Source: Thermodesulfovibrionales bacterium
Lineage (GTDB): Bacteria; Nitrospirota; Thermodesulfovibrionia; Thermodesulfovibrionales; UBA6898
Reading direction: 5' to 3'
DNA: 64,000 nucleotides
Assembly: GCA_046706685.1 (NCBI GenBank)
Contig: JBJKPE010000052.1
Span: forward strand, 2,198 to 66,197
Numbering within the stretch: the first letter of the stretch is position 1; each line of letters begins with the position of its first letter. The position numbers were made by a program, and so were the translations under genes. This document shows, in pieces, positions 1-64,000 of this stretch. Below the pieces are notes generated by a model, which was not told the DNA's origin, did not search any database, and saw only the letters and a program-made list of their open reading frames with translations.

Positions 1-134
1 GTAGCAGGAACATCCGGCTTAAGCCGCTGTCTCGCCGCAGATGCGGTCGGATACGAACTTGCGGAGATTGCAGGGGGATCTGTTTTGCGATATGGTGTAA
101 AAGAGAGTCTCACTACATTCCAGGGAGGATTATC

Positions 135-704
135 ATGGCAGCGAAAGAATTGTTCGAACAGGCTCAGCGCCTTTTCATAGGAGGCAAGCATAGAGAAAGC
201 ATAGAGAAATTTACAGAGGCCCTGAAAGCCGGCTCAGAGCCGGGTATAACGTATCTCAGCCGGGGGGCCGCTTACCTGAAGATGAATGAGCCCGATAAGG
301 CCATCGAAGATTTTACGCGAGGCATCGAGGCAGACCCGGAGAAGGCCAATGCGTATTATTACCGCGGAGCGGCACATATGGCGAAGGACGAATATGAGAA
401 GGCAGTCGCCGATATGAACTGCGCCATCGAACTGAAGCCGGACCACCGTGCGGCGATTTTCGCGCGGGGGATGGCTAAGGTGAGCCTCGGCAGGAAGGAG
501 GAGGGCGCGACAGACATAAAGACCGCTATGACCCAAGCGGAGGCCGCGGTGCAGGGTTTTGCCGACACCTACGGCTGGAGGACCCAGGTCGAAAAGGTGA
601 TCGCCGCGCTGGAGGGAGAAAGAAGGCCCGAGACGATGATCCTGAGCGACGAGGAGATGAAGACACTGAAGAAACTGCTCTTGCCTGAAGAAGGCGGAGC
701 GTAG
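135..704 (+). CDS. TPR-repeat protein
   Basis: The 189-aa ORF carries consecutive 34-residue TPR-like units (AYLKMNEPDKAIEDFTRGIEADP; YYRGAAHMAKDEYEKAVADMNCAIELKP). A gggagg RBS lies 6 nt upstream of the ATG. Confidence 0.8.
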   Translation: MAAKELFEQAQRLFIGGKHRESIEKFTEALKAGSEPGITYLSRGAAYLKMNEPDKAIEDFTRGIEADPEKANAYYYRGAAHMAKDEYEKAVADMNCAIELKPDHRAAIFARGMAKVSLGRKEEGATDIKTAMTQAEAAVQGFADTYGWRTQVEKVIAALEGERRPETMILSDEEMKTLKKLLLPEEGGA

Positions 705-805
705 ATCGCGGTGAATTCACTGAATCCGCCTGATGCGGATAAATCTCTGCGAACGATGCGTCTATGCGGTGAAATGCATTTTGGTTCCGGCTTTGCCTGG
801 TTACG

Positions 806-1774
806 ATGAAGGTGCTTGTCACAGGAGGAACCGGGTTTGTCGGCCGGGGAGTCGTTGACCTTCTTGCCGGGGGGAACCATGCGGTCAGGCTCTTTTCGCG
901 AAAACCTTCCCTCCCCGAAAACCTGGCAGGAGGGAGCGTCGAGTTTTTTCATGGCGACCTTGAAGACTTCTCCTCAGTATCCAGTGCGATGGAAGGGATC
1001 GAGGTCTTCTTTCATATAGGGGAGATAAAGAACATCTCAAAGGCCGCGGCGCAGAGAAATATAAGGCTGGTAGAACAGATAACTGATAATCTGGGGAAGA
1101 AAGGCGTCAGGCGGTTCGTATTTGTCAGTTCCATCACGGTGGCAGGGATACCGTCTGCTCTGCCTGCTACGGAGGAGACCTCGCCGGATATTATTTTTGA
1201 CGACCACTACACCTCTTATAAGCGGGAATGCGAAAGGTATATTGCCGGCAACTCGGGGGGTGCTCAGTACGCGGTGATAAGGCCCGCCCCGGTTTACGGT
1301 CCGGGCTCCCGCTATCTTGGACGGATAGTGGGTGCGGTAAAGAAGCTGGGTCCTGTGGGCCTGCCGTTCCCCGGCGATGCAAGAAACCTTGCGCCTCTGA
1401 TTTACGTGAAGGACCTTGCAAAGGCCATTTATCTTTCCGGATTCGCGGATGGGTCCGTGGACCAGATATTCAATATTACCGACGGCGTCCGGCACAGCTG
1501 GTTCGATTTCATTTCGACTATTACCGAGTTCTCCGGGAAGAGGCTCAGGATAGTGCCCGTTCCACCCTTTCTGTTTAAATTTCCTTCATTTTTTCTGGAC
1601 CTGTTTTCGGGTATCTTCGGTTTTGAACTTGATATGCAGCACTATCTCGATTTTTTTTCGAAAAATATTTTTTACGACAATGCAAAGGCAAAAAATCTTC
1701 TCGCATGGGAACCCGAATACACTGTCCTCGCGGACGGCGTGAAGGAAATGGTGAGAAGCCTTAGGGGTGATTAA
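806..1774 (+). CDS. NAD-dependent epimerase/dehydratase (extended SDR) family protein
   Basis: The N-terminal Rossmann motif is MKVLVTGGTGFVG and the YxxxK catalytic motif is YTSYK. The 322-aa length is typical of the family. Confidence 0.85.
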   Translation: MKVLVTGGTGFVGRGVVDLLAGGNHAVRLFSRKPSLPENLAGGSVEFFHGDLEDFSSVSSAMEGIEVFFHIGEIKNISKAAAQRNIRLVEQITDNLGKKGVRRFVFVSSITVAGIPSALPATEETSPDIIFDDHYTSYKRECERYIAGNSGGAQYAVIRPAPVYGPGSRYLGRIVGAVKKLGPVGLPFPGDARNLAPLIYVKDLAKAIYLSGFADGSVDQIFNITDGVRHSWFDFISTITEFSGKRLRIVPVPPFLFKFPSFFLDLFSGIFGFELDMQHYLDFFSKNIFYDNAKAKNLLAWEPEYTVLADGVKEMVRSLRGD

Positions 1775-1779
1775 GATTT

Positions 1780-3123
1780 ATGGTCGATGTTCAGGCAAAG
1801 ATAGATGATTTCCTGATTAAGAGGGCATGGGAGCCCGACACTGCATCCAGGACGAAGCCGCAGGCTTTCCTTATAAGAGCTCTCCGCGTGGTCTCCATAC
1901 TCTACTGGGGCCTGTTGGATGAGCAGCTCAATCTCAGGGCCATGAGCCTCGTCTATACGACGCTCCTCTCCTTCGTGCCGCTTCTGGCGGTAAGTTTTTC
2001 AGTTCTGAAGGCGTTGGGAGCCCAGACCCACCTGGAACTGCTCCTCTATGATTTCCTCGCCCCCCTCGGCCCCAAGGGCGTTGACCTTTCGATGAGTATC
2101 ATAGGTTTTGTCGAAAACGTGAAAGTGGGAGTTTTGGGTTCGGTGGGGCTCGCCTTTCTTCTCTACACGGTGATATCGAATATCAACAAGATTGAGAGCA
2201 CACTCAATTTTATATGGGGTGTCAGGAATCCCCGGGGGCTTGCCCAGAGATTCAGCAGTTATCTGAGCGTTATTCTTGTCGGGCCGGTACTTGTTTTTTC
2301 GGCCCTCGGACTTACGGCCTCTCTGATGAATTATCATGTCGTGCAGAGGCTGATCGCCATGCAGCCTTTCGGTACGGTCGTATATCTGGCCGGCAAGGTC
2401 GTTCCGTATTTATTCGTCTGGGCGGCTTTCACCTTCGTATATGTTTTTCTCCCCAATACGAGCGTCAGGATAAAATCGGCATTCACGGGCGGACTGGTCG
2501 CGGCGGTGATGTGGGAAACGGCCGGTTGGATATTCGCCTCATTCATTGCATCATCTACCAAGTATTCCTTCATATATTCCGGTTTTGCCATAGTGATGCT
2601 TTTCATGATCTGGTTGTATTTGAACTGGTTAATACTCCTGATCGGCACCAGAGTATCCTTTTACCATCAATATCCGCAGTTCCTGGCGGCCAGCGGAAAG
2701 ACGTGTCAAATGGGTGAGAGACTGAGGGAGAGGCTTGCCGTTTACATCATGTTTCTTATCGGGTATAATTTTCACCTGGGCCTCGGACACTGGCAGTTCG
2801 ACAGCCTCGTGAACCGGCTGGGCTATCCGGTGAGTGCCGTGAGGGAAACTATAACTGCACTTGAACGAAAGGGATTACTGGTTCGGGCCGCAGAAGAATC
2901 TGCCTATCTTCCCGGGAAAGCCATGGATGCTATTTCGGTGAGGGACGTGCTGGATGTGGTGAGAGAGTCGGGAGAAAAAGTCCCCGTTTGTGCCGAAACA
3001 GGATTTTTTTCCGTCCCGGAGGTCGATAAGATCATGACGAGAATTGACGATGCCATCGGGGACTCACTCAAAAAGGAGACGCTGAAGACGCTTGTGCTCT
3101 CTGTCGAGACCAGGATTTCTTGA
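1780..3123 (+). CDS. YihY/BrkB family inner-membrane protein with C-terminal soluble extension
   Basis: The 447-aa ORF has about 6 hydrophobic helices in the order typical of YihY (LNLRAMSLVYTTLLSFVPLLAV...). A ~130-aa hydrophilic tail follows. The gene starts 6 nt after the epimerase gene. Confidence 0.75.
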   Translation: MVDVQAKIDDFLIKRAWEPDTASRTKPQAFLIRALRVVSILYWGLLDEQLNLRAMSLVYTTLLSFVPLLAVSFSVLKALGAQTHLELLLYDFLAPLGPKGVDLSMSIIGFVENVKVGVLGSVGLAFLLYTVISNINKIESTLNFIWGVRNPRGLAQRFSSYLSVILVGPVLVFSALGLTASLMNYHVVQRLIAMQPFGTVVYLAGKVVPYLFVWAAFTFVYVFLPNTSVRIKSAFTGGLVAAVMWETAGWIFASFIASSTKYSFIYSGFAIVMLFMIWLYLNWLILLIGTRVSFYHQYPQFLAASGKTCQMGERLRERLAVYIMFLIGYNFHLGLGHWQFDSLVNRLGYPVSAVRETITALERKGLLVRAAEESAYLPGKAMDAISVRDVLDVVRESGEKVPVCAETGFFSVPEVDKIMTRIDDAIGDSLKKETLKTLVLSVETRIS

Positions 3124-3208
3124 GTATCCTATAGGCGGCATGCTGTCTCAGGCTTCACGCAGTAACTGTCTTACGCCTCCAATAGATCGCGCGCTGCCGG
3201 GGCACGAA

Positions 3209-3244
3209 TAAAAAACCGCCCCCGTTTCCCGAAGGCGGTTTTTC
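3209..3244. terminator. Bidirectional rho-independent terminator between convergent genes
   Basis: The stem aaaaaccgcc (3211-3220) pairs with ggcggttttt (3234-3243). It is flanked by an A-run on one side and a T-run on the other, so it reads as hairpin plus U-tract on both strands. Confidence 0.7.
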
Positions 3245-3312
3245 TATGCTGTCCCAAAAAAGTCTGTCTCAGGCGGTCAGCCATATCGGACGGCAACAGA
3301 CAACCAACTAGG

Positions 3313-4371
3313 TTATCTTTTATTGTTGCCGGCAGCACTGGCAGAACATGCCCCTGCGACTACCGTAGCCGTATTGCTTGCGTCAACCAAACTTGCGGCG
3401 GCGCCGATCGGCTCACTCCCCGGACAGGAGTCACCGGCCCCCGGCTTCACCGAGCCGATCCACCCGTATGCAAGATGCCAGGTAACCCATAAGGTTTCTC
3501 CTTCTCCGACGTTTATCGTGCACGGCCCGGCTGGTCCGCATGGAGTACCGTCATTATTTACCATATTAAATGAATCGACGTCCTGGGTGAAGCCGGACGT
3601 GTCGAAGGTATAAGCATGCAGCGCATTCGCTCCCTGAGGGACAAGATTCAGCAGGCCGCTCAATTGGATCTGCACGTCGACGGCAGGGCCATCGTTCGTC
3701 CAGATATAATTGTAATAAAACTGGCCCGGATTCGTCGCAACGATTGTACCGTTCTTTTTGTCGATAAGCATAAACGTTCCGCCGCTATCGGTCGATACCA
3801 GCGCCCCCTGGCAGTCGACGAGGAAATCGCCGCTGGAGTCGGTGAAAAAGCAGGTCGGACCAGACGGGTCGTCGCATTCATTTACGTGAATCTTTACCTG
3901 GATGCTGTTAGGATTGCCTGCGGTAACCTCGTTATTTGGATAGGTAATATTTATGTTGAGCGTGTAGTCTCCCGGTGCCAGTGAACCGCTGGCAATGCTG
4001 ATATTCTTTGTCACGGTAGTCCCATCATCTGCGAGAGTGAAATTGGCCGGAAGGCTGGTGGCTGTGCCACTCAGTTCCGTGCTGCCGCTCTTGGTGAATC
4101 CGATTGTGTAGGAATCTCCAGCTGTGTTCATGTTGCTGACCATAAGCTCCACGTGCAGCGTATCACTGAATGAACTATTGCAGGTTAGCGTATAGGCGTA
4201 AACCCAGTTGGACCCAATTTCGTCCGGATTATTGCCATTGCCGCTGGTTTTTGCCGTTACTGTGAGGGCATCCTTAGGCGACGGCGGCACCGCCATCGAA
4301 GGCTGGACAAAAAGTGCGATCGTTGCGGCCGCGATACACATAAGCATCATAATAAATCTGCTCTTACTCAT
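3313..4371 (-). CDS. Secreted hypothetical protein (signal peptide, 8 Cys in mature part)
   Basis: The signal peptide is MSKSRFIMMLMCIAAATIALFVQPSMA/VPP. The composition is Thr/Ser/Gly/Asn-rich and beta-type. I recognise no family. The gene ends at the bidirectional terminator. Confidence 0.6.
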   Translation of the reverse strand: MSKSRFIMMLMCIAAATIALFVQPSMAVPPSPKDALTVTAKTSGNGNNPDEIGSNWVYAYTLTCNSSFSDTLHVELMVSNMNTAGDSYTIGFTKSGSTELSGTATSLPANFTLADDGTTVTKNISIASGSLAPGDYTLNINITYPNNEVTAGNPNSIQVKIHVNECDDPSGPTCFFTDSSGDFLVDCQGALVSTDSGGTFMLIDKKNGTIVATNPGQFYYNYIWTNDGPAVDVQIQLSGLLNLVPQGANALHAYTFDTSGFTQDVDSFNMVNNDGTPCGPAGPCTINVGEGETLWVTWHLAYGWIGSVKPGAGDSCPGSEPIGAAASLVDASNTATVVAGACSASAAGNNKR

Positions 4372-4442
4372 TTTATTTCCCCCCTGTTTGCCTGTTTAGA
4401 GTTATCTTCCAATACCGGCTATGGCCGGCTCCCCCTTCCACC

Positions 4443-4736
4443 TTATATGAGATATCTCACCCCCACTCTGTAATATCTACTGGACGGTTTCACCCACAAT
4501 ACCTCGGCGAGCACCGGCAGGGTTATGCCAAAGTCCCTGAAAGGAAGGGAAAGCCTCACGACCTCCCTCTCGCCGAGCGCATGGTAAGTACTGAAGCCGA
4601 GCCCCCCCTGGCTGATATTCAGGCAATGTGCGCGGTAATGCGCAGGCCGGACCTTTTTTGGCCCCATGGCCATCGTTTCGAACCTGATTTTTTCGGGATA
4701 GAGATGACGGCTGTTCACTCTGGTGTTCGATGTCAT
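4443..4736 (-). CDS. PilZ-domain (c-di-GMP binding) protein
   Basis: RxxxR (RVNSR) and (D/N)xSxxG (NISQGG) motifs are present at PilZ spacing. I moved the start to the ATG at 4736 because a GGAGGAGCAAACC RBS precedes it. The track ORF starts at 4793. Confidence 0.7.
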   Translation of the reverse strand: MTSNTRVNSRHLYPEKIRFETMAMGPKKVRPAHYRAHCLNISQGGLGFSTYHALGEREVVRLSLPFRDFGITLPVLAEVLWVKPSSRYYRVGVRYLI

Positions 4737-4848
4737 GGTTTGCTCCTCCGATAGTTTCAGCCTACTCTTCTGCTCTCTTGAAAACAATCCCACGAAAGTG
4801 GGATTTTCGCCTCCCCTTCGCTTTTTTTTACGATTTAAAAGAGATAGA

Positions 4849-5394
4849 ATGAGTGCTATGGATCAGATAGCAGACATCATAAGGCGCAGGTCGGCGCCCG
4901 GGATCCTGATCTTTGACCTGGGCGGCACCCTGAAGTTCTCCAATAAAGAGGCCTCAGAGCTCATGGCCTCCCTTCCGGACCTGTGCGAAACGGTCTGGAC
5001 GCTCTGTTGTCAGGAAAGGAGCGGTGGCGATTCTTCGGAAGGAGGTGAAGGAGATCGTCGGCTAGCGACAGTCTATCGGAGCGATCGCTTCCCGCCATTT
5101 GCCATCAGGGTCTTCCCGGTCGGAGAGGCCGGCAGCAGCGAAGCAGGCCACCTGATGGTCCTTCTCGAAAAGGTCGCCGAAAAGCGTACCCTGGACCTCG
5201 AAAAGGCGAAGACCAGGTACAATCTGTCAAAGAGGGAACTGGAAGTGCTCGTCCTCATCAGCAGGGGGCTGACCTGCAGGGAGACTTCAGAGAGGCTCTT
5301 CATAAGTGAGCAGACGGCAAAGGACCACGTCAGGCATATTATGAGAAAAGTGGGCGTTAATTCAAGAGGTGCTCTATTTTCAGCTCTCCAATGA
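4849..5394 (+). CDS. LuxR/FixJ-family HTH transcriptional regulator with uncharacterised N-terminal domain
   Basis: The C-terminal LuxR-type HTH reads LSKRELEVLVLISRGLTCRETSERLFISEQTAKDHVRHIMRKVGV. I moved the start to the ATG at 4849 (MSAMDQ...). The first 42 codons of the track ORF run antisense through the PilZ gene start. Confidence 0.75.
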   Translation: MSAMDQIADIIRRRSAPGILIFDLGGTLKFSNKEASELMASLPDLCETVWTLCCQERSGGDSSEGGEGDRRLATVYRSDRFPPFAIRVFPVGEAGSSEAGHLMVLLEKVAEKRTLDLEKAKTRYNLSKRELEVLVLISRGLTCRETSERLFISEQTAKDHVRHIMRKVGVNSRGALFSALQ

Positions 5395-5515
5395 TTCAGT
5401 GCCTACACGGCATGAAAGCTCCTCAAACAGGAGGGAATGATTTTATGATCTTTCCAGCATACCGATATTCCAATCGAGAGAAAAAGCCTGCTTCCCGGCA
5501 GGCAAGGAGGATTCA

Positions 5516-5710
5516 ATGACAAAAGCTGTACCGGAAGGATTTCAGAGCGTCACCCCGATGTTGACGCTCGTGCGTAAGGCGATTGAATTCTGCAAACAGG
5601 CCCCAGGCTCCGCAGGGCGTTTCATCATGCCGGGGCCCGACGGGAAAGGGGTTATGCATGCCGGGCTGCTTACAGGCGACTCGATAATAATAACTGGTGG
5701 TATGACATGA
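5516..5710 (+). pseudogene. Truncated VOC/glyoxalase (PhnB-like) gene remnant
   Basis: The 64-aa ORF matches only the N-terminal half of PhnB-type VOC proteins (VPEGFQSVTPML..AIEF....MPGPDGK.VMHA....GDS). It has a strong AAGGAGG RBS and stops in an ATGA overlap with the next gene. Confidence 0.45.
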
Positions 5711-6345
5711 AAATAAGAAAAATCGGAATCGTCGGATCGGGCAATATAGGGGGGACTCTTGGAATTCTGCTTGGAAAGGCAGGACTCGATATTTGCTATA
5801 GCTCAAGACATCCTGAAACACTGAAATCCCTTGTCAAAAACACCGGGCCTAAAGCCCGGGCCGGGAACGTTGCCGAGGCAATCGCTTTTGGAGATGTGAT
5901 CATTTTGTCCATGCCGATGAAGGCTTTCACGGAGCTGAGCGCTGAAACGAAAGACGCCCTGAAGGGGAAGATCGTTATTGATACGTCGAATCCTTATCCG
6001 GAAAGAGATGGGGTGATCGCAGAAGAGGCAAGAAGTGAACCTGGTGGAACCGGCAGTTTCGTGTCTCGTCTCCTGCCTGGTGCAAGAGTAGTAAGGGCAT
6101 TCAATACAGTCTATTTTGAAGACCTCGGAAAGACGACAAACAAAGACGGTGAAAAAATCGGAATTCCGATAGCCGGTGACGATCAGGAGGGACTGGAAGC
6201 TGCCGTCGAGCTTGTCGAGCGTGCGGGTCTTGATCCTGTGGTGGTGGGAGGCCTGAGCAGATCAAAAATGTTCGACGTCGGGACAGTCGTTTATGCGACG
6301 AGTGCCTCGGCAAGAGAAATCAAACAAAAATTGAACTTAGGATAG
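5707..6345 (+). CDS. NADPH-dependent F420 reductase-like NAD(P)-binding oxidoreductase
   Basis: The N-terminal dinucleotide fold is KIGIVGSGNIGGTLG. The 212-aa length and layout fit the NpdG/F420-oxidoreductase family. Confidence 0.7.
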   Translation: MKIRKIGIVGSGNIGGTLGILLGKAGLDICYSSRHPETLKSLVKNTGPKARAGNVAEAIAFGDVIILSMPMKAFTELSAETKDALKGKIVIDTSNPYPERDGVIAEEARSEPGGTGSFVSRLLPGARVVRAFNTVYFEDLGKTTNKDGEKIGIPIAGDDQEGLEAAVELVERAGLDPVVVGGLSRSKMFDVGTVVYATSASAREIKQKLNLG

Positions 6346-6473
6346 AGAAGCGGAAGAGGGCCGGTAACGTAACCGGGCATGGACCGCGCTGCGCAGATGC
6401 CGGGAGCCGTGGAGAGGCGGCCCCGGCGGCTCTTGGCCGTCCGGGGCCGGATGATTTATATATTTAGTGCAGG

Positions 6474-7331
6474 TTATCTGACGGCAAGTATTGGGCAGGA
6501 GGCGTTCATGATGACTCTTTCCGTCGTGCTTCCCATGATAGCCTTGTTGACCCCGGTCCATCCGTAGGTCCCCATCACTATAAGATCGCTCTTCAGTCTG
6601 TCGGCCGCTTTCGCGATCTGTTCGGCGGCCGTACCTTCCTGGATCTCGGTCTTGATCTGGACGCCCTCGTCCGATGCGATCTTCTTTGCCGCGTCTACGA
6701 CATTGTCCGCTTCCCGCATGAGGCTTTTCTTGATCGAATCGGTCCGGAAGAACCCTAACATCTCCTCATAACGGGGAATTACATAAAGGACCGTTATATC
6801 ACTGCGGCCTGCCTTGGACAGTTGACAGGCCTTCTTCAACGCGTTCTTGCTGTGATCTGAGCCGTCGAAAGCGAGAAGGATGGAAGAATAGACCCCCGTG
6901 CATTCAGTGCACGGTTTTTTTACCACAAGCACGTCGCATGGAGAGTGGACAATCACCGAGGAGGTGACGCTGCCCATGAAAAGCCTTTTCAGTCCCCTTC
7001 TGCCGTAAGTCCCCATTGCGATGAGGTCGGCCTTCTTCTCCCTGGCGATATTGGTTATGATGTCGGGCGGTTCGCCTTCGCAGACGAGCACGTCGGCCTC
7101 GATTCCAAATTCGGAGACGACCATCTCCTTTGTCTGATAGCAGACGTTCTTCCCGAATTCGAGCCGTTTGGCCAGCTGTTCCGGGGCGTGGCCGAAGTCC
7201 TCTTCGTCGAAGTATACTGCATGCACCAGAAGGAATTTGCCTCCGTGCATCTTTACCCAATTGGAGACCTCGATGACAGCGGCCCTGCTGTATTCAGTAT
7301 TGTCGAAACCTATCACTATGTTTTCATACAT
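6474..7331 (-). CDS. Tandem-domain universal stress protein (UspA family)
   Basis: There are two USP domains, each ending in a G-x2-G-x9-G(S/T) ATP motif (MGTYGRRGLKRLFMGSVTSSV; MGTYGWTGVNKAIMGSTTERV). Confidence 0.85.
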   Translation of the reverse strand: MYENIVIGFDNTEYSRAAVIEVSNWVKMHGGKFLLVHAVYFDEEDFGHAPEQLAKRLEFGKNVCYQTKEMVVSEFGIEADVLVCEGEPPDIITNIAREKKADLIAMGTYGRRGLKRLFMGSVTSSVIVHSPCDVLVVKKPCTECTGVYSSILLAFDGSDHSKNALKKACQLSKAGRSDITVLYVIPRYEEMLGFFRTDSIKKSLMREADNVVDAAKKIASDEGVQIKTEIQEGTAAEQIAKAADRLKSDLIVMGTYGWTGVNKAIMGSTTERVIMNASCPILAVR

Positions 7332-7333
7332 GA

Positions 7334-8125
7334 TCAGTGTCCCCCCCCGCCTTTTCTGAATATAAGACCTACACCGAAGCCGGCGCCAAGTGCGGCGAGT
7401 ACGGATATGAACCCGTAAAAGGCGCCGTTGTTCTTGGCCATTCCGGCCAGACTTTTGACGATGCCGACCTGCTGTACCACCACTTTAGCCTGGGCCTGTT
7501 CAACGACTTTCTTGTCCTTTACCGCGTAAACGGTTACGAGGTAATCACCCGGTGCGGCCTGATAGGGCCAGTCCATCTTGATATAGTAGTTCTGCTTGCC
7601 GTCCTTTTCTGTCAGGGAGATCTTTCCTGCAGCCACCGAATAGACCTTGGAGGCTTCCTTGTATTTCAGGAATTCACTGAACCATATTTCCTTCTCGGCA
7701 GGGCTTTTCAGGGGCGTGATTTCGCTTTTTTCGGCCAGCGCTTTATAGCCCAGGCCGTACTTGAGCTGCTCCTCCGGCGGCAGCATATCATCGATCTTCT
7801 TCGTGCTCTCAAGGAAGTAGACTGACGGCACATGCTCGAATTTCAAGGTCCCGACATTCATCCAAAGCACCCCGACCCTGCCTTTCTGTCGCAGGCTGTG
7901 ATGGCCGCCTTCGGATGTTATTTTTATGACCAGGTCCGTGCCCGGGTCTGATACTCCCCGTATACTTACCGAACTGCCGTGGTAGAGAAAATCCACGTTG
8001 ATGTGGTCGTGGTTCCCTGCCGTTGTCAACTGCGCGGACAGTTCCCCCCGGGATATTGACAAGAGGCCGCCGCTGATGACAACGGCCATGAGCGCCACCT
8101 GCAAGGCATAGCGGAATCTGTTCAT
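7334..8125 (-). CDS. TIGR02186/Alph_Pro_TM-like membrane-anchored protein
   Basis: It has a signal peptide, a ~210-aa soluble domain, a single C-terminal TM (FYGFISVLAALGAGFGVGLIF) and an RKGGGGH tail. From memory, this family sits next to TauE genes. It lies 2 nt from both neighbours. Confidence 0.5.
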   Translation of the reverse strand: MNRFRYALQVALMAVVISGGLLSISRGELSAQLTTAGNHDHINVDFLYHGSSVSIRGVSDPGTDLVIKITSEGGHHSLRQKGRVGVLWMNVGTLKFEHVPSVYFLESTKKIDDMLPPEEQLKYGLGYKALAEKSEITPLKSPAEKEIWFSEFLKYKEASKVYSVAAGKISLTEKDGKQNYYIKMDWPYQAAPGDYLVTVYAVKDKKVVEQAQAKVVVQQVGIVKSLAGMAKNNGAFYGFISVLAALGAGFGVGLIFRKGGGGH

Positions 8126-8126
8126 A

Positions 8127-9044
8127 TTAGTGTCCTCCCGCCTGGCCGAGGAGTAAAGACGGCGTGATTGTGAGATCGAAGACCATTTTTACGGTAACAA
8201 CGAGCACGATGCCCGCCAGGATTATCTTCAACTGATCGCCCTTGAGCTTTCTGCCGAAGACGGTGCCGATCTGGGCACCGACAGTCGAGCCGATGAGGAG
8301 AAGCACGGCGAGTATGAAATCCACTGTGTGGTTGGTGTATGCCTGAAGGAAAGTCACTTCTATGCAATTGAATAGTATCTGGAAGAGACTTGTGCCGACT
8401 ACGACATGCATGGGCATCCTGAGGATATAGACCATTACCGGTACCATGAGAAAACCTCCGCCGACTCCCATGACGGCGGCCAATATTCCGACAAAGCCGC
8501 CGAATACTATCGGGACGAGGGCCGAATGCGTCACGCCCGACTTCTCGAAACGGGTCTGGAAGGGAAGGGAGTTCAGAAACTTTCCGAAGGCCGATTCCTT
8601 TTTCGGTTTCACATCCTCCGTCTTCTTTTTCTTCATGCTCTGAAGGCTCTCAATGAACATGTAGCCGCCGACGGTTCCGAGCATGAGGACGTAGGTTATC
8701 TTGATGACGAAGTCGGCGTTTCCCATCGCCCTCAGAATCTTGATCCCCTGGACCCCCACGAGGCCGCCGACAAAGCCGCCGGCCAGAAGAAGGAGCCCCA
8801 TTTTGAAATCCACGTTTCCTATCTTCCAGTGGGCATATGTGCCCGACGTGGAAGCCGCCACTATCTGGTTCGAGTCGGTAGCAGCCGCTACGGTCGAAGG
8901 GATACCGAACATGATCAAAAGCGGAGTGAGAAGAAAACCCCCTCCCACTCCGAACAAGCCTGAGAGAAGCCCTACCGCCAACCCCAGTCCTACCGGAATC
9001 AAAATGTTCATACTGGTTAATGCTACAGGTAAATAAAGATACAT
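8127..9044 (-). CDS. TauE/SafE family sulfite/anion exporter
   Basis: The 305-aa polytopic protein is Gly-rich with an internal duplication (GLFGVGGGFLLTP ... VMGVGGGFLMVP), which is characteristic of TauE/SafE. Confidence 0.85.
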   Translation of the reverse strand: MYLYLPVALTSMNILIPVGLGLAVGLLSGLFGVGGGFLLTPLLIMFGIPSTVAAATDSNQIVAASTSGTYAHWKIGNVDFKMGLLLLAGGFVGGLVGVQGIKILRAMGNADFVIKITYVLMLGTVGGYMFIESLQSMKKKKTEDVKPKKESAFGKFLNSLPFQTRFEKSGVTHSALVPIVFGGFVGILAAVMGVGGGFLMVPVMVYILRMPMHVVVGTSLFQILFNCIEVTFLQAYTNHTVDFILAVLLLIGSTVGAQIGTVFGRKLKGDQLKIILAGIVLVVTVKMVFDLTITPSLLLGQAGGH

Positions 9045-9072
9045 CCAGCCCTCCTCTTTCTCCTTTTTATAT

Positions 9073-9564
9073 TCAGGCAGTGCCTGCCTGTTTGGCCATT
9101 GTAACGATCGGCCTTGATGCTGTTTTGACCAGCTTGTTAAGTGTCTTTGAGGTAATGTCAGCGTCGTTGGTGATGCCCGGACTCAGCAATACCACGTCGA
9201 TCCTGGTATTCTGCCGGAGGATATTTCTTATGGCCGTAACTGCGTCCGCTGCGGCCGTGCTGATATCCACGGAAACACCTGCTTCTCTGCATTTTTCTTT
9301 TATGAGGGAAAGCTTATTTTCGAAACTCTTCCGCGATTTGCTGTAATCCTCCCTGATCTGTTCTCCTGCCGTCTTCTGCTTTTTCGATTCGTCCGGGATT
9401 TCTCCTTTCGTCATATCTTCAAAGTTTTCGATCACCGCTCCTTTATAGACCATCAATATCCGGATGCTGTCTCCCATTGCCTTGGTGAGGTCAACGGCAT
9501 AGGAGAGCCCTTCATCGAAATTATCGTCGTTGTAAGTTACGAATAAAAGCTCTTTTCCCTTCAC
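9073..9564 (-). CDS. USP-like (adenine-nucleotide alpha-hydrolase fold) protein
   Basis: I chose the GTG start at 9564 because a GGGGGAAGGATTAAGG RBS precedes it. The downstream sequence follows the USP pattern (ELLFVTYNDD...IDVVLLSPG...RPIVTM). The 61 upstream codons of the track ORF are R/W/C-rich and look non-coding. Confidence 0.55.
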   Translation of the reverse strand: MKGKELLFVTYNDDNFDEGLSYAVDLTKAMGDSIRILMVYKGAVIENFEDMTKGEIPDESKKQKTAGEQIREDYSKSRKSFENKLSLIKEKCREAGVSVDISTAAADAVTAIRNILRQNTRIDVVLLSPGITNDADITSKTLNKLVKTASRPIVTMAKQAGTA

Positions 9565-9796
9565 CCTTAATCCTTCCCCCGGATCTGCCGCGCATCGCCA
9601 TATTGAATATATTTCGGTTCGACAAAGAGGGGGGCAGTTCTCCCGGTTATCAATAGGGGGCTCCAGTCTGCTGACTGCACCAGTCTCAATCCTTGATTCA
9701 GGACGTCCCCCGCTCCGTTTAAGGCGCCAAGAATATTTCTGCCGCATATCATATCTTCATTTCCTTGCCGTTGCGATTTTAGACACACCATAGAAA

Positions 9797-9812
9797 AGCA
9801 AGGAGGATGCCA
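9797..9812 (-). promoter_or_regulatory. Sigma-54 (-24/-12) promoter
   Basis: The minus strand reads cTGGCATcctccTTGCTttt. GG and GC are exactly 12 nt apart, which matches TGGCAC-N5-TTGCW. It lies about 230 nt upstream of the USP-like GTG and directly downstream of the sigma-54 EBP gene. Confidence 0.6.
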
Positions 9813-10018
9813 GAACGTAACAGACTGATTTATAAGGGAAAAGATTGTAAATATAGGCGATATACTGTTTCAGAAATAAACAGCATTGAACAGTTCAAGT
9901 TACTCGCTTCGGCGCTGATGCCCCGCGCAAGTTGCTTCAGCTCTCAAATGTCCCCTCTTTATGAGAATGAAACAGCTTTTGGGGAAAGGCCTTTTTGGCG
10001 GTCGGCGGTATCTCTTAT

Positions 10019-10035
10019 TGTTTCAGTTTGAAACA
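10019..10035. promoter_or_regulatory. Candidate enhancer (UAS) palindrome TGTTTCA-N3-TGAAACA
   Basis: This is a perfect 7+3+7 inverted repeat. The same 8-mer CTGTTTCA/TGAAACAG recurs at 9865-9872 and 9968-9975. All copies are upstream of the sigma-54 promoter on the minus strand. Confidence 0.35.
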
Positions 10036-10141
10036 TTTCGGGTAGGAATAGATTCTCCCACAAAAAGGAGGTTCTTTATCCGAGGCAATCAGATCCCTGA
10101 ATTTCATGGAGCCGCCCCGTCATAGGATTGTGACCGGTATT

Positions 10142-11473
10142 TCATTGTTCCTTGAGAATTCTCCAGAGGCTTGTTCTCGATATGCCCAGGAGCTCTGCCG
10201 CCTTGCTCTTGTTGCCGCCGAACATATCGACGACCTTTTGGGCGTATTTCTTGTTGACCTCATCCAGTGTCTTAATCGGGCCGGGTTCTATTGTCTCAAT
10301 ATGAAAAATCGTGAGGCTTTCGGGAAGGCTTTCCGGATTGATAAGCGTGTCCTTCTCCAGTATAATCGCCCTCTCGATGATATTTTCGAGTTCGCGTACG
10401 TTTCCGGGAAAACTGTAGTGAAGGAGTATATCTTTAGCCTGTCCGGTAAAGCCGGTTATTTTCTTGTTCGTCTTGGGCAGGTGCTTCTGCAGAAGATAGA
10501 TACTCAGAGGTTCTATGTCATCTTTCCGGTCCCGCAAAGGGGGGATAAATATCTCCATCACATTGAGTCTGTAATAGAGGTCCTCTCTCAGCCTGCCTTC
10601 GGCGAGTATATTTCCCACGTGCTGGTTCGTAGCCGCGATAAACCTCACATCGACCTTTATGGGTCTTGTTCCCCCGACTCGGAAAAATTCCCTTTCCTCA
10701 ATAGCCTTGAGAAGCTTGGCCTGCAGATTAGGCGACATCTCTGCGATTTCGTCAAGGAAAAGCGTACCGGTGTCAGCTATTTCCAGAAGCCCCTGTTTTG
10801 TCCGCATCGCCCCGGTGAAAGCGCCTTTTTCGTGTCCGAAAAGTTCGCTTGCGAGAAGTTCCTCCGTCAGGGTGGCGCAGTTGATCGAAAGGAAAGGCAT
10901 GTCCTGCCTTCTGCTCGTGAAATGAATAATCTTGGCCAGAAGACTTTTGCCGACTCCGCTTTCTCCGGTTAAAAGCACACTGCAGTCGGAGTCCCTGATA
11001 CTTTCGATGATGTTCAGTATCTTTTGCATACTCTTGCTCTTCACTACAACGGAGACATTTCTGTCCCTGTCCAGGTAGGCCCGCAGCGCCGCGTTTTCCT
11101 TCTTCAAGACCTTCTTTTCGCGGATATTCCGGACCTTGAGGATAAGCTCGTCAAGATCGAAGGGTTTTGTAATATATTCGTAGGCCCCTTTCTTCATTGC
11201 CTCAACCGCGGAGCCGATGCTGCCGAATCCCGTGATCACCAGTACTTCGATTTCAGGGTTCTTTTCTTTGGCCTTGTCCAGCAGTTCTATGCCGTTTATC
11301 TCGGGCATTTTTATATCCGTTACAAGTACGTCGAAATGGTCGCGGGAGATCTTCTCCAGGGCTTCCCGGCCGTTCTTCGCTCCTACAACGTCGTACCCTT
11401 CCTTCGTCAGGGTGTTAACAAGGTGTTTCAGAGTTATTTCCTCGTCCTCTGCAATGAGCACCTTAAGACTCAT
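10142..11473 (-). CDS. Sigma-54-dependent response regulator (NtrC/AtoC family EBP)
   Basis: It has a REC domain (VLIAEDEE...DIKMP), an AAA+ domain with Walker A GESGVGKS and the sigma-54 contact loop GAFTGA, and a C-terminal Fis-type HTH (AAELLGISRTSLWRILK). Confidence 0.9.
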   Translation of the reverse strand: MSLKVLIAEDEEITLKHLVNTLTKEGYDVVGAKNGREALEKISRDHFDVLVTDIKMPEINGIELLDKAKEKNPEIEVLVITGFGSIGSAVEAMKKGAYEYITKPFDLDELILKVRNIREKKVLKKENAALRAYLDRDRNVSVVVKSKSMQKILNIIESIRDSDCSVLLTGESGVGKSLLAKIIHFTSRRQDMPFLSINCATLTEELLASELFGHEKGAFTGAMRTKQGLLEIADTGTLFLDEIAEMSPNLQAKLLKAIEEREFFRVGGTRPIKVDVRFIAATNQHVGNILAEGRLREDLYYRLNVMEIFIPPLRDRKDDIEPLSIYLLQKHLPKTNKKITGFTGQAKDILLHYSFPGNVRELENIIERAIILEKDTLINPESLPESLTIFHIETIEPGPIKTLDEVNKKYAQKVVDMFGGNKSKAAELLGISRTSLWRILKEQ

Positions 11474-13034
11474 GTATGATCTCCCCGGGAGGCAGGGTAA
11501 TGTTGAAAGAGGTCCCTTGTCCCTCCCTGCTTTCGACTTTGATGGAGCCCCCGTGCCTGGTTACTATGTTGAATACGATCGCAAGGCCGAGGCCGGTGCC
11601 TTTGTCTTTTGTAGTATAGAACGGCTCGAATACCTTTTCCACGGCCTCCGGAGACATCCCCCTGCCGTTGTCTGAAACCGTTATGCCGACTTCTCCCTCC
11701 CGCTCGCGCACGGTGACTTTGAGTTTGCCCCGTCCCGGCATGGCATCGATTGCGTTGCTGAAAAGATTAATGAAAACTCTCTCCAGCTGTTCAGGGTCGG
11801 CGTTGACGACCACGCCTGCAGGATCGTCGAGGCTGAATTCCATTTCTCCCGTCTCTGCAGTGACCGCGGCAAGTTTATAGGCCCTCATGAGGAGATCGTC
11901 GAGCTCTATTTCCTCGCGTTGCGGTTCTCTCCCCCGCGCGAATTCGAGCAGGTCTCCTACGATCCTTTTTACTCGTATAGTCTGGCCCACAATATCTTCT
12001 ACAATCTCCTTTACCTGGGGAGAGCGTGCGTTCCCGGCCTCTTTTTCGAGTATCTGGGCCGATATGTAGATATTATTGAGAGGGTTGTTCAATTCGTGGG
12101 CGACCCCTGAGGCAAGGGTCCCGATGGAGGCGAGTTTTCTGCTGCGGAGCAATTCTTCGTTTTTCTTCTTCTGCAGTTCCTCTTCCCGCAACAGGAGGTC
12201 ACGCTCCATCGCATTGAAAGCGGTGATCAGTACGCCCACTTCGTCGTGCTTTTCAGGGACCGTGAGAGAAGCGAAGTTGCCCTGCCCCGTCTTCCTGACG
12301 GCCTCAGTCAATATCCTGAGCCTGTTTACCACGCTGTGGCTTATAAGAAAGAGAGTGACGAGTCCGACAACGAAGAAGAGGGGGAGAAGCACCAGGGTAG
12401 CTGTCTGCAGTACAGCTATGGCGTGTTCCAGCTTTTCCCTTGCGGACGTGTCCAGTTCCTTTGAAATGTCGAGGATCTCCTCTCCGTTCTTCCGGAGCTC
12501 AATTATGTCTCGGTTGATTTCGTGGAGATGCATTATGATCCCGGCGTCGGCAGGAACGGAGAACAATTTTTCGAGCAGCCGGGCGTTAACCATGGGCCGC
12601 TCAAGAAAGGTCGATTCGATGAGAGGGGAAAAAAGCGCCTGCCGGGGGTGGGAACGCTTGAGGTCATTGAATTCCCTGTGGAACTCCGCCGCATAATTTT
12701 CGATCCTGTCAAGCCGTCCTTCGTATTCTCCTATGATAGCCTTTAATTTTTGCAATTCGCCCCGGCTGTCGACAGGACTCCCCTCCCGGATGACGCCCGC
12801 GAGATCCTTTAGATAGACGCGCACACTCCGGATCTCTTTCTCCTCCTGGTAGAGAAAATAGTTTTTTTCATGCCTCCTGAATTGGAGCGATTTGCTCCTC
12901 ACCGTGTCTGAAAGTTCCATGTAGCGGACTACCTTTCTTATTTCTATGAAATTCACATATGAGGCGAAGGCCAGGATGACGATGATAACAGAACTTATGA
13001 GGAAGCTGAGGATAATATTTTTCTTAAGAGACAT
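11463..13034 (-). CDS. Membrane sensor histidine kinase (HAMP-HisKA-HATPase)
   Basis: An N-terminal TM and periplasmic/sensor region are followed by a second TM plus HAMP. The H-box is SGVAHELNNPLN. The N and G boxes are NLFSNAIDA, DNGRGM and GTGLGL. It overlaps the RR gene by 11 nt. Confidence 0.9.
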   Translation of the reverse strand: MSLKKNIILSFLISSVIIVILAFASYVNFIEIRKVVRYMELSDTVRSKSLQFRRHEKNYFLYQEEKEIRSVRVYLKDLAGVIREGSPVDSRGELQKLKAIIGEYEGRLDRIENYAAEFHREFNDLKRSHPRQALFSPLIESTFLERPMVNARLLEKLFSVPADAGIIMHLHEINRDIIELRKNGEEILDISKELDTSAREKLEHAIAVLQTATLVLLPLFFVVGLVTLFLISHSVVNRLRILTEAVRKTGQGNFASLTVPEKHDEVGVLITAFNAMERDLLLREEELQKKKNEELLRSRKLASIGTLASGVAHELNNPLNNIYISAQILEKEAGNARSPQVKEIVEDIVGQTIRVKRIVGDLLEFARGREPQREEIELDDLLMRAYKLAAVTAETGEMEFSLDDPAGVVVNADPEQLERVFINLFSNAIDAMPGRGKLKVTVREREGEVGITVSDNGRGMSPEAVEKVFEPFYTTKDKGTGLGLAIVFNIVTRHGGSIKVESREGQGTSFNITLPPGEIIHES

Positions 13035-13376
13035 AGGCTTATATTATCGCCTATGGAGGAGAAAAAGGGGAGGGGAAATGCCCGTCCGCGGAAGACAGGG
13101 TCTTAGCGGTTTTAGGCGGAAGACCTTTCAGATTCGGGATCCCGTTTTTTTTGCCCCGTTCAGGGGGAAAATAGGGACTCTCCGGTTTTTAAAAGCAGGG
13201 GCTGTTTATGGTATATTTAACAATGACTTCTTTATTGGTCCTGCCGCCGAGACAGTGGAGAACATACTGATTTTGGTGTCTTTTCCAACGGCCTGCTCTT
13301 TTGTCCCGGCAGACGCTTTGTCGGGGAGATGAACCTTCCCGGGTACGGAATGTCCGCGATCCCCTGAAATTCAGTT

Positions 13377-15851
13377 ATGCGAAAGAATATTCTATACGAG
13401 ATAGAGGGATGGGTCCGTGAAGGGGCTGGGGGGCTCATTCTTGCCGACAGGTATACGCGTGCGATAGATCTGTTCCTCAAGGATATCTTCGAGTCCGTAA
13501 ACAGGGGAACAGACACGGTGCTTCTCGCCGTCGGCGGTTACGGACGGGGAGAACTGGCCCCTTTCTCCGATATAGACATCATGTTTCTCGCTCCCAACAG
13601 GCACGATACCGAAAAGGTTGAAGCCGTTCTGTATAAACTCTGGGATACCGGGCTCGACATAAGCCATTCATTCAGGACGCCGGGCGAATGTGTAGAAGAG
13701 GCATTCAGGGACGTAAAAACGAGGACGTCCCTGCTCGAAGCGCGGTATATCGCCGGTGACCGGAAGCTTTACCGGGTCTTCAGAGAAAAAGTTTACCCTG
13801 TCATAACCGGCAAGAGACGCAAGGAATTCGTACGGGACAAGCTGAGGGAAATGGAGAAGAGACACCTGGATTCCGGCGAGTCCCTTTACCTCCTGGAACC
13901 ACACCTCAAAGAAGGGGAGGGCGGGCTCAGGGATATTCATACGGCATACTGGCTTTCAAAGGTGGCGCTGAAAGTGGAGGACTTTCGGGGATTCCTGGGG
14001 CTTCTCGATGACTACGAGTCACGGCGTCTTTCAGGCGCCCTTGATTTCCTGCTTCGGGTCAGGTATTGTCTCCATCTCGAAAGCGGGAGAAAGAATGATG
14101 TCCTTTCCTTCGAATACCAGAGAAACGTCGCTGCCTTTCTGGGATTCCGTGACTCGCAGAAATTCAGGGCATACGAAAGACTTCTTCGCTACTACTATCT
14201 GAAGAGCAAGATTGTCAAGGAATTGACGAAGAAGGTCATGGTCATGTGCAGCAGGCCCTATGTGCGGGTGAGAAGGGATTTTCTGGTCAGAAAGGTCTCC
14301 GGGGGGTTTGCCGTATCGGGAGGCGTGCTGATATCGACCCGGGGTCATCTTGCGGGTCTGAGTCCCCGCGAAATCATGGAGAGTTTTTACCTGCATGCAA
14401 AAACGGGCAGGAGCTTCAGCGGGGCGCTGAGGGAGAAGATCGGATCGAGCCTTGTCAGAATAAACGGTGCGACGAGAAGCTCCCCGGAGGTGGTCCGCCT
14501 TTTTCTTGAGATACTTAAGAGCGAACGGGTGTATGAGACCCTGGCCGAGATGAACGAAACGGGCGTCCTCGGCAGGTTTCTGCCCGAATTCGGGACACTC
14601 AGGCTGCTCGTTGTGCGCGAGCCTTACCACATGTATACGGTAGACGAGCATACCCTCATGGCGATCAGGCATCTTGAGGAACTCCGGAATACGAAATATG
14701 GGAGGCTCGAAGATCTCCGCATCATAATTAACGATATGGAAAACGTCGACATCCTGTTCATGGTCCTCCTGTTCCACGATATCGGAAAGGGCGCCGGCCG
14801 GCACCATGAAGAGGAGGGGTATAAGCGGCTGAAGAATGTTATGGAAAGATTCAACCTCGACGTGAAAAAGAGGACCAGGATAGAATTTCTTGTCAAGAAC
14901 CATGTTCTTATGGCGAGGATCGCATTGACAAGGGAGGCGAGTGACCCCGGTGTAATTGCAGCGTTTGCCGACGCGGTGGGTGACGCCGAGAATCTCCGGG
15001 CGATATATTTGATTACATACGCCGATATGTCGGCCGTAAATCCGGGCTTCTGGAATTCCTGGAAGGCATATCTCCTGAGAGAATTGTACGACCACACGAT
15101 CGAATATCTGGCCGGTATAAAGGAAGACAGGTCGGAGTATATATACCGCCTTCACCGCAATCACCCCGGAATTGAAGCGGAGGCCCTCGCCTCTTTCGTC
15201 GGCGGTATGCCGGAACGGTATCTGCTCTCAACACCCGGCGACAGGATAATCCCGGACTATGCACTGGCCCAGGAGGTGAAGCAGACGGGTTTCGCCATGC
15301 GAATAGACAGCGGTTCCGAAGGGGTTGTGGAGCTCGCCGTCAGTGCCGAGGACTGCCCCGGGCTCTTCTCAAAGATTGTGGGTCTGCTTTCTGCAAAAGG
15401 GGTTAACATAGTCAGCGGACGAATATTTACCGGGAACAACGGAGTCGTCATAGACAAGATATCGGTTTCCAACTGGAAGGATCTCTGGTGGGACGGCTTC
15501 GAGGACGAGGTTGAGGAAGGCCTGAGGGCCGCCATAGTCGGCGGAAGGCCCATCTCAGTCACACGCAGGAGTGCGGCAGCTGTATGTCCTTTCGATATTT
15601 TCATAGAGCTGGACAACGAGGCGTCGGAGGAATTTAGTCTCCTGGAAATTTTTTCTCCCGACAGGCTTGGCCTCTTATATGACGTATCGAGCGTCATGTT
15701 TAAACTTGGGATTGATATTGTCTCTGCCCGGATTAATACTGAAACGGGCCTTGCTCAAGACGTTTTCTATATCCAGTCGGAAAAAGATAAAATCGGACTG
15801 AAGACCGCCCAGGACCTACTGGCCGATTTGTGGTCTGTGCTGAAAATATGA
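13377..15851 (+). CDS. glnD: [Protein-PII] uridylyltransferase/uridylyl-removing enzyme
   Basis: The nucleotidyltransferase motif is GGYGRGELAPFSDIDIMFL and the HD domain motif is LLFHDIGKG. Two C-terminal ACT-like domains are present. The protein is 824 aa. Confidence 0.85.
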   Translation: MRKNILYEIEGWVREGAGGLILADRYTRAIDLFLKDIFESVNRGTDTVLLAVGGYGRGELAPFSDIDIMFLAPNRHDTEKVEAVLYKLWDTGLDISHSFRTPGECVEEAFRDVKTRTSLLEARYIAGDRKLYRVFREKVYPVITGKRRKEFVRDKLREMEKRHLDSGESLYLLEPHLKEGEGGLRDIHTAYWLSKVALKVEDFRGFLGLLDDYESRRLSGALDFLLRVRYCLHLESGRKNDVLSFEYQRNVAAFLGFRDSQKFRAYERLLRYYYLKSKIVKELTKKVMVMCSRPYVRVRRDFLVRKVSGGFAVSGGVLISTRGHLAGLSPREIMESFYLHAKTGRSFSGALREKIGSSLVRINGATRSSPEVVRLFLEILKSERVYETLAEMNETGVLGRFLPEFGTLRLLVVREPYHMYTVDEHTLMAIRHLEELRNTKYGRLEDLRIIINDMENVDILFMVLLFHDIGKGAGRHHEEEGYKRLKNVMERFNLDVKKRTRIEFLVKNHVLMARIALTREASDPGVIAAFADAVGDAENLRAIYLITYADMSAVNPGFWNSWKAYLLRELYDHTIEYLAGIKEDRSEYIYRLHRNHPGIEAEALASFVGGMPERYLLSTPGDRIIPDYALAQEVKQTGFAMRIDSGSEGVVELAVSAEDCPGLFSKIVGLLSAKGVNIVSGRIFTGNNGVVIDKISVSNWKDLWWDGFEDEVEEGLRAAIVGGRPISVTRRSAAAVCPFDIFIELDNEASEEFSLLEIFSPDRLGLLYDVSSVMFKLGIDIVSARINTETGLAQDVFYIQSEKDKIGLKTAQDLLADLWSVLKI

Positions 15852-18800
15852 AGAAACGGGTATTGCTTGTTTTTATTGCGGTGTTCGTCGTTGTGGCTGC
15901 ATTTTTTCTCCGGGGGCAGTACATTTCAAATCTCCTGAAGGGGTTGATGCTTCCGGAAATCGAAGCGGCTACCGGGACGACTGCGGGGGTTCGCAAGGTG
16001 TATATCAATCTCTTTCCCCTGTATGTTGAAGCGGACGGCCTGACGATGGCCGACCCTAAAGGCGGTCGGATACTGTCGCTTAAGAAGGCCAAGGCTTATA
16101 TCGAACTTTTGGGATTTCTGGGAAGGCGCGTGGAAATTCGAAGGCTGGTGATAAGAGATCCGGAGATTACCACGGACAGAGCTCACGTCAGAGAGATTAT
16201 TGACAAGATACGTGCATACGAGGCGCAGAAGAAACCGGGCGCGTTTAAGGTGGCTGTTCTTGCGTTGGAAATACAGAATGCAAATGCAGGCTTCCGTGAT
16301 GAAGAGAGCGGCTCGACGACCGAAGCCGGCGGCCTTAGCGGGGAGATGATCTTCGGCAAGACCGACCGCATAAGGGCGTCTGTCCGTAAGATCAGTGTCA
16401 GGAAGGACGGTTGGCCCGAGGTCGCCGGAAGTGCGGACGTCCTACTGTCCCTGAGCAGGAACAAAATCAGAATAAGTCGGTTTAAGTTCAATTCCCTGGG
16501 TTCCACTATAAGAAGTTCAGGAGAATATGCGGAAGGGAGGGGACGCGTTGATACGGATGTAAACCTCCTGTTTTCATCTGTCAAGAAGCTCTTCAGCCTT
16601 AACAGGGAAGGCTCCGGCAAGATAAAGGCGAGCGGGACCGTGGCTTTCGGGGGCGGGGACGTCTCTGTTGACCTTAATCTGGACGGTAACTTCTATATCC
16701 AGACTCTGATGGAACTGCTGAAGGTGAAGGAAAAGATAGAGGGACTTGTGGATATCAGGGGCAGGGTTGAAGGGCCGCTTAAACATATTAGAGGGACCGG
16801 AATTGTGACCCTGAAGAACGGGAACCTGTTCAACGTCTCTATAGATTCCCTGACCAGCAAGGTATCATACGCGGACGGTGTAATGAAATTTACCGACGGT
16901 TCAGGCAGGATCTATAACGGCACGGCAAAAGTGTCGGCATCAATACGCCTTCCTGTCGTGAACTATTATACGGTGGCAGTCGAATTTTCGGGCATAGGAA
17001 GCAAGCAGGTCTTTAAACTGATAGGGTGGGATCCCGGAATACAGCCGGGAAAAGTAAACGGTACTCTGGTGACCGAGGGTGCTACTTTTAATCCCGAGGG
17101 GCATTTCGAATACAAAAGTGCCGGTGACGGAAAGAACATGCTGGGAAGGATAAGCGGGATCACGGGAAGGTATGCGATGCGGGATAAGGTCCTTTCCCTG
17201 GATGACCTGAAACTGGGTACGGGCCTCTCCGTGATTTCGGCGAGGGGTTTGGCCGATATAAGAAACAGGACGCTGAATTTCGACGGAAGACTGGCGTCGT
17301 CAGACATAACGGATCTGACTCTCCCCTATTACCGTCTCCTTACAGGAAGCGGAGAGTTTGCAGGAAATGTGACCGGCACGTTCGATGATCCTGTCATAAA
17401 GGGACATGCGAAGATAAGAAAGCCGGTCATCAAGGGATATGAAGCGGATGTCCTGGACGCAGATTTCACTTATGCCAAGAACCTCCTGAATGTCGATGCA
17501 ATGACCGTGAGGACCGCCGCCGGGTCTCTGGATTTAAAGGGACGCGTCTTTTTCACCGGTGCGAGAGAACTCTTCGATCTTGCCGGAGCCGAATACAGTT
17601 TAACCTCGGTTGTCAGGAATGCAAGCCTCGGACAGTTCGTTAAGATCTTTTACCCGGGGTTCAAGGGAACCGGCGGGCTGAGTGCAGACATCAAGATTAC
17701 GGGGAAGGCTGCCAGTCCCGTTATCTCGGGGGAAGGAACGGTCAGGCATGCCGGAATTTACGGTGTACAGGCGGATTCTGTCTCTTTTAACTGGGATTAT
17801 GCCGGCAGGCAGATGCGCTTTGAAAACATGAAGATCAAACAGGGCGGATCGATGCTTACAATGAACGGCAGAATGGACGACCTTGGCAACTTTTCTTACG
17901 AGGCATCTTCGGACAAAATACTGCTGAGCGACGTTCTGAGCAAAGACATAAAAGATATAAAGGGGGACGTTGTTTTCAACCTCAGGACGGAAGGACATGG
18001 CACACTCGACAGCCCCGTCATCTCCATGGATGCCGGCATAATCGGAGGATTTCTGAAAGGCAAGCCTGTCGGAAACGGCGTCATTTCGGCCCGCATACAG
18101 GACGGGAAGATTTCGTTGCGGGCGACGATGTTGAACAGGAAGATACTCGTTACCGCCAGCGGAAGACTGGAGAAGGAATTGCCGTGGGACGCCTCCGTGG
18201 AGATACAGCCTGGAAGGTATGATTCCCTTCTCGGAGCTTTTCTGAAAGACGTCCCCGAGGACCTCGTATTGAATCTCAGCGGCGCCGCTTCATTGCACGG
18301 CGACAGGTCGCATATCTCCGCGTCTGCTGTCGTGAAACAGATAAACCTTTCGATGTACGGACGCAGTTTCACGGGCGAAAAAGATATTTCGCTCCGGCTG
18401 AATGACCGGAATCTGGAGATGAAAGACATTGCCCTCAGAAGCGGCAACACTTCACTGTCCATAGATGGCAATGTGGTTTTGGGAAGGCAGTACAATGTCG
18501 TTCTTGAGGGCAGCTCGGATCTCGCGCCGTTCAAGAGCCTTTCGAGTAAAATAGGTCTCCTGAAAGGCAATGCGGAGTTTGTCCTTTCAGTTACAGGCGG
18601 ATGGGATACGCCGCAGATCAATGGCGGGGTCACTATAGCAGACGGTTCATTTGCCATGAAGGAATATCCTTACCGTTTCAGTTCTGTGAACGGATATGTT
18701 TATATGGATAATGACAGGATAGTACTGCAAAGACTCTCCGGAAAGGTGGGGGGCGGGGACGCGGTATTGTCCGGCGTAATGTACCTGAAGAGATTTTCTG

Positions 18801-19768
18801 TCAGTCGGTTTTATGTCGAAGCCGGATTGGACAATGTCAACATGTCGGTATCGAACGGCTTTACTGTGAATTTCGGGGGAAAGCTGTTGTTGAACGGTAC
18901 CCGGACTTCGCGAACGCTCTCCGGGGACATTAATATCAATCGTGCGCGGTACAGGGAGAGGGTTGAGTGGAAAAGCTGGCTTTTAAAAACGAAGAGCCAG
19001 GAGACATACAAAACTGAAATATCAGACATAGAAAAGACGGAGCTTAACATAAGGGTAACAGGAAAGGACAGTATAAGGCTCGACAATAATGTTGCTCGGG
19101 CGGATGTCAGCGCCGACGTGATCATCAGGGGCACAATCTACCGTCCGGTCCTTCTTGGAAGGATCGAGAGCAAGGAGGGTACGGTATACTTCCGTAACAA
19201 CGAGTTCAGGATCACGCATGCGAGCGCCGATTTTTCGGGCACGGAAAGACTGAACCCTTTTTTGTCGATAGCGGCGGAGACGGAAGTAAGCGGGTATAAG
19301 ATCAAAATGAACCTGGAAGGGCAGTTGGACCGCTTTAATGTGTCCCTCTCCTCGGAGGACACTTCGCTGAAGGATATGGATATAATCGCGCTTCTTGCGG
19401 TCGGTCAAACGGAGGGAGAACTGAAGGGGCTGGAGGGCGGCATCGGCGCAAGTGAGGCCACATCCTTTGTGACGGGGAAACTGCAGGACGTGTTCGAGGA
19501 GCGGATGAAGACCATTACCGGCTTCGACAGGTTCCAGATAGACCCTTATGTCTCCAAGAACACGGGGACCATAGAACCGAGGGTGACCGTCTCAAAACGG
19601 TTGCTTGGAGACAAGATGTTCGTCACTTATGCGTCTCCCGTGGGGTCTTCAGAAGAGCAGATAGTAAAACTCGAGTATTTTGTCAGCAGGAAGGTCTCCC
19701 TGATCGGGGTGAGGGATGAGAGGGGGATTGTGGGCGGGGATGTCCGCTTCAGGTTCGAATTCAAGTAG
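15848..19768 (+). CDS. tamB: Translocation and assembly module protein TamB (DUF490)
   Basis: An N-terminal signal-anchor MKKRVLLVFIAVFVVVAAFFL is followed by a long beta-rich body and a DUF490-type C-terminus (KLEYFVSRKVSLIGVRDERG...RFRFEF). I moved the start to the ATG at 15848, which forms an ATGA overlap with the glnD stop. Confidence 0.8.
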   Translation: MKKRVLLVFIAVFVVVAAFFLRGQYISNLLKGLMLPEIEAATGTTAGVRKVYINLFPLYVEADGLTMADPKGGRILSLKKAKAYIELLGFLGRRVEIRRLVIRDPEITTDRAHVREIIDKIRAYEAQKKPGAFKVAVLALEIQNANAGFRDEESGSTTEAGGLSGEMIFGKTDRIRASVRKISVRKDGWPEVAGSADVLLSLSRNKIRISRFKFNSLGSTIRSSGEYAEGRGRVDTDVNLLFSSVKKLFSLNREGSGKIKASGTVAFGGGDVSVDLNLDGNFYIQTLMELLKVKEKIEGLVDIRGRVEGPLKHIRGTGIVTLKNGNLFNVSIDSLTSKVSYADGVMKFTDGSGRIYNGTAKVSASIRLPVVNYYTVAVEFSGIGSKQVFKLIGWDPGIQPGKVNGTLVTEGATFNPEGHFEYKSAGDGKNMLGRISGITGRYAMRDKVLSLDDLKLGTGLSVISARGLADIRNRTLNFDGRLASSDITDLTLPYYRLLTGSGEFAGNVTGTFDDPVIKGHAKIRKPVIKGYEADVLDADFTYAKNLLNVDAMTVRTAAGSLDLKGRVFFTGARELFDLAGAEYSLTSVVRNASLGQFVKIFYPGFKGTGGLSADIKITGKAASPVISGEGTVRHAGIYGVQADSVSFNWDYAGRQMRFENMKIKQGGSMLTMNGRMDDLGNFSYEASSDKILLSDVLSKDIKDIKGDVVFNLRTEGHGTLDSPVISMDAGIIGGFLKGKPVGNGVISARIQDGKISLRATMLNRKILVTASGRLEKELPWDASVEIQPGRYDSLLGAFLKDVPEDLVLNLSGAASLHGDRSHISASAVVKQINLSMYGRSFTGEKDISLRLNDRNLEMKDIALRSGNTSLSIDGNVVLGRQYNVVLEGSSDLAPFKSLSSKIGLLKGNAEFVLSVTGGWDTPQINGGVTIADGSFAMKEYPYRFSSVNGYVYMDNDRIVLQRLSGKVGGGDAVLSGVMYLKRFSVSRFYVEAGLDNVNMSVSNGFTVNFGGKLLLNGTRTSRTLSGDININRARYRERVEWKSWLLKTKSQETYKTEISDIEKTELNIRVTGKDSIRLDNNVARADVSADVIIRGTIYRPVLLGRIESKEGTVYFRNNEFRITHASADFSGTERLNPFLSIAAETEVSGYKIKMNLEGQLDRFNVSLSSEDTSLKDMDIIALLAVGQTEGELKGLEGGIGASEATSFVTGKLQDVFEERMKTITGFDRFQIDPYVSKNTGTIEPRVTVSKRLLGDKMFVTYASPVGSSEEQIVKLEYFVSRKVSLIGVRDERGIVGGDVRFRFEFK

Positions 19769-19829
19769 CGTCTGTTCGTAAAGACTGCCTGAATCACTGG
19801 CAGAGTCTGTATAATGTAAGGCAGGGTTT

Positions 19830-22595
19830 TTGCGGACAGTTGCCCGCGCTGCTCGAAGCCTGATTAATGTGAGTCTTGCGAAAGGTATCGCATTGAAATA
19901 TACGTATACGTTTCTGGTGATAATCTGTTCAGTTTTTTTTATTGTGCGCCCCTCTCCGTGCATAGCCGTTACCGCCGGCAGGGTCGAGATAAAGGGGCTT
20001 CATTCCTTCGGGGAAAAGGAATTTCTCGATGTGTTCGGCATCAGACGGGGAAGTGAGATCGACAGGGAGATAGTCAGCAGAGCCATAAAGACCGCTTTCC
20101 TCAAAGGAGTTTTCGAAGATATCCAGGTGGAGGTCCCCGACGGGGAGAACCCCACAGTCGAAGTGAGGGTCAGGGAGAGGGATTTTATTCGCGATATAGA
20201 CATCCGGGGCGAATACAGACTCTCAAAAAAAATTATAAGAGCCCTTTTTCCTTTAAAAGAAGGTCAAGTCATGAGGTATGATCTGCTTCAGGCCGGAACG
20301 GAAGAACTTCGGATGAGGATCGGGACTTACGGGTTTCCGGAAGCTACGGTAAGAGCAGAAGTCGTGAAAACGGGGCTGCCTTACAGGGTTGACTTAAGAT
20401 TGACTGTGGACACGGGGAAGCCGCTTACAGTCAAAAAGATAGTTGTCAATATCGCTCTTTCCCGGGGAGACCTGGGAAGTCTGACAAAGGATGTCGCGGG
20501 TGTGATGGGCCTGTCCGCCGGCGATATCTACAGGAGAGTAAAGGTTGAAGATGACCTGGAGAGAATAAGGGCTTTCCTCAAGAAACGAGGGTACTATAAG
20601 CCCGTGGTGGGGCCCTATTCTTACGAAGATGGTACCCTGAAGATCGACGTTGAGCCGGGAAAACTGCTGGAACTGAGTTTCCAGGGGAACAGTGCCATTT
20701 CCAGCAGTTCTCTTATAAAGGAACTGCCTTTCTTCGAACTCGGGGACGTGGGGGACGAAGTGGTCGGAGAAGCCATTGACCGTATAGTCTCCCTTTACCA
20801 CAAGGAAGGGTATCCTTTTGCCCGGGTTGCTCCCGTCATCACTTCCGATGAACGGCATATAAAGATAGCCTTTTCCATTTCCGAAGGAGAAAAAATCAAA
20901 GTGGAGTCGTTGGTTTTCCGTCATGCAGGCCTGCCGCAGAAAAGGCTCCTGGATGTATCGCCGGTGAAAGTCGGAGCCGCTTACGATCCGGACGCGCTTG
21001 AGAAGGAAAAGGATTCCCTCACGGAGTTTTACCGTGCCCTGGGATATCTTGACGCAAAAGTGAACGATATAGATACCCGTATTGACAAGGCGAAGGGGGC
21101 CGCGGGGATTATCATCGACATCGATGAAGGAAGGAAGACAGTGATGGAAGCGGTCGACATCACCGGGGTTCAGCCCGGGGTAAGGGACGAACTCCTGAGA
21201 GTTGCCGGCATCAAGGCAGGGGCCCCCTATAACGAGGTCGATATATCCGATGCAAGGCTCAGGATCATTGACTATTACAGCAGCCGGGGTTATGCAAATG
21301 CCGGCGCGGACGTTGAGAGGAGTATTCTGGACCATAAGGCATCCATTACGTTTCAGGTTACGACGGGGGAAGAGTCTTTCTTTGGAAAAACAATCATCAT
21401 CGGCAACGAGAAGACCCGGTACGAGGTATTCAGGAGAGAACTCATCTACAAGGAGGGTCAGCCGTTTGATTCGCGTCTCCTCGCTGAACAGCGGCAGAAA
21501 CTTTACAAGCTGGGACTCTTCAGCGAGGTCGAGGTGCAGACCGTTGCGGCCCCCAGGGGCAGGAAGGACGTTCTGATAAAGGTGACGGAAGGCGACGCCG
21601 GTTCGGTGGAATTCGGCTTCGGGTACGCGGATTACGAGAAATTGAGGGGTTATCTGGAAGTGGGCTACGGAAATCTTTGGGGGATGGACAGGAAGATTTT
21701 GCTGAGGACCGAGATCAGTTCACTCGATAAGAGGTTTATCCTCCAGTATAACGAGCCATGGTTTCTGGGAAGGCCGCTGCCTTTGCGGGCGTTTTTCCTT
21801 TATGAAAACAAACGGGAGTTCAATATTGACAACAAGGAGACGCTTTACAAATTGAGGCGTTATACCCTGACCGCAGGAGTGGAAAAAAAACTGGGCGAGA
21901 ACGTAAAGGGAAACGTTTATTACGAGTTTTCTATAGTCAGGACATCCGATGTGCAGCCCGACGTTGTATTGACGAGGGAAGACACCGGGACCCTCGCTAT
22001 CGGAAGTGTCAAACCGGCGCTGATATATGATACGAGGGACAATCCTTTCAATCCTCAAAAGGGCTTCCTTGCGGGGATTTCGGTGAAGATGGCCTCCCTG
22101 CTCTTTTTTTCCGAAACCAATTTCACCAAACTCGAAGTGTACGGCAGTAACTTCCACAAACTGGGGGGGAGAGTGACACTGGCCCTGGCCTTGAGGGGTG
22201 GGGTGGCCTACAGCTACGGCCAAACCTCTCAACTACCTATAGTTGAGAGGTTTTTTCTCGGCGGCGGGTCTACAGTCAGGGGTTACGCTCAGGACACTTT
22301 GGGGCCTAAAGGCGCCGATGGAAACCCTACTGGAGGCAATGCTTACCTGGTTGGTAATGTCGAACTCAGGACGGATGTCGGCAGGAACATTGGTCTCGTG
22401 CCTTTTTTTGACCTGGGAAATGTGTGGATAAAGGCGGGCGATATCAGCCCTGCCGATCTCAAATATACGGCCGGTCTGGGGCTGCGGTATGGCACCCCGG
22501 TCGGGCCCGTAAGGATCGACTACGGGTTCAAGCTGAATAAAGAACCGGGTGAAAGCAACGGCGAGCTCCACTTCAGTATCGGCCATGCATTCTGA
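19830..22595 (+). CDS. bamA: Outer-membrane protein assembly factor BamA
   Basis: POTRA repeats are followed by a 16-strand-type barrel (VEFGFGY...; GGxxxVRGY). The C-terminal OMP signature ends in F (HFSIGHAF). The true start is uncertain: TTG at 19830 in the track, or an internal GTG/TTG just before the signal peptide LKYTYTFLVIICSVFFIV. Confidence 0.85.
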   Translation: MRTVARAARSLINVSLAKGIALKYTYTFLVIICSVFFIVRPSPCIAVTAGRVEIKGLHSFGEKEFLDVFGIRRGSEIDREIVSRAIKTAFLKGVFEDIQVEVPDGENPTVEVRVRERDFIRDIDIRGEYRLSKKIIRALFPLKEGQVMRYDLLQAGTEELRMRIGTYGFPEATVRAEVVKTGLPYRVDLRLTVDTGKPLTVKKIVVNIALSRGDLGSLTKDVAGVMGLSAGDIYRRVKVEDDLERIRAFLKKRGYYKPVVGPYSYEDGTLKIDVEPGKLLELSFQGNSAISSSSLIKELPFFELGDVGDEVVGEAIDRIVSLYHKEGYPFARVAPVITSDERHIKIAFSISEGEKIKVESLVFRHAGLPQKRLLDVSPVKVGAAYDPDALEKEKDSLTEFYRALGYLDAKVNDIDTRIDKAKGAAGIIIDIDEGRKTVMEAVDITGVQPGVRDELLRVAGIKAGAPYNEVDISDARLRIIDYYSSRGYANAGADVERSILDHKASITFQVTTGEESFFGKTIIIGNEKTRYEVFRRELIYKEGQPFDSRLLAEQRQKLYKLGLFSEVEVQTVAAPRGRKDVLIKVTEGDAGSVEFGFGYADYEKLRGYLEVGYGNLWGMDRKILLRTEISSLDKRFILQYNEPWFLGRPLPLRAFFLYENKREFNIDNKETLYKLRRYTLTAGVEKKLGENVKGNVYYEFSIVRTSDVQPDVVLTREDTGTLAIGSVKPALIYDTRDNPFNPQKGFLAGISVKMASLLFFSETNFTKLEVYGSNFHKLGGRVTLALALRGGVAYSYGQTSQLPIVERFFLGGGSTVRGYAQDTLGPKGADGNPTGGNAYLVGNVELRTDVGRNIGLVPFFDLGNVWIKAGDISPADLKYTAGLGLRYGTPVGPVRIDYGFKLNKEPGESNGELHFSIGHAF

Positions 22596-22647
22596 AGGAG
22601 ACGGCGTCGTAGTGCATCGGCCTGAAGAGAAAGGAAGATAAGGAGAA

Positions 22648-23181
22648 ATGCGGAACAATATGACATTGATGAAGGCCCTGCTTCTTTTCTGCACGGTATT
22701 CATATTCAGCGGCCGGGTTTCCTCCGCCGAAATATTCGACAGGGTGGTGGCGTTTGTCAACAATCAGGCAATAACCCTGAGCGAATTTCAGGAGCAGTAC
22801 AGGAATACGCTGAAAATAGCCCCGGATGTCACCAAAAATGACGTGATCAATACGATGATAAACAGGCTTCTCCTTCTGGATGAGGCGCGGAAATACAGGA
22901 TCGAGGCCTCCACGAAAGATGAAATGGTGAAGGAATACATTGATCTTAAGGTGAGGGCTTTCATTACCGTCGATGAACAGGAAATAGAGGCATTTTATGA
23001 AAAGAACCGAAGCCGGTTTGCGGGGAAGGCATATGAAGATGTGAGAGGGGAGATCGAGAAATACCTAACCGAAAAGAAGCTTAACGAACGGCTGACAGAG
23101 ACCCTCGCCGACCTCAGAAAGAAGGCATATATAAAGATTCAGCTTAAGCCTGAAAATATCTCCGGCTCCCCGTCCCTCTGA
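22648..23181 (+). CDS. SurA N-terminal-domain periplasmic chaperone-like protein (no PPIase domain)
   Basis: It has a signal peptide followed by a SurA_N-like segment (IFDRVVAFVNNQAITLSEFQEQ...). An AAGGAGAA RBS is present. It follows bamA, as is common for skp/surA-type chaperones. Confidence 0.6.
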   Translation: MRNNMTLMKALLLFCTVFIFSGRVSSAEIFDRVVAFVNNQAITLSEFQEQYRNTLKIAPDVTKNDVINTMINRLLLLDEARKYRIEASTKDEMVKEYIDLKVRAFITVDEQEIEAFYEKNRSRFAGKAYEDVRGEIEKYLTEKKLNERLTETLADLRKKAYIKIQLKPENISGSPSL

Positions 23182-23187
23182 CAGGCA

Positions 23188-23385
23188 TCAGGAAATCTTT
23201 TTTCTGAGTTTGCTTGCGTAATCGGAGGCGTAGTCCCTCGCGTCTTCAGCGAGGTCGGCTATTTTACCCCTCGTTTTTTTCCCCGACTGCGGAGCAAACA
23301 GCAGTGCCATACCGGCCCCGACAATACCGCCTACCAGGAAGGAAATAAGCACAGCAGCTCTGCTACTTTCGTCATCGTGGAACAT
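23188..23385 (-). CDS. YtxH-domain protein
   Basis: The 65-aa protein shows the hallmark GGIVGAGMALLFAPQSGKKTR. Confidence 0.7.
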   Translation of the reverse strand: MFHDDESSRAAVLISFLVGGIVGAGMALLFAPQSGKKTRGKIADLAEDARDYASDYASKLRKKIS

Positions 23386-23525
23386 TTCAGCCTCCTTTGA
23401 ACCTTTTGATTAAAGACTATCATCAACTCTGAGAAAGGTCAACGGCAAGCCAATTTATTTGGCATAGCTTTTACATAGCCTTCGAAATCTGTTATATTTC
23501 AAGATACTTATCTGGGAGAACGCAA

Positions 23526-24434
23526 ATGGGAATTCTGGACTGTATCGGAAATACACCTCTTGTGAAGCTGGAGGTTTTGAACCCCAAGTCACGGGTCACG
23601 ATCTTCGCCAAGCTGGAGGGCAATAACCCGGGGGGCTCCGTCAAGGACAGGATCGCCTTTTACATGGTCAGGGACGCGGAGGAGTCGGGGCGTCTAAGAA
23701 AGGGTGATACGATTCTTGAGGCGACTTCGGGCAATACGGGAATAGGTCTGGCGATGGTCGGAGCGGCCAGGGGTTACAGGGTTAAGCTGGTCATGCCGGA
23801 ATGCGTGAGCCTGGAACGCAGGAAGGTGCTGGAGGCCTTCGGGGCAGAAGTGGTTTTGAGTCCGGGGAAGGAAGGTACCGACGGCGCTATCAAAATGGCG
23901 CACAGGATGATGGCCGAGTCTCCGGACGGGTATTTCATGCCGAACCAGTTCGACAACCAGTCCAATATCAAGGCCCATTATGAGACGACCGGCAGGGAGA
24001 TAATCGAGCAGACGGGCGGCGATTTCGACGTCTTCGTGGCCGGCATGGGGACAACAGGTACCTTGATGGGGGCCGGCAGAAGGATCAAAGAGTTCGATAA
24101 AAGAATAAGGATCGTCGGGGTTGAGCCTTTTCTGGGCCACAGGGTCCAGGGGCTGAAGAACATGAAGGAATCGATTGTGCCGAAAATATACGACCCGTCG
24201 GCGCTTGACGAGAAGATAAATGTGAATGATGATGATGCCTTCGGAACGACAAGGATGCTAGCCGTGAAGGAAGGGATTTTCGCCGGCATGAGCAGCGGCG
24301 CCGCTGTGGCCGGTGCTCTTAAAATAGCCGGTCAGATGGACAGGGGCAGGATAGTGGTGATCCTGCCTGACCGGGGGGACAGGTACCTCAGCACGGCATT
24401 GTTCACGTCCGTCTGCGCCAAGTGCCCGCCATGA
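23526..24434 (+). CDS. Cysteine synthase (CysK/CysM family, PLP-dependent)
   Basis: It carries the PLP lysine context NPGGSVKDR and the TSGNTG loop. At 302 aa I cannot tell whether it is A-type or B-type. Confidence 0.85.
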
Positions 24435-24441
24435 TCAGTCG

Positions 24442-24852
24442 TCACCTGGGGTAGTATTCTCTTTTTTCCGCCGGCATGATACACGTCAGGATCATGCTCA
24501 CAAGACTTACGATAAGAGCCCCGAGAAAAGCAGGTTTGAAACCGGCAACCGCAAACCCGAGGCTGAACTGTTCAGAGAGCCAGGAAGTGAAGCTCAGCAT
24601 CAGGGCGTTTATTATGAGGGTGAAGAGGCCGAGGGTCACGACGAGGAGAGGCAGCATGAAGAGTTGAATGAGCGGCCTGATATATGTATTTACCAGCCCA
24701 AAAATGACCCCCACAATCAGTATGCCCCACCAGCCTCCGCTATAGATGATCCCGGGGACCAGTTTCACCGCGACCATTATGGCTATCGTGTTGATAAGCC
24801 ACCGGATGAGAAAAATTTTCACGTGTGCATGGTCGGGGGACCTAAAGACCAT
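24442..24852 (-). CDS. Phage-holin-4/DUF360 (YvlD-like) family membrane protein
   Basis: It has four hydrophobic helices and the family-typical N-terminus (LIRWLINTIAIMVAVKLVPGI...GLVNTYIRPL). It overlaps the ubiD-like stop by 11 nt. Confidence 0.65.
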   Translation of the reverse strand: MVFRSPDHAHVKIFLIRWLINTIAIMVAVKLVPGIIYSGGWWGILIVGVIFGLVNTYIRPLIQLFMLPLLVVTLGLFTLIINALMLSFTSWLSEQFSLGFAVAGFKPAFLGALIVSLVSMILTCIMPAEKREYYPR

Positions 24853-26305
24853 ATTCTTTCCATCTTGAATCGACCAGTTTCCTTATTTCCTCCGACATGA
24901 AAAGCTCCTCGGGCCAGTCTCTCATCATGCCTTCCTCGCGGGTCTTCCGCGTAGCGTCGATGCCCATCTTCGATCCGTAGCGGGGCCAGTTGGCGGCATG
25001 ATCAAGTGCATCGAGCGGCCCGTCGGCGAATACCGTGTCCCGCTTCCAGTCCACGTTGTTGAGTACCCGCCACGCGGTATACGAGAGGTCCTGGACGTCA
25101 ACGTCATCGTCCACTACAATGAGCAGCTTTGCAAACATCATCTGTCCTTTGCCCCACAAGCCGTGTATGATCTTTTTTGCATGGCCGGGATAACTCTTTT
25201 TGATCGAGATTATCGCGAAGTTGTGAAAGACGCCCTCCATGGGCAGATTGATATCCCTGATCTCCGGGAAATCGAGGCGTATGAGCGGAAGAAATATGCG
25301 TTCCGTCGCCTTTCCCATGTAACAGTCTTCCATGGGAGGTTTTCCTACAAGAGTGGCCGGGTAGGTCATGTCTTTCCGGTGGGTTATACAGGTTACATGG
25401 AAGACAGGGTAGGGTTCGGCCGGAGAATAGAACCCGGTGTGATCGCCGAAGGGTCCCTCTGTGCGGGCTTCGCCGGGATCGAGATAGCCCTCGATCACGA
25501 GTTCGCTGTTGGCAGGAACTTCTATTTCTGAAGTCACACATTTCACCATCTCTACCGGAGATCTCCTCAGGAAACCGGCAAACAGCATCTCGTCAACAGC
25601 CTCCGGGAGCGGTGCGCTCGCCGCGTATATTACGGCTGGGTCGCTGCCCACGGCGATTGCAGCCGGCATGGATTTTCCCAGTTTAGCGTATTTTTCGTAA
25701 TGGCGGGCGCCATCCTTGTGTATGTGCCAATGCATCCCTGTGGTCTTCTTGTCATAAACATGTATGCGGTACATCCCGCAGTTCTGACGGCCTGTCTCCG
25801 GGTCTTTTGTAAAGACCATGGGGAGAGTAATGAAACGGCCCTCGTCTCCGGGCTGCCCGTCTTGGGGCCAGCACTTGATAATCGGGAACTTCCCCAGATC
25901 AGGGTCCGTCCGCTCTACCACTTCCTGACAGCGCGCATTTTTCACCTGTTTGGGGAAGTACTTTGAGAACTCAAGAAGTTTCGGCAGCAACGAAATCTTC
26001 TCTATCAGACCTTTGGGCGGGGCCTGTTTAAGGAGGTCCTCTATTCTGTCGGCTACTTCATTGAGATCACTTACCTCAAGGGCCAGACACATCCTTTCAA
26101 AGGAGCCGAAAAGGTTAGTTGCGACAGGATATGCCGAACCCTTGACCTTATCAAAAAGAAGGGCCTTCCCGCCTCCCGGCGATTTGGACATCCGGTCCGT
26201 GATCTCAGAGATTTCGAGTATTGGATCCACCTGGGTCTTAACATGAACAAGAAGTCCTTTGTTTTCCAAGATTTTAATAAACTCCGTCAGATCTCTGTAT
26301 GCCAT
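24842..26305 (-). CDS. UbiD-family (prenyl-FMN dependent) decarboxylase, menaquinone/ubiquinone-type
   Basis: It begins MAYRDLTEFIKILENKGLLVHV..., the classic UbiD N-terminus. I moved the start to the ATG at 26305, which has a GGGAGG RBS. The upstream 163 codons of the track ORF are antisense to ihfA. Confidence 0.85.
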   Translation of the reverse strand: MAYRDLTEFIKILENKGLLVHVKTQVDPILEISEITDRMSKSPGGGKALLFDKVKGSAYPVATNLFGSFERMCLALEVSDLNEVADRIEDLLKQAPPKGLIEKISLLPKLLEFSKYFPKQVKNARCQEVVERTDPDLGKFPIIKCWPQDGQPGDEGRFITLPMVFTKDPETGRQNCGMYRIHVYDKKTTGMHWHIHKDGARHYEKYAKLGKSMPAAIAVGSDPAVIYAASAPLPEAVDEMLFAGFLRRSPVEMVKCVTSEIEVPANSELVIEGYLDPGEARTEGPFGDHTGFYSPAEPYPVFHVTCITHRKDMTYPATLVGKPPMEDCYMGKATERIFLPLIRLDFPEIRDINLPMEGVFHNFAIISIKKSYPGHAKKIIHGLWGKGQMMFAKLLIVVDDDVDVQDLSYTAWRVLNNVDWKRDTVFADGPLDALDHAANWPRYGSKMGIDATRKTREEGMMRDWPEELFMSEEIRKLVDSRWKEYGL

Positions 26306-26404
26306 TCGGGCCTCCCGTGCGTTGAAAATATATATTAACATATCGAAAAAGCCGATAAAAAAAGAGAAAAAAGAGTAACTACGGGAAATTAAACTGAAAT
26401 CTTC

Positions 26405-26433
26405 TTGACAATAGTCTATGTCCTTAATATAAT
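26405..26433 (+). promoter_or_regulatory. Consensus sigma-70 promoter for ihfA-merR
   Basis: TTGACA (26405-26410), exactly 17 nt of spacer, then TATAAT (26428-26433). It lies about 30 nt upstream of the ihfA ATG. Confidence 0.6.
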
Positions 26434-26464
26434 TAAGAAAATTTGTTCGGGGGTAAAAGAGGAG

Positions 26465-26749
26465 ATGACGAAAGCCGAACTGGTAGATGCGATATTTGAA
26501 AAATTGGGTCTGTCCAAGAAAGAGGCTCAGGATATAGTAGAGATCCTCTTCGATACGATGAAGCAGACCTTCGCTGAGGGCGAGTCCGTGAAGATTTCCG
26601 GGTTCGGGACATTTAACGTGAGAAAAAAGATGGCCCGCAGAGGACGCAATCCCAAGACCGGCCAGGACCTTGAGATATCGCCCAGAAGGGTGATTACATT
26701 CAGGGTGAGCAATCAACTGAAGGAAGAGATAGAGAAACTGGATGCATAA
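26465..26749 (+). CDS. ihfA: Integration host factor subunit alpha
   Basis: MTKAELVDAIFEKLGLSKKEA...GFGTF..R.K..R.GRNPKTG..L.I...RVITFR closely parallels E. coli IhfA. I moved the start to the ATG at 26465, after an AAGAGGAG RBS. Confidence 0.85.
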   Translation: MTKAELVDAIFEKLGLSKKEAQDIVEILFDTMKQTFAEGESVKISGFGTFNVRKKMARRGRNPKTGQDLEISPRRVITFRVSNQLKEEIEKLDA

Positions 26750-27134
26750 ATCGGCAGGCCAAGCCTTAAAACCAGGTCTCCCTGTGCCGGACAAACTTTT
26801 TTACAAGATTGGCGAGGTGAGCAGGATTACCGGCGTCGAGCCCTATGTTCTGAGATACTGGGAGACGGAGTTTCCCTTTCTTAAACCGAGGAAAAATAAA
26901 TCGGGCCAGAGAGTATATATAAAAAAAGATCTGGAATTGGTCCTGCAGATAAAGAAAATGTTGTATCATGAACGGTATACTATAGAGGGTGTGAGGAAAA
27001 GATTTGGTGAAGGCATCCTGAAACCGGAGAGCAAGAAGATTTACGAAGACAGAAAGAGAGACCTCAAGAATCCCGCCGAAGCGGTAGAGTTTGTTAAGCA
27101 GAGACTTCGGGAAATCCTCTCACAGTTTAAATAA
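26742..27134 (+). CDS. MerR-family transcriptional regulator
   Basis: The MerR HTH reads YKIGEVSRITGVEPYVLRYWETEF. It overlaps ihfA by 8 nt, and the ihfA-merR pair is a recurrent arrangement. Confidence 0.85.
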   Translation: MHKSAGQALKPGLPVPDKLFYKIGEVSRITGVEPYVLRYWETEFPFLKPRKNKSGQRVYIKKDLELVLQIKKMLYHERYTIEGVRKRFGEGILKPESKKIYEDRKRDLKNPAEAVEFVKQRLREILSQFK

Positions 27135-27136
27135 AT

Positions 27137-27213
27137 CGGGGCGTAGCGCAGCCTGGTAGCGCACTCGCTTGGGGTGCGAGTGGTCGCCCGTTCAAATCGG
27201 GTCGCCCCGACCA
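27137..27213 (+). tRNA. tRNA-Pro (anticodon GGG)
   Basis: I folded the cloverleaf by hand. The stems are acceptor CGGGGCG/CGCCCCG, D stem GCGC/GCGC, anticodon stem CTCGC/GCGAG and T stem GCCCG/CGGGT. The anticodon loop is TTGGGGT, the T loop is TTCAAAT, and the CCA end is encoded. Confidence 0.9.
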
Positions 27214-27268
27214 CTAAAATCTGCGGCGCTTTTTCTCCTGCTGGAAACGGGGAAAAGGCGTCTGCAGG

Positions 27269-27298
27269 TTGACTTTTGTCGGCGGTTTATTCTTTAAT
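27269..27298 (+). promoter_or_regulatory. Possible sigma-70 promoter for rplU-rpmA
   Basis: TTGACT (27269-27274), an 18-nt spacer, then TTTAAT (27293-27298). It lies about 25 nt upstream of the rplU start. The -10 element is imperfect. Confidence 0.3.
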
Positions 27299-27321
27299 AT
27301 CAATTCGGAGGTGACAAGAAC

Positions 27322-27636
27322 ATGTATGCAGTTATAGAAAGCGGAGGCCAGCAGTTCAGAGTATCGCCAGGCGATACGATCCAGGTGCAGAAGTTGCCGG
27401 TGACTGAAAAGGAAATCAATCTGGAGAAGGTTCTGGTTGTATCGAAGGATGACCATGTGCAGATCGGGAAGCCTTATGTAGCCAAGGCCAGTGTGACGGC
27501 TGAGGTCGTGGGCGATGTGAAGTCCCGCAAGGTTCTGGTTTACAAGCAGAAGCCGAGGAAAGGTTATAGGAAACTGAACGGCCACAGGCAGAGTTTTACG
27601 GTGCTGAAAATAAAAGATATAGTCTTCGGAGGATAG
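27322..27636 (+). CDS. rplU: 50S ribosomal protein L21
   Basis: [18 protein letters not shown]... is the canonical L21 N-terminus. The protein is 104 aa. Confidence 0.95.
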
Positions 27637-27637
27637 T

Positions 27638-27901
27638 ATGGCACACAAAAAGGGAGTCGGAAGTTCGAGGAACGGACGCGACAGTAATTCGCAGCGTCTC
27701 GGGGTCAAGAGGTTCGGAGGAGAGACGGTGAAGGCCGGGAATATACTCGTGCGCCAGAGGGGAACCAAGTTCCATCCGGGCACTAATGTCGGAAAGGGCT
27801 CTGACGACACACTTTTTGCGCTTGTCGACGGCGTTGTCAGTTTTGAGAGGAAAGACAGGGAGAGATTGAAGATAAGCGTACATCCGACCGCTCAGGCATA
27901 G
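27638..27901 (+). CDS. rpmA: 50S ribosomal protein L27
   Basis: [24 protein letters not shown]... is the canonical L27 N-terminus. It starts 1 nt after rplU. Confidence 0.95.
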
Positions 27902-27924
27902 GAACGATATAATAAAAAAAAATG

Positions 27925-27957
27925 AAGGCAGATCGGGGTCTGCCTTTTTTTATTTTT
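27925..27957 (+). terminator. Rho-independent terminator after rpmA
   Basis: A hairpin aaggcaga-tcgggg-tctgcctt is followed by tttttattttttt. Confidence 0.75.
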
Positions 27958-28102
27958 TGAGCGGCGGGCCTGGACTGAAGCTGCCTCTCGCTTTTTAAAA
28001 GACCGTGAAAGATGAATAATAAGATTCCGGCCTGTCAGCTTGAAAGCCTGCCTCCAATATGATCCTGCTGCCGGTACTCTGTTTGAAAGCCCTGAAAAGT
28101 GA

Positions 28103-31079
<2,977 letters not shown>

Positions 31080-31162
31080 GGGGCTATTATAGTTTAAGCC
31101 CCCGAGGTTTGTGAACAGGACTCTTTGAATATTTTCGACAGTAGTGTTTTATTATAATAATA

Positions 31163-32410
31163 ATGAGAGTTTTGATTATTAATCCTAATATGTACAAGTT
31201 TCCGCCTGTCCCTCCGATAGGGCTTGAACATATAGCGGCGACCATCGGAAGGGGAGGGCATGAGTCGAAGATCCTGGACCTCTGTTTTTCCGACGCCCCT
31301 CATCGGGACCTCGATGAGGCTATAAACGAATTCAGACCGGATGTTGTCGCCATGACCGTGAGAAATGTCGACACAGCCCTCTATCAGGACAATGAGTTTT
31401 TTCTGGACGACATAAAGGGGCTTATAGATCATGTAAAGACACAATACGGTCTCATTGTGATCATCGGGGGAGCCGGGGTAGCGGTTGATCCGGAGGGGAT
31501 CCTTGATTATCTTGGAGCCGATTACGCGGTGGCGGGTCCAGGAGAGGACAGGATCAAAGAGCTGCTGGAGCGGATTCAGTCTGCCGCGGGTGTCCCGAAA
31601 ATTAATCGCCGAAGGTACCGTTACGAGATTTCGTGCCCCAGGAGCCTGGACGGGATCGACTACGGCAGATACTATGAGAGAGGCGGGGTTGCGGGCTTCG
31701 AAACGCACAAGGGGTGCGGCTCTTCATGTGTCTATTGCACCGAGGCTAACACGAACGTGTCATTCAAGAATATTCCCGATATCATTGAGGAGATCAGGGG
31801 GTTCACCTCGTCGGGGTTCAGGCGGTTTCATCTCTGCGACTCCGAGTTCAACGAGGACATTGATTATTGTACCGACTTTCTGGGTGCTTTGAGAGATGCA
31901 CGGCTTGGGATAGACTGGGCCGTATACATGAAGCCCGCCAATTACAACAAGAAATTATTCAGACTCATGAAGGAGACGGGCGTCTCTCTTATCACCCTGA
32001 CAGTAGATTCCTGGAAGAAGTGTTCTCTCTATTATTCCGATATCGAGAAGATCATATTCATCGCCAAGTCCTGTGGTCTGAAAATAGTCGTCGATTTCCT
32101 GGGAGGTTTTCCCTATGAGGATGAAAATACACTCGTGTGGTATCTTGATCTTTTCAGGAGGCTTCAGCCCGACAGCGTCGGCGTTAATACCTATATCAGA
32201 CTCTACCGTAAGCTCCAGATTACGAAGATTATCATGAGTGATCGCCAACTGAAGAATAGTCTGTCGGGCTGCAGCGGAGATGAGAGATTCATCATGCCTG
32301 TTTTCTATAATCATGTCGATCCCGCAAGACTGCGCGAGCTTATCGGTGACGATAAACTATTCAGAATCGAGGGAACCGGGAAAGGGGTAAATTACACCCG
32401 GAAATCGTGA
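31163..32410 (+). CDS. B12-binding-domain radical SAM protein
   Basis: The N-terminal cobalamin-binding-type domain is MRVLIINPN...PPIGLEHIAA. The radical-SAM cluster motif is CGSSCVYC (CxxxCxxC). Confidence 0.8.
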   Translation: MRVLIINPNMYKFPPVPPIGLEHIAATIGRGGHESKILDLCFSDAPHRDLDEAINEFRPDVVAMTVRNVDTALYQDNEFFLDDIKGLIDHVKTQYGLIVIIGGAGVAVDPEGILDYLGADYAVAGPGEDRIKELLERIQSAAGVPKINRRRYRYEISCPRSLDGIDYGRYYERGGVAGFETHKGCGSSCVYCTEANTNVSFKNIPDIIEEIRGFTSSGFRRFHLCDSEFNEDIDYCTDFLGALRDARLGIDWAVYMKPANYNKKLFRLMKETGVSLITLTVDSWKKCSLYYSDIEKIIFIAKSCGLKIVVDFLGGFPYEDENTLVWYLDLFRRLQPDSVGVNTYIRLYRKLQITKIIMSDRQLKNSLSGCSGDERFIMPVFYNHVDPARLRELIGDDKLFRIEGTGKGVNYTRKS

Positions 32411-32453
32411 TATGAGCAAGCTCTCAGTTAAAGAGCCTGCTGGCAGCCTCTGC

Positions 32454-33026
32454 CTATGACTCCCTGAGCTTTTCTTCTTCTTCCTGCAGTGTCTTGCATT
32501 CTATGCACATCGTCGTAACGGGACGTGCTTCAAGCCTGTTGATGTCTATCTCTTCGCCGCAGTCATCGCAAATTCCGAAGGTGCCGTTATCTATGCGCTC
32601 TACAGCCTCGTCGATCTTCTTCAAAAGGCGCTGTTCGCGGCCCCTCAACCTGAGCATAAAGCTTCTGTCGGTCTCTGCTGTAGCCTGGTCACCCAGGTCC
32701 GGGAAGATCATCTGCCCAGGCAATTCGTTTAGCGCCGATTCAGCTTCGTTCAGGAGGGATTCCTTCTGTTTCAGGAGGTTGGCTTTTATCTTCTGGATAT
32801 GTTTTTCCCTTTCAGAAAGGGTGGTTTTTTTGCTGCCCGGTGTCTTCACTTTTACCTCTTTTATCGTCTTCCCCCTGTCCTTCAGGGAAACAGCCGTCTT
32901 TTTTTGTGATCCCGCGGAAGGTGCGCTCTTCGGAGCTTTCTTCAATACGGCACGTTTTGCAGTCGAAGATTTCAGCGTTGAAGATTTTGTCTTTTTCGTG
33001 ATCCCTGTGGTCTTTCTGCTTGCCAT
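32454..33026 (-). CDS. dksA: DksA/TraR-family RNA-polymerase-binding zinc-finger protein with Lys-rich N-terminal extension
   Basis: The coiled-coil tip has DxxDxA (DLGDQA). The C4 finger is CDDCGEEI...CIECK, close to E. coli DksA. I moved the start to the ATG at 33026, after a GAGGAG RBS. Confidence 0.8.
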   Translation of the reverse strand: MASRKTTGITKKTKSSTLKSSTAKRAVLKKAPKSAPSAGSQKKTAVSLKDRGKTIKEVKVKTPGSKKTTLSEREKHIQKIKANLLKQKESLLNEAESALNELPGQMIFPDLGDQATAETDRSFMLRLRGREQRLLKKIDEAVERIDNGTFGICDDCGEEIDINRLEARPVTTMCIECKTLQEEEEKLRES

Positions 33027-33230
33027 TCCCGCTCCTCTTTTTGAATGCAATTAGATTACCAGAGCATGAGAATGTTAGTCAAGACAGCCCGCATCCAAAG
33101 TGACGGCAGAAGCGCCGAATATGTTGCAGCTATACGGGGCAGAGAATACAGGCAAAGGCAGAAGAGACATGCACTGCCTCGCGGCATTAGCGGTCTTTAA
33201 GGCCTGACCTCGATCGATTGATAATCTTCA

Positions 33231-33533
33231 TCATGCTTTCTTTTCTCCTGTCCGTATCTTTATCATGTAATCCATGGGATAGACCCCGATAAGTCCGTCT
33301 CCGGCAAATCCTGTCTGACCTTGCTGAACGATTGTACCGGTGACCTCGTCCACCTTCTCGTCGGGGACTATAATCTCGATTCTGTTATGAATCGTATAGG
33401 GCTTGTATAAGCGGACCTCGCTCCCTATGCCCTTGATCTCGGTGATCGTCATCCCCCTGATACCCTTTTCTTCCAGGGACTTCACAATGTCTTCCAGGCT
33501 GTCGGTCCTTACGATGGCTGTAATTGTCTTCAT
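33231..33533 (-). CDS. PII-like signal-transduction protein (short T-loop, non-GlnB type)
   Basis: The 100-aa protein follows the PII beta-alpha-beta pattern (MKTITAIVRTDSLEDIVKSLEEKGIRGMTITEIKGIG...). Its T-loop is shorter than in GlnB/GlnK and lacks the Tyr51 context. Confidence 0.75.
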   Translation of the reverse strand: MKTITAIVRTDSLEDIVKSLEEKGIRGMTITEIKGIGSEVRLYKPYTIHNRIEIIVPDEKVDEVTGTIVQQGQTGFAGDGLIGVYPMDYMIKIRTGEKKA

Positions 33534-33697
33534 TTCGACTGAGCCGGTTTTTTGCCGGCGAAGGTTGCGGGGTTCTTATCGAAGGCCTCCTTACAGCCTT
33601 TCGAGCAGAAATGGTAAGTCTCGCCTTTGTATGTCGATTTGCCTGTGGCCGTGCTGTCCTCAATGGTCATGTTGCAGACAGGGTCTTTAACCTTCAT
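33530..33697 (-). CDS. YHS-domain (TRASH-type metal-binding) mini-protein, 55 aa
   Basis: This ORF is absent from the ORF track because it is shorter than 60 aa. My hand translation is MKVKDPVCNMTIEDSTATGKSTYKGETYHFCSKGCKEAFDKNPATFAGKKPAQSK. An AAGGAG RBS precedes it, and its stop TGA overlaps the PII-like ATG (ATGA). By eye it is about 70% identical over 46 aa to the CopA N-terminus at 49497. Confidence 0.75.
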   Translation of the reverse strand: MKVKDPVCNMTIEDSTATGKSTYKGETYHFCSKGCKEAFDKNPATFAGKKPAQSK

Positions 33698-33991
33698 CGC
33701 TGTCTCCTTGACACTGCTTTTGTGAATACTTTCATGATCTCATATTCTTCACTTTCAGGCAAGCGGGTCCAGATAATTAATCTGTCCGGCCGGGCCCGCA
33801 GTAGATGTCGTTATCCGCAAGAAAGTCATGGTAATTTTCCGGGACAACATATAAACTTTTCGTATGAAAAGCACGCGGATGAGCCATGCATAGGTCGCTC
33901 TGCCCGGACACGATTATGATGAACAGGAACGGCCTCTTGACGGGATGGACTGACTTTGACTCAGCCGAAAAAGGGGTCGGGGAGACAGGAA

Positions 33992-35503
33992 ATGTCTAGA
34001 GGCGCGTCTTTTCCACATCCGTACTTCTCCACACATCCGAGATGGAGGTGGTTCATCCTGACGACTGTTCTCATAGGCGCAACCATGTCCGCCCTCGATG
34101 TAAGCATAGTAAATATCGCCATGCCGACTCTCAAGACCGACTTCAACACTTCGCTGGCGACGATCGAGTGGGTCGCTATAGCCTACATGCTTACGCTTAC
34201 CATCTTTTTGCCGCTCTTCGGAAGGCTGGCCGACATGTATGGCCGGGCGAAACTTTACAATGCCGGGTTCGTGGTCTTCACAATCGGCTCCGCCTTTTGC
34301 GGCATGTCGCCTTCAGCTCACTTTATGATCGGTTCCCGTACCCTTCAGGCGATAGGGGCCGGGCTCCTGCAGGCAAACTCCATAGCAATAATCACAGCGG
34401 CGTTTCCTTCCTCTGAAAGGGGCAAGGCCATCGGCATCCAGGGGGCGGTACAGGCTGTGTCGATGTCCATCGGTCCGTTCGTGGGCGGCGTTGTCATAGC
34501 AGCTATAGGCTGGCGCGCCATATTCTATATAAATGTACCGATAGGCATCCTCGGCACACTGGCTGCTCTCTTCATTTTGCCCCGTGATGAGATGAAGAAG
34601 GAGAAAGAGAAGGTGGATTACCTCGGCACCGTTTTCTTCTCAGCCGGTCTTCTCTTCCTGGTGCTGGCCTTTAACGAGGTCGTCAGACTGGGCTTGACAT
34701 CGCCCCGGATCCTCCTCTATTTCGGTTTTGCGGTCGCGCTGCTCGGGCTCTTCGTGATTACGGAACTCAAGGTCAAATATCCCCTTGTGGACCTTAAAAT
34801 GTTCAGGAGCTTTACGTTCTCCGCAGGCAATTTGACCGGCATGATGTCCTATTACGTGCTCTTTGCGATAATGTTCCTGATGCCTTTCTACCTTGAAAGA
34901 GTGGTCGGCTACAGCGTAGCGCTGACGGGCAGCCTGCTTGTGCCGATACCGCTTGCCATGGGGGTCGTGGCCCCGTGGGCCGGCAGCGTCTCGGACAGGC
35001 GCGGCCCAAGATTGATGACTACGGCCGGCATGCTTCTCTCATCCCTGGCCTGTTTTCTCCTAATGTTGCTGGGCGAGTCTTCTCATCTGGTCATGCTTGT
35101 GGGCATACTAATAATGCTTGGTATAGGGATGGGGCTCTTTACCCCGCCCAATAACAGTGCGATAATGGGCGCCGCCCCCAGGGACAAGCTCAGCGTGGCC
35201 GGGGGTCTACTGAACATGATGCGCTCTCTGGGGCTCATATTCGGCGTAGATATCTCCGGTCTCATATTCACCAGCCTGGAGGATAAATACGTGATAGACA
35301 AGGGATTCTACAACGTCCAGCATATATTTCATAACCGACTCATACCTGTTTCGGTGAAGGATAATGCCTTCATGAAGGGATATCTCGTCGTGCTGGGAGT
35401 GCTTGCGGCGCTCAGTCTTCTCTCGGCGTTCCTGTCGGTCCTGAGAAATGAGAGGCCGGATGAAGAGGCCATCGCGGCGGCAAAGGAATTAGGCGGGGGC
35501 TAA
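33992..35503 (+). CDS. MFS transporter, DHA2 (EmrB/QacA, 14-TMS) family
   Basis: It carries the motifs LDVSIVNIAMPTL, GRLADMYGR and GPFVGG, with about 14 hydrophobic segments. I moved the start to the ATG at 33992, after a GGAGA RBS. Confidence 0.85.
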   Translation: MSRGASFPHPYFSTHPRWRWFILTTVLIGATMSALDVSIVNIAMPTLKTDFNTSLATIEWVAIAYMLTLTIFLPLFGRLADMYGRAKLYNAGFVVFTIGSAFCGMSPSAHFMIGSRTLQAIGAGLLQANSIAIITAAFPSSERGKAIGIQGAVQAVSMSIGPFVGGVVIAAIGWRAIFYINVPIGILGTLAALFILPRDEMKKEKEKVDYLGTVFFSAGLLFLVLAFNEVVRLGLTSPRILLYFGFAVALLGLFVITELKVKYPLVDLKMFRSFTFSAGNLTGMMSYYVLFAIMFLMPFYLERVVGYSVALTGSLLVPIPLAMGVVAPWAGSVSDRRGPRLMTTAGMLLSSLACFLLMLLGESSHLVMLVGILIMLGIGMGLFTPPNNSAIMGAAPRDKLSVAGGLLNMMRSLGLIFGVDISGLIFTSLEDKYVIDKGFYNVQHIFHNRLIPVSVKDNAFMKGYLVVLGVLAALSLLSAFLSVLRNERPDEEAIAAAKELGGG

Positions 35504-35873
35504 AGAAACACGCACTCCCTCCGGCCGATATCATGTGGGTTCTCCCGCACGAGCTGACGCATTTGCGGTGCTGTATGATACTCCGTACACAAGTCCCCAT
35601 AGTCCCGCCGAAAGAGGAGGAGCCTCAGTTGCGGGTATTTACCCAAGGGAACAAACGCCTGCCAGCATAATGATAAGTCTCCGGAGTATGTGCGGAAATC
35701 GTCGCGTCATAACCCTACCCATCAGCTGCTTCTGTTCTTTTGAACAATCAACGGTGTATTACTCTCGTTGGCTTTAACCATTCCTCGCCGTGGATGGTGC
35801 AAAAAAAGTCGACTTGGTATAAAATTGTTTAGTAATTTATGGTTATGAATCTGTCAAATCGGAACGTAGGGGG

Positions 35874-36158
35874 ATGCATCAGCCGGGGAAAAACCTAATG
35901 TCTAACGAAACAAACTCTTCCATACTGGATAACCAGGGGCGAGGCAAGGTCGGGGAATTTCCTATAGACGAAATCCAGACTGTCTCGAAAATTTCGGCGG
36001 CTTTTTGTCCGCATTGCAAGACTATCACTAATCTGAGCGTATCTCTTATTCCTGTCATTGATACTGACCCAGACGGGAAGGAAATAATTTTAACTTCGAG
36101 GACGTATCACTGCGAAAACTGCGGCTTGTTTGTGAGATGTGAGGAGGATGGCCTTTGA
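35874..36158 (+). CDS. Small zinc-ribbon protein (CPHC...CENC), unknown function
   Basis: The 94-aa ORF (or 86 aa from the ATG at 35898) has two CxxC pairs 31 residues apart. Its stop overlaps the TTG start of hsdM by 4 nt. I recognise no family. Confidence 0.45.
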   Translation: MHQPGKNLMSNETNSSILDNQGRGKVGEFPIDEIQTVSKISAAFCPHCKTITNLSVSLIPVIDTDPDGKEIILTSRTYHCENCGLFVRCEEDGL

Positions 36159-38260
36159 CGACGTCACTCAATAAGCCGAAACTCGACAACCTTGCCGAAG
36201 AAATCTGGAAGTCAGCCAATCGGTTGCGCGGCAAGTTCAAGGCATATGAGTACCAGAATGTTGTCCTGCCGATCATAGTTATCCGCCGCCTGGAGTGCGT
36301 GCTGATCAAGTGGCGGGAGGACAAAGCCGCTGAGGTGAAGGCCAAGCGGCCCAAGTTGACGGAGAAGGAATTGGCCAAGCTGGTAAAAGGCCTGGAAACA
36401 AGTACTGCGTCGTTTTCCAACAAGACCGGCTGGACGCTGCGCCGGGTATATGAGGAAGACCATGCCCTGATCGAAGAGAACTTCAGGGCATATATCAACG
36501 GGTTTTCAAAGAATGTCGATGACATTATCGAGCATTTCAACTATCGGGCCACCATAAGCCAGATGGTGAAGAATAACCGCCTTGCACCGATCTTAAACCA
36601 ATATAAGGAGCTGGAACTCGGGCCGGACAAGCTCTCACCGCTGGAGATGGGCTACATCTATGAAGAACTGCTGCGGCGTTTCTCGGAACAAAGCGGCGAG
36701 GAAGCCGGGGAGCACTTCACCCCGCGTGAGGTGATCCGCCTGATGGTAGAGCTGCTCGATATCCCGATCCCGGACAGGCACATATCCATCTATGACCCGG
36801 CGTGCGGAACCGGAGGTATGCTTTCCGTAGCCAAGGAACATCTGCTTGACCGCGCTGCTAATCCTGAAGAGAAGGCCAACGTCGAGAAATTTGTTACTGT
36901 TCATGGACAGGAGATGTCGCCGACCAACTATGCCATCTGCCAGGCCGACCTGCTGATCAAGAACGATAAGCAGGCCAAGGTTTATCTCGGCAACTCGCTT
37001 ATTCCGCATGACCCGCACAGCAGGGAGCCAGGCGATCAGCTTCCTGAACCGAGGCACCAGTTTGATTTCATGCTCTCCAATCCGCCGTTCGGTGTGACCT
37101 GGGGCGGCAAGGATGGTTACGAGGCCGAGGCACGGAAACTGAAGAAGACACGCTACCAGGCGGGCATGCCTCGCGTGAATGACGGCGCACTGCTTTTTTT
37201 GCAGACCATGCTGGCCAAGATGAAGGAGCCGGAGAAAGGCTCCAGTCGCATAGCCATAATTTTCAATGGCTCTCCGCTCTCAAATGGGGACTGCGGTTCC
37301 GGGGAGAGCGAAATCCGCCGCTGGATTCTCGAAAACGACTGGCTCGACGCCATCGTGATGCTTCCCGATCAGCTCTTTTATAATACCGGCATCTTCACAT
37401 ACATCTGGCTGCTGCGAAACGACAAGCCTTCCTCACACGAGGGGCGGGTTATGCTGATCGACGCCCGCCATCAGTATGAGAAGGAGCCCAAATCTTTCGG
37501 CAATAAGCGAAACCGGATAATTGATGCTCATCGCGCCTGGATAGAGGAACGCTATCGTAATGGCTGGAAGAAAGGATATTCAGACGACAACGTTAAGCTG
37601 TTCCGTCGCGATGATTTCGCCTACCACAAGGTCAGTGTCGTCTTCTGGCAGTTCGATGAGAATGACCAGCCGGCCACGATAACAGAGCCTTATGAGAAAA
37701 CATTCAGTGCTGCCAATCTGAAAAAAGAGCAGGAGTTCTATGAAAGTGAGCTTGAGTTTCGGGTTACCCTGTCATTCCCGCTTGGCGGGAATCCTTCCGG
37801 GAAGAAAGATTGCAAGAAATCACCCTCCCTTAATCCCTCCCCTCAAGGGAGGGAAAATGTTACACCCTCGCCCCTTGGGGGAGAGGGGAGGGAGAGGGGT
37901 AATTCGGAGACAGTTACAAGGGTGGTTTCATTTAGCCTTTCTCCAAAAGACAATGCAGCAAAGAAGTTAAAAGAACTGATGGACGACAAGCCGGAGGTCC
38001 TCTCAGCAGAATGGACCCACCGGCATTATGTTAAGGATGATGAATACATCCCGCACGGCGAGGACATCGAAACGTTTCTAAAGCGTGAGATCGCCAAGCC
38101 TATCATCCGCTGGGAGGACAGCCCCCAGTTCGGCTATGAAATCCTGCCGAACAAGTACTTCTACCGCTACCAACCACCTACACCGGCGAAGGAGTTGCTT
38201 GAAGAGTTTTGGCGTCTTGAAAAAGAGGCGGAAAAGTTGCTTGAGGGTTTGGCGACGTGA
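36155..38260 (+). CDS. hsdM: Type I restriction-modification system, DNA methyltransferase subunit M
   Basis: The HsdM N-terminal domain is LAEEIWKSANRLRG. The AdoMet motif is DPACGTGGML and the catalytic motif is NPPF (LSNPPFG). The 701-aa length includes a ~44-aa repeat-derived insertion. Confidence 0.9.
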   Translation: MTTSLNKPKLDNLAEEIWKSANRLRGKFKAYEYQNVVLPIIVIRRLECVLIKWREDKAAEVKAKRPKLTEKELAKLVKGLETSTASFSNKTGWTLRRVYEEDHALIEENFRAYINGFSKNVDDIIEHFNYRATISQMVKNNRLAPILNQYKELELGPDKLSPLEMGYIYEELLRRFSEQSGEEAGEHFTPREVIRLMVELLDIPIPDRHISIYDPACGTGGMLSVAKEHLLDRAANPEEKANVEKFVTVHGQEMSPTNYAICQADLLIKNDKQAKVYLGNSLIPHDPHSREPGDQLPEPRHQFDFMLSNPPFGVTWGGKDGYEAEARKLKKTRYQAGMPRVNDGALLFLQTMLAKMKEPEKGSSRIAIIFNGSPLSNGDCGSGESEIRRWILENDWLDAIVMLPDQLFYNTGIFTYIWLLRNDKPSSHEGRVMLIDARHQYEKEPKSFGNKRNRIIDAHRAWIEERYRNGWKKGYSDDNVKLFRRDDFAYHKVSVVFWQFDENDQPATITEPYEKTFSAANLKKEQEFYESELEFRVTLSFPLGGNPSGKKDCKKSPSLNPSPQGRENVTPSPLGGEGRERGNSETVTRVVSFSLSPKDNAAKKLKELMDDKPEVLSAEWTHRHYVKDDEYIPHGEDIETFLKREIAKPIIRWEDSPQFGYEILPNKYFYRYQPPTPAKELLEEFWRLEKEAEKLLEGLAT
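37769..37900. repeat. In-frame MITE-like/GC-hairpin repeat insertion inside hsdM
   Basis: It starts with ctgtcattcccgc...gcgggaatcc, the same terminus as the element at 46747. Two GC hairpins follow (tccctccc-ctcaa-gggaggga; ccctcgcccc-ttg-ggggagaggg). It translates as low-complexity LSFPLGGNPSGKKDCKKSPSLNPSPQGRENVTPSPLGGEGRERG. Confidence 0.5.
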
Positions 38261-39591
38261 TGATTCGGGCTAATGAACCTTGGCTGGGGGTCGTGCCTGC
38301 CGACTGGCCGCCAAGCCGCGTTAGAAATGTGGCCCAACTGTCGCCGGGTTACTCCGATGGCCTTCCCGTTTCAGACGAACTATGCACAGTCGTTCCCATG
38401 GAGCTTCTCTCTGAAGATGGCAGGCTCGATATTAGCTCTTCTAAGATGTTCGAAGAAATTACTGGCGGGCTTACGCTGTTCGAAGCTGGAGACGTTCTTT
38501 TTGCCAAGATCACTCCGTGCATGGAAAACGGTAAAGGTGCCTTTATAGAGAGTCTGCCGACACGGTATGCGTTTGGCAGCACAGAGTTTCATGTCCTTCG
38601 CCCGAAGCACGCCGTACACCCAAAGTTTCTCTACTACTACACGTTTAATCCGATATATCGCGCCTATGCAGCTGCCAACATGTCTGGTGCTGCAGGACAG
38701 AAACGGGTCTCTTCCCGCTTTCTAAAGGACACTCGGCTATTTCTTCCTCCGTTTCCTGAACAAGAGCGTATTGCGGCGTTTCTTGATGCGAGTTGTGCGG
38801 CAATTGATGCGGCAGTGGCGGCTAAACGGCGACAGATCGAGACACTCAATAAAATGCTTGTTTCTACTATCGAGACCGCTGCAACGCAAGGTATAGACAC
38901 CCAAGTTAAGATGAAGCCTTCGGGACTCGATTGGCTTCCTCAAGTGCCGGCACACTGGAAGGTGCAACAGATCAAGCGTCGTTGTAAATTGCTTCGCGGA
39001 AAGTTTAGCCATAGGCCACGAAATGACCCGGCTCTTTATGAGGGCGAGTATCCGTTTGTGCAAACGGGTGATATCACGGCTGCAGAAAAGTACATACGTC
39101 ACTACTCTCAAACTCTCAACGAACTTGGGTATAGCGTGAGCAAGATATTCCCAAGGGGAACACTCGTCATGTCTATTGCAGCAAATGTTGGCGACGTGGC
39201 AATTCTCGACTTCGAGGCTTGCTTTCCGGATAGTATGGTCGGTCTAGTGCCTGATCATCATACTGACCTTGACTTCCTCTACTATCTGATGAAGGCTATG
39301 AAGGGAATTCTTCTGAGATCGGCTGTTCTTACAACTCAGCTGAATTTGAACTATGTTCGCATCGGGACAAATTTCGCCGCATTCCCACAGAAGAAGGAGC
39401 AGTGCAAGATTGCAAAGTTTTTAGATACAAGAAGTGCTGAGACCCGAAAGGCGGTTGGTATTCTGCAAAAACAGATCGAGGTTCTTACCGCCTACCGCAA
39501 GTCCCTTATCCACGAATGCGTCACGGGCCAGCGGCGGATTACCGAGGCTGATGTGGCGCGAGCGGCCAAGGTAGATGCTCATGGCGCGTAA
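38257..39591 (+). CDS. hsdS: Type I restriction-modification system, specificity subunit S
   Basis: Two target-recognition domains are separated by conserved helices (PPFPEQERIAAFLD...IETLNKML and FPQKKEQCKIAKFLD...IEVLTAYRKSLIHECVTG). It overlaps the hsdM stop. An alternative ATG lies at 38260. Confidence 0.9.
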   Translation: MMIRANEPWLGVVPADWPPSRVRNVAQLSPGYSDGLPVSDELCTVVPMELLSEDGRLDISSSKMFEEITGGLTLFEAGDVLFAKITPCMENGKGAFIESLPTRYAFGSTEFHVLRPKHAVHPKFLYYYTFNPIYRAYAAANMSGAAGQKRVSSRFLKDTRLFLPPFPEQERIAAFLDASCAAIDAAVAAKRRQIETLNKMLVSTIETAATQGIDTQVKMKPSGLDWLPQVPAHWKVQQIKRRCKLLRGKFSHRPRNDPALYEGEYPFVQTGDITAAEKYIRHYSQTLNELGYSVSKIFPRGTLVMSIAANVGDVAILDFEACFPDSMVGLVPDHHTDLDFLYYLMKAMKGILLRSAVLTTQLNLNYVRIGTNFAAFPQKKEQCKIAKFLDTRSAETRKAVGILQKQIEVLTAYRKSLIHECVTGQRRITEADVARAAKVDAHGA

Positions 39592-40120
39592 AGCGGGCAG
39601 GAAAATAGTGATTATCGCCGGGCCGAACGGCGCCGGGAAAACAACCTTTGCCCTTGAGTATCTGCCGAATGAAGGAGAATGCCCTATCTTCGTGAATGCC
39701 GACTTAATCGCAGCGGGCATTTCTCCGTTTCTTCCCGAACAGGCCGCCTTCCATGCAGGCAGACTGATGATGGATGAAATCAAGAGGCACGTGCTTAATG
39801 GTGAAAGTTTTGCCTTTGAAACGACTCTGAGCGGCAAGACTTATGCCCAAATGATCCCTGAATGGCAGCGACTGGGTTACAGCATAAAGCTGATTTTTCT
39901 TTATCTTCCTGATGTAAGAATTGCCGTTGAACGGGTAAAATATCGTGTCGGACAGGGTGGCCATAATATACCTGAAAAAACTATCAGACGCCGGTACGAA
40001 AAGGGCTGGCGAAACTTTCAGAACATCTATAGGCAGTTGGTTGATGCGTGGGTTCTTTTTGACAACTCGGGTGCAACCCCAAAGCTGGTTGATAAAGGAG
40101 AAAAATATGGCCAGGGTTAG
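39575..40120 (+). CDS. Zeta-toxin/COG4185-like P-loop NTPase (small kinase fold)
   Basis: Walker A is IIAGPNGAGKTT. FVNADLIA, FAFETTLSG, LIFLYLP and GGHNIPE..IRRRY follow the COG4185/zeta pattern as I recall it. It overlaps the hsdS end by 17 nt (an alternative ATG lies at 39581). Confidence 0.7.
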   Translation: MLMARKAGRKIVIIAGPNGAGKTTFALEYLPNEGECPIFVNADLIAAGISPFLPEQAAFHAGRLMMDEIKRHVLNGESFAFETTLSGKTYAQMIPEWQRLGYSIKLIFLYLPDVRIAVERVKYRVGQGGHNIPEKTIRRRYEKGWRNFQNIYRQLVDAWVLFDNSGATPKLVDKGEKYGQG

Positions 40121-40286
40121 ACAGCAGATTCGGGATAAAGACCTTGCAGGTGCTGAAGCGGCCCTTCGGCGAGCCGCCAGGAAGGCAAAAATTATCGCCA
40201 GACAAACTAACACACCCTTAGTGGTATATGAAAGAGGGAATGTCGTAAAAAAGTATGCAGGCAGGGGAAAGAGTAAACAGTCATAA
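40107..40286 (+). CDS. 59-aa basic protein, putative partner (antitoxin-like) of the P-loop protein
   Basis: The sequence is MARVRQQIRDKDLAGAEAALRRAARKAKIIARQTNTPLVVYERGNVVKKYAGRGKSKQS. It has its own AAAGGAG RBS 6 nt upstream. It overlaps the preceding gene by 14 nt and ends 6 nt before hsdR. In the track it is only the tail of a 113-aa frame. Confidence 0.5.
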   Translation: MARVRQQIRDKDLAGAEAALRRAARKAKIIARQTNTPLVVYERGNVVKKYAGRGKSKQS

Positions 40287-40292
40287 AAACTT

Positions 40293-43229
40293 ATGAGCCG
40301 CGCGAGAAAGAAAAAGCCCGAACTGACCTTCCAGCAGCATATCGCAGACTTCCTCGTCCGCGTTCACGGCTATGGCGTACTCGAACAGTCCGACATCACT
40401 GACACCTGGCACTGCATAGCCGAAGACCTGCTTTGGGCCTTCCTTAACGCCACGCAAGCCGATCAGCTTAAGAAGTTGAAAGACGACTACGGCACTGACG
40501 CGCGGGAGGAGGTGTTCCGGACGCTGCGCAAGGAGCTGGAGAGTACGCCGCTCTGGATGATCCTGCGCCATGGGCTGAAGGTGCGAGGTTTGGAGTTTCG
40601 GTTGTTCTACCCAAAACCGCGCTCCAGCGAAAGTGCTGCGGCAAAGAAGCACGGCGAAAACCGCATCACCTTCCGGCCGCATTTCTACTTCGGCGAAAAC
40701 AATAAAGAGATCGATTTCGTATTCTTCCTGAATGGCCTGCCCATCGCGGCGCTGGAGGTCAAGCACGAGAAAAACCAGAACGTTCATGATGCTGTAGCGC
40801 AGTTCGCGGCGCGCGATCATTCCCTTCGAATCTTCCAGCACCCTTTTCTCTACCTGGCCGCGGACACCAGCGACGTTATGGCGGCAACAGATCCGCGCCG
40901 GACTGAGAACTTCCGTTGGCACAACACCGGCCTGACCAACGCACCCCTGACAGAGGAAGAATATGCGGTAGAGTTCCTGTACCGCGAAGTGTTGTCAAAG
41001 GACGAGTTGCTGGAGCTGTTGTCGTTCTTCCTGGTCCGTGTGTCCAGGCGCGAGGCGGAAGAAGACAAGCCTGAGCGGCCTGCATTCACTATTCTGCCGC
41101 GTTACCATCAAAGCCGCATGGTGCGGAAGGTGGCGGAAGATGCCGTGGCACATTTTTCAGCTACTGGCGATATCGGCCGTAAGTATCTGATTGATCATTC
41201 TGCCGGCAGCGGCAAAACGCTTTCCATCTGCTGGCTTGCCGACCGGCTGCACAGCCTCTTCAAGCCGGGTACAAACGACAAGCTTGTAGATATGGTATTT
41301 ATTCTCACTGACAGGAAGTCACTCGACAAGAACATCAGGGACGACATCGAGAAGTTTACCCACCTGAAAGATGTGGTGGGCCTTGCGCGCAGAGCCGACG
41401 ACCTGCCCCGGTATCTCAGGGAGCGGAAACCGATCATAGTAACAACGCAGCAGAAGTTCGCCTGGGTGCTGGATGAGATCGGAAAAAAGCCGGAACTCAA
41501 AGACTTGCGCGTGGCCTTTTTGATTGACGAAGCACATCGTTCGCAGGAAGGCCAGATGGGGGTAGCCATCCGTGTGCCATTCCGCAAAGCAGACGACCCC
41601 GACACAGAAGACGCCGAGGACAACGGGGAGAATGAAGAAGAGAAGATAGCCCGGATCATCCGGGAGCACGACCTCAATCAGCTCTTTGTCGCCTTTACTG
41701 CCACCCCGGCCCCTGCAACTGTGACCCTGTTCGGCGCACCTTTCGACACCTACACAGAGGCAGAAGCAATCGCCGAGGGATACATCGTGGACGTGGCCGC
41801 GAGCATCATTTCCTATAAGACCCTCTACAATCTGCATTGCCCGGTTGTTCCGAACCCTGATGAGGAAAAGCTCTACCCGAAAGGTGTAGTCGCAAAGGCT
41901 TTGAAAAACGTTGCATATCAGGATGACGGGCTCATCCAGTACAAGGCGGAGGTTATGCTTCGCATCTTCGATGAGGACGTGAAGCAGCTCATCGGAGGGC
42001 GGGCAAAGGCGATGATTGTGGCGACTTCGCGTGTGGCAGGCCTGCGATACTTCAACATCATCAAGGAGAAGCTCAGGGAGCGTGGAGCTGACTACAAGGC
42101 GCTCTATGCATTTTCGGATTTCGTCCACCCGGCAACTAACGAGGCGATCAGTGAACACGCGATTAATGAATTGAACGACGGGGAGCCGATCGAGGACCGT
42201 TTTGAGGGAGACGACTATCGGCTGATGATCGTTGCGAACAAGTTTCAGACCGGATTTGACCAGCCGTTGCTCGCCGGCATGTTCCTCGACAAGCCGGTGG
42301 TCGACCGCAATGCGGTGCAGACGGTATCGCGGCTGAACCGCAGCCATGAAGGCAAGAAGGATGTCGTGGTGGTGGACTTCACGAACAATGCCTCGGCGAT
42401 TCTCAAGGCATTCGCGAAGTACCGCAAGGGAACGCCGTTTGAGCCGGAGGAGCCCGATCCCGAGCTGTGCAGCAGATTGCATTCAGAGATTCTTGCTGCA
42501 GGCGTCTTCACGCAGGCCGACGCTCATGACTTCGTGAAATTGGCCGCAACCGGCACAGACGCCCAGGTTCAGTTCGCCATCAAAGGGCTGCGCATGCGGT
42601 TTCAGACGAAACTTCTGTCCCCCGAAAGTCGCAAGGGCTATGTCTATCAACTGGCCCGGCTCGTTAAGAGCTTTCACTTTATGACGTGCTTCTTCACTTA
42701 TCCGGACGTGATAAAGGAATTTGTCGCATTTGCGGAATATGTGGGTCCTCAGCTCATCAAACAGGGCAGCGTGTCCGAGTTGATGAGGCAGATCCGGCAG
42801 ACCGAGGTGGTCAAGGCAGCCGTAGAGTATAAAGGCGAGGTGCATGCCACCGGCGGCGAAGTTAAGCTCAAGCCAGGTGGAGGCAAGAGAGCGGCAGGAC
42901 CGCCGCCACAGAAGGTTTCCGTGCAAGGCATGATCGATGAGATCCGAGCCAGGTTCGAAATAAGCGACGAAGAGGCACTCTACATCAAACAAGTAACGGC
43001 GGAAAAAGCGGAGGACCCAGTCATCCATAGCACAGTCCAGGCTCATCGTGAAGATCGTATATTCCTTGAAACTGCTTACAGGGGCCAGGTGAACGGGGCG
43101 ATACAGAAAAAATATGGAGAGTTGGCAAGATACGACGAACTGGCTGATCCGAAATATACGGATACAGGCGGCATATTCGACATTATGTCTGTAACGGTGA
43201 TTCAGAGCCATCTCGCGGCGGCAGCATGA
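40293..43229 (+). CDS. hsdR: Type I restriction endonuclease subunit R (SF2 helicase/nuclease)
   Basis: An N-terminal PD-(D/E)xK-type region (EIDFVFFLNGLPIAALEVK) is followed by helicase motif I SAGSGKT and motif II DEAH (LIDEAHRSQ). The protein is 978 aa. Confidence 0.9.
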   Translation: MSRARKKKPELTFQQHIADFLVRVHGYGVLEQSDITDTWHCIAEDLLWAFLNATQADQLKKLKDDYGTDAREEVFRTLRKELESTPLWMILRHGLKVRGLEFRLFYPKPRSSESAAAKKHGENRITFRPHFYFGENNKEIDFVFFLNGLPIAALEVKHEKNQNVHDAVAQFAARDHSLRIFQHPFLYLAADTSDVMAATDPRRTENFRWHNTGLTNAPLTEEEYAVEFLYREVLSKDELLELLSFFLVRVSRREAEEDKPERPAFTILPRYHQSRMVRKVAEDAVAHFSATGDIGRKYLIDHSAGSGKTLSICWLADRLHSLFKPGTNDKLVDMVFILTDRKSLDKNIRDDIEKFTHLKDVVGLARRADDLPRYLRERKPIIVTTQQKFAWVLDEIGKKPELKDLRVAFLIDEAHRSQEGQMGVAIRVPFRKADDPDTEDAEDNGENEEEKIARIIREHDLNQLFVAFTATPAPATVTLFGAPFDTYTEAEAIAEGYIVDVAASIISYKTLYNLHCPVVPNPDEEKLYPKGVVAKALKNVAYQDDGLIQYKAEVMLRIFDEDVKQLIGGRAKAMIVATSRVAGLRYFNIIKEKLRERGADYKALYAFSDFVHPATNEAISEHAINELNDGEPIEDRFEGDDYRLMIVANKFQTGFDQPLLAGMFLDKPVVDRNAVQTVSRLNRSHEGKKDVVVVDFTNNASAILKAFAKYRKGTPFEPEEPDPELCSRLHSEILAAGVFTQADAHDFVKLAATGTDAQVQFAIKGLRMRFQTKLLSPESRKGYVYQLARLVKSFHFMTCFFTYPDVIKEFVAFAEYVGPQLIKQGSVSELMRQIRQTEVVKAAVEYKGEVHATGGEVKLKPGGGKRAAGPPPQKVSVQGMIDEIRARFEISDEEALYIKQVTAEKAEDPVIHSTVQAHREDRIFLETAYRGQVNGAIQKKYGELARYDELADPKYTDTGGIFDIMSVTVIQSHLAAAA

Positions 43230-43894
43230 AACGTCCATTCGCGAAAATACCGAAGGATGAACGGCCGCGAGAAAAGCTGCTAGCACGCGGCGCCAAGTCT
43301 CTGAATGATCAGGAACTGCTTGCCATTCTAATTGGCAAAGGTACTCCCAGGATGGATGTGATGACTCTTGCGGCTAAGCTCTCCAAAGTCATAGACGAAA
43401 AAGGGATTGAACTGCGACCGGAGGATCTTGCATCTTTCGACGGTATAGGAGATGCCAAATCTACGCTAATACTTGCGGCGATAGAGTTCGCGCGGCGTCG
43501 AATAAAGCCAGAAGGAATAAAAATCGAGACACCGGCCGACTTGCTGCCTTTAATACGCCATTATGCTGATCGCAGGCAGGAGCATTTCATAGCTGCTTCT
43601 GTTAACGGCGCAAATGAGGTAATGAATATTCGGGTTGTGTCAATTGGTTCTGTGGATCGTACGACAGTTCATCCGCGCGAGGTCTTTGCTGGTGTGCTTG
43701 CTGACAGGGCCAGCGGAGTAATCGTCGCTCACAATCATCCGGCTGGTGTCCTTAATCCGTCAGTCTGGGATCTCGATATCACCAGGCAGCTGAAGGCAGC
43801 CGGGGAGGTTGTAGGGTTGATTTTACTGGATCATATCATTTTCAACAGAACAGGCTATTACAGCTTTCTCGAAAATGGAGCATTGGGGGGATGA
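43226..43894 (+). CDS. radC: RadC-like JAB/MPN-domain protein
   Basis: The N-terminal HhH region is RPREKLLARGAKSLNDQELLAILIG. The JAMM motif is HNHPAGVLNPSVWD. There is an ATGA overlap with the hsdR stop. Confidence 0.85.
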   Translation: MKRPFAKIPKDERPREKLLARGAKSLNDQELLAILIGKGTPRMDVMTLAAKLSKVIDEKGIELRPEDLASFDGIGDAKSTLILAAIEFARRRIKPEGIKIETPADLLPLIRHYADRRQEHFIAASVNGANEVMNIRVVSIGSVDRTTVHPREVFAGVLADRASGVIVAHNHPAGVLNPSVWDLDITRQLKAAGEVVGLILLDHIIFNRTGYYSFLENGALGG

Positions 43895-43955
43895 TCCGTA
43901 CTTTTTGCATTCTCGCGCCGGATGTGTGACGTAAGGCATAGGCAGGAGGCATATC

Positions 43956-44141
43956 ATGATTAAGACCCAGGTTATCAAGGAAGACAATAAGCCGGTCGCG
44001 GTAATTCTTGATTACAATGAATATAAGAGATTGAAGGAAATCGAGCAGGACAAGGCCGACTATTACTCTGCTGTCTCGGTCAAAGCAAAGAACAAGAAGT
44101 GGACAAGTCACGCAGAACTGAAATCCCGACTTGGCGTGTAA
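43956..44141 (+). CDS. Phd/YefM-like type II antitoxin (61 aa)
   Basis: KPVAVILDYNEYKRLKEIEQD matches the Phd/YefM core pattern. An AGGAGG RBS lies 7 nt upstream. Confidence 0.5.
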   Translation: MIKTQVIKEDNKPVAVILDYNEYKRLKEIEQDKADYYSAVSVKAKNKKWTSHAELKSRLGV

Positions 44142-44336
44142 CAAAGTAACCCTGCCGTCTCTCGCAGCGCGTCACGAATTGCCGGCATTTTTCTCGAAGC
44201 TTCCCCGGCCTCGCAAAACAATGGGAGAATCTTTGGGTCTGCGCTTGATCATATTCCTGCGAAGCGAGGTTAACCGGATAGACACTGATCGAGCAAACTC
44301 ACGGCCTTTCTTTCCTTCCCAACATTATTTTCGCCT
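44131..44336 (+). pseudogene. Possible decayed RelE/ParE-type toxin remnant
   Basis: The frame overlaps the antitoxin stop. It reads NKVTLPSLAARHEL...LPRPRK...GLRLIIFLRSEVNRIDTDR, which resembles RelE/ParE landmarks with internal deletions. It has no stop of its own and runs antisense into the next gene. Confidence 0.25.
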
Positions 44337-46613
44337 TCAGATCTTCCATGAAAGCACGCTGAGGATATTCGAGAAATCGTCGGTCCATACGGGAGATCTG
44401 CGGGAATGGCGAAGAATGTGCCATCTCGGGTCTACGATCAGCCCGGCGAGCGGATCCTTACGGCGGGCCATGGCGACCCATACGGACCGTTCCTTTCCGT
44501 GCATGATGTCGGATCTGCTCAGATCCGCATCATCGCGAATCACGCCGACCAAACCCGCGTCATGGGCAAGGTCTGCGACTACCCCTGCCAGATCGAGTCG
44601 CCGGTTCGTTATATTGAAAACCAGCATGCCGCCGTCCGCCAGCTTATCGAGGTATAACTTCAGGGCTTCGCGTGTAACAAGGTGGATCGGGATGGAATCG
44701 GAACTGAAGGCATCCAGAACAATCAGACCATAGTGGTGGTCGGGGGTGTCCCCCAGTCGCAGCCGTGCGTCACCCGTTATTATATTCAGGCTCTTTGCGC
44801 GAGTGTTCTTCAGGAACGTAAAATAATGTGCGTCTCGGGCAATGCGCTCGACAGCCGGGTCGATTTCGTAAAAAGTCCAGTCCTCAGACGGCTTGGCATA
44901 AGTAGCCAGTGTGCCAGTCCCCAGTCCGACAACGGCAATGGTCGGGGGAGCCGAAGAGGACTCAAAGGCCGACATTACTTGACCGATCGGGCCGCTCGTG
45001 AAATAGTACGAGAGTGGTTCATTACTGAGCTCCGGCTTAAGGCTTTGCCGGCCGTGGAGGGTATCGCCGTGCATAAGCTGATGGTATTTTCCTTCCGCAT
45101 CCACCGTCACCCGCAGCGTTCCAAAGAAATTCCTCTCCATCAAAAGCGGGCTGCCAAGAACGCCTGTAAAAAGGAGGCTGGCTGCGAGGATCCCCCCTAA
45201 CCCGAGGCTGAAGCGGACGGGCCTTCTTACGGTACGGTATGTCAATAGGGCAGGCAAGGCGAATATGCAGAGCGCACTCAGCCGGCCGAGATTCACCCCT
45301 GATGTCTGTACGATGAGTATCGACGATGCGGTCAGAAGCCCGATGGCAACCGGCCAGTTCAAGTCCCGGAATCCAACCTCCGGCAGTGGAGCCGCACCTG
45401 CCTGCCTCTCGCCCGACGGTCGAATGGCACAGGCAAGCACCATGACCAGCGGATATTCCAGCAGGCTGTGAAACAAAAGAGGGGCCAGGAGGGCATTGAA
45501 CATGCCTCCGAGCACGCCGCCGAGGGATATACACAAATAAAACTCGGTGAGACGATGGGCCGCAGGGCGGCTCTTAGCAATTTCTCCGTGGCAGATTATG
45601 GCTGCCGACCCGAACATCAGCAGGTTCAGAGACACCATCAGCCAAGCCAAGTGGGTCGCACCTGCGATGAAGGCAACTAGCAACACGACCGTACACAAAC
45701 TGAGCATGCGACCGACCCACGGAGGCGGCAGGAAGGGGCGTCTCGCAAACACAAGGATGAATGTGAGCAGGTAGATCGCCAGCGGCACGACCCACAAGAG
45801 CGGAAACGGTGCGACATCCGTGGTCAGGTATGTCGTCACCCCCAGCATCAAACTCGAAGGTATAAACGCAAGAAGTATCCACCACCATCTCCGTGGAACG
45901 GGGTCGTCCGCGTCCAGGCTCTTCTTTACGGTCTCATCGCTTCGCACGCATGCACTTCCCTCTCGACCACAATCTGAATGCCTGGTCGAATAGGCAACGG
46001 CCTCCGTTTTGTGCGGCTTCGACCGCCACAGCACAGACGAGCAGACGCCGATACACACCGCCAGGAGCCCGTATCCACCCGCCCAGATTCTGCTTTGCTG
46101 CATGAGGCGAAGGTGAGGTTCGATGAGTAGCGGATAACTCAACAGTCCCAGCATGCTACCCGCATTGCTCGCCGCATACAGAAAATAGGGATCGCCTGCC
46201 AACCGATGATCTGCCTCGGCAAACCATCTTTGGAGAAGCGGCGCTGTTGCGGATATGACCAGAAGAGGCAGACCGGCAGATATTGTCAGAAAACCGAGCA
46301 GCCACGGTACGGGGTCGGCAGAACCGGGTAGTGACGCCAGGGCGGCCTTGCTGATCCCGATGGGCAGCAGCGCCAGCGGAAACAGGATTATACCCAGGTG
46401 CATCAATGCCTGGCGCCGGGCAGTGAGCCATCGAGTCGACAAATGAGCATATAAATAGCCCAGAAGCAGGACCGACTGAAAAAACACCATGCACGTGTTC
46501 CAGACCGCCGGGACCCCTCCCAGAAGAGGGAGGACCATCTTTCCGATCATCGGTTCGACGACAAAGAGCAGTGCCGCGCTGAGGAATAGCGTTGCTGAGT
46601 AAAGAAAAACCAT
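44337..46613 (-). CDS. Fused polytopic membrane domain / spermidine-synthase-like (class I MTase fold) protein
   Basis: The N-terminal ~480 aa contain many TM helices. The C-terminal aminopropyltransferase-like domain reads VVGLGTGTLATY...ITGDARL...LIVLDAFSSDSIPIHLVTREA...GGMLVFN. Confidence 0.8.
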   Translation of the reverse strand: MVFLYSATLFLSAALLFVVEPMIGKMVLPLLGGVPAVWNTCMVFFQSVLLLGYLYAHLSTRWLTARRQALMHLGIILFPLALLPIGISKAALASLPGSADPVPWLLGFLTISAGLPLLVISATAPLLQRWFAEADHRLAGDPYFLYAASNAGSMLGLLSYPLLIEPHLRLMQQSRIWAGGYGLLAVCIGVCSSVLWRSKPHKTEAVAYSTRHSDCGREGSACVRSDETVKKSLDADDPVPRRWWWILLAFIPSSLMLGVTTYLTTDVAPFPLLWVVPLAIYLLTFILVFARRPFLPPPWVGRMLSLCTVVLLVAFIAGATHLAWLMVSLNLLMFGSAAIICHGEIAKSRPAAHRLTEFYLCISLGGVLGGMFNALLAPLLFHSLLEYPLVMVLACAIRPSGERQAGAAPLPEVGFRDLNWPVAIGLLTASSILIVQTSGVNLGRLSALCIFALPALLTYRTVRRPVRFSLGLGGILAASLLFTGVLGSPLLMERNFFGTLRVTVDAEGKYHQLMHGDTLHGRQSLKPELSNEPLSYYFTSGPIGQVMSAFESSSAPPTIAVVGLGTGTLATYAKPSEDWTFYEIDPAVERIARDAHYFTFLKNTRAKSLNIITGDARLRLGDTPDHHYGLIVLDAFSSDSIPIHLVTREALKLYLDKLADGGMLVFNITNRRLDLAGVVADLAHDAGLVGVIRDDADLSRSDIMHGKERSVWVAMARRKDPLAGLIVDPRWHILRHSRRSPVWTDDFSNILSVLSWKI

Positions 46614-46746
46614 ATATCTTAATTATGCGTAAATTGTTTGGATCGTCAAATGAAAAGGTACCGGCCTGATCAAGACAGTCATCGGCCTTTTTACAGGATG
46701 GTACGTCGCCGAATGAAGAATTCACAAAAAATGACCTCCTACCGGC

Positions 46747-46849
46747 CTGTCATTCCCGCAAGCGAAGTGCGCCTGCCTGTCCGGCGGGCAGATCGGGAAT
46801 CCTTTTGAAAGCCCCGGAAAGATTCCCGGTGAGGGTCGGGAAATGACAG
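46747..46849. mobile_element. MITE-like element (~103 bp) with terminal inverted repeats
   Basis: The left end ctgtcattcccg and the right end cgggaaatgacag form an inverted repeat with one indel. The element has no coding capacity. Related fragments lie at 37769 and 60395. Confidence 0.55.
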
Positions 46850-47012
46850 ACTATATCACCTTTCTGAATGGCAATTGTTTTGCAACGTTAGGGTTTACAA
46901 GGCACAAAAGGAACCCCTTATAACCTTTGATCTTAATCCGCGCAACGATAATTTTGCCCTGAAGGAAAAGGAATAAGAAGGAAGGGCCGAAGAGGTGAGA
47001 CCGGGGATGTAA

Positions 47013-47046
47013 TAAAAAAAGCCCCGTCCAAAAGGGCGGGGCTTTT
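47013..47046 (-). terminator. Rho-independent terminator after the 47063 gene
   Basis: The minus-strand RNA reads agccccgccc-uuuu-ggacggggcu followed by uuuuuuuauu. Confidence 0.75.
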
Positions 47047-47062
47047 CTCGATCCAGGAAGTT

Positions 47063-47743
47063 CTACTGTATCTGGTATGTGGTCAACTGGCCGTTGTTCA
47101 AATTATAAATGTAGAGGTAGCTCTGTGCGACTGATGTACTGAAGTCGTAGTTAAACATACTGAACGTCCCGCTTCCCATCATGGCGTTTCCGAAGTCCGT
47201 CGTGGTCACATAAACCATATTGTTTTGTATGACCGGCACTGATGCGAATTCGCCGTTGAGGGTAACCGCTACGGGTTTGGAGGATGCGGTGAGAGGAAGC
47301 TGGACTGCATAGAGCACGGACTGGTTGCTATTGCCGTCTGTGTTAAACTGGCTGAATTCCGGCAGAGAAGCCGTGGCTACAAGATAGCTGTCGTCGAAAG
47401 CCACAACGGGCCGTGACAGTATCCCGTTGAAAGTGAGTGTGACAGGCGTTCCGCCGTTGGGAGAAAATGCCATGAGACTCGACTGAAAGGAGTTGCTGGT
47501 GGGTGCCGTTCCACTGGTGGGTGCCGTTATCGTGGGCGCATAACTTATCAGATAGGCCGTGCCGTCGCTGCCCACCACGGGCTGGCCCGCCAAACCGTTC
47601 ATCATCCCGAAGCCCCCGTTGTTCGTCATTGCGAACCCGCCGCCCATCATGCCGCCATCCATCATCGCCTCTGAACGGGCCGCAAAGGCCATTACGATAA
47701 CCGCCGCGAAAGACAAAACCTTGATAACTATGGACTTCTTCAT
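47063..47743 (-). CDS. Secreted hypothetical protein with Met/Gly-rich mature N-terminus
   Basis: I moved the start to the ATG at 47743, after an AAGGAGAGG RBS. The signal peptide is MKKSIVIKVLSFAAVIVMAFAARSEA. The mature protein opens MMDGGMMGGGFAMTNNGGFGMMNG and continues as a beta-rich body. I recognise no family. Confidence 0.6.
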   Translation of the reverse strand: MKKSIVIKVLSFAAVIVMAFAARSEAMMDGGMMGGGFAMTNNGGFGMMNGLAGQPVVGSDGTAYLISYAPTITAPTSGTAPTSNSFQSSLMAFSPNGGTPVTLTFNGILSRPVVAFDDSYLVATASLPEFSQFNTDGNSNQSVLYAVQLPLTASSKPVAVTLNGEFASVPVIQNNMVYVTTTDFGNAMMGSGTFSMFNYDFSTSVAQSYLYIYNLNNGQLTTYQIQ

Positions 47744-48016
47744 TCTGAACCTCTCCTTGTGATTGTGAAACTGGCTGGATGAGACCAATGGTCTCAGTTT
47801 TACTAAAATAGTATATCAGATCACTATGAAGACTTTGTGAAGATTATTATTAATAAATGCAATATAAAAGCTATGAACTAACCTTCGCCTTCTTCAAGAG
47901 ATACTGCTTTGCCGCAAGTGCTGCCTTTGCCCTCTCACCGGATGCTATTACTATCCTTTGGGGAGGAGTAAAGAGGCTCTGGCCTCTTTACTCCTCCCTT
48001 TCCTGGGGTTACCAAA

Positions 48017-48565
48017 TTACTGAATGGTAAAGTTGGTCATCCAAAGGTAGTAAGTCGACATATTGGCACCCGCCGGGGCTGCCATAAGGCCCATAGTATA
48101 TGTCCCCTTAGGGAGTGACGAAGTCGGGATGTTTCCGAACATGGCCTGGTTTACGCTGGTTACACCTGACATCCATGGCGTAACGCCCGACGACGCGGGC
48201 TGAAGTGACCCGTCCGGCCGCAGCATGTAGATATTGAAGGGATCAATCGAGGGGGCATACAGGGCAAAATACATATCCACCGGACTGGCGAACTCACTTG
48301 TTGCCACCTGGACCGAAAGTGTATTGCCGCCCATGGCGACCGAGCCGACCCCTATAGGCATCGTGGTCGTAAAATCGGTACCCGTTAGAGGCGCGCTCGT
48401 TGCCCCATATGTGAACATCTGCTGGGATGTGGGCAATTGCATCATGCCGGAGCCCATTGATGCTCCTCCTCCGCCTATCATCATCGCATCCGAGTATGCG
48501 GCGAAAGCGAACACCGCGACTATTGTCAAAATAAGTACCTGAACTTTTCCTGCAACTTTCTTCAT
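48017..48565 (-). CDS. Secreted hypothetical protein with Met/Gly-rich mature N-terminus (leader paralogous to the 47743 gene)
   Basis: I moved the start to the ATG at 48565, after an AAAGGAGAGG RBS. The signal peptide is MKKVAGKVQVLILTIVAVFAFAAYSDA and the mature protein opens MMIGGGGASMGSGMM. I recognise no family. Confidence 0.6.
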   Translation of the reverse strand: MKKVAGKVQVLILTIVAVFAFAAYSDAMMIGGGGASMGSGMMQLPTSQQMFTYGATSAPLTGTDFTTTMPIGVGSVAMGGNTLSVQVATSEFASPVDMYFALYAPSIDPFNIYMLRPDGSLQPASSGVTPWMSGVTSVNQAMFGNIPTSSLPKGTYTMGLMAAPAGANMSTYYLWMTNFTIQ

Positions 48566-49051
48566 TCTTTCCTCTCCTTTAAACATCGAACAATTTGTTT
48601 GTAAAGCAGATTCGAATCTATTTGCTAAGCTTAGTATATAGAAGAAATGTGAAAGAAAGTTGAAAATCAGATTAAAAGATCTTAATGTCGGGGTTGACTT
48701 CAGTGTCTTAAAAGAATTCTTTGTCTTACCCGCGCTATTCTCAAAAAAAGCTCGCTAAAGCTCAAAAGAAATAGCGAACAGTTTCGATGCCTTTGGTATC
48801 AATGAGCCGGCAAAGAACAAGACCAAAAGAAAGGAACTTAACAGTCCTGTCATTTGACAGCACTACAAGAAAGAGAGATGATTGTGAAAGGACCTGTTCC
48901 GGCGAATGAGGTGATCGGCGAGAATTAAGGAGGTCGGGCAGGGTGTGACAATCGGAAGAGCCTCCGTGGCAGCAGGTGAAAGACCTTGCCATAAAGCCGC
49001 AGCAGTAGAAATGGCCCACTTTCAAATCAAAAAAACAGAGGAGGTGCAATT

Positions 49052-49459
49052 TTGAGGAAGATATTTTTTATTAGTATTGTGATTCTCGCTCTGTCGGTGA
49101 CCTATGGCTTTGCCGAGACGGGAAACGGCATGATGGAGGGTCGGCAGGGCGGCATGATGGAACACGGCAAGATGATGCGGCACGAGGGCATGATGGAGCA
49201 CGGGCAGATGATGAACGACATGATGGAAATGACGGGCCGGATGTCGGAAATGATGGGCAAGCTATCGGGGATGATGAAGGACATGCCGCAGGACAGGATG
49301 ATGAAGGCTTCTGAATTGATGAGGGATATGTCGCACCAGATGATGGAAATGTCGAAGATGATGAGAAGGGGCAAGGCTTCTTATAAAGAGATGAAAAAGT
49401 TGCAGGGCAGGATGACGATGATGCAGAAGAGCTTCTCCGGGATGGGAATGATGCAATGA
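49052..49459 (+). CDS. Periplasmic methionine-rich protein (about 36 Met in 135 aa)
   Basis: A TTG start lies 6 nt after an AGAGGAGG RBS. The signal peptide is [21 protein letters not shown]. The mature part is built of MM dipeptides and MxH/HxM units ([22 protein letters not shown]...). The gene ends 37 nt upstream of copA. Confidence 0.7.
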
Positions 49460-49496
49460 GGTAGAAGCCAGGATATATGATCATGACGAGGAAGAC

Positions 49497-51908
49497 ATGA
49501 AAGTCACCGATCCGGTTTGTCGCATGACGATCGAGGACAGCGAGGCCACTGCCTCTTCGACATACAAGGGAAAGACCTATTATTTCTGCTCGAAGCCCTG
49601 CAGGGAGGACTTCGACAAAAATCCCGGGTCTTACATTGCGGACAAGGCGGAAGCCAAACAGAGCGGCGGCACTGAAAAGGTAATTGACTACACCTGCCCA
49701 ATGCATCCGGAGTTAAGGCAGTCCAAACCCGGAGCCTGTCCGAAATGCGGCATGGCACTGGAGCCGGTGGAGCCGTCAATTCCATTGAGCAAGACGGAAT
49801 GGACCTGTCCCATGCATCCGGAAATCGTCCGCGATGCGCCGGGCAGTTGCCCTATCTGCGGCATGGCTCTGGAGCCGAAAACAGTTACGGCCGAAGAAGA
49901 GGAAAATCCCGAACTCATCGACATGACGCGGCGGTTCAATGTGAGCGTCGTACTCACGGTTCCCGTCTTTTTGATTGCGATGCGCCATTTTATCCCCGGA
50001 CTGTCGCCCCTCCTTGGGAGGGTTCCGGTATCATTTCTCACCTGGGCCGAACTCGTACTCTCGACTCCCGTGGTCCTCTGGTGCGCATGGCCCTTTTTCG
50101 TTCGAGGGTGGCAGTCTGTCGTCACCTGGAACCCCAACATGTTTACCCTCATCGGCCTCGGTACAGGGGTCGCATATGTGTACAGCCTTATAGCAGCCTT
50201 TTTCCCCGGGCTCTTTCCAGCGTCCTTCCGGACCGAGGGAGGGCAGGTGAGCGTCTATTTCGAGGCAGCGGCGGTAATCACCACCCTCGTACTTCTTGGG
50301 CAGGTGCTTGAACTCAGGGCCAGGAGCAGGACAGGGGCGGCGATAAGGGCGCTGCTCGGCCTCGCTCCCAAGACCGCCCGCCTCATAAGTGACGGCAATG
50401 AAGAGGATGTGCCCCTAGAACAGATTAACCCCGGCGACCTCCTTCGTGTGCGGCCGGGAGAGAAGATCCCTGTAGACGGAACCGTTATCGAGGGGTCAAG
50501 TTCGGTGGATGAGGCCATGATAACAGGCGAACCGATTTCTGTGGAGAAGGGAAAAGGCGACAGGGTAATCGGTGCAACCGTAAACGGGACCGGCAGTCTC
50601 GTCATGAAGGCCGAGAAGGTCGGTGCAGAAACCCTCCTGGCCCGGATTGTACATATGGTGGCCGAGGCGCAGAGGAGCAGGGCGCCGATCCAGAAACTTG
50701 CGGACGTGGTGGCCGCTTATTTCGTGCAGATCGTGGTTGCAATCGCAGTGGTCACCTTTGTCGTCTGGATGTGGCTTGGACCGGAGCCGAAGTTTACCAT
50801 GGCCCTTATAAATGCGGTGGCAGTGCTTATCATCGCCTGTCCCTGCGCCATGGGGCTTGCAACGCCCATGTCGATCATGGTGGCAGCGGGAAAGGGCGCC
50901 TCTGCCGGAGTGCTTTTCAAAAACGCCGAGGCGATAGAGGTGATGAAAGCGGTCGATACGCTTGTGACCGATAAGACAGGTACTCTAACCGAAGGGAAAC
51001 CGAAACTTGTCGAAGTTGTTCCCTCCGGCGGATTTGATGAGGAAGAGTTGCTCCGGATTGCTGCCGGCATCGAAGTTGGGAGTGAGCACCCTCTGGCGGC
51101 AGCTATAGTCTCCGGGGCGAAGGAAAAGGATATATCACCTTCAAAGGTTGAGTCGTTTCAGTCTCTCACCGGACGCGGGGTAACGGGTTTGATCGACGGA
51201 AAGAAGGTCGGCCTCGGCAACCTCTCCCTCCTTGACGAGCTCGGAATCCATCCCGGGGACCTCTCTACGAGGGCCGAGTCGATGCGGCGCGACGGACAGA
51301 CCGTCATGTTTGTTGTCGTCGACGGGAAGGCGGCAGGTCTTCTGGGGGTCGCCGACCCTGTCAAGGAGACGACATCAGAGGCCATTAAATCCCTTCATGG
51401 GGAAGGTATCCGGATTGTCATGCTTACCGGCGACAGCAGGACTACAGCGGAGGCGGTGTCAAAGAAACTCGGCATCGATGAGGTGATCGCAGAGGTATTG
51501 CCGGACCAGAAGGCCGACATCGTCAAACGCCTCCAGTCCGAAGGAAGGGTCGTCGCGATGGCCGGAGACGGGATCAATGACGCCCCGGCCCTTGCTCAGG
51601 CGCAGGTGGGTATCGCGATGGGAACAGGGACCGACGTGGCCATGGAGAGCGCCGGGGTGACACTCGTGAAAGGAGACCTGCGGGGGATAGTCCGCGCAAG
51701 AAGGCTGAGCAGGGCTGCGATGCGGAACATCAAACAGAACCTTTTTTGGGCCTTTGCCTACAACTCGGTGGGAGTGCCGCTGGCAGCCGGGGTGCTCTAC
51801 CCCTTCTTCGGGATCCTGCTGAGCCCGATGATAGCAGCCGCTGCGATGAGCTTCAGTTCGGTGTCGGTTGTTGCAAACGCGTTGAGACTGAGAAGAGTTC
51901 AGCTCTGA
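49497..51908 (+). CDS. copA: Copper(I)/silver-translocating P1B-type ATPase with YHS + 2x HMBD N-terminus
   Basis: It has a YHS domain ([10 protein letters not shown]...YYFCSKPC) and two CPMHPE...CPxCGMALEP modules. The TM metal site is CPC ([11 protein letters not shown]). DKTGTLT, TGD and GDGINDAP are all present. Confidence 0.9.
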
Positions 51909-52193
51909 ACCGGCCAAATCCTGTCACGGATCGGAAGTAAGGAGATGACTCTCAAAAAGAAAGAGATACGCCTGCCGGGAGAAATCGGTGAAGACTCTCA
52001 GTCTTCGTCCCGGCGCTTCTGTCGCGGCCGGTTGTTAAGCCGCGACATGCCCTCCAAGCTTTTGAGCATTGTTATAAGATAAATTGTCTTACCGGAGGAA
52101 ATAGTAGCCATAAAGTGCGTTCTTTCATTATTAAAAGCGATAGGCGGGAAAATGCGGCGAGGTATTTGAGGGAGCTTGAGGTAAAATCTGGAT

Positions 52194-52688
52194 ATGAAGA
52201 ATATGTCCCGCTTGAGGCATGAATTATTTCGTGTTGGGATTATCCTGAAGGGAATTGACGGAGTCCTGGAGATAATCGGCGGATTCTTATTCTTGATGAT
52301 AAGCCCCCCGGCCCTTAATAAAATCATCTATTACCTGACTCGGCATGAGTTAAGTGAAGACCCCAAAGACGTTATTGCAAATTATTTAATCCGCGCGGCC
52401 AGAGATTTTTCCATAAGCAATCAATTATTCGGATTTATATATCTTCTATCCCACGGCATAATAAAAATCGTCCTTATTTTCTCGCTTTGGAAAAGAAGGC
52501 TATGGTCTTATCCGGTTGCAGTGATATTCTTCGGCCTGTTTGGAACTTATCAAATGTATAAATATTATCTGGACCATTCTTTCGGGTGGATATTGTTAAC
52601 AATTCTTGATGTTTTCGTAATTACCTTGACTTTGCTCGAATACAGAGAGCTCAAGGGAAATTACAAGGCATCCTCGCCCGGCTCCTAG
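52194..52688 (+). CDS. DUF2127-family membrane protein
   Basis: LRHELFRVGIILKGIDGVLEIIGGFLFL plus four helices fits the family pattern as I recall it. Confidence 0.6.
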   Translation: MKNMSRLRHELFRVGIILKGIDGVLEIIGGFLFLMISPPALNKIIYYLTRHELSEDPKDVIANYLIRAARDFSISNQLFGFIYLLSHGIIKIVLIFSLWKRRLWSYPVAVIFFGLFGTYQMYKYYLDHSFGWILLTILDVFVITLTLLEYRELKGNYKASSPGS

Positions 52689-52951
52689 CCGACAGACAAC
52701 TGCCCGGTCCAGGGAACCAGTCACACCGAAGGGCTTATAGCCCCGGCAGTGGTCCTGCTGTAGTCCGCGGTCAGGCATGAAGGCAACCGCAAAAAAAATT
52801 CCGGGTAGAACGGTTCAAAATTTCTTCATAATAATAATGTAAAGTGAAACGTGGGATTTTCTGCCCCTGCCAAAAAGGTTATACCGAGGTTCGGCCAGGT
52901 GCTCAGGAAAAAGAAAGATATAAAATAGAGGTGGTTAACAGGAGGCGCGAT

Positions 52952-53332
52952 ATGAAAAAGTTTGCAGTATGTGCAGTGTTCCTGCTTCTTGCGGCGGGCA
53001 TCGCATACGCCAAGGATTACAGCGTCGGCAAGAAGGTCGGACCATATGACGTGAGCATCAGGATGGACCACAACCCGGCGGTAATCGGGGTCAACAGGGT
53101 CACCATCGAAGTAAAGAAAGACGCCGCCCCGGAGAACGATCTGGACCCTGAAGTCTACTATTTCATGCAGTCCATGCCGGCGATGAACTATACTGCCAGC
53201 GCCATGCGGAATGGTGACGCGTATACCGCCGTAATCAAACCGACGATGCCGGGCGAGTGGACGATGCAGGTAAAGATAAAGGGGCCGGACGGCAGGGTCC
53301 AGGTCGGGACATTCGAATTCAAGGCAGAATAG
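52952..53332 (+). CDS. FixH/YtkA-like periplasmic domain protein
   Basis: I moved the start to the ATG at 52952, after an AGGAGG RBS. A signal peptide is followed by an Ig-like FixH/YtkA pattern (P..IGVNRVTIEV......MQSMPAMNYT......GDAYTA...PTMPGEWTMQVKI). This family is commonly seen in Cu-resistance operons. Confidence 0.6.
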   Translation: MKKFAVCAVFLLLAAGIAYAKDYSVGKKVGPYDVSIRMDHNPAVIGVNRVTIEVKKDAAPENDLDPEVYYFMQSMPAMNYTASAMRNGDAYTAVIKPTMPGEWTMQVKIKGPDGRVQVGTFEFKAE

Positions 53333-53400
53333 CCGCCTCTCTTTCCGTCGAGCTTCATAACGTGCCTGTGTTGTGGTAAAATTCAGGGACAACGACCTAT

Positions 53401-54720
53401 ATGGAAAAGACAATGCCAGGGGGTAAAGGGAGGACATTTGTACCTGTAAAAGGTCTTTGTGCCGTCCTCATCGCGGTTTTTCTCCTGTTGCTCCTGCCCC
53501 TCCCTTCCAGGGCCGGGGGAACGGACGGCGATGCCGTTCTTGAAAAACTTGTAAATGAGGCCCTTGCGAACAATCCCGAGCTCAAGGCGCTGAAGGACAG
53601 GGAAGATGCCTTCAGCGACAGGCCTTCCCAGGAAGAATCGCTTGACAACCCGAAAGTCGGCTTCGCCCTTCTTGCCGTTCCCACAAACAGTTTCAGCTTT
53701 ACGCAGGAGCCGATGACCCAGAAGCAGATCTCGATTTCCCAGAAAATCCCTTTTCCAGGCAAGCTGCCCCTCAAGGGAGACATCGCAAGAAAAGAAACTG
53801 AAATCGTCAGGGAAGATTATGTGGAGAAGAAAAACTATCTGGTCATGCAGGTGAAGGAAGTATTCCGGAACCTGCTGCTGATCAACAAGACCATCGATGT
53901 TACGAAGGAAAACAGGGACCTCCTCAGGGAATTTGTGAAGACCACTGAGACAAAATATGCCGTCGGCGAGGGCATTCAGCAGGATGTACTGAAGGCCCAG
54001 GTCGAGCTCTCCAGGATGACGGACACGTTGATTACTCTTGAACAGAAGAAGGAGAGTACATCCGCCCGTCTGAACGTGCTGCTTAACCGGCCTGTCGGGA
54101 TACCCGTCACGGAGACCGGGGGAATAGCCATAGACGGGCTGAAGCATCCGGCTTTTGCTTTTACAGACGATGAACTTCAGAAGATCGCTGAGGCGAACCG
54201 GCCGGTTCTTATCGGTGCTAAACATCTTATAGAGCGGGACCGGCTGGCACTGAGACTGGCCGAGAAGAATTACTATCCGGATTTCGATGTAGGTGTGAGT
54301 TACGGGCAGCGTGATGAGAGGCCGGACTTTGTCTCCGGCTTCGTGATGGTTACGGTGCCTCTCTGGCATAAAACCAAGGAGGACAAGAAAGTGGCTGAAG
54401 AGAGGGCTAACATCCGTCAGGCGATCGAACAGTACAACGCAATGAAGAATACTCTGTTTTTCAGGATAAGGGACGCCGTTACTCAAATCGGGAAATATCA
54501 AAAAAAGATCGAACTGTTCAGAACGGGACTGCTGCCCCAGAGCAGGGCGGCCCTTGAATCGGCGATCTCGGGATATCAGGTGAACAAGGTGGACTTCATA
54601 ACACTCGTGAACAACCAGGTCACCCTTTATAACTATGAAATCGAATACTATCGGGCGGTGACCGATTACGAGAACGAGATATCCGATATTGAAGCGACCG
54701 TCGGGAAGAGGCTTCTCTGA
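53401..54720 (+). CDS. TolC-family outer-membrane efflux protein (CusC-like)
   Basis: The 439-aa protein has a signal peptide and two OEP-type repeats (ALANNPELKALK...; coiled-coil segments; YQVNKVDFITLVNNQ). It lies upstream of cusBA. Confidence 0.85.
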   Translation: MEKTMPGGKGRTFVPVKGLCAVLIAVFLLLLLPLPSRAGGTDGDAVLEKLVNEALANNPELKALKDREDAFSDRPSQEESLDNPKVGFALLAVPTNSFSFTQEPMTQKQISISQKIPFPGKLPLKGDIARKETEIVREDYVEKKNYLVMQVKEVFRNLLLINKTIDVTKENRDLLREFVKTTETKYAVGEGIQQDVLKAQVELSRMTDTLITLEQKKESTSARLNVLLNRPVGIPVTETGGIAIDGLKHPAFAFTDDELQKIAEANRPVLIGAKHLIERDRLALRLAEKNYYPDFDVGVSYGQRDERPDFVSGFVMVTVPLWHKTKEDKKVAEERANIRQAIEQYNAMKNTLFFRIRDAVTQIGKYQKKIELFRTGLLPQSRAALESAISGYQVNKVDFITLVNNQVTLYNYEIEYYRAVTDYENEISDIEATVGKRLL

Positions 54721-54780
54721 AAAGGATGGTTAGTTCCTTAGAGAGTGAAATGCTGTATAAGAAAGACGAAAAAAATACTG

Positions 54781-54941
54781 TTCACCGCAGAGGCGCAGAG
54801 GGCGCAGAGAGTGTAAGTTATATATTTCTGCTGAGAGGGCAGAAATATATAAACAGCCATAATGAGCTTTTTTGTTTTCCGGCCTCTCACCGGAAAACAA
54901 AATTAATTGTATCTCTGCGTCCTTTGCGTCTCTGCGGTGAA
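54781..54941. mobile_element. MITE-like element (161 bp) between the CusC-like gene and cusB
   Basis: The 30-nt terminal inverted repeats are ttcaccgcagaggcgcagagggcgcagaga and tctctgcgtcctttgcgtctctgcggtgaa (27/30 match). Two perfect internal hairpins lie at 54818-54852 (14-bp stem) and 54870-54902 (13-bp stem). Confidence 0.65.
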
Positions 54942-55001
54942 AATATTCTTGGGGTTCCGGCGTTGGCGGATAAGCGTGTTCATTAACCAGAGGAAATCGT
55001 C

Positions 55002-56813
55002 ATGAGCAAGAAGAAAACAGTTAAATATGTCTCTATAATTCTGGTCCTCCTGGTCGCTGGTGTATGGCTCATATCTCCCGGGGGGAAGAAGACGCAGGCA
55101 CCCGTGACAACCGCAAAAGAGAATGCCGCGGGAGGACAGGGGAAGGAAAAAAGAAAGATCAAATACTGGGTGGCTCCCATGGACCCTACATATATAAGGG
55201 ACAAACCCGGCAAGTCCCCCATGGGGATGGACCTTGTGCCCGTGTATGAGGGTGAAGGCGAAAGCGCCGAAGGCGTGGTAAAGATCGACCCGGTTACGGT
55301 CCAGAACATAGGTGTCAAAACGGCGGAGGTGACGCGGGGTCCGCTTATCGCCACCGTCCGCACGGTGGGACAGGTTACTTACAACGAGGGGACCGTCCAG
55401 CACATTCACACCAAGGTCTCAGGGTGGGTGGAAGATCTCTTTGTGGACACCACGGGGGCCGAGGTTTACAAAGGTGAGAACCTTCTCTCAATCTATTCTC
55501 CGGAACTCGTTGCGACACAGGAGGAATATCTCCAGGCACTGAGATATGAGCAGCAGACGGCAAGTTCTACTTTTAAGGATGTCTCCCGCGGTGGTAAGGC
55601 GCTTGTCGATGCGACGCGCCGGAGGCTACTCTTTATGGATATCGCCCCTTCTCAGATCGAGGCCCTCGAAAAGCGCGGCACGATCCAGAAGGCGATGATC
55701 CTGAAGTCGCCGACCCACGGGATTGTAATCGACAAGAAGGTTCTGGCCGGAATGAAGGTGACACCCGGCATGGAGCTTTACACCATAGCCGACATTTCAA
55801 ACGTCTGGGTGCTGGGTTCCATATATGAATATGAACTTCCTTTCGTTCGCAACGGCCAGGAAGCGGAGATCACACTACCCTATCAGCCGGGGGTTGTTTA
55901 CAGGGGCCGCATTTCGTTCATATACCCCTATTTGTCGGCGGCCAGCAGGACGGTGCAGATAAGGATAGATTTCAGGAATCCCGGGTTCAGACTGAAGCCC
56001 GATATGTATGTAAATGTGGCAATAACAACAAAGCTGGCTGAAAACGTACTGCAGGTGCCTTCCGATGCAGTTATAAGGACCGGTACCCACAACATCGTTA
56101 TCACGTCTCTCGGCGAGGGAAAGTTCCTGCCCAAAGATGTGGTCCTGGGATCGGAAGGGCAGGGGGTGGTAGAGATAAAATCGGGCCTTACAGAGGGAGA
56201 GAAGATCGTTACCTCAGGGCAGTTCCTTATCGACTCGGAGAGCAATCTGAAGGAGGCTATCAACAGGATGATCGGGGCGAAGTCGCCGGTGTCTGAAAAG
56301 ACCGGGGAGGGTGCCGGCGTTCAGACCTCCAAGACCACTGCAGGCGAAATTAAAGCGGCCGGAAAGGCGGCTCCTGAAACTGGCGGGGCGTCGGAAACCC
56401 TGAAACGGATGATGTCGGAAATTATCGACGCCTATATGAAGATTCACGGCGCTCTCGTGGCCGACTCGCCTGAGGGTGTAAAGACATACGCCGGGACACT
56501 TGCCGCCTCGACGGATAAACTCAGGGCGGCGGATACGAGGGGCACTTTGAGGGAGGTGACTGCTGCCATAAACCTGGCACTCCCCGGTTTGCTGTCGGGC
56601 GACATGAAAAAGGCCCGGGATGCCTTCGCGATACTGAGCCGGACGATGGTCGAATATGTGAAAGGGCCTGGGAAGGAAGAGGCGCATGCATCGGGAATCA
56701 AGATATTCTATTGCCCGATGCAAAAAGAGTCCTGGCTTCAAACGGGCTCGTCCGTCCGGAACCCCTTTCTCGGCAAGGACATGCTGATCTGCGGGAATGA
56801 GATCAGGTACTGA
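55002..56813 (+). CDS. cusB: Cu(I)/Ag(I) efflux RND periplasmic adaptor CusB with C-terminal DUF3347-like extension
   Basis: The N-terminal Met triad context KIKYWVAPMDPTYIRDKPGKSPMGMDLVPVY parallels E. coli CusB. An HlyD-type body follows. An extra ~180 aa ends in FYCPMQKESWLQ...NPFLGKDMLICG. Confidence 0.85.
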   Translation: MSKKKTVKYVSIILVLLVAGVWLISPGGKKTQAPVTTAKENAAGGQGKEKRKIKYWVAPMDPTYIRDKPGKSPMGMDLVPVYEGEGESAEGVVKIDPVTVQNIGVKTAEVTRGPLIATVRTVGQVTYNEGTVQHIHTKVSGWVEDLFVDTTGAEVYKGENLLSIYSPELVATQEEYLQALRYEQQTASSTFKDVSRGGKALVDATRRRLLFMDIAPSQIEALEKRGTIQKAMILKSPTHGIVIDKKVLAGMKVTPGMELYTIADISNVWVLGSIYEYELPFVRNGQEAEITLPYQPGVVYRGRISFIYPYLSAASRTVQIRIDFRNPGFRLKPDMYVNVAITTKLAENVLQVPSDAVIRTGTHNIVITSLGEGKFLPKDVVLGSEGQGVVEIKSGLTEGEKIVTSGQFLIDSESNLKEAINRMIGAKSPVSEKTGEGAGVQTSKTTAGEIKAAGKAAPETGGASETLKRMMSEIIDAYMKIHGALVADSPEGVKTYAGTLAASTDKLRAADTRGTLREVTAAINLALPGLLSGDMKKARDAFAILSRTMVEYVKGPGKEEAHASGIKIFYCPMQKESWLQTGSSVRNPFLGKDMLICGNEIRY

Positions 56814-59800
56814 TGCTCGAAAAGGTAATTGAATACTCCGTTAGAAACAGATTCATAGTAATACTTGCGACCTTTTTCGTGATACTCGCCGGTATTTATG
56901 CGCTTTCCAGGACGCCTCTGGACGCCATCCCCGATCTTTCGGATGTCCAGGTTATTGTGTTTACGAGTTACCCCGGCCAGGCCCCTGAGGTGGTGGAGCA
57001 GCAGGTCACATATCCCCTGACGACGGCGCTGCTTGCGGTTCCCGGGGCCAGGGTGGTCAGGGGTTATTCCTATTTCGGCCTTTCCTTCGTCTACATTATC
57101 TTCGAGGACGGCACCGACCTCTATTGGGCGAGGAGCCGCGTCCTTGAATACCTGAACTATGTGTCCGGCCGTCTTCCGAAAGGTGTCACGCCCTCTCTGG
57201 GTCCGGACGCCACAGGGGTCGGCTGGATTTACGAATACGCGTTGGTTGACAAGACCGGCCAGCATGACCTATCGCAGCTCCGGTCGATCCAGGACTGGTA
57301 TCTACGGTATGAGCTTACCTCGGTAGAGGGGGTTTCGGAAGTCGCTTCAGTAGGTGGTTTTGTGAAGCAGTACCAGGTGGAGATAGACCCCAACAAGCTT
57401 CTTGCCTACAACATCCCGCTGTCCAAAGTGAAGTCGGCGATCCAGCGCTCCAATATGGATGTCGGGGGCAAGACAGTGGAGATGGCGGAAACCGAGTATA
57501 TGGTGAGAGGTCTGGGGTACATCAGATCAATCCGTGACATCGAGGACATCCCCCTCGGGGTCGACAGGACCGGGACCCCGATTCTTATACGCGACGTGGC
57601 GACTGTGCATCTGGGGCCTGAGCTGCGCCGGGGGTTGTCCGAGCTGAACGGGCAGGGAGAAGTGGTAGGCGGCATCGTGATCATGCGCTACGGGGAAAAC
57701 GCGCTGGCGACGATACATAGGGTAAAGGAGAAGCTGAAGAGTCTTGAGGCCGGTCTGCCCCCGGGAGTCCGGGTAGTGCCGGTATACGACCGTTCGGGAC
57801 TGATCGAAAGGGCTGTACATACCCTTAACCACAAGCTCCTTGAGGAGTCTATAGTCGTGGCCCTTGTTTGTATTATCTTCCTCCTCCATTTCAGGTCCGC
57901 CTTTGTTGCCATCTTTACTCTTCCTCTGGGCATCCTCATGGCTTTTGTCGTCATGCACCTCCAGGGACTGAACGCGAACATCATGTCCCTCGGGGGCATC
58001 GCCATCGCCATAGGCGCCATGATCGACGCCGCAATAGTAATGATAGAGAATGCTCACAAGCACATGGAGAAGCATACGGGTGTGAAAGACCACTGGGCCG
58101 TCATCACCCTGTCGGCAAAGCAGGTGGGGCCGGCGCTCTTTTTCTCGCTGCTGATAATTACCTGCTCCTTTCTACCCATATTCTCTCTGCAGGCACAGGA
58201 AGGGAGATTGTTCAAGCCCCTTGCTTTTACGAAGACATATTCCATGGCGGCTGCCGCTATTCTCTCCGTTACCATTGTACCCGTGCTGATGGGATATTTC
58301 ATCAGGACCACCCTCCTGCCGGAAGCCTGGTCCCGGAGGAAGCAGAGGACTGTTTCTGCGGCGTCGGGTCTGGGGGTGTTCATCATTGTCTGGCTCTTGT
58401 CCTGGCTCTTTCCGCTGACCCTGCTGGGAGGTTTCGGCCTTCTCGTAGCGGTAGTACTCGGTGCCGTGGTATTCCTTGTCCTGTGGCCGCAGGCAGTCAG
58501 CCCGGAAGAGAAAAACCCTGTCAACAGGTTCCTTATCCGGATATACCGGCCGGCGATTCTGTGGGTGCTCAAACACAAGACCGCCACTATCGTGGGTGCA
58601 GTCGTTTTGGTGCTGACCCTGCTGCCCTTCCGCTCCCTGGTCGTCAACAGGCTGCCGGAAGGACCGTTGAGGTCCGCCGCGGAAAAGATAGATGCCGTCT
58701 TTCCCCTCGAAAAGCTCGGAGGAGAATTCATGCCTCCCCTTAATGAAGGAGACCTCCTCTATATGCCGACCACGCTGCCCGGCATCTCGATTACGACGGC
58801 AAGGGCATTGCTCCAGCAGACGGATAAGATAATAAAGAGCTTCCCGGAGATTGAATCCGTCTTCGGAAAGATAGGGCGGGCCGATACTGCGACCGATCCG
58901 GCCCCGTTGTCGATGATCGAAACGACCATAAGGCTTAAGCCTCAGGACCAGTGGAGAAAGGTGCCGGTAGAAAGGTTCTTCTCGGGCTGGCCCGGAATTC
59001 TTCGCCGGCCGCTCTCGGAGATATGGCCGCTTGAAAGGCCGATCAGCCAGCAGGAGCTGGTCAACGAGATGAACAAAGCAATTCGTTTTCCGGGCGTCAC
59101 CAATGCATGGACTATGCCTATCAAGACCAGGATAGATATGCTTGCCACGGGTATTAAGACGCCGGTGGGCATCAAGGTGATGGGCGACGATCTTAATACC
59201 CTTGCAACATTGGGAGAGGAGATCGAGTCGGCGGTCAGGAAGGTCCCGGGTACCCTCTCCGCGTACGCCGAGAGGGTGGTAGGCGGCTATTATTTCGATT
59301 ATGACATCGACCGCGAGGCGGCCGCCAGATACGGCCTGACAGTCGGGGACGTGGAGGACGTAATCCAGTCTGCAATAGGCGGGATGAACGTGGGGGAGAC
59401 CGTTGAGGGACTCGAAAGGTACCCGATAAACATCAGGTATCAGCGGGGTCTGAGAGAATCCATACCAAGCCTCGAACGCGTTCTTATAGCGACCCCGGCG
59501 GGAGCCCAGATACCCATAACCCAGGTCGCCCGCATAAGGGTCCACCAGGGGCCTGCAATGATAAAGAGCGAGAATTCGAGGCCGAGCGTCTGGATCTATG
59601 TAGATCTGCAGGGTTCGGATGTTGCGACTTATGTAAAGAGGGCGCAGAAGGCCATTGCGGGCAGCGTCAGTATCCCGCCCGGATATAACCTTGTGTGGTC
59701 GGGACAGTACGAGTATATGCAGAGGGCCAACAAGAGACTTGAGGTCGTGGTGCCTGTAACACTGCTGATTATTTTCCTTCTGCTGTACCTTAACTTCAGG

Positions 59801-60283
59801 AACGTAGCCGAGGCGCTTATCGTGATGCTCTCTCTCCCCTTCGCCATCGTGGGCGGCGTCTGGTTCATCTACCTTTTGGGATATAACATGAGCATAGCAG
59901 TGGGCGTGGGCTTCATCGCCCTTGCAGGCGTCGCAGCGGAGACAGGAGTTGTCATGCTTATCTACCTCGACGAAGAGCTTGCGAAAAAGATGCAGGAGAA
60001 GAACAATGTAATCAGCTATCACGATCTTTATGACGCCATTATCGTCGGGGCCGTCGAGAGGGTGAGGCCGAAGATGATGACAGTGACTGCCATCATGGCC
60101 GGCCTGCTGCCGATCTTCTGGGGGCAAGGCGCGGGCGCCGACACCATGCGGAGGATAGCAGCCCCGATGATAGGAGGCATGGTGTCTTCGACTATTCTCA
60201 CCCTGATAGTTATCCCGGCAATCTATGCCTTCTGGAAGAGCTGGGGCATCCGCAGGAGGGAGAGTAACTCCGGGAAGGCATAG
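56813..60283 (+). CDS. cusA: Cu(I)/Ag(I) efflux RND transporter CusA (HME-RND)
   Basis: The three Met of the CusA metal site are conserved in context (DLLYMPTTLPG, APLSMIETTI, RIDMLATGIK). The 1156-aa length is longer than typical because of insertions after TM6. Confidence 0.9.
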   Translation: MLEKVIEYSVRNRFIVILATFFVILAGIYALSRTPLDAIPDLSDVQVIVFTSYPGQAPEVVEQQVTYPLTTALLAVPGARVVRGYSYFGLSFVYIIFEDGTDLYWARSRVLEYLNYVSGRLPKGVTPSLGPDATGVGWIYEYALVDKTGQHDLSQLRSIQDWYLRYELTSVEGVSEVASVGGFVKQYQVEIDPNKLLAYNIPLSKVKSAIQRSNMDVGGKTVEMAETEYMVRGLGYIRSIRDIEDIPLGVDRTGTPILIRDVATVHLGPELRRGLSELNGQGEVVGGIVIMRYGENALATIHRVKEKLKSLEAGLPPGVRVVPVYDRSGLIERAVHTLNHKLLEESIVVALVCIIFLLHFRSAFVAIFTLPLGILMAFVVMHLQGLNANIMSLGGIAIAIGAMIDAAIVMIENAHKHMEKHTGVKDHWAVITLSAKQVGPALFFSLLIITCSFLPIFSLQAQEGRLFKPLAFTKTYSMAAAAILSVTIVPVLMGYFIRTTLLPEAWSRRKQRTVSAASGLGVFIIVWLLSWLFPLTLLGGFGLLVAVVLGAVVFLVLWPQAVSPEEKNPVNRFLIRIYRPAILWVLKHKTATIVGAVVLVLTLLPFRSLVVNRLPEGPLRSAAEKIDAVFPLEKLGGEFMPPLNEGDLLYMPTTLPGISITTARALLQQTDKIIKSFPEIESVFGKIGRADTATDPAPLSMIETTIRLKPQDQWRKVPVERFFSGWPGILRRPLSEIWPLERPISQQELVNEMNKAIRFPGVTNAWTMPIKTRIDMLATGIKTPVGIKVMGDDLNTLATLGEEIESAVRKVPGTLSAYAERVVGGYYFDYDIDREAAARYGLTVGDVEDVIQSAIGGMNVGETVEGLERYPINIRYQRGLRESIPSLERVLIATPAGAQIPITQVARIRVHQGPAMIKSENSRPSVWIYVDLQGSDVATYVKRAQKAIAGSVSIPPGYNLVWSGQYEYMQRANKRLEVVVPVTLLIIFLLLYLNFRNVAEALIVMLSLPFAIVGGVWFIYLLGYNMSIAVGVGFIALAGVAAETGVVMLIYLDEELAKKMQEKNNVISYHDLYDAIIVGAVERVRPKMMTVTAIMAGLLPIFWGQGAGADTMRRIAAPMIGGMVSSTILTLIVIPAIYAFWKSWGIRRRESNSGKA

Positions 60284-60394
60284 CCTTTCACAGCCCTTAC
60301 CACCCACGGGATTTCTTCACATTTTCTTCACGTTTCTCCTCTATGCTATGGATTAGTAATAATTCAGTTATGGATTTAACAGGGGGAAATATTA

Positions 60395-60428
60395 CCCGTG
60401 AGGGTCGGGACAGGCAGGCGCCGGGAAT
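60395..60428. repeat. Rearranged fragment of the 46747 MITE family
   Basis: cccgtgagggtcggga matches 46825-46841 with one indel. ggacaggcaggcgc is the exact reverse complement of 46769-46782, and cgggaat follows. Confidence 0.4.
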
Positions 60429-60512
60429 TATTCTTGCGGCAGCTTAATTCCACCGTAACTGAAGGGTTAGTTGGGCGGATTGATTTTCGAAACTTAAAGA
60501 ATGGAGGAGACT

Positions 60513-60740
60513 ATGTTTGAGGGACTTTTTCAGCCGATACATATGATAGTGATTCTGGCAATCGTGCTTCTGTTTTTCGGTCCCGGAAGATTGGGCGACC
60601 TCGGGTCCGGTCTCGGCAAGGGCATAAGAGAATTCAAAAAGGCCCTTAAGGACCAGGATGGGGAGAAAGAGGCGGTGCAGGTGAAGATTATCGAGAAGGA
60701 GACAGTGTCCCAGGAGGCGGTGGGAAAGAACCCTTCTTAA
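60513..60740 (+). CDS. tatA: Twin-arginine translocase subunit TatA/E
   Basis: MFEGLFQPIHMIVILAIVLLFFGPGRLGDLGSGLGKGIREFKKAL is the canonical TatA TM plus amphipathic helix. I moved the start to the ATG at 60513, after a GGAGGAG RBS. Confidence 0.85.
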   Translation: MFEGLFQPIHMIVILAIVLLFFGPGRLGDLGSGLGKGIREFKKALKDQDGEKEAVQVKIIEKETVSQEAVGKNPS

Positions 60741-61038
60741 TTTCACTCCCTTCCGTTTCACCGGTCATTATTTGTCCCCGTGAGATTATGGATCTTTTTT
60801 CCCATGGTTTATTTCTTTTCTTCGACCTTGAGCAGGTAACTGACTGACTTGTCTCGCCTGATCTCCCTGATCTTTCTGACAGGCACGGGCTGGAGCATGA
60901 GATCATCTGATACGTTGGCAATTTTGAATTTTAAGCCCCGGAGTTTGACTGAGTCCCGATACGGGGTATGATTATGAATAGAGCAGTGCGTAAGCGCCTG
61001 TCGGGGGATAAGGACAATCAACAGCAAAGGAGGATAAG

Positions 61039-61257
61039 ATGAAGAAAGGGGTAAGTTTATTTATAGCGTTGAGCCTCATGCTCGCATCTTATGGCTGCAT
61101 CTGGGATCACCGGGGGGATGCGTATCGAAACCATGAAGAGAACAGGGGACATAAAGAGTACAGGGAGCATGAGGAGCACAGAAACGACGGTCATGAGAAA
61201 GATCATCACGACAATAGGGATCAGGACGAGCACGGGGATTACGGCGGCCAGCATTAG
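61039..61257 (+). CDS. Small His/Asp/Glu-rich putative lipoprotein
   Basis: An AAGGAGG RBS precedes a signal peptide ending LMLASYGC. The mature ~52 aa contain about 10 His among D/E/R/N (HEENRGHKEYREHEEHRNDGHEKDHHDNRDQDEHG). Confidence 0.5.
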   Translation: MKKGVSLFIALSLMLASYGCIWDHRGDAYRNHEENRGHKEYREHEEHRNDGHEKDHHDNRDQDEHGDYGGQH

Positions 61258-62330
61258 GACGCGAAGAAGCCGATAACAATTATCTCATAAGGCAGGTTTT
61301 CCTTGAGAAGCCCGGGATCCTCATGGTATTTTGCGATTCTCCGCGAAATTTCGGCTAAATCGATCCGCGGTATCCCGTAGACATGCAGCCTGTCGCCGCG
61401 TTTGAGGTCCTTCACCACTTCTTCGGGAGGCGTATTTTTCATAAACACCATGCGAAGGCGTTTAACTAGAAGATTCCCCTTCAGATCTCTGACGGAGGCC
61501 GTCACAAACCTGCCGTCCGCCACGACAGTCTGGGGGGCATCGGCAATCTCCATTATGAATTCCACATCGTTGTACAGGCCTTTCCTCGTAACGATCGAGA
61601 CTGTCTTACTTTTCACCCTGAGGCTGCACGGAACCCCCTGATAGAGTTTGAAGACGGTATCTGCATTGCCAGGGCTGAAGCCTTTAACGGCATGAAAGGA
61701 ACCGAGGAGGCTTATTCCTCCTATACGAGTTACAGGGTGCATCTCAAAGACGTGGTCGGGATTGGCCGATTCCAACTGGTGAAGCTTCTCCCCCTGTTCC
61801 TCTTCGGCGGTCCCGGCATGCTCGGGCCAGAGTCTCCAGACACCCGAAATCTTGAGGGGACGACGTGTCCTGGCCGCAGCCTGTATCCGGTCCATCGCCT
61901 CTTTTTCGTAAGTGGCGTTCACTACCTCGCCCACAGTCGGCAGCCCCACTTGGCGTGTGCGCCCGGAGAAGTGAAAATCTCCGTCCATATAGGGAGGATT
62001 CGGCTGCTGCCAGGCCTCGTCCACACGAAAGGTTGTGTCGATAGTAACCCTGTTCCTGTACCGTTCAATAAAAGATTTATATATCTCGATCTCGATGCCC
62101 TCCGGAGAGAAATGGGAATTGACTTCCACATAGGCGACCATTGCTTCTCTGTAAAGGTATGCACAACCGGTGAGCAAAAATGAGGAGAAAAACAGTAAGA
62201 ACACGAACGCGGCGAATCTTAGTGGCGCGCTCAGGCGGCGGCATCCTGCGAAAGGCTTCATCATTTTGGAAAGACCGTATCTCGACCGGTGACTGTGACT
62301 GACGACTCTGCTGTTATCTGAAATAGCCAT
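61254..62330 (-). CDS. Hypothetical lipoprotein/membrane-anchored protein
   Basis: The 358-aa ORF lies 7 nt downstream of the mltF-like gene. A lipobox-like LLTGC follows a hydrophobic stretch, so the real start may be the ATG at 62264. I recognise no family. Confidence 0.55.
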   Translation of the reverse strand: MAISDNSRVVSHSHRSRYGLSKMMKPFAGCRRLSAPLRFAAFVFLLFFSSFLLTGCAYLYREAMVAYVEVNSHFSPEGIEIEIYKSFIERYRNRVTIDTTFRVDEAWQQPNPPYMDGDFHFSGRTRQVGLPTVGEVVNATYEKEAMDRIQAAARTRRPLKISGVWRLWPEHAGTAEEEQGEKLHQLESANPDHVFEMHPVTRIGGISLLGSFHAVKGFSPGNADTVFKLYQGVPCSLRVKSKTVSIVTRKGLYNDVEFIMEIADAPQTVVADGRFVTASVRDLKGNLLVKRLRMVFMKNTPPEEVVKDLKRGDRLHVYGIPRIDLAEISRRIAKYHEDPGLLKENLPYEIIVIGFFAS

Positions 62331-62337
62331 TGCCTTC

Positions 62338-63819
62338 CTATTTCGCCTCCAGGCGTTTGAGGCGTTTTTCCCGAATGATTCTTGCCGCCGATTTGTATGC
62401 TATGTAATACTTGTAAATATCGGCTACGTATTGGACTGTCTCCCAACCTGTCTCCCGTAGCGCAACTCTCTCTACATTGAAGAACCATTTGTTAGGGTCG
62501 AGGCCCATCCCGGCCGCTTTTCGTCGCAATTCTTCTATCCTGGCCGGCCCCGCATTGTATGCAGCGAGGGCAAAATCGATTTTGTCGGCGGGAAGTATGC
62601 CCGGGTCGTTGAAGTAGGTGTCCCGGAGATAGGCCAGATATTTTACGCCGGCGCGGATGTCGTTACTAACGGTGGCAACATTCCGAATCCCCATCTGATG
62701 AGCCGTCCCGGGTAGCATCTGCATAATTCCGACCGCGCCGGTCCTGCTCCTGGCATTCCGGTCCAGATGGGACTCCTGATAGGCCATGGCTGCGATCTTG
62801 AGCCAGTCGACGCCATAAACCTTAGCATATTTCTTGAAGTAAAACTGGTACTTGACCAGCTTCTGCCTCTCGGATTGTGCCAGCGGGTTCAGGATCCATC
62901 TTGTACTGCCGTAGTATTTGGAGAGCAGGATGTCGCTGAGCATCGGACCGCGGCGGGCTCTTGTGTTGATAAACTCGTTCAGACTGGCAAGAAGTTGGGG
63001 ATTCTGCTTTCTCACCGCCCAGGCGATGTCGGTGTCCTTATCGGGCAGAATGTCCTTCCGGACGACGATATCCGGAAGAAGACCTTTCCACAGGTCGGCA
63101 ATATACTCATCAACGACAGTTATCTTGAAGATTCCCGAGTTGACTATCTCCAGTAAATCTTCTGCCTCCAGTACCTTGTCTGTCTCTATGACACGGATTG
63201 GTCTCTGTCCTTCTTTGCGGAACCGCTTGTTCAGTTCCTTCAGGAGTTCTGCATAGCCGCTCCCAGCCACAACATGCACCGTCCTTCCCGACAGATCGTT
63301 GAGAGCGCGGAGCCCCGGTACATCCTTCCCTGCAACAATGACCTCTCTGACGCCCCTGATATAAGGGACCGTAAATGCGACGAGTTTTTCGCGTTCCGGC
63401 GTCACAGTGAGACCCGCTGCAATATCGCCTCTCCCCTCAATCAGAAGCGGTATTAGCTGCGCCCGGGGGACGGCAATGAAGACGACGAGGGGTTTGATGC
63501 TGTGTCGTCTGACCTTAGAGTCCAGGAATGTTTCGTAGTCATGTAATAGTTCGTACTCCATCCCCTGCGGATGCCCCTGAACCACTGCAAAATTTGTCTT
63601 GCTATAGGATACAAGTACCCGTATGGCGCGCCTGTCCTTGAGCGTTACGTCGAGATCTCCTTTCCACTGCTCGTTAAGACGGCTTACGAGGACGTCACCT
63701 CCCTTGTCTTTCCCTTCGGGGAAGGGAAGCCTTTCGGGCTGGCGGGAACATCCTGCGGCTGCAGCAAAAAGCGCCAGGAATAGCGTGAGACACCTTGTTA
63801 AGCCTCCGGATTTTTTCAT
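62338..63819 (-). CDS. mltF: Membrane-bound lytic murein transglycosylase F-like (SBP_bac_3 + SLT domains)
   Basis: A lipoprotein signal (LFAAAAGCS) is followed by a periplasmic solute-binding-type domain. The SLT domain carries the catalytic Glu context AMAYQESHLD and AAYNAGP. Confidence 0.8.
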   Translation of the reverse strand: MKKSGGLTRCLTLFLALFAAAAGCSRQPERLPFPEGKDKGGDVLVSRLNEQWKGDLDVTLKDRRAIRVLVSYSKTNFAVVQGHPQGMEYELLHDYETFLDSKVRRHSIKPLVVFIAVPRAQLIPLLIEGRGDIAAGLTVTPEREKLVAFTVPYIRGVREVIVAGKDVPGLRALNDLSGRTVHVVAGSGYAELLKELNKRFRKEGQRPIRVIETDKVLEAEDLLEIVNSGIFKITVVDEYIADLWKGLLPDIVVRKDILPDKDTDIAWAVRKQNPQLLASLNEFINTRARRGPMLSDILLSKYYGSTRWILNPLAQSERQKLVKYQFYFKKYAKVYGVDWLKIAAMAYQESHLDRNARSRTGAVGIMQMLPGTAHQMGIRNVATVSNDIRAGVKYLAYLRDTYFNDPGILPADKIDFALAAYNAGPARIEELRRKAAGMGLDPNKWFFNVERVALRETGWETVQYVADIYKYYIAYKSAARIIREKRLKRLEAK

Positions 63820-64000
63820 TTAAGAACCCCGCCATTGCTGTTTCTCAAAACAACAGGTGTCTTCGAATCCTCTCGTCCCATCACGCTCCTTTCCCATTAA
63901 AGATATATCAGAAGAGAGCACCGTCCGCAATTCACTTCCGGACATTCTTCCGGGTTTGCTGTCATTCTAATAACCTGCCCCGCTTACCGACCTTTACCCT

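What the first reader, a model, noticed from the sequence alone, without database searches (positions are those of the whole stretch)
35874..44336. Type I R-M locus expanded into a nine-ORF, single-strand, overlapping defence island
Every ORF from 35874 to 44141 is co-directional, and the junctions suggest one polycistronic unit. The junctions are: Zn-ribbon/hsdM overlap 4 nt; hsdM/hsdS overlap 4 nt; hsdS/P-loop overlap 17 nt; P-loop/59-aa ORF overlap 14 nt; 59-aa ORF/hsdR gap 6 nt; hsdR/radC overlap 4 nt (ATGA); radC/antitoxin gap 61 nt. Only M, S and R are explained by canonical type I biology. The remaining parts (Zn-ribbon, zeta-like kinase, mini-protein, JAB protein, antitoxin, toxin remnant) are all of kinds seen in defence, conflict or addiction systems. 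The block sits between an MFS pump and a membrane protein, with no integrase, transposase or tRNA at its edges. It is my best candidate in this window for an undescribed composite system.
Basis: partly seen in the sequence, partly recalled or inferred. Interest (0 to 1): 0.75.

Follow-up and report, generated by a model that had tools for sequence, protein, structure and literature searches.

The report
Type I restriction operon carrying cargo
This is a restriction-modification (DNA defence) operon of a widespread environmental family that nearly always ends in a RadC gene and has a slot for extra defence or toxin genes, filled here by a small kinase and its partner; the general pattern is known, but these two accessory parts are not.

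Summary
The "toxin remnant" is the exception: it has no detectable homology.

The block is not one nine-gene system. It has three layers.

1. **Core.** hsdM-hsdS-hsdR is an intact type I R-M.
2. **radC.** It is translationally coupled to hsdR. It follows hsdR in 53 of 66 related loci, so it is a conserved fourth gene of this hsd family.
3. **Cargo.** The zeta-like kinase and the 59-aa ORF form an obligate pair, found together in 81 of 81 loci. The pair is usually found outside hsd loci, but about a quarter of copies sit inside type I or type III R-M operons.

In sister loci the same hsdS-hsdR slot holds other cargo:
- HEC-01
- DUF1016 (PDC-S02)
- Bro-N (PDC-S13)
- HigB-like toxin plus HTH
- AbiE

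The Zn-ribbon ORF is an orphan. Its 5' part belongs to a ~330-nt leader shared with a reverse-transcriptase defence operon. The Phd-like ORF is a weak match and is not conserved.

Embedding of defence genes in R-M operons is already described (PrrC, TgvAB, Payne 2024). What is new:
- The kinase pair is absent from PADLOC.
- RadC is conserved in this family.
- Loss of radC goes with an empty cargo slot.

Verdict: a new variant of a known kind, of moderate interest.

The parts
35680..36010 (+). Leader block of about 330 nt. It holds a promoter-like TTGGTATAAAAT sequence and the first ~45 codons of the Zn-ribbon ORF. The block is shared with a DRT-type reverse-transcriptase operon.
   Evidence: The DNA alignment with L169 is near-identical, with a run of about 60 nt that has a single mismatch. 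Similarity stops abruptly on both sides. A 35-nt core is unique in the window and is found only in L169/L170 (and L171, another contig carrying this same locus) among the 171 loci then held. L169 carries Drt4/Drt6-like RT plus PDC-M36A.
35874..36158 (+). 94-aa ORF with CxxC...CxxC (Zn-ribbon-like). It is an orphan and probably a leader or chimeric ORF, not a conserved component.
   Evidence: No Pfam, NCBIfam or PADLOC family. Only two proteins were found among 5.8 billion: itself and P0242, which is 63% identical over the N-terminal 48 aa only. It is absent upstream of hsdM in 34 of 35 related loci. L010 has an unrelated 94-aa Cys-rich ORF in the same position.
36155..38260 (+). hsdM, the type I N6-adenine methyltransferase (701 aa). 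It carries a 43-aa in-frame, palindrome-rich insertion at about nt 37786-37915.
   Evidence: PF02384 4.7e-56, PF12161 7.6e-17, PADLOC MTase_I PDLC03029 3e-176. DPACGTGG and NPPF motifs are visible in the sequence. The insertion is seen against four homologues. Inverted repeats were found.
38257..39591 (+). hsdS, the specificity subunit with two target-recognition domains (444 aa).
   Evidence: PF01420 2e-25 with two stretches; PADLOC Specificity_I 1.8e-75.
39575..40120 (+). Minimal zeta-toxin/PNK-like P-loop kinase (181 aa, probably ~174-179 aa from a later start codon). It is the predicted toxin or effector of the embedded pair.
   Evidence: PF06414 3.5e-8, above the gathering score. The AF2 model has pLDDT 84. 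The best Foldseek matches are PezT 2p5t and zeta 1gvn/3q8x (TMq 0.70-0.74), followed by the Clostridium thermocellum Pnkp kinase. Invariant residues across homologues include the Walker A motif, Asp43 and the ETT motif. All 8000 scored candidates matched at E<=0.001.
40107..40286 (+). 59-aa partner of the kinase ('mini'), the predicted antitoxin or adaptor. The model is a long helix plus a beta-hairpin.
   Evidence: A homologue lies directly downstream of the kinase gene in 81 of 81 loci. The conserved core is AL.RAA..AR..A..TGTP.VV..dGk.V. It has no Pfam, PDB-sequence or PDB-fold relative. The AF2 single-sequence model gives helix 2-33 and hairpin 38-50 at pLDDT 79.
40293..43229 (+). hsdR, the restriction subunit: a PD-ExK nuclease plus an SF2 motor (978 aa).
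   Evidence: PF18766 7.3e-25, PF04851, PF22679, PF04313; TIGR00348 6e-58; PADLOC REase_I 3.5e-33. IDF...ALEVK, GSGKT and DEAH motifs are visible in the translation.
43226..43894 (+). radC, an HhH N-domain plus a RadC-type JAB domain (222 aa). It is coupled to hsdR by an ATGA overlap and is a conserved fourth gene of this hsd family.
   Evidence: PF04002 9e-35, PF20582 2e-19, TIGR00608 170 bits (cut-off 133.85). HNHPAG...S..D motif is intact. It lies directly after hsdR in 53 of 66 related loci. The two RadC relatives sampled, at 82% (P0153) and 72% (P0210) identity, both lie directly after hsdR.
43956..44141 (+). 61-aa Phd/RelB-like ORF. It is a possible orphan antitoxin and is not a conserved part of the locus.
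   Evidence: PF02604 2.8e-5 and TIGR01552, both below their curated cut-offs. It has no homologue in any related locus and none in plasmids. Other loci carry different TA genes after radC.
44142..44336 (+). No gene could be identified in it.
   Evidence: Three-frame translation. No Pfam match at E<=10.

Best explanation
The locus is a modular type I restriction-modification operon from a widely transferred environmental hsd family. It has three layers.

**1. Core.** hsdM, hsdS and hsdR are intact. They should methylate self DNA and cut unmodified DNA in the usual way.

**2. radC.** A RadC-type HhH+JAB gene is translationally coupled to the end of hsdR and is inherited with it. I infer that it is an accessory factor of this R-M family. 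The likely roles are a Zn-dependent hydrolase acting on DNA, or on HsdR stalled on DNA.

**3. Cargo slot.** The gap between hsdS and hsdR accepts self-contained defence or toxin modules. Here it holds a minimal zeta/PNK-like kinase followed by a ~60-aa partner that always travels with it.

I infer that the pair works as a toxin-first toxin-antitoxin or abortive-infection module, in these steps:
- The partner holds the kinase inactive.
- When phage attack or loss of the operon stops its supply, the kinase phosphorylates an essential metabolite or nucleic-acid end and arrests the cell.
- This backs up restriction and stabilises the operon.

The Zn-ribbon ORF, the Phd-like ORF and the downstream spacer are local debris of a recombination-prone defence site. 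They are not components of a system.

**Shown:** gene identities, intact motifs, the obligate kinase-partner pairing, recurrent embedding in R-M operons, radC conservation, and the variable slot.
**Inferred:** toxicity, neutralisation by the partner, the trigger, and the role of RadC.
For: **Gene identities and junctions**
-.

**The kinase-partner pair**
- The partner is present directly downstream of the kinase in 81 of 81 loci, across many phyla.
- The kinase has a zeta/PezT-like fold with invariant Walker A, Asp43 and ETT residues.
- The pair occurs as a Tn3 passenger on a Legionella plasmid.
- It occurs as a moron next to a tail tape-measure gene on a viral contig.
- More distant homologues sit in the kle/par stability region of E. 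coli IncP-like plasmids.
- In Synechocystis pSYSG it lies between hsdS and DarT/DarG genes (in the related strain locus L060, hsdR follows the DarT/DarG genes), where it was listed among TA-related genes.

**Embedding in R-M operons**
- The commonest Pfam families among its 121 immediate neighbours are Methylase_S (9), N6_N4_Mtase (6), ResIII (6), N6_Mtase (4) and HSDR_N (4).
- The two closest relatives sampled (84% identity) are both R-M embedded.

**The variable slot**
- 40 of 63 sister loci carry cargo between hsdS and hsdR.
- The cargo identified in sampled loci is HEC-01A/B, PDC-S02 (DUF1016), PDC-S13 (Bro-N), Gp49/HigB plus HTH, and DUF6088 plus AbiEii.

**radC**
- It follows hsdR in 53 of 66 loci, typically after a gap of about 8 nt.
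- RadC relatives at 72% and 82% identity are all linked to hsdR.
- It was not found near the distantly related type I families that also host the kinase pair.
Against: - No experiment exists on any member. Toxicity of the kinase and neutralisation by the partner are untested.
- The kinase resembles bacterial polynucleotide kinase almost as well as zeta toxins. The best sequence match in the PDB is Pnkp1 at E 6e-4. It could therefore be a nucleic-acid end kinase rather than a toxin.
- The partner lies downstream and is unrelated to the epsilon and PezA antitoxins.
- About three quarters of copies of the pair are not next to R-M genes. The link to restriction may be a matter of insertion preference rather than function.
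- None of the 80 closest hsdR relatives found in metagenomes carries the pair.
- The role of RadC is pure inference, and 13 of 66 family members do without it.
Confidence: 0.65

Rival explanations
1. All nine ORFs form one integrated, undescribed defence system. The Zn-ribbon, kinase, mini-protein, RadC and antitoxin would all cooperate with HsdMSR.
For: - The ORFs are co-directional and overlap.
- The six-gene core M-S-zeta-mini-R-radC recurs in L010 and L061.
Against: - The Zn-ribbon ORF and the Phd-like ORF are absent from every related locus.
- The toxin remnant is undetectable.
- The kinase pair is absent from all 80 closest hsdR relatives. Other cargo takes its place there.
- The pair mostly lives outside hsd loci.
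Confidence: 0.05
2. The kinase pair is a PrrC-style guardian of the R-M enzyme. It would be held inactive through contact with HsdMSR and released when a phage anti-restriction protein blocks the enzyme.
For: - Its position inside the operon matches prrC in EcoprrI.
- It is embedded recurrently in type I and type III R-M operons of unrelated families.
- Its closest relatives are R-M embedded.
Against: - The pair has its own invariant partner. It is found without any R-M on plasmids, a Tn3 element, a prophage and next to housekeeping genes. It therefore cannot depend on one R-M enzyme.
- It is embedded in R-M systems of different types, which share no common surface.
- It has no homology to PrrC.
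Confidence: 0.12
3. The kinase is a polynucleotide 5'-kinase used for nucleic-acid end healing, for example repair of tRNA or DNA nicked during conflict. It would not be a toxin, and the small protein would be an adaptor.
For: - The best sequence match in the PDB is the Pnkp1 kinase domain, E 6e-4.
- Foldseek TM-scores normalised by target length are highest for the C. thermocellum Pnkp kinase, at 0.69-0.71.
Against: - The Pfam zeta-toxin model matches above its gathering score.
- The top Foldseek E-values go to PezT and zeta.
- The contexts are typical of addiction modules: Tn3 passenger, plasmid stability region, prophage moron.
- No ligase or phosphatase partner is nearby.
Confidence: 0.13
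4. The accessory genes are merely selfish passengers: TA modules and a hitch-hiking radC that landed in a permissive operon. They would have no effect on defence.
For: - The pair is mobile and often outside R-M contexts.
- TA genes also pile up after radC in other loci.
Against: - Sister cargo in the same slot includes HEC-01, which PADLOC carries as an embedded defence candidate and the source paper reports as active.
- R-M genes are strongly over-represented next to the pair.
- radC stays coupled to hsdR across phyla.
Confidence: 0.2

Closest known systems
Type I R-M operons with embedded accessory defence genes: EcoprrI-PrrC, V. cholerae T1RM-TgvAB, and the HEC/PDC candidates of Payne et al. 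2024
   Same: - Extra genes sit between hsd genes, co-oriented and tightly packed.
- Sister loci of this very family carry HEC-01, PDC-S02 and PDC-S13 in the same slot.
   Different: - The cargo here (zeta-like kinase plus ~60-aa partner) matches no PADLOC model, although that library includes the HEC and PDC sets.
- Unlike PrrC, it has its own partner and mostly occurs outside R-M loci.
Epsilon/zeta and PezAT toxin-antitoxin systems (UDP-GlcNAc kinases)
   Same: - PF06414 match above the gathering score.
- Best structural matches, TMq 0.70-0.74.
- Walker A plus a conserved Asp after strand 2.
- A two-gene module with a small partner.
- Plasmid and transposon contexts.
   Different: - Much smaller: about 175 aa against 250-290.
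- 13-17% identity.
- The partner is encoded downstream and is unrelated to epsilon or PezA.
- Substrate and toxicity are unknown.
Synechocystis sp. PCC 6803 pSYSG genes sll8004-ssl8003
   Same: - True homologues: kinase 57% identical, partner E 2e-21 to my profile.
- They lie directly downstream of hsdS on pSYSG (hsdR follows in the related locus L060), together with an MNT gene and DarT/DarG genes.
   Different: - They sit in a different, distantly related hsd family without radC.
- They were only listed as 'genes related to TA modules' that failed the authors' criteria, and were never tested.
RadC/YicR family (HhH + RadC-type JAB domain)
   Same: Full-length two-domain architecture with an intact HxH...S..D metal motif. 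TIGR00608 is above its cut-off.
   Different: - Here it is fixed to the 3' end of hsdR in a horizontally spread R-M family.
- The literature held here links RadC domains to ArdC anti-restriction modules, DinG helicases and conjugative elements, not to hsdR.
- No function is established.
Bacterial polynucleotide kinase (Clostridium thermocellum Pnkp, Pnkp1 kinase domain)
   Same: Similar size and fold. It is the best PDB sequence match.
   Different: - There are no phosphatase or ligase domains or partners.
- The Pfam zeta-toxin model fits better.
- The contexts are those of addiction modules.

Membership tests
Type I restriction-modification system (HsdM/HsdS/HsdR) | HsdM with an N-terminal HsdM_N domain and an N6-adenine methyltransferase domain carrying the AdoMet and NPPF motifs | tested here: met
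   PF12161 7.6e-17 and PF02384 4.7e-56. PADLOC MTase_I 3e-176. DPACGTGG and LSNPPFG are visible in the translation.
Type I restriction-modification system (HsdM/HsdS/HsdR) | HsdS with two target-recognition domains | tested here: met
   PF01420 matches in two stretches. Full-length match to PADLOC Specificity_I, 1.8e-75.
Type I restriction-modification system (HsdM/HsdS/HsdR) | HsdR with a PD-(D/E)xK nuclease domain and an SF2 ATP-dependent motor | tested here: met
   PF04313, PF18766, PF04851, PF22679. TIGR00348 6e-58, but below its curated cut-off (196.8 against 284.55), so this is a divergent family. IDF..ALEVK, GSGKT and DEAH motifs are seen.
Type I restriction-modification system (HsdM/HsdS/HsdR) | Sequence-specific methylation and ATP-dependent cleavage of unmodified DNA | not testable with these tools
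   Needs methylome sequencing and restriction assays.
Zeta toxin family (PF06414; epsilon/zeta, PezAT) | Profile match and zeta-type P-loop kinase fold with Walker A and a catalytic Asp | tested here: met
   PF06414 33.5 bits against a cut-off of 22.3. Foldseek top hits are 2p5t, 3q8x and 1gvn. K22, D43 and E82-T83-T84 are invariant.
Zeta toxin family (PF06414; epsilon/zeta, PezAT) | Upstream epsilon- or PezA-type antitoxin | tested here: not met
   The partner is downstream and has no Pfam, PDB-sequence or PDB-fold relative.
Zeta toxin family (PF06414; epsilon/zeta, PezAT) | Growth arrest through phosphorylation of UDP-GlcNAc (or NAD for AvrRxo1), neutralised by the partner | not testable with these tools
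   Needs expression and metabolite assays.
RadC family | UPF0758 HhH N-domain plus a RadC-type JAB domain with metal-binding motif | tested here: met
   PF20582 1.7e-19 and PF04002 9.3e-35. TIGR00608 170 bits against 133.85. NF000642 178.6 against 180, just below. HNHPAG...S..D is seen.
Phd/YefM-type antitoxin with cognate toxin | Profile match above the curated threshold | tested here: inconclusive
   PF02604 24.2 bits against 29.8. TIGR01552 18 against 20.8. Only the central ~25 residues match.
Phd/YefM-type antitoxin with cognate toxin | Adjacent toxin gene (Doc, RelE, ParE or similar) | tested here: not met
   No Pfam match in 44131-44430 at E<=10. All frames were read.
Known or candidate defence systems in PADLOC-DB v2 (including HEC/PDC) other than RM type I | Significant match of the accessory proteins to a PADLOC model | tested here: not met
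   The Zn-ribbon ORF, mini, RadC and Phd-like ORF have no hits. The kinase has only P-loop-level hits at E>=1.6e-3. The library does recognise the sister cargo as HEC-01, PDC-S02 and PDC-S13.

The most novel reading that the evidence does not exclude
RadC is a working fourth component of this type I R-M family and connects restriction to the embedded cargo. Its JAB/HhH protein might clear or process HsdR stalled on DNA, or sense that state, and so license or trigger the toxin or Abi module held in the hsdS-hsdR slot. That would explain why independent losses of radC coincide with an empty slot. The zeta-like kinase pair would then be one of several interchangeable effectors of a RadC-dependent, restriction-coupled abortive-infection platform.
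Probability: 0.12. Interest if true: 0.8.

Novelty: new variant of a known kind. Interest (0 to 1): 0.5.

Why it matters
**RadC.** It is one of the most widespread bacterial proteins without a function. A family of type I R-M operons that keeps radC welded to hsdR across phyla gives a concrete, testable setting for it. The possible roles to test are restriction efficiency, restriction alleviation, and tolerance of embedded toxins.

**The kinase pair.** It is a large family: all 8000 scored candidates matched, it spans many phyla, and it has a copy in the model cyanobacterium Synechocystis 6803. It is missing from current defence catalogues, yet its commonest neighbours are R-M genes. That makes it a good candidate for a new toxin-antitoxin or abortive-infection module.

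**The slot.** The family shows a clean cargo slot between hsdS and hsdR, which is useful for guilt-by-embedding discovery in environmental genomes.

Tried and rejected
- **Toxin remnant.** Three-frame translation and Pfam at E<=10 found nothing. An earlier attempt failed on stop codons. tblastn of the Phd-like ORF against plasmids found no match, so no cognate toxin could be borrowed for comparison.
- **Zn-ribbon ORF as a family.** Only one partial relative was found. Pfam on that relative and on the L010 Cys-rich ORF gave nothing useful. I dropped my idea that its N-terminus is a remnant of a larger gene, for lack of evidence.
- **The partner protein.** The Pfam scan of 31 members, the PDB profile search and the Foldseek search were all negative. 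A model of the kinase-partner complex could not be run.
- **Payne et al. supplementary tables.** They are truncated in the library, so the kinase could not be looked up there. The PADLOC scan served as a substitute.
- **L163 cargo.** The 178-aa and 49-aa genes are not related to the kinase pair. The 178-aa protein is PDC-S13-like.
- **Promoter and terminator scan.** Uninformative. Rfam found nothing in the block.
- **The leader core.** It was not found in viral contigs.
- **Organism name.** It could not be retrieved.
- **Literature.** Searches for a RadC-hsdR link returned only coincidental co-mentions.

Full report
**Observation**

- Zn-ribbon ORF 35874-36158 overlaps hsdM (36155-38260, TTG start behind a GAGGAGGA site) by 4 nt.
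- hsdM overlaps hsdS (38257-39591) by 4 nt.
- hsdS overlaps the P-loop gene (39575-40120) by 17 nt. The overlap is 11 nt from the second ATG, and homologues are ~174 aa.
- The P-loop gene overlaps a 59-aa ORF (40107-40286, AAAGGAG ribosome-binding site) by 14 nt.
- hsdR (40293-43229) starts 6 nt later.
- radC (43226-43894) overlaps hsdR by ATGA.
- A 61-aa ORF (43956-44141) follows after 61 nt.

Profile searches confirm M, S, R, a zeta-toxin-family P-loop protein and RadC. The 61-aa ORF matches Phd/RelB models only below their cut-offs.

The ninth item, a 'toxin remnant' at 44142-44336, could not be confirmed. No frame gives any Pfam match even at E<=10.

The flanks are an MFS pump and a membrane protein without a family. 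The only tRNA in the window is 8.7 kb away.

**The kinase and the 59-aa ORF are one obligate, mobile module**

The P-loop protein belongs to a very large family. All 8000 scored candidates matched at E<=0.001, and the best were 65-87% identical.

I fetched 80 loci from reference genomes with a profile of this family. An iterated profile then found a homologue of the 59-aa ORF directly downstream of the kinase gene in 81 of 81 loci, counting L001, a second contig carrying this same locus.

The partner has a conserved core, AL.RAA..AR..A..TGTP.VV..dGk.V. It has no relative in Pfam, in PDB sequences or in PDB folds. A single-sequence model gives one long helix and a beta-hairpin.

The kinase model (pLDDT 84) is closest to PezT and zeta toxins (TMq 0.70-0.74). 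Bacterial polynucleotide kinase comes a close second. By sequence alone the best solved relative is the Pnkp1 kinase domain, E 6e-4. The Walker A lysine, an Asp after strand 2 and an E-T-T motif are invariant.

Where the pair is found:
- Directly behind a Tn3 transposase on a Legionella plasmid, though my partner profile did not detect the 64-aa ORF there.
- Next to a tape-measure gene on a viral contig.
- Beside housekeeping genes in some genomes.
- As more distant relatives in the kle/par stability region of E. coli IncP-like plasmids.

This is how addiction or toxin-antitoxin modules behave. Toxicity itself remains untested.

**The pair has a marked preference for restriction-modification operons**

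The commonest Pfam families among 121 immediate neighbours of the pair were:

| Pfam family | Neighbours |
|---|---|
| Methylase_S | 9 |
| N6_N4_Mtase (type III mod-like) | 6 |
| ResIII | 6 |
| N6_Mtase | 4 |
| HSDR_N | 4 |

Every other family among the 25 listed occurred two or three times, and the threes were further R-M domains.

By my count, about 20 of 80 loci have the pair inside a type I operon (between S and R, or between M and S) or between type III mod and res.

As a rough yardstick, a published control set found PF01420 in 0.3% of random regions. A matched control was not run here.

The two closest relatives I sampled (84% identity) are also embedded. One lies behind an MmeI-like R-M and an AAA_15 ATPase. 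The other lies between hsdS and a decaying hsdR.

The full arrangement hsdM-hsdS-kinase-partner-hsdR-radC recurs in a Deltaproteobacteria MAG (L010) and a Pyrinomonadaceae MAG (L061). It is present in part in L024, and without radC in Thauera phenylacetica (L012).

In Synechocystis the pair sits between hsdS and hsdR, together with an MNT gene and DarT/DarG genes. Kopfmann et al. 2016 listed these five genes as 'related to TA modules' within a defence island but did not study them.

**The hsdS-hsdR gap is a cargo slot**

Using HsdR as the anchor, I fetched 80 metagenomic loci with 73-86% identical HsdR. None carries the kinase pair; there is one fragment in L105.

Of the 63 loci where hsdS is visible:
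- 22 have hsdS within 50 nt of hsdR.
- 40 have 0.75-2.7 kb of other genes in between.
- One has a 153-nt gap.

The cargo identified by Pfam and PADLOC:
- AAA_21 ATPase plus DUF4276 (HEC-01A/B)
- DUF1016/YhcG nuclease (PDC-S02)
- a Bro-N protein (PDC-S13)
- a Gp49/HigB-like toxin with an HTH protein and a Zn-ribbon protein
- DUF6088 plus AbiEii

One locus also has cargo between hsdM and hsdS.

This is the 'embedding' described by Payne et al. 2024, and earlier for PrrC and TgvAB. The PADLOC library used here contains those HEC and PDC models. It does not recognise the kinase, its partner, RadC, the Zn-ribbon ORF or the Phd-like ORF.

**RadC is a conserved fourth gene of this hsd family**

Among loci with a complete hsdR 3' end and at least 300 nt downstream, 53 of 66 have radC directly after hsdR. 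It is 63-74% identical to the window's, usually after about 8 nt.

RadC relatives taken from a separate protein search (82% and 72% identity) are again all hsdR-radC. radC was not found near the distantly related type I systems that host the kinase pair.

The protein has the HhH N-domain and an intact JAB metal motif.

In the papers available here, RadC domains are predicted to be nucleases or nucleic-acid-processing enzymes. They are linked to ArdC anti-restriction modules, DinG helicases and conjugative elements. I found no description of an hsdR-radC operon.

**An unexplained correlation**

On a neighbour-joining tree of HsdR, the radC-less loci are scattered over at least nine places. All but one also have an empty hsdS-hsdR slot.

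| | radC present | radC absent |
|---|---|---|
| Cargo in slot | 34 | 1 |
| Slot empty | 9 | 12 |

Fisher p = 5.6e-6, not corrected for phylogeny. Possible causes are joint streamlining, replacement of the whole 3' half of the operon by recombination, or a functional tie between RadC and the cargo. I cannot tell which.

**The outer genes**

The Zn-ribbon ORF has a single partial relative among 5.8 billion proteins. Only the first 48 residues align. That relative heads an operon with a Drt4/Drt6-type reverse transcriptase and a PDC-M36A-like protein.

At the DNA level, a block of about 330 nt (window ~35680-36010) is shared. It includes a run of about 60 nt that differs at a single base and contains TTGGTATAAAAT, plus the first ~45 codons. 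Similarity ends abruptly on both sides. The non-coding part is better conserved than the coding part. In the coding part, most substitutions I counted by eye change the amino acid.

I read this as a shared promoter or leader in front of two different defence cassettes, with an incidental or chimeric ORF. It does not look like a conserved Zn-ribbon subunit.

Upstream of hsdM, 34 of 35 related loci have nothing comparable. L010 has an unrelated Cys-rich 94-aa ORF, and two loci appear, by eye only (no profile search), to have a small ribbon-helix-helix-like ORF.

After radC, other loci carry other TA genes: PIN modules in L163 and an Unstab_antitox gene in L061. The Phd-like ORF fits a pattern of TA debris at the 3' edge but is not itself conserved.

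**Mechanism, with confidence**

- *Shown:* intact M, S and R with their catalytic motifs; an obligate kinase-partner pair; its preference for R-M operons; the variable slot; radC conservation.
- *Inferred, about 0.5:* the pair is a toxin-first TA or abortive-infection module that backs up restriction and stabilises the operon.
- *Inferred, weaker:* RadC is an accessory hydrolase of this R-M family.

Rivals considered:
- A PrrC-like guardian role. The pair's autonomy and its presence in unrelated R-M types argue against dependence on one enzyme.
- A nucleic-acid end-healing kinase. The structural similarity to Pnkp keeps this open.
- Purely selfish passengers.
The comparative data reject it.

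**Verdict**

The accessory genes do recur with hsd genes, but as separable layers of a known kind of architecture, not as one new system.

The new elements are the kinase pair as an uncatalogued R-M-associated module, RadC as a fixed partner of HsdR in this family, and the radC-cargo correlation.

Noticed in passing
window 37786-37915 (within hsdM): A 43-aa in-frame insertion (FPLGGNPSGKKDCKKSPSLNPSPQGRENVTPSPLGGEGRERGN) is absent from four close HsdM homologues. The DNA is rich in G/C palindromes, with terminal inverted repeats GAAATCACCCT/AGGGTGGTTTC at 37816-37826 and 37919-37929. It looks like a small palindromic element inserted in frame in a variable linker. L166 has a shorter 'PLQGEGR' insert at the same site. 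There is no other copy in the window.
   Followed up: partly
window 35680-36010; L169 about 125-450: A discrete ~330-nt leader is shared between this type I R-M operon and a Drt4/Drt6-type reverse-transcriptase operon. It holds a promoter-like TTGGTATAAAAT and the first ~45 codons of a small ORF. Similarity ends sharply on both sides. It may be a portable promoter or leader, or a recombination junction of a defence hot spot.
   Followed up: partly
L082-L161, with L010, L012 and L061: Loss of radC is scattered over the HsdR tree and coincides with an empty hsdS-hsdR slot (34/1 against 9/12; Fisher p 5.6e-6, uncorrected).
   Followed up: partly
L060 9694-12421; L172 6694-9429 (Synechocystis pSYSG): Three toxin-type modules sit in a row between hsdS and hsdR: an MNT nucleotidyltransferase, the zeta-like kinase with its partner, and a DUF4433 (DarT-type) gene plus a macro-domain (DarG-type) gene.
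   Followed up: partly
L174 1857-5757 (Legionella pneumophila plasmid): The zeta-like kinase and a 64-aa ORF lie immediately after a Tn3-family transposase, like the TA passengers described for Tn3 elements. My partner profile does not detect the 64-aa ORF.
   Followed up: partly
L162 6004-6713 (IMG/VR contig): The kinase pair sits as a moron next to a tape-measure gene on a viral contig. It was the only viral hit.
   Followed up: partly
L093 1957-2998 (same cargo in L094, L114, L118, L156): A three-gene cargo recurs in the slot: a Gp49/HigB-like toxin, an HTH protein, and a 111-aa Zn-ribbon protein. The last has weak matches that include the Lar restriction-alleviation family at E 0.067.
   Followed up: no
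L010 3491-6655: Upstream of the L010 hsd operon lie a 604-aa AriAB/PARIS-like ATPase and a 268-aa protein with weak RT-protease-type hits. A 94-aa Cys-rich ORF then overlaps hsdM by 4 nt, as in the window, but it is unrelated in sequence.
   Followed up: no
window 44131-44733 (+) against 44337-46613 (-): A 200-aa + strand ORF begins 11 nt inside the Phd-like ORF and runs antisense through the 3' end of the 758-aa membrane-protein gene. It has no family match and is probably spurious.
   Followed up: yes

Follow-up and report, generated by a model that had tools for sequence, protein, structure and literature searches.

A zeta-toxin-like kinase and its small basic partner form a two-gene cassette that recurs in ATP-dependent restriction-modification operons

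Zeta-type kinases and the toxin of the prr locus

The toxins of the epsilon/zeta and PezAT systems (PF06414) are UDP-N-acetylglucosamine (UNAG) 3'-kinases. PrrC, the paradigm of a toxin module residing in a restriction-modification (R-M) operon, is a larger ATPase-nuclease which has no separate antitoxin and is silenced by the R-M complex. To our knowledge, toxin modules in R-M operons are one of the few known retaliations against anti-restriction, and very few of their effectors have been defined. The gene for PrrC is located between hsdS and hsdR (PMC12707154). In zeta and PezT the GTXR motif binds UNAG, and Mycobacterium tuberculosis encodes a small zeta-like protein, Rv0366c, which has the P-loop and the catalytic Asp, is without GTXR, and is bacteriostatic and neutralised by its neighbour (PMC6362051). 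A published census of PezT admitted only proteins matching the Pfam model at an E-value of 1e-10 or better (PMC10532202).

The kinase described in this work, which is encoded between hsdS and hsdR together with a small partner, belongs to a subfamily outside that census (PMC10532202). With epsilon/zeta and PezAT it shares the P-loop kinase fold, the Walker A Lys, the catalytic Asp (D67 in zeta, D66 in PezT) and the organization as a two-gene module of plasmids and islands. It is however some 75-110 residues shorter than zeta and PezT, and its GTXR motif reads T-T-L-S/A, so that the UNAG-binding Arg is missing. The antitoxins epsilon and PezA are encoded upstream of the toxin and block its ATP site, whereas the partner of the present kinase is encoded downstream, is unrelated to them and is predicted to be composed of a helix and a hairpin without any HTH; the upstream position is taken by hsdS in our locus. 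Set side by side by their described features, Rv0366c/Rv0367c and the present pair both have a small zeta-like kinase without GTXR, but the M. tuberculosis antitoxin is encoded upstream, has an RHH domain, and has no link to R-M (PMC6362051). In literature searches on COG4185, and on zeta toxins in connection with hsd or R-M genes, the association came up only in one passing mention in Synechocystis.

The host operon and the two genes of the cassette

The window, i.e. the whole stretch of 64,000 nucleotides that was analysed, is part of a contig of a Thermodesulfovibrionales bacterium (JBJKPE010000052.1) and contains one compact operon composed of hsdM, hsdS, a 179/181-aa P-loop kinase gene, a 59-aa basic ORF, hsdR and radC, all on the + strand, of which the neighbour genes were identified with Pfam, NCBIfam and PADLOC. 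The type I methyltransferase subunit of 701 aa is encoded by hsdM (36155..38260; Pfam N6_Mtase, E 4.7e-56, and HsdM_N; PADLOC MTase_I PDLC03029, E 3e-176), the stop of which overlaps by 4 nt with the start of hsdS (38257..39591, with the TAA stop codon at 39589-39591), encoding the 444-aa specificity subunit (Pfam Methylase_S in two stretches, E 2e-25; PADLOC Specificity_I, E 1.8e-75). Beyond the kinase and its partner lies hsdR (40293..43229), which encodes the restriction/translocase subunit of 978 aa (Pfam SWI2_SNF2, ResIII, T1R_D3-like and HSDR_N; NCBIfam hsdR, E 6e-58) and overlaps by 4 nt with a radC-family JAB-domain gene (43226..43894; Pfam RadC, E 9e-35); the latter closes the conserved operon and follows hsdR in two further loci (L015 and L021) as well. 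The gene junctions are tight, no conspicuous internal promoter or terminator was found in the operon, nor a promoter-like site ahead of the kinase and partner genes, and the hsd genes and the pair form one operon. No third conserved gene was found: related loci retain neither the 94-aa Zn-ribbon ORF that precedes hsdM nor the Phd-like ORF that comes after radC. A recent insertion of the pair was rejected, given that there are no notable flanking direct or inverted repeats and that its GC content is only slightly lower (0.46-0.53 vs 0.50-0.58).

The kinase ORF (39575..40120) encodes 181 aa when read from its first ATG. All of the landmarks which the sequence-only reading had named are present, i.e. 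the Walker A GPNGAGKTT, FAFETTLSG, GGHNIPE and RRRY, together with the overlap with the end of hsdS; it is the start which has moved, the likely initiation codon being the ATG at 39581, which gives a protein of 179 aa and an overlap of 11 nt with hsdS. This start is favoured because homologues begin with 'MARK...' (P0001) and because a Shine-Dalgarno-like AAGG (39568-39571) is spaced 9 nt from it and only 3 nt from the ATG at 39575.

The same reading had placed the protein among zeta/COG4185-like kinases. As to the family this holds, with Pfam Zeta_toxin scoring 33.5 bits, well over its gathering threshold of 22.3 (E 3.5e-8; residues 9-166 of the protein on positions 16-189 of the 199 of the model). 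In a Foldseek search with the AF2 model of the window kinase alone (pLDDT 83), PezT and zeta were the top matches (E 8e-7 to about 1e-6, TMq 0.70). The JGI label on kinase homologues is 'predicted ABC-type ATPase', which we take to be the title of COG4185. Alignment to PezT with hhalign gave a probability of only 79% over the N-terminal 102 columns, and here D43 pairs with D66 of PezT. The key residues are K22 of the Walker A, D43 as the putative catalytic base, E82/T84, R120xxxR124, G129-H130 and R139-R140; the catalytic residues are intact across the family, K22, D43, E82, R120, R124, R139 and R140 being conserved at 87-100% in 150 cluster representatives, with K22 and D43 each kept in 145 of them. 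What does not hold well is the implied UNAG chemistry. The E-G-T-L-R of PezT aligns to E82-T83-T84-L85-S86, and among 149 representatives the position of the GTXR Arg is occupied by Ser in 89 and by Ala in 59. Because of the absence of this Arg the chemistry of a UNAG kinase is doubtful, and judging from the motif the substrate is probably not UNAG; candidates may be a NAD-like or nucleotide-sugar small molecule, or else a 5'-OH polynucleotide or tRNA. The competing identity as a housekeeping kinase (shikimate, gluconate, adenylate or guanylate kinase), searched for in Pfam and NCBIfam, was ruled out since no NCBIfam kinase model came near its cut-off (12-17 bits at best, where the cut-offs are 100-290). 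In PADLOC neither the kinase nor the partner has a model, P-loop noise apart. The kinase search yielded at least 8,000 clusters at 90% identity; with clustering at 50% identity, 456 match at an E-value of 1e-30 or better.

The partner, which had been proposed as a 59-aa basic ORF hidden within a longer frame, is indeed the C-terminal part of a mechanical 113-aa GTG frame (39945-40286). It runs from the ATG at 40107 to the TAA ending at 40286 (pI 11.5), with a Shine-Dalgarno sequence AAAGGAG (40094..40100) placed 6 nt ahead of its start, still within the 3' end of the kinase gene. The overlap of the small ORF with the kinase stop is 14 nt, and 6 nt separate its end from hsdR. The ORF is a genuine conserved gene: a homologue of 57-65 aa follows directly after 84 of the 85 intact kinases, when contig ends and divergent copies are taken into account, and the toxin-then-partner order, pointed out earlier as the reverse of that in epsilon/zeta, is the rule in this kinase subfamily. 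The partner is predicted to consist of one long helix with the core ALRRAAxxA, a T-x-T-P turn and a beta-hairpin, and its invariant residues are A19, R22 and A27. No relatives were found in Pfam or the PDB, and there was no match to HTH, RHH or AbrB models; since the protein is without a recognisable DNA-binding domain, classical autoregulation by the partner is not evident. A Phd/YefM-like fold, considered from the pattern of helix, T-x-T-P and hairpin, was rejected as none of 39 members gave a Phd/YefM match at E-values up to 1. Profile searches identified at least 1,338 clusters of partner proteins, the source names of which are all 'hypothetical' or evidently unrelated.

Kinase and partner are conserved side by side in 76 of 88 loci (phmmer), and in 63 out of 75 loci the two genes overlap in an ATGA. 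Natural fusions of the two proteins occur in 25 of the 150 cluster representatives, one of which has two partner domains. In the AF2 model of one such fusion (P0125; pTM 0.85, pLDDT 86) the partner part forms a helix and a hairpin, and the loop after the catalytic Asp, disordered when the window kinase is modelled by itself (pLDDT 48), corresponds here to a confident block (pLDDT 84). Both proteins are basic (median pI 9.2 for the kinase and 10.4 for the partner). It should be noted that frequent covalent fusion and basic proteins would be expected just as well of an enzyme whose second subunit regulates it or binds its substrate as of a labile antitoxin. In one locus (L002) the kinase has decayed to a pseudogene beside an intact partner, and two further loci (L094 and L097) have the partner only; an intact kinase without partner was found at most once (L082), and even there a divergent truncated partner-like ORF is present. 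This resembles the decay of toxin-antitoxin pairs, in which the toxin is the first to go, albeit in small numbers. The generic hallmark of type II toxin-antitoxin systems, an adjacent, co-oriented and coupled gene pair across varied contexts, is found here.

Genomic contexts of the cassette

Kinase and partner behave as an autonomous mobile two-gene cassette. The loci surveyed were the best 80 of at least 573 metagenome matches, and for this reason the share of 27-32% found in R-M contexts holds for the close subfamily only. An enrichment of homologues between hsdS and hsdR, raised in the sequence-only reading as a matter for survey, proved to be strong at the junction from S/M to R: of the non-redundant loci with an assessable upstream flank, 18 out of 57 (32%) have hsdS or mod immediately ahead of the cassette and the restriction gene behind it. 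The position between hsdS and hsdR is occupied in the window, in 14 further type I loci and in plasmid pSYSG of Synechocystis sp. PCC 6803; in addition, the cassette lies between mod and res of a type III system (L048) and in a type ISP system (L036). Type I hosts with an HsdM only 25-33% identical to that of the window carry kinases that are 57-67% identical. Within the type I lineage of the window, the cassette and the HsdM and HsdR proteins have diverged together, and the cassette has been kept while the proteins of its host operon diverged by about 35%.

About 70% of the loci are without any R-M gene, and of the four loci with the closest kinase relatives (80-84% identity; L005, L006, L008 and L009) at least two, L005 and L006, belong to this group. 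Contexts outside R-M include toxin-antitoxin islands (L006 and L090), a site after a Tn3 transposase (L089) and housekeeping neighbours (L005 and L096). Avs3 (L085), PDC-S01 (L033) and AAA_15 are further neighbours of the cassette. Commonly the cassette overlaps the gene upstream, and it is tightly coupled to neighbours as varied as a glycosyltransferase (L027), an epimerase (L053) and GlnRS (L082). Distant plasmid homologues (38% identity) are found in IncP-like stable-inheritance regions with a small ORF upstream. A phage origin was rejected, as only 4 weak matches were found among 50,697 phage records.

That no characterised zeta-type pair is known between hsdS and hsdR, as put forward in the sequence-only reading, still holds, but the same arrangement is present on pSYSG, where sll8004/ssl8003 were listed in 2016 as 'related to TA modules' with the authors' criteria unmet, and are uncharacterised (PMC4963859). 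The Synechocystis kinase is 57% identical to that of the window and is followed, with a 4-nt overlap, by a 59-aa partner; the pair lies between hsdS (sll8006) and hsdR (sll8049) of a system of the same type I family as in the window (HsdM 33% and HsdR 32% identical). Unlike in the window, the gap in pSYSG also holds a nucleotidyltransferase (MNT, ssl8005) and a DUF4433/macro (DarTG-like) pair. On this plasmid the R-M system is inactive (PMC6105098).

Possible functions of the cassette

We consider it moderately probable that the pair is a self-contained toxin-antitoxin-like kinase cassette, repeatedly recruited into ATP-dependent R-M operons, which serves as backup abortive defence or for addiction. 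The kinase would be an active minimal P-loop phosphotransferase, a distant relative of zeta and PezT on the border to the polynucleotide kinases, and the translationally coupled helix-hairpin partner of 57-65 aa would bind it and hold it inactive. The cassette, which would have no promoter of its own, would travel between contexts as a downstream passenger in operons and would have been captured repeatedly by type I, type III and type ISP operons at the junction from methylation/specificity to restriction, while in the type I lineage of the window it would be an old resident which has co-diverged with hsdM, hsdR and radC. It would be co-transcribed with the R-M genes, and a collapse of their expression or translation, be it by phage shut-off or by loss of the locus, may abolish the inhibition by the partner; the freed kinase would then phosphorylate an essential metabolite or nucleic acid and arrest the cell. 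The outcome would be a second line of defence, of the abortive kind, and/or addiction to the defence locus. While anatomy, conservation, coupling, fusions, mobility, R-M enrichment and intact catalytic residues are observed, we infer toxicity, neutralisation by the partner, trigger and substrate.

An unlikely alternative is a non-toxic accessory polynucleotide (5'-OH RNA or DNA), tRNA or nucleotide kinase, for which the partner would be a substrate-binding or regulatory subunit and which would act in end-healing, repair or nucleotide metabolism at defence loci. Size and fold agree with the polynucleotide kinases (T4 Pnk, C. thermocellum Pnkp, Pnkp1), since some 175 aa is the size of a Pnk kinase domain as opposed to about 250-290 aa in zeta, and Foldseek gave near-equal matches to C. 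thermocellum Pnk (TMq 0.65-0.67, TMt 0.70), to the tRNA kinase PSTK and to AvrRxo1. The catalytic Asp after strand 2 and the conserved RxxxR lid are shared, and in a profile search of PDB sequences Pnkp1, and not zeta or PezT, was the only full-length match (E 8.9e-5, with the RxxxR lid included); the basic character of both proteins, their frequent fusion and the missing UNAG-binding Arg point the same way. Pfam AAA_33 however remains under its threshold (22.9 bits vs 27), whereas Zeta_toxin passes, and no phosphatase, ligase or Hen1 of the sort that accompanies RNA-repair kinases is found nearby. In T4 Pnk and CthPnkp an Arg at +3 from the catalytic Asp holds the acceptor; in the present family this position is an invariant Ala. 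The occurrence in toxin-antitoxin islands, on plasmids and as transposon cargo, the decay of the kinase first, and the toxicity of Rv0366c (PMC6362051) would suit a toxin better.

We regard as similarly unlikely a guard in the manner of PrrC, in which the kinase, alone or together with its partner, would be tied physically or functionally to the ATP-dependent restriction enzyme, would be set free when an anti-restriction protein of a phage (Ocr, ArdA or Stp-like) inhibits or breaks up that enzyme, and would then kill or arrest the cell. With PrrC (EcoprrI) and RloC the cassette has in common the P-loop NTPase, the candidacy as a second-line suicide effector and a place between hsdS and hsdR of a type I operon which is identical to that of prrC. 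All of the R-M types hosting the cassette have helicase-like ATP-dependent R subunits, and no type II host was recognised among the surveyed loci; moreover, the junctions with the upstream S or Mod gene and the downstream R gene are tight, often with 4-nt overlaps, the divergence of the cassette parallels that of HsdM and HsdR in the type I lineage of the window, and an orphan partner homologue lies immediately upstream of hsdR in Geotalea uraniireducens. However, neither the ABC-type ATPase N-domain nor the anticodon-nuclease C-domain of PrrC/RloC was matched in Pfam, NCBIfam or PADLOC, the 181-aa kinase being a single domain; the cassette is autonomous and mostly outside R-M loci, close relatives in L005 and L006 included; and the S-to-R junction may be a permissive insertion site, given the MNT and DarTG-like genes in the pSYSG gap. 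Because the cassette carries its own conserved partner, unlike PrrC, silencing by the R-M complex is unnecessary, and the analogy with PrrC drawn in the sequence-only reading finds no support as a mechanism.

A more specific version seems improbable to us, namely that guarding ATP-dependent restriction enzymes is the dedicated role of the cassette, that the partner, or the kinase-partner complex, monitors the R subunit or its activity, and that blocked restriction would free the kinase to phosphorylate nucleic acid (tRNA, or a 5'-OH RNA or DNA end) and not a cell-wall precursor. Its grounds are the position of the cassette just upstream of the motor-nuclease gene in all recognised R-M hosts and the orphan partner directly before an hsdR.

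Least probable of all is a purely selfish addiction passenger which gathers at a tolerant S-to-R junction without effect on phage defence: the lack of a promoter, the coupling to whatever lies upstream, the presence on plasmids and as Tn3 cargo and the further toxin-antitoxin-like pairs in the pSYSG gap all suit it, but an R-M embedding of about 30% together with the Avs3, PDC-S01 and AAA_15 neighbours would be far above the expectation for a random passenger, and the cassette is retained through the divergence of its host operon.

The cassette that we favour reading as toxin-antitoxin-like is a newly defined, widespread and previously unannotated pair. Among the best 80 metagenome matches, some 30% of the non-redundant loci that could be assessed have it in type I, III or ISP operons. 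The hypotheses are directly testable since the homologous locus sll8004/ssl8003 is present in the genetically tractable Synechocystis PCC 6803. If the cassette were merely a hitch-hiking addiction module, the gain would be one of annotation, i.e. a new family of antitoxin-like proteins and a separate, minimal subfamily of zeta-like ones which published PezT censuses omitted. Were it a guardian of restriction enzymes with a kinase acting on nucleic acid, the zeta superfamily would acquire a toxin chemistry new to it, and anti-anti-restriction a new class of systems.

The hsd operon and its embedded cassette

Positions 36155 to 43894 of the window hold a single string of six closely spaced genes, all on the plus strand, whose identities were confirmed with Pfam, NCBIfam and PADLOC: hsdM (36155-38260), hsdS (38257-39591), a P-loop kinase ORF (39575-40120), the ORF of a 59-aa partner recognised by reading of the sequence (40107-40286), hsdR (40293-43229), and a radC-family JAB-domain gene (43226-43894) whose first 4 nt overlap the end of hsdR. 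The kinase and partner genes are hereafter termed the cassette. All of the kinase motifs quoted in the sequence-only reading, which had placed the pair in the slot of the anticodon nuclease PrrC, were found, as was the overlap with the end of hsdS, whose TAA stop (39589-39591) falls inside the kinase ORF. Since homologues of the kinase begin at MARK, and an AAGG element (39568-39571) has good spacing for the ATG at 39581 and poor spacing for that at 39575, the true start is probably ATG 39581, giving a product of 179 aa. The partner ORF is preceded at 6 nt by AAAGGAG and is indeed concealed within a longer mechanical frame, a 113-aa frame opening with GTG; its first 14 nt are shared with the end of the kinase gene, and 6 nt separate its stop from hsdR. 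Nothing resembling a promoter or terminator delimits the cassette within the operon, no repeats flank it in the window, and its GC content is only slightly below that of the hsd genes. As radC also lies directly 3' of hsdR in two comparison loci (L015 and L021, approximately 66% identity), the conserved unit is one of six genes, hsdM-hsdS-kinase-partner-hsdR-radC.

The 701-aa HsdM is unusually long, in part because of a low-complexity insertion rich in Pro, Gly, Ser and Lys at approximately residues 530-600 (window region 37740-37990; PLGGNPSGKKDCKKSPSLNPSPQGRENVTPSPLGGEGRERG), which separates the methyltransferase core from the C-terminal region. Upstream, a 94-aa ORF (35874-36158, plus strand) shares its last 4 nt with the mechanical TTG start of hsdM; its two Cys pairs (CPHC...CENC) resemble a zinc ribbon, it has no significant Pfam match and it is not conserved 5' of hsdM in L015 or L021. 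Just 3' of radC, a 61-aa ORF (43956-44141, plus strand) gave a sub-threshold match to Phd/YefM antitoxins (E 2.8e-5). No toxin partner is obvious for it; the following long gene is on the opposite strand, and the ORF is not conserved in related loci.

The kinase and its partner

The proposal that the first protein is a zeta-like kinase was upheld by a score of 33.5 bits against Pfam Zeta_toxin (gathering score 22.3); against AAA_33 it reached 22.9 bits, below the threshold of 27. None of the housekeeping-kinase models in NCBIfam came near its cut-off, so the protein does not fall to the housekeeping kinases, the assignment that the sequence-only reading had set against its own. A word-index search (E <=0.001) returned at least 8,000 homologous clusters at 90% identity, typically of 174 aa and named "zeta toxin family protein" or "predicted ABC-type ATPase" in their sources, and an exhaustive search of 50%-identity representatives gave 10,796 matches at E <=1e-3 and 456 at <=1e-30. 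With a Pfam E-value of 3.5e-8 the subfamily lies outside the range of the 2023 PezT census, the threshold of which was 1e-10 (PMC10532202). The best fold matches of the AF2 model (pLDDT 83) were PezT and zeta (E approximately 1e-6, TMq 0.70), almost equalled by Clostridium thermocellum polynucleotide kinase (TMt 0.70), PSTK and AvrRxo1. When the family profile was compared to PDB sequences, the sole full-length match was the RNA-repair kinase Pnkp1 (E 8.9e-5), with which the family shares an RxxxR lid motif in the profile alignment. Alignment to PezT and zeta with hhalign (79% probability over the N-terminal 102 columns) pairs D43 with the catalytic D66 of PezT, and the segment E-T-T-L-S with the E-G-T-L-R segment that holds the UNAG-binding motif GTXR (PMC6362051). 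Among 150 diverse representatives, K22, D43, E82, T84, R120, R124, G129-H130 and R139-R140 are 87-100% conserved, and the position of the GTXR Arg is occupied by Ser or Ala. Judged by these residues, the window protein is predicted to be an intact phosphotransferase. The kinase is a minimal, distant and non-canonical member of the zeta family bordering on the polynucleotide kinases; UDP-N-acetylglucosamine (UNAG) is an unlikely substrate, and a nucleic acid is a possible one because kinase and partner are both basic (median pI 9.2 and 10.4).

The 59-aa ORF is a real gene of a new, unannotated family. In 76 of 88 loci (the window and 87 others) phmmer identified a partner homologue directly 3' of the kinase, and a family HMM found it in nearly all of the rest, in which the contig is cut short or the copy has diverged; with both methods, 84 of the 85 intact kinases have a partner. 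The partner ATG overlaps the kinase stop as ATGA in 63/75 loci. Family members measure 49-99 aa (median 62) and share the core D-x-D-L...A-L-R-R-A-A-x-R-A-R-x-L-A-x-Q-T-G-T-P-L-V-V-x-x-x-G, in which A19, R22 and A27 are invariant. No Pfam or PDB relatives were found, and none of the at least 1,338 clusters has a meaningful name, those named being "hypothetical" or bearing an evidently unrelated label. In 25 of the 150 kinase representatives the kinase is naturally fused through a linker to the small domain, and some of these gene-called fusions could be assembly artefacts; one of 316 aa (P0134) has two tandem partner domains. Other representatives, some of the group P0123, P0124 and P0134, carry an N-terminal winged-HTH or XRE-type HTH in place of the C-terminal partner domain. 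In the AF2 model of the fusion P0125 (pLDDT 86, pTM 0.85) the small domain consists of a helix of 24 residues and then a beta-hairpin. In the kinase-only model of the window protein the loop that follows the catalytic Asp is disordered (pLDDT 48), and the equivalent block of the fusion is confident (pLDDT 84), which suggests, from models of two different proteins built on different alignments, that the partner domain may pack near the active site.

Restriction-modification and other genomic contexts

The neighbours of 80 metagenome loci were classified by iterated HMMs, Pfam and PADLOC. Enrichment inside R-M loci was found in a survey of the kind that the sequence-only reading had proposed for the hsdS-hsdR interval: counting the cassette family alone, with near-duplicates removed and at least 600 nt of upstream flank, the cassette directly follows an R-M specificity or methyltransferase gene in 18/57 loci (14/47 with at least 1 kb), proportions which hold for the close subfamily only since the loci are the best 80 of at least 573 matches to the alignment query. 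The type I arrangement hsdS-[cassette]-hsdR accounts for 14 loci; L048 is a type III locus, mod-[cassette]-res with a 3-nt gap, to which L054, L066 and L068 are orthologous, and in L036 the cassette follows a type ISP specificity domain. Among the neighbours classified, no type II system was recognised. The link to R-M is strong and position-specific. Further neighbours are Avs3 (L085), PDC-S01 (L033) and an AAA_15/AAA_21 ATPase (L075). The L085 gene (31-1911) matches the C-terminal 590 residues of PADLOC Avs3a (E 3e-64) and its end is overlapped by the kinase start by 19 nt; the candidate defence gene PDC-S01 of L033 (8089-9267; E 1.5e-159) lies approximately 400 nt 3' of the cassette.

In the type I family to which the window's operon belongs (L012, L014, L015, L021 and L023/L026) identity to the window is 63-74% for the kinase, 64-68% for HsdM, 63-69% for HsdR and approximately 66% for RadC, and this similar divergence marks the kinase as an old, retained member of the operon type. 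Hsd proteins of other type I families are 25-33% identical to those of the window or undetectable, and the kinase there is still 57-67% identical, which indicates independent captures; R-M-embedded kinases are spread across the kinase dendrogram. Toxin modules within R-M loci and defence islands are well known as a general phenomenon; the repeated occurrence of this cassette at the M/S-to-R junction in three kinds of ATP-dependent R-M system seems not to have been described, and our literature search found no paper characterising the pair or reporting its R-M association.

The best plasmid match of the cassette is in pSYSG of Synechocystis sp. PCC 6803 (L088), where the order is hsdM (sll8009/ssl8010), a DUF433/PIN pair, hsdS (sll8006), a nucleotidyltransferase (ssl8005), the kinase sll8004, ssl8003, DUF4433 (sll8002), a macro-domain protein (sll8001) and hsdR (sll8049). 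The zeta-family kinase sll8004 is 57% identical to that of the window, and ssl8003, like the window partner, is a 59-aa hypothetical protein, overlapping sll8004 by 4 nt. The hsdS-hsdR gap (5694-8429) holds three consecutive cassettes, namely an MNT-like nucleotidyltransferase, the kinase pair, and a DarT/DarG-like DUF4433 plus macro-domain pair. TA-like modules use this operon as a landing pad. Under "genes related to TA modules", which fell short of their criteria, Kopfmann et al. (2016) included sll8001, sll8002, ssl8003, sll8004 and ssl8005 (PMC4963859), and the pSYSG R-M system is inactive (PMC6105098).

Kinase and partner together constitute an autonomous unit. The kinases of L005 and L006 belong to the closest relatives of that of the window (80-84% identity); one of these loci has housekeeping neighbours and the other lies within a TA/IS island; further copies lie 3' of a Tn3 transposase on a Legionella plasmid, amid VapBC pairs on a Nostoc plasmid, or next to PemK/Fic or gyrase genes. 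More distant plasmid homologues (approximately 38% identity) occur in IncP-like stable-inheritance regions, in which a small ORF is found upstream instead. The cassette usually has no intergenic space of its own, and in many loci its start overlaps the co-oriented upstream gene. In L037 (4373-6961) and L073 (24-3455) a large co-oriented ORF, of 862 and 1143 aa respectively, ends 36 nt 5' of the cassette; neither was matched by Pfam or PADLOC, and each may represent an uncharacterised defence gene.

Decay was also seen. In L002 the kinase is a pseudogene (frameshift and stop) and the partner is intact. Geotalea uraniireducens Rf4 (L094, CP000698) has a lone 72-aa partner homologue (5001-5219), without even a remnant of a kinase gene; it is directly upstream of hsdR, and on its other side is an SLFN_AlbA_2/HATPase_c_4 gene. 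In Geobacter argillaceus (L097, 4475-5198) a 65-aa homologue without a kinase lies 28 nt after a DUF559/MTES_1575 endonuclease-like gene. The partner may work with different kinds of effector. No more than one intact kinase is partnerless.

Possible roles of the module

The observation made in the sequence-only reading stands, and its interpretation, a retaliation effector or an addiction module, is borne out in part. We lean towards a self-contained TA-like module, repeatedly recruited into ATP-dependent R-M operons; this is suggested by the kinship of the kinase to zeta toxins, by Rv0366c, which lacks GTXR and was toxic in experiment (PMC6362051), by the TA-like distribution of the cassette and by the decay pattern. 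A PrrC-like guard coupled to the restriction enzyme would fit the position in the operon and the limitation of R-M hosts to types I, III and ISP, but it is unlikely given that the cassette is autonomous, that the kinase has its own partner and that approximately 70% of contexts are without R-M. Similarly doubtful is a non-toxic kinase of nucleic acids or nucleotides that has a regulatory subunit, to which the similarity to Pnkp1 and Pnk, the basic pI and the kinase-partner fusions point. A purely selfish passenger at a permissive junction is an improbable explanation.

In the TA-like module, for which we infer toxicity, neutralisation, trigger and substrate, the kinase would be the effector and the helix-hairpin partner its closely coupled, at times fused, inhibitor. 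Captured repeatedly by ATP-dependent R-M operons and predicted to be co-transcribed with them, the module may serve as a second-line abortive effector and/or as an addiction module.
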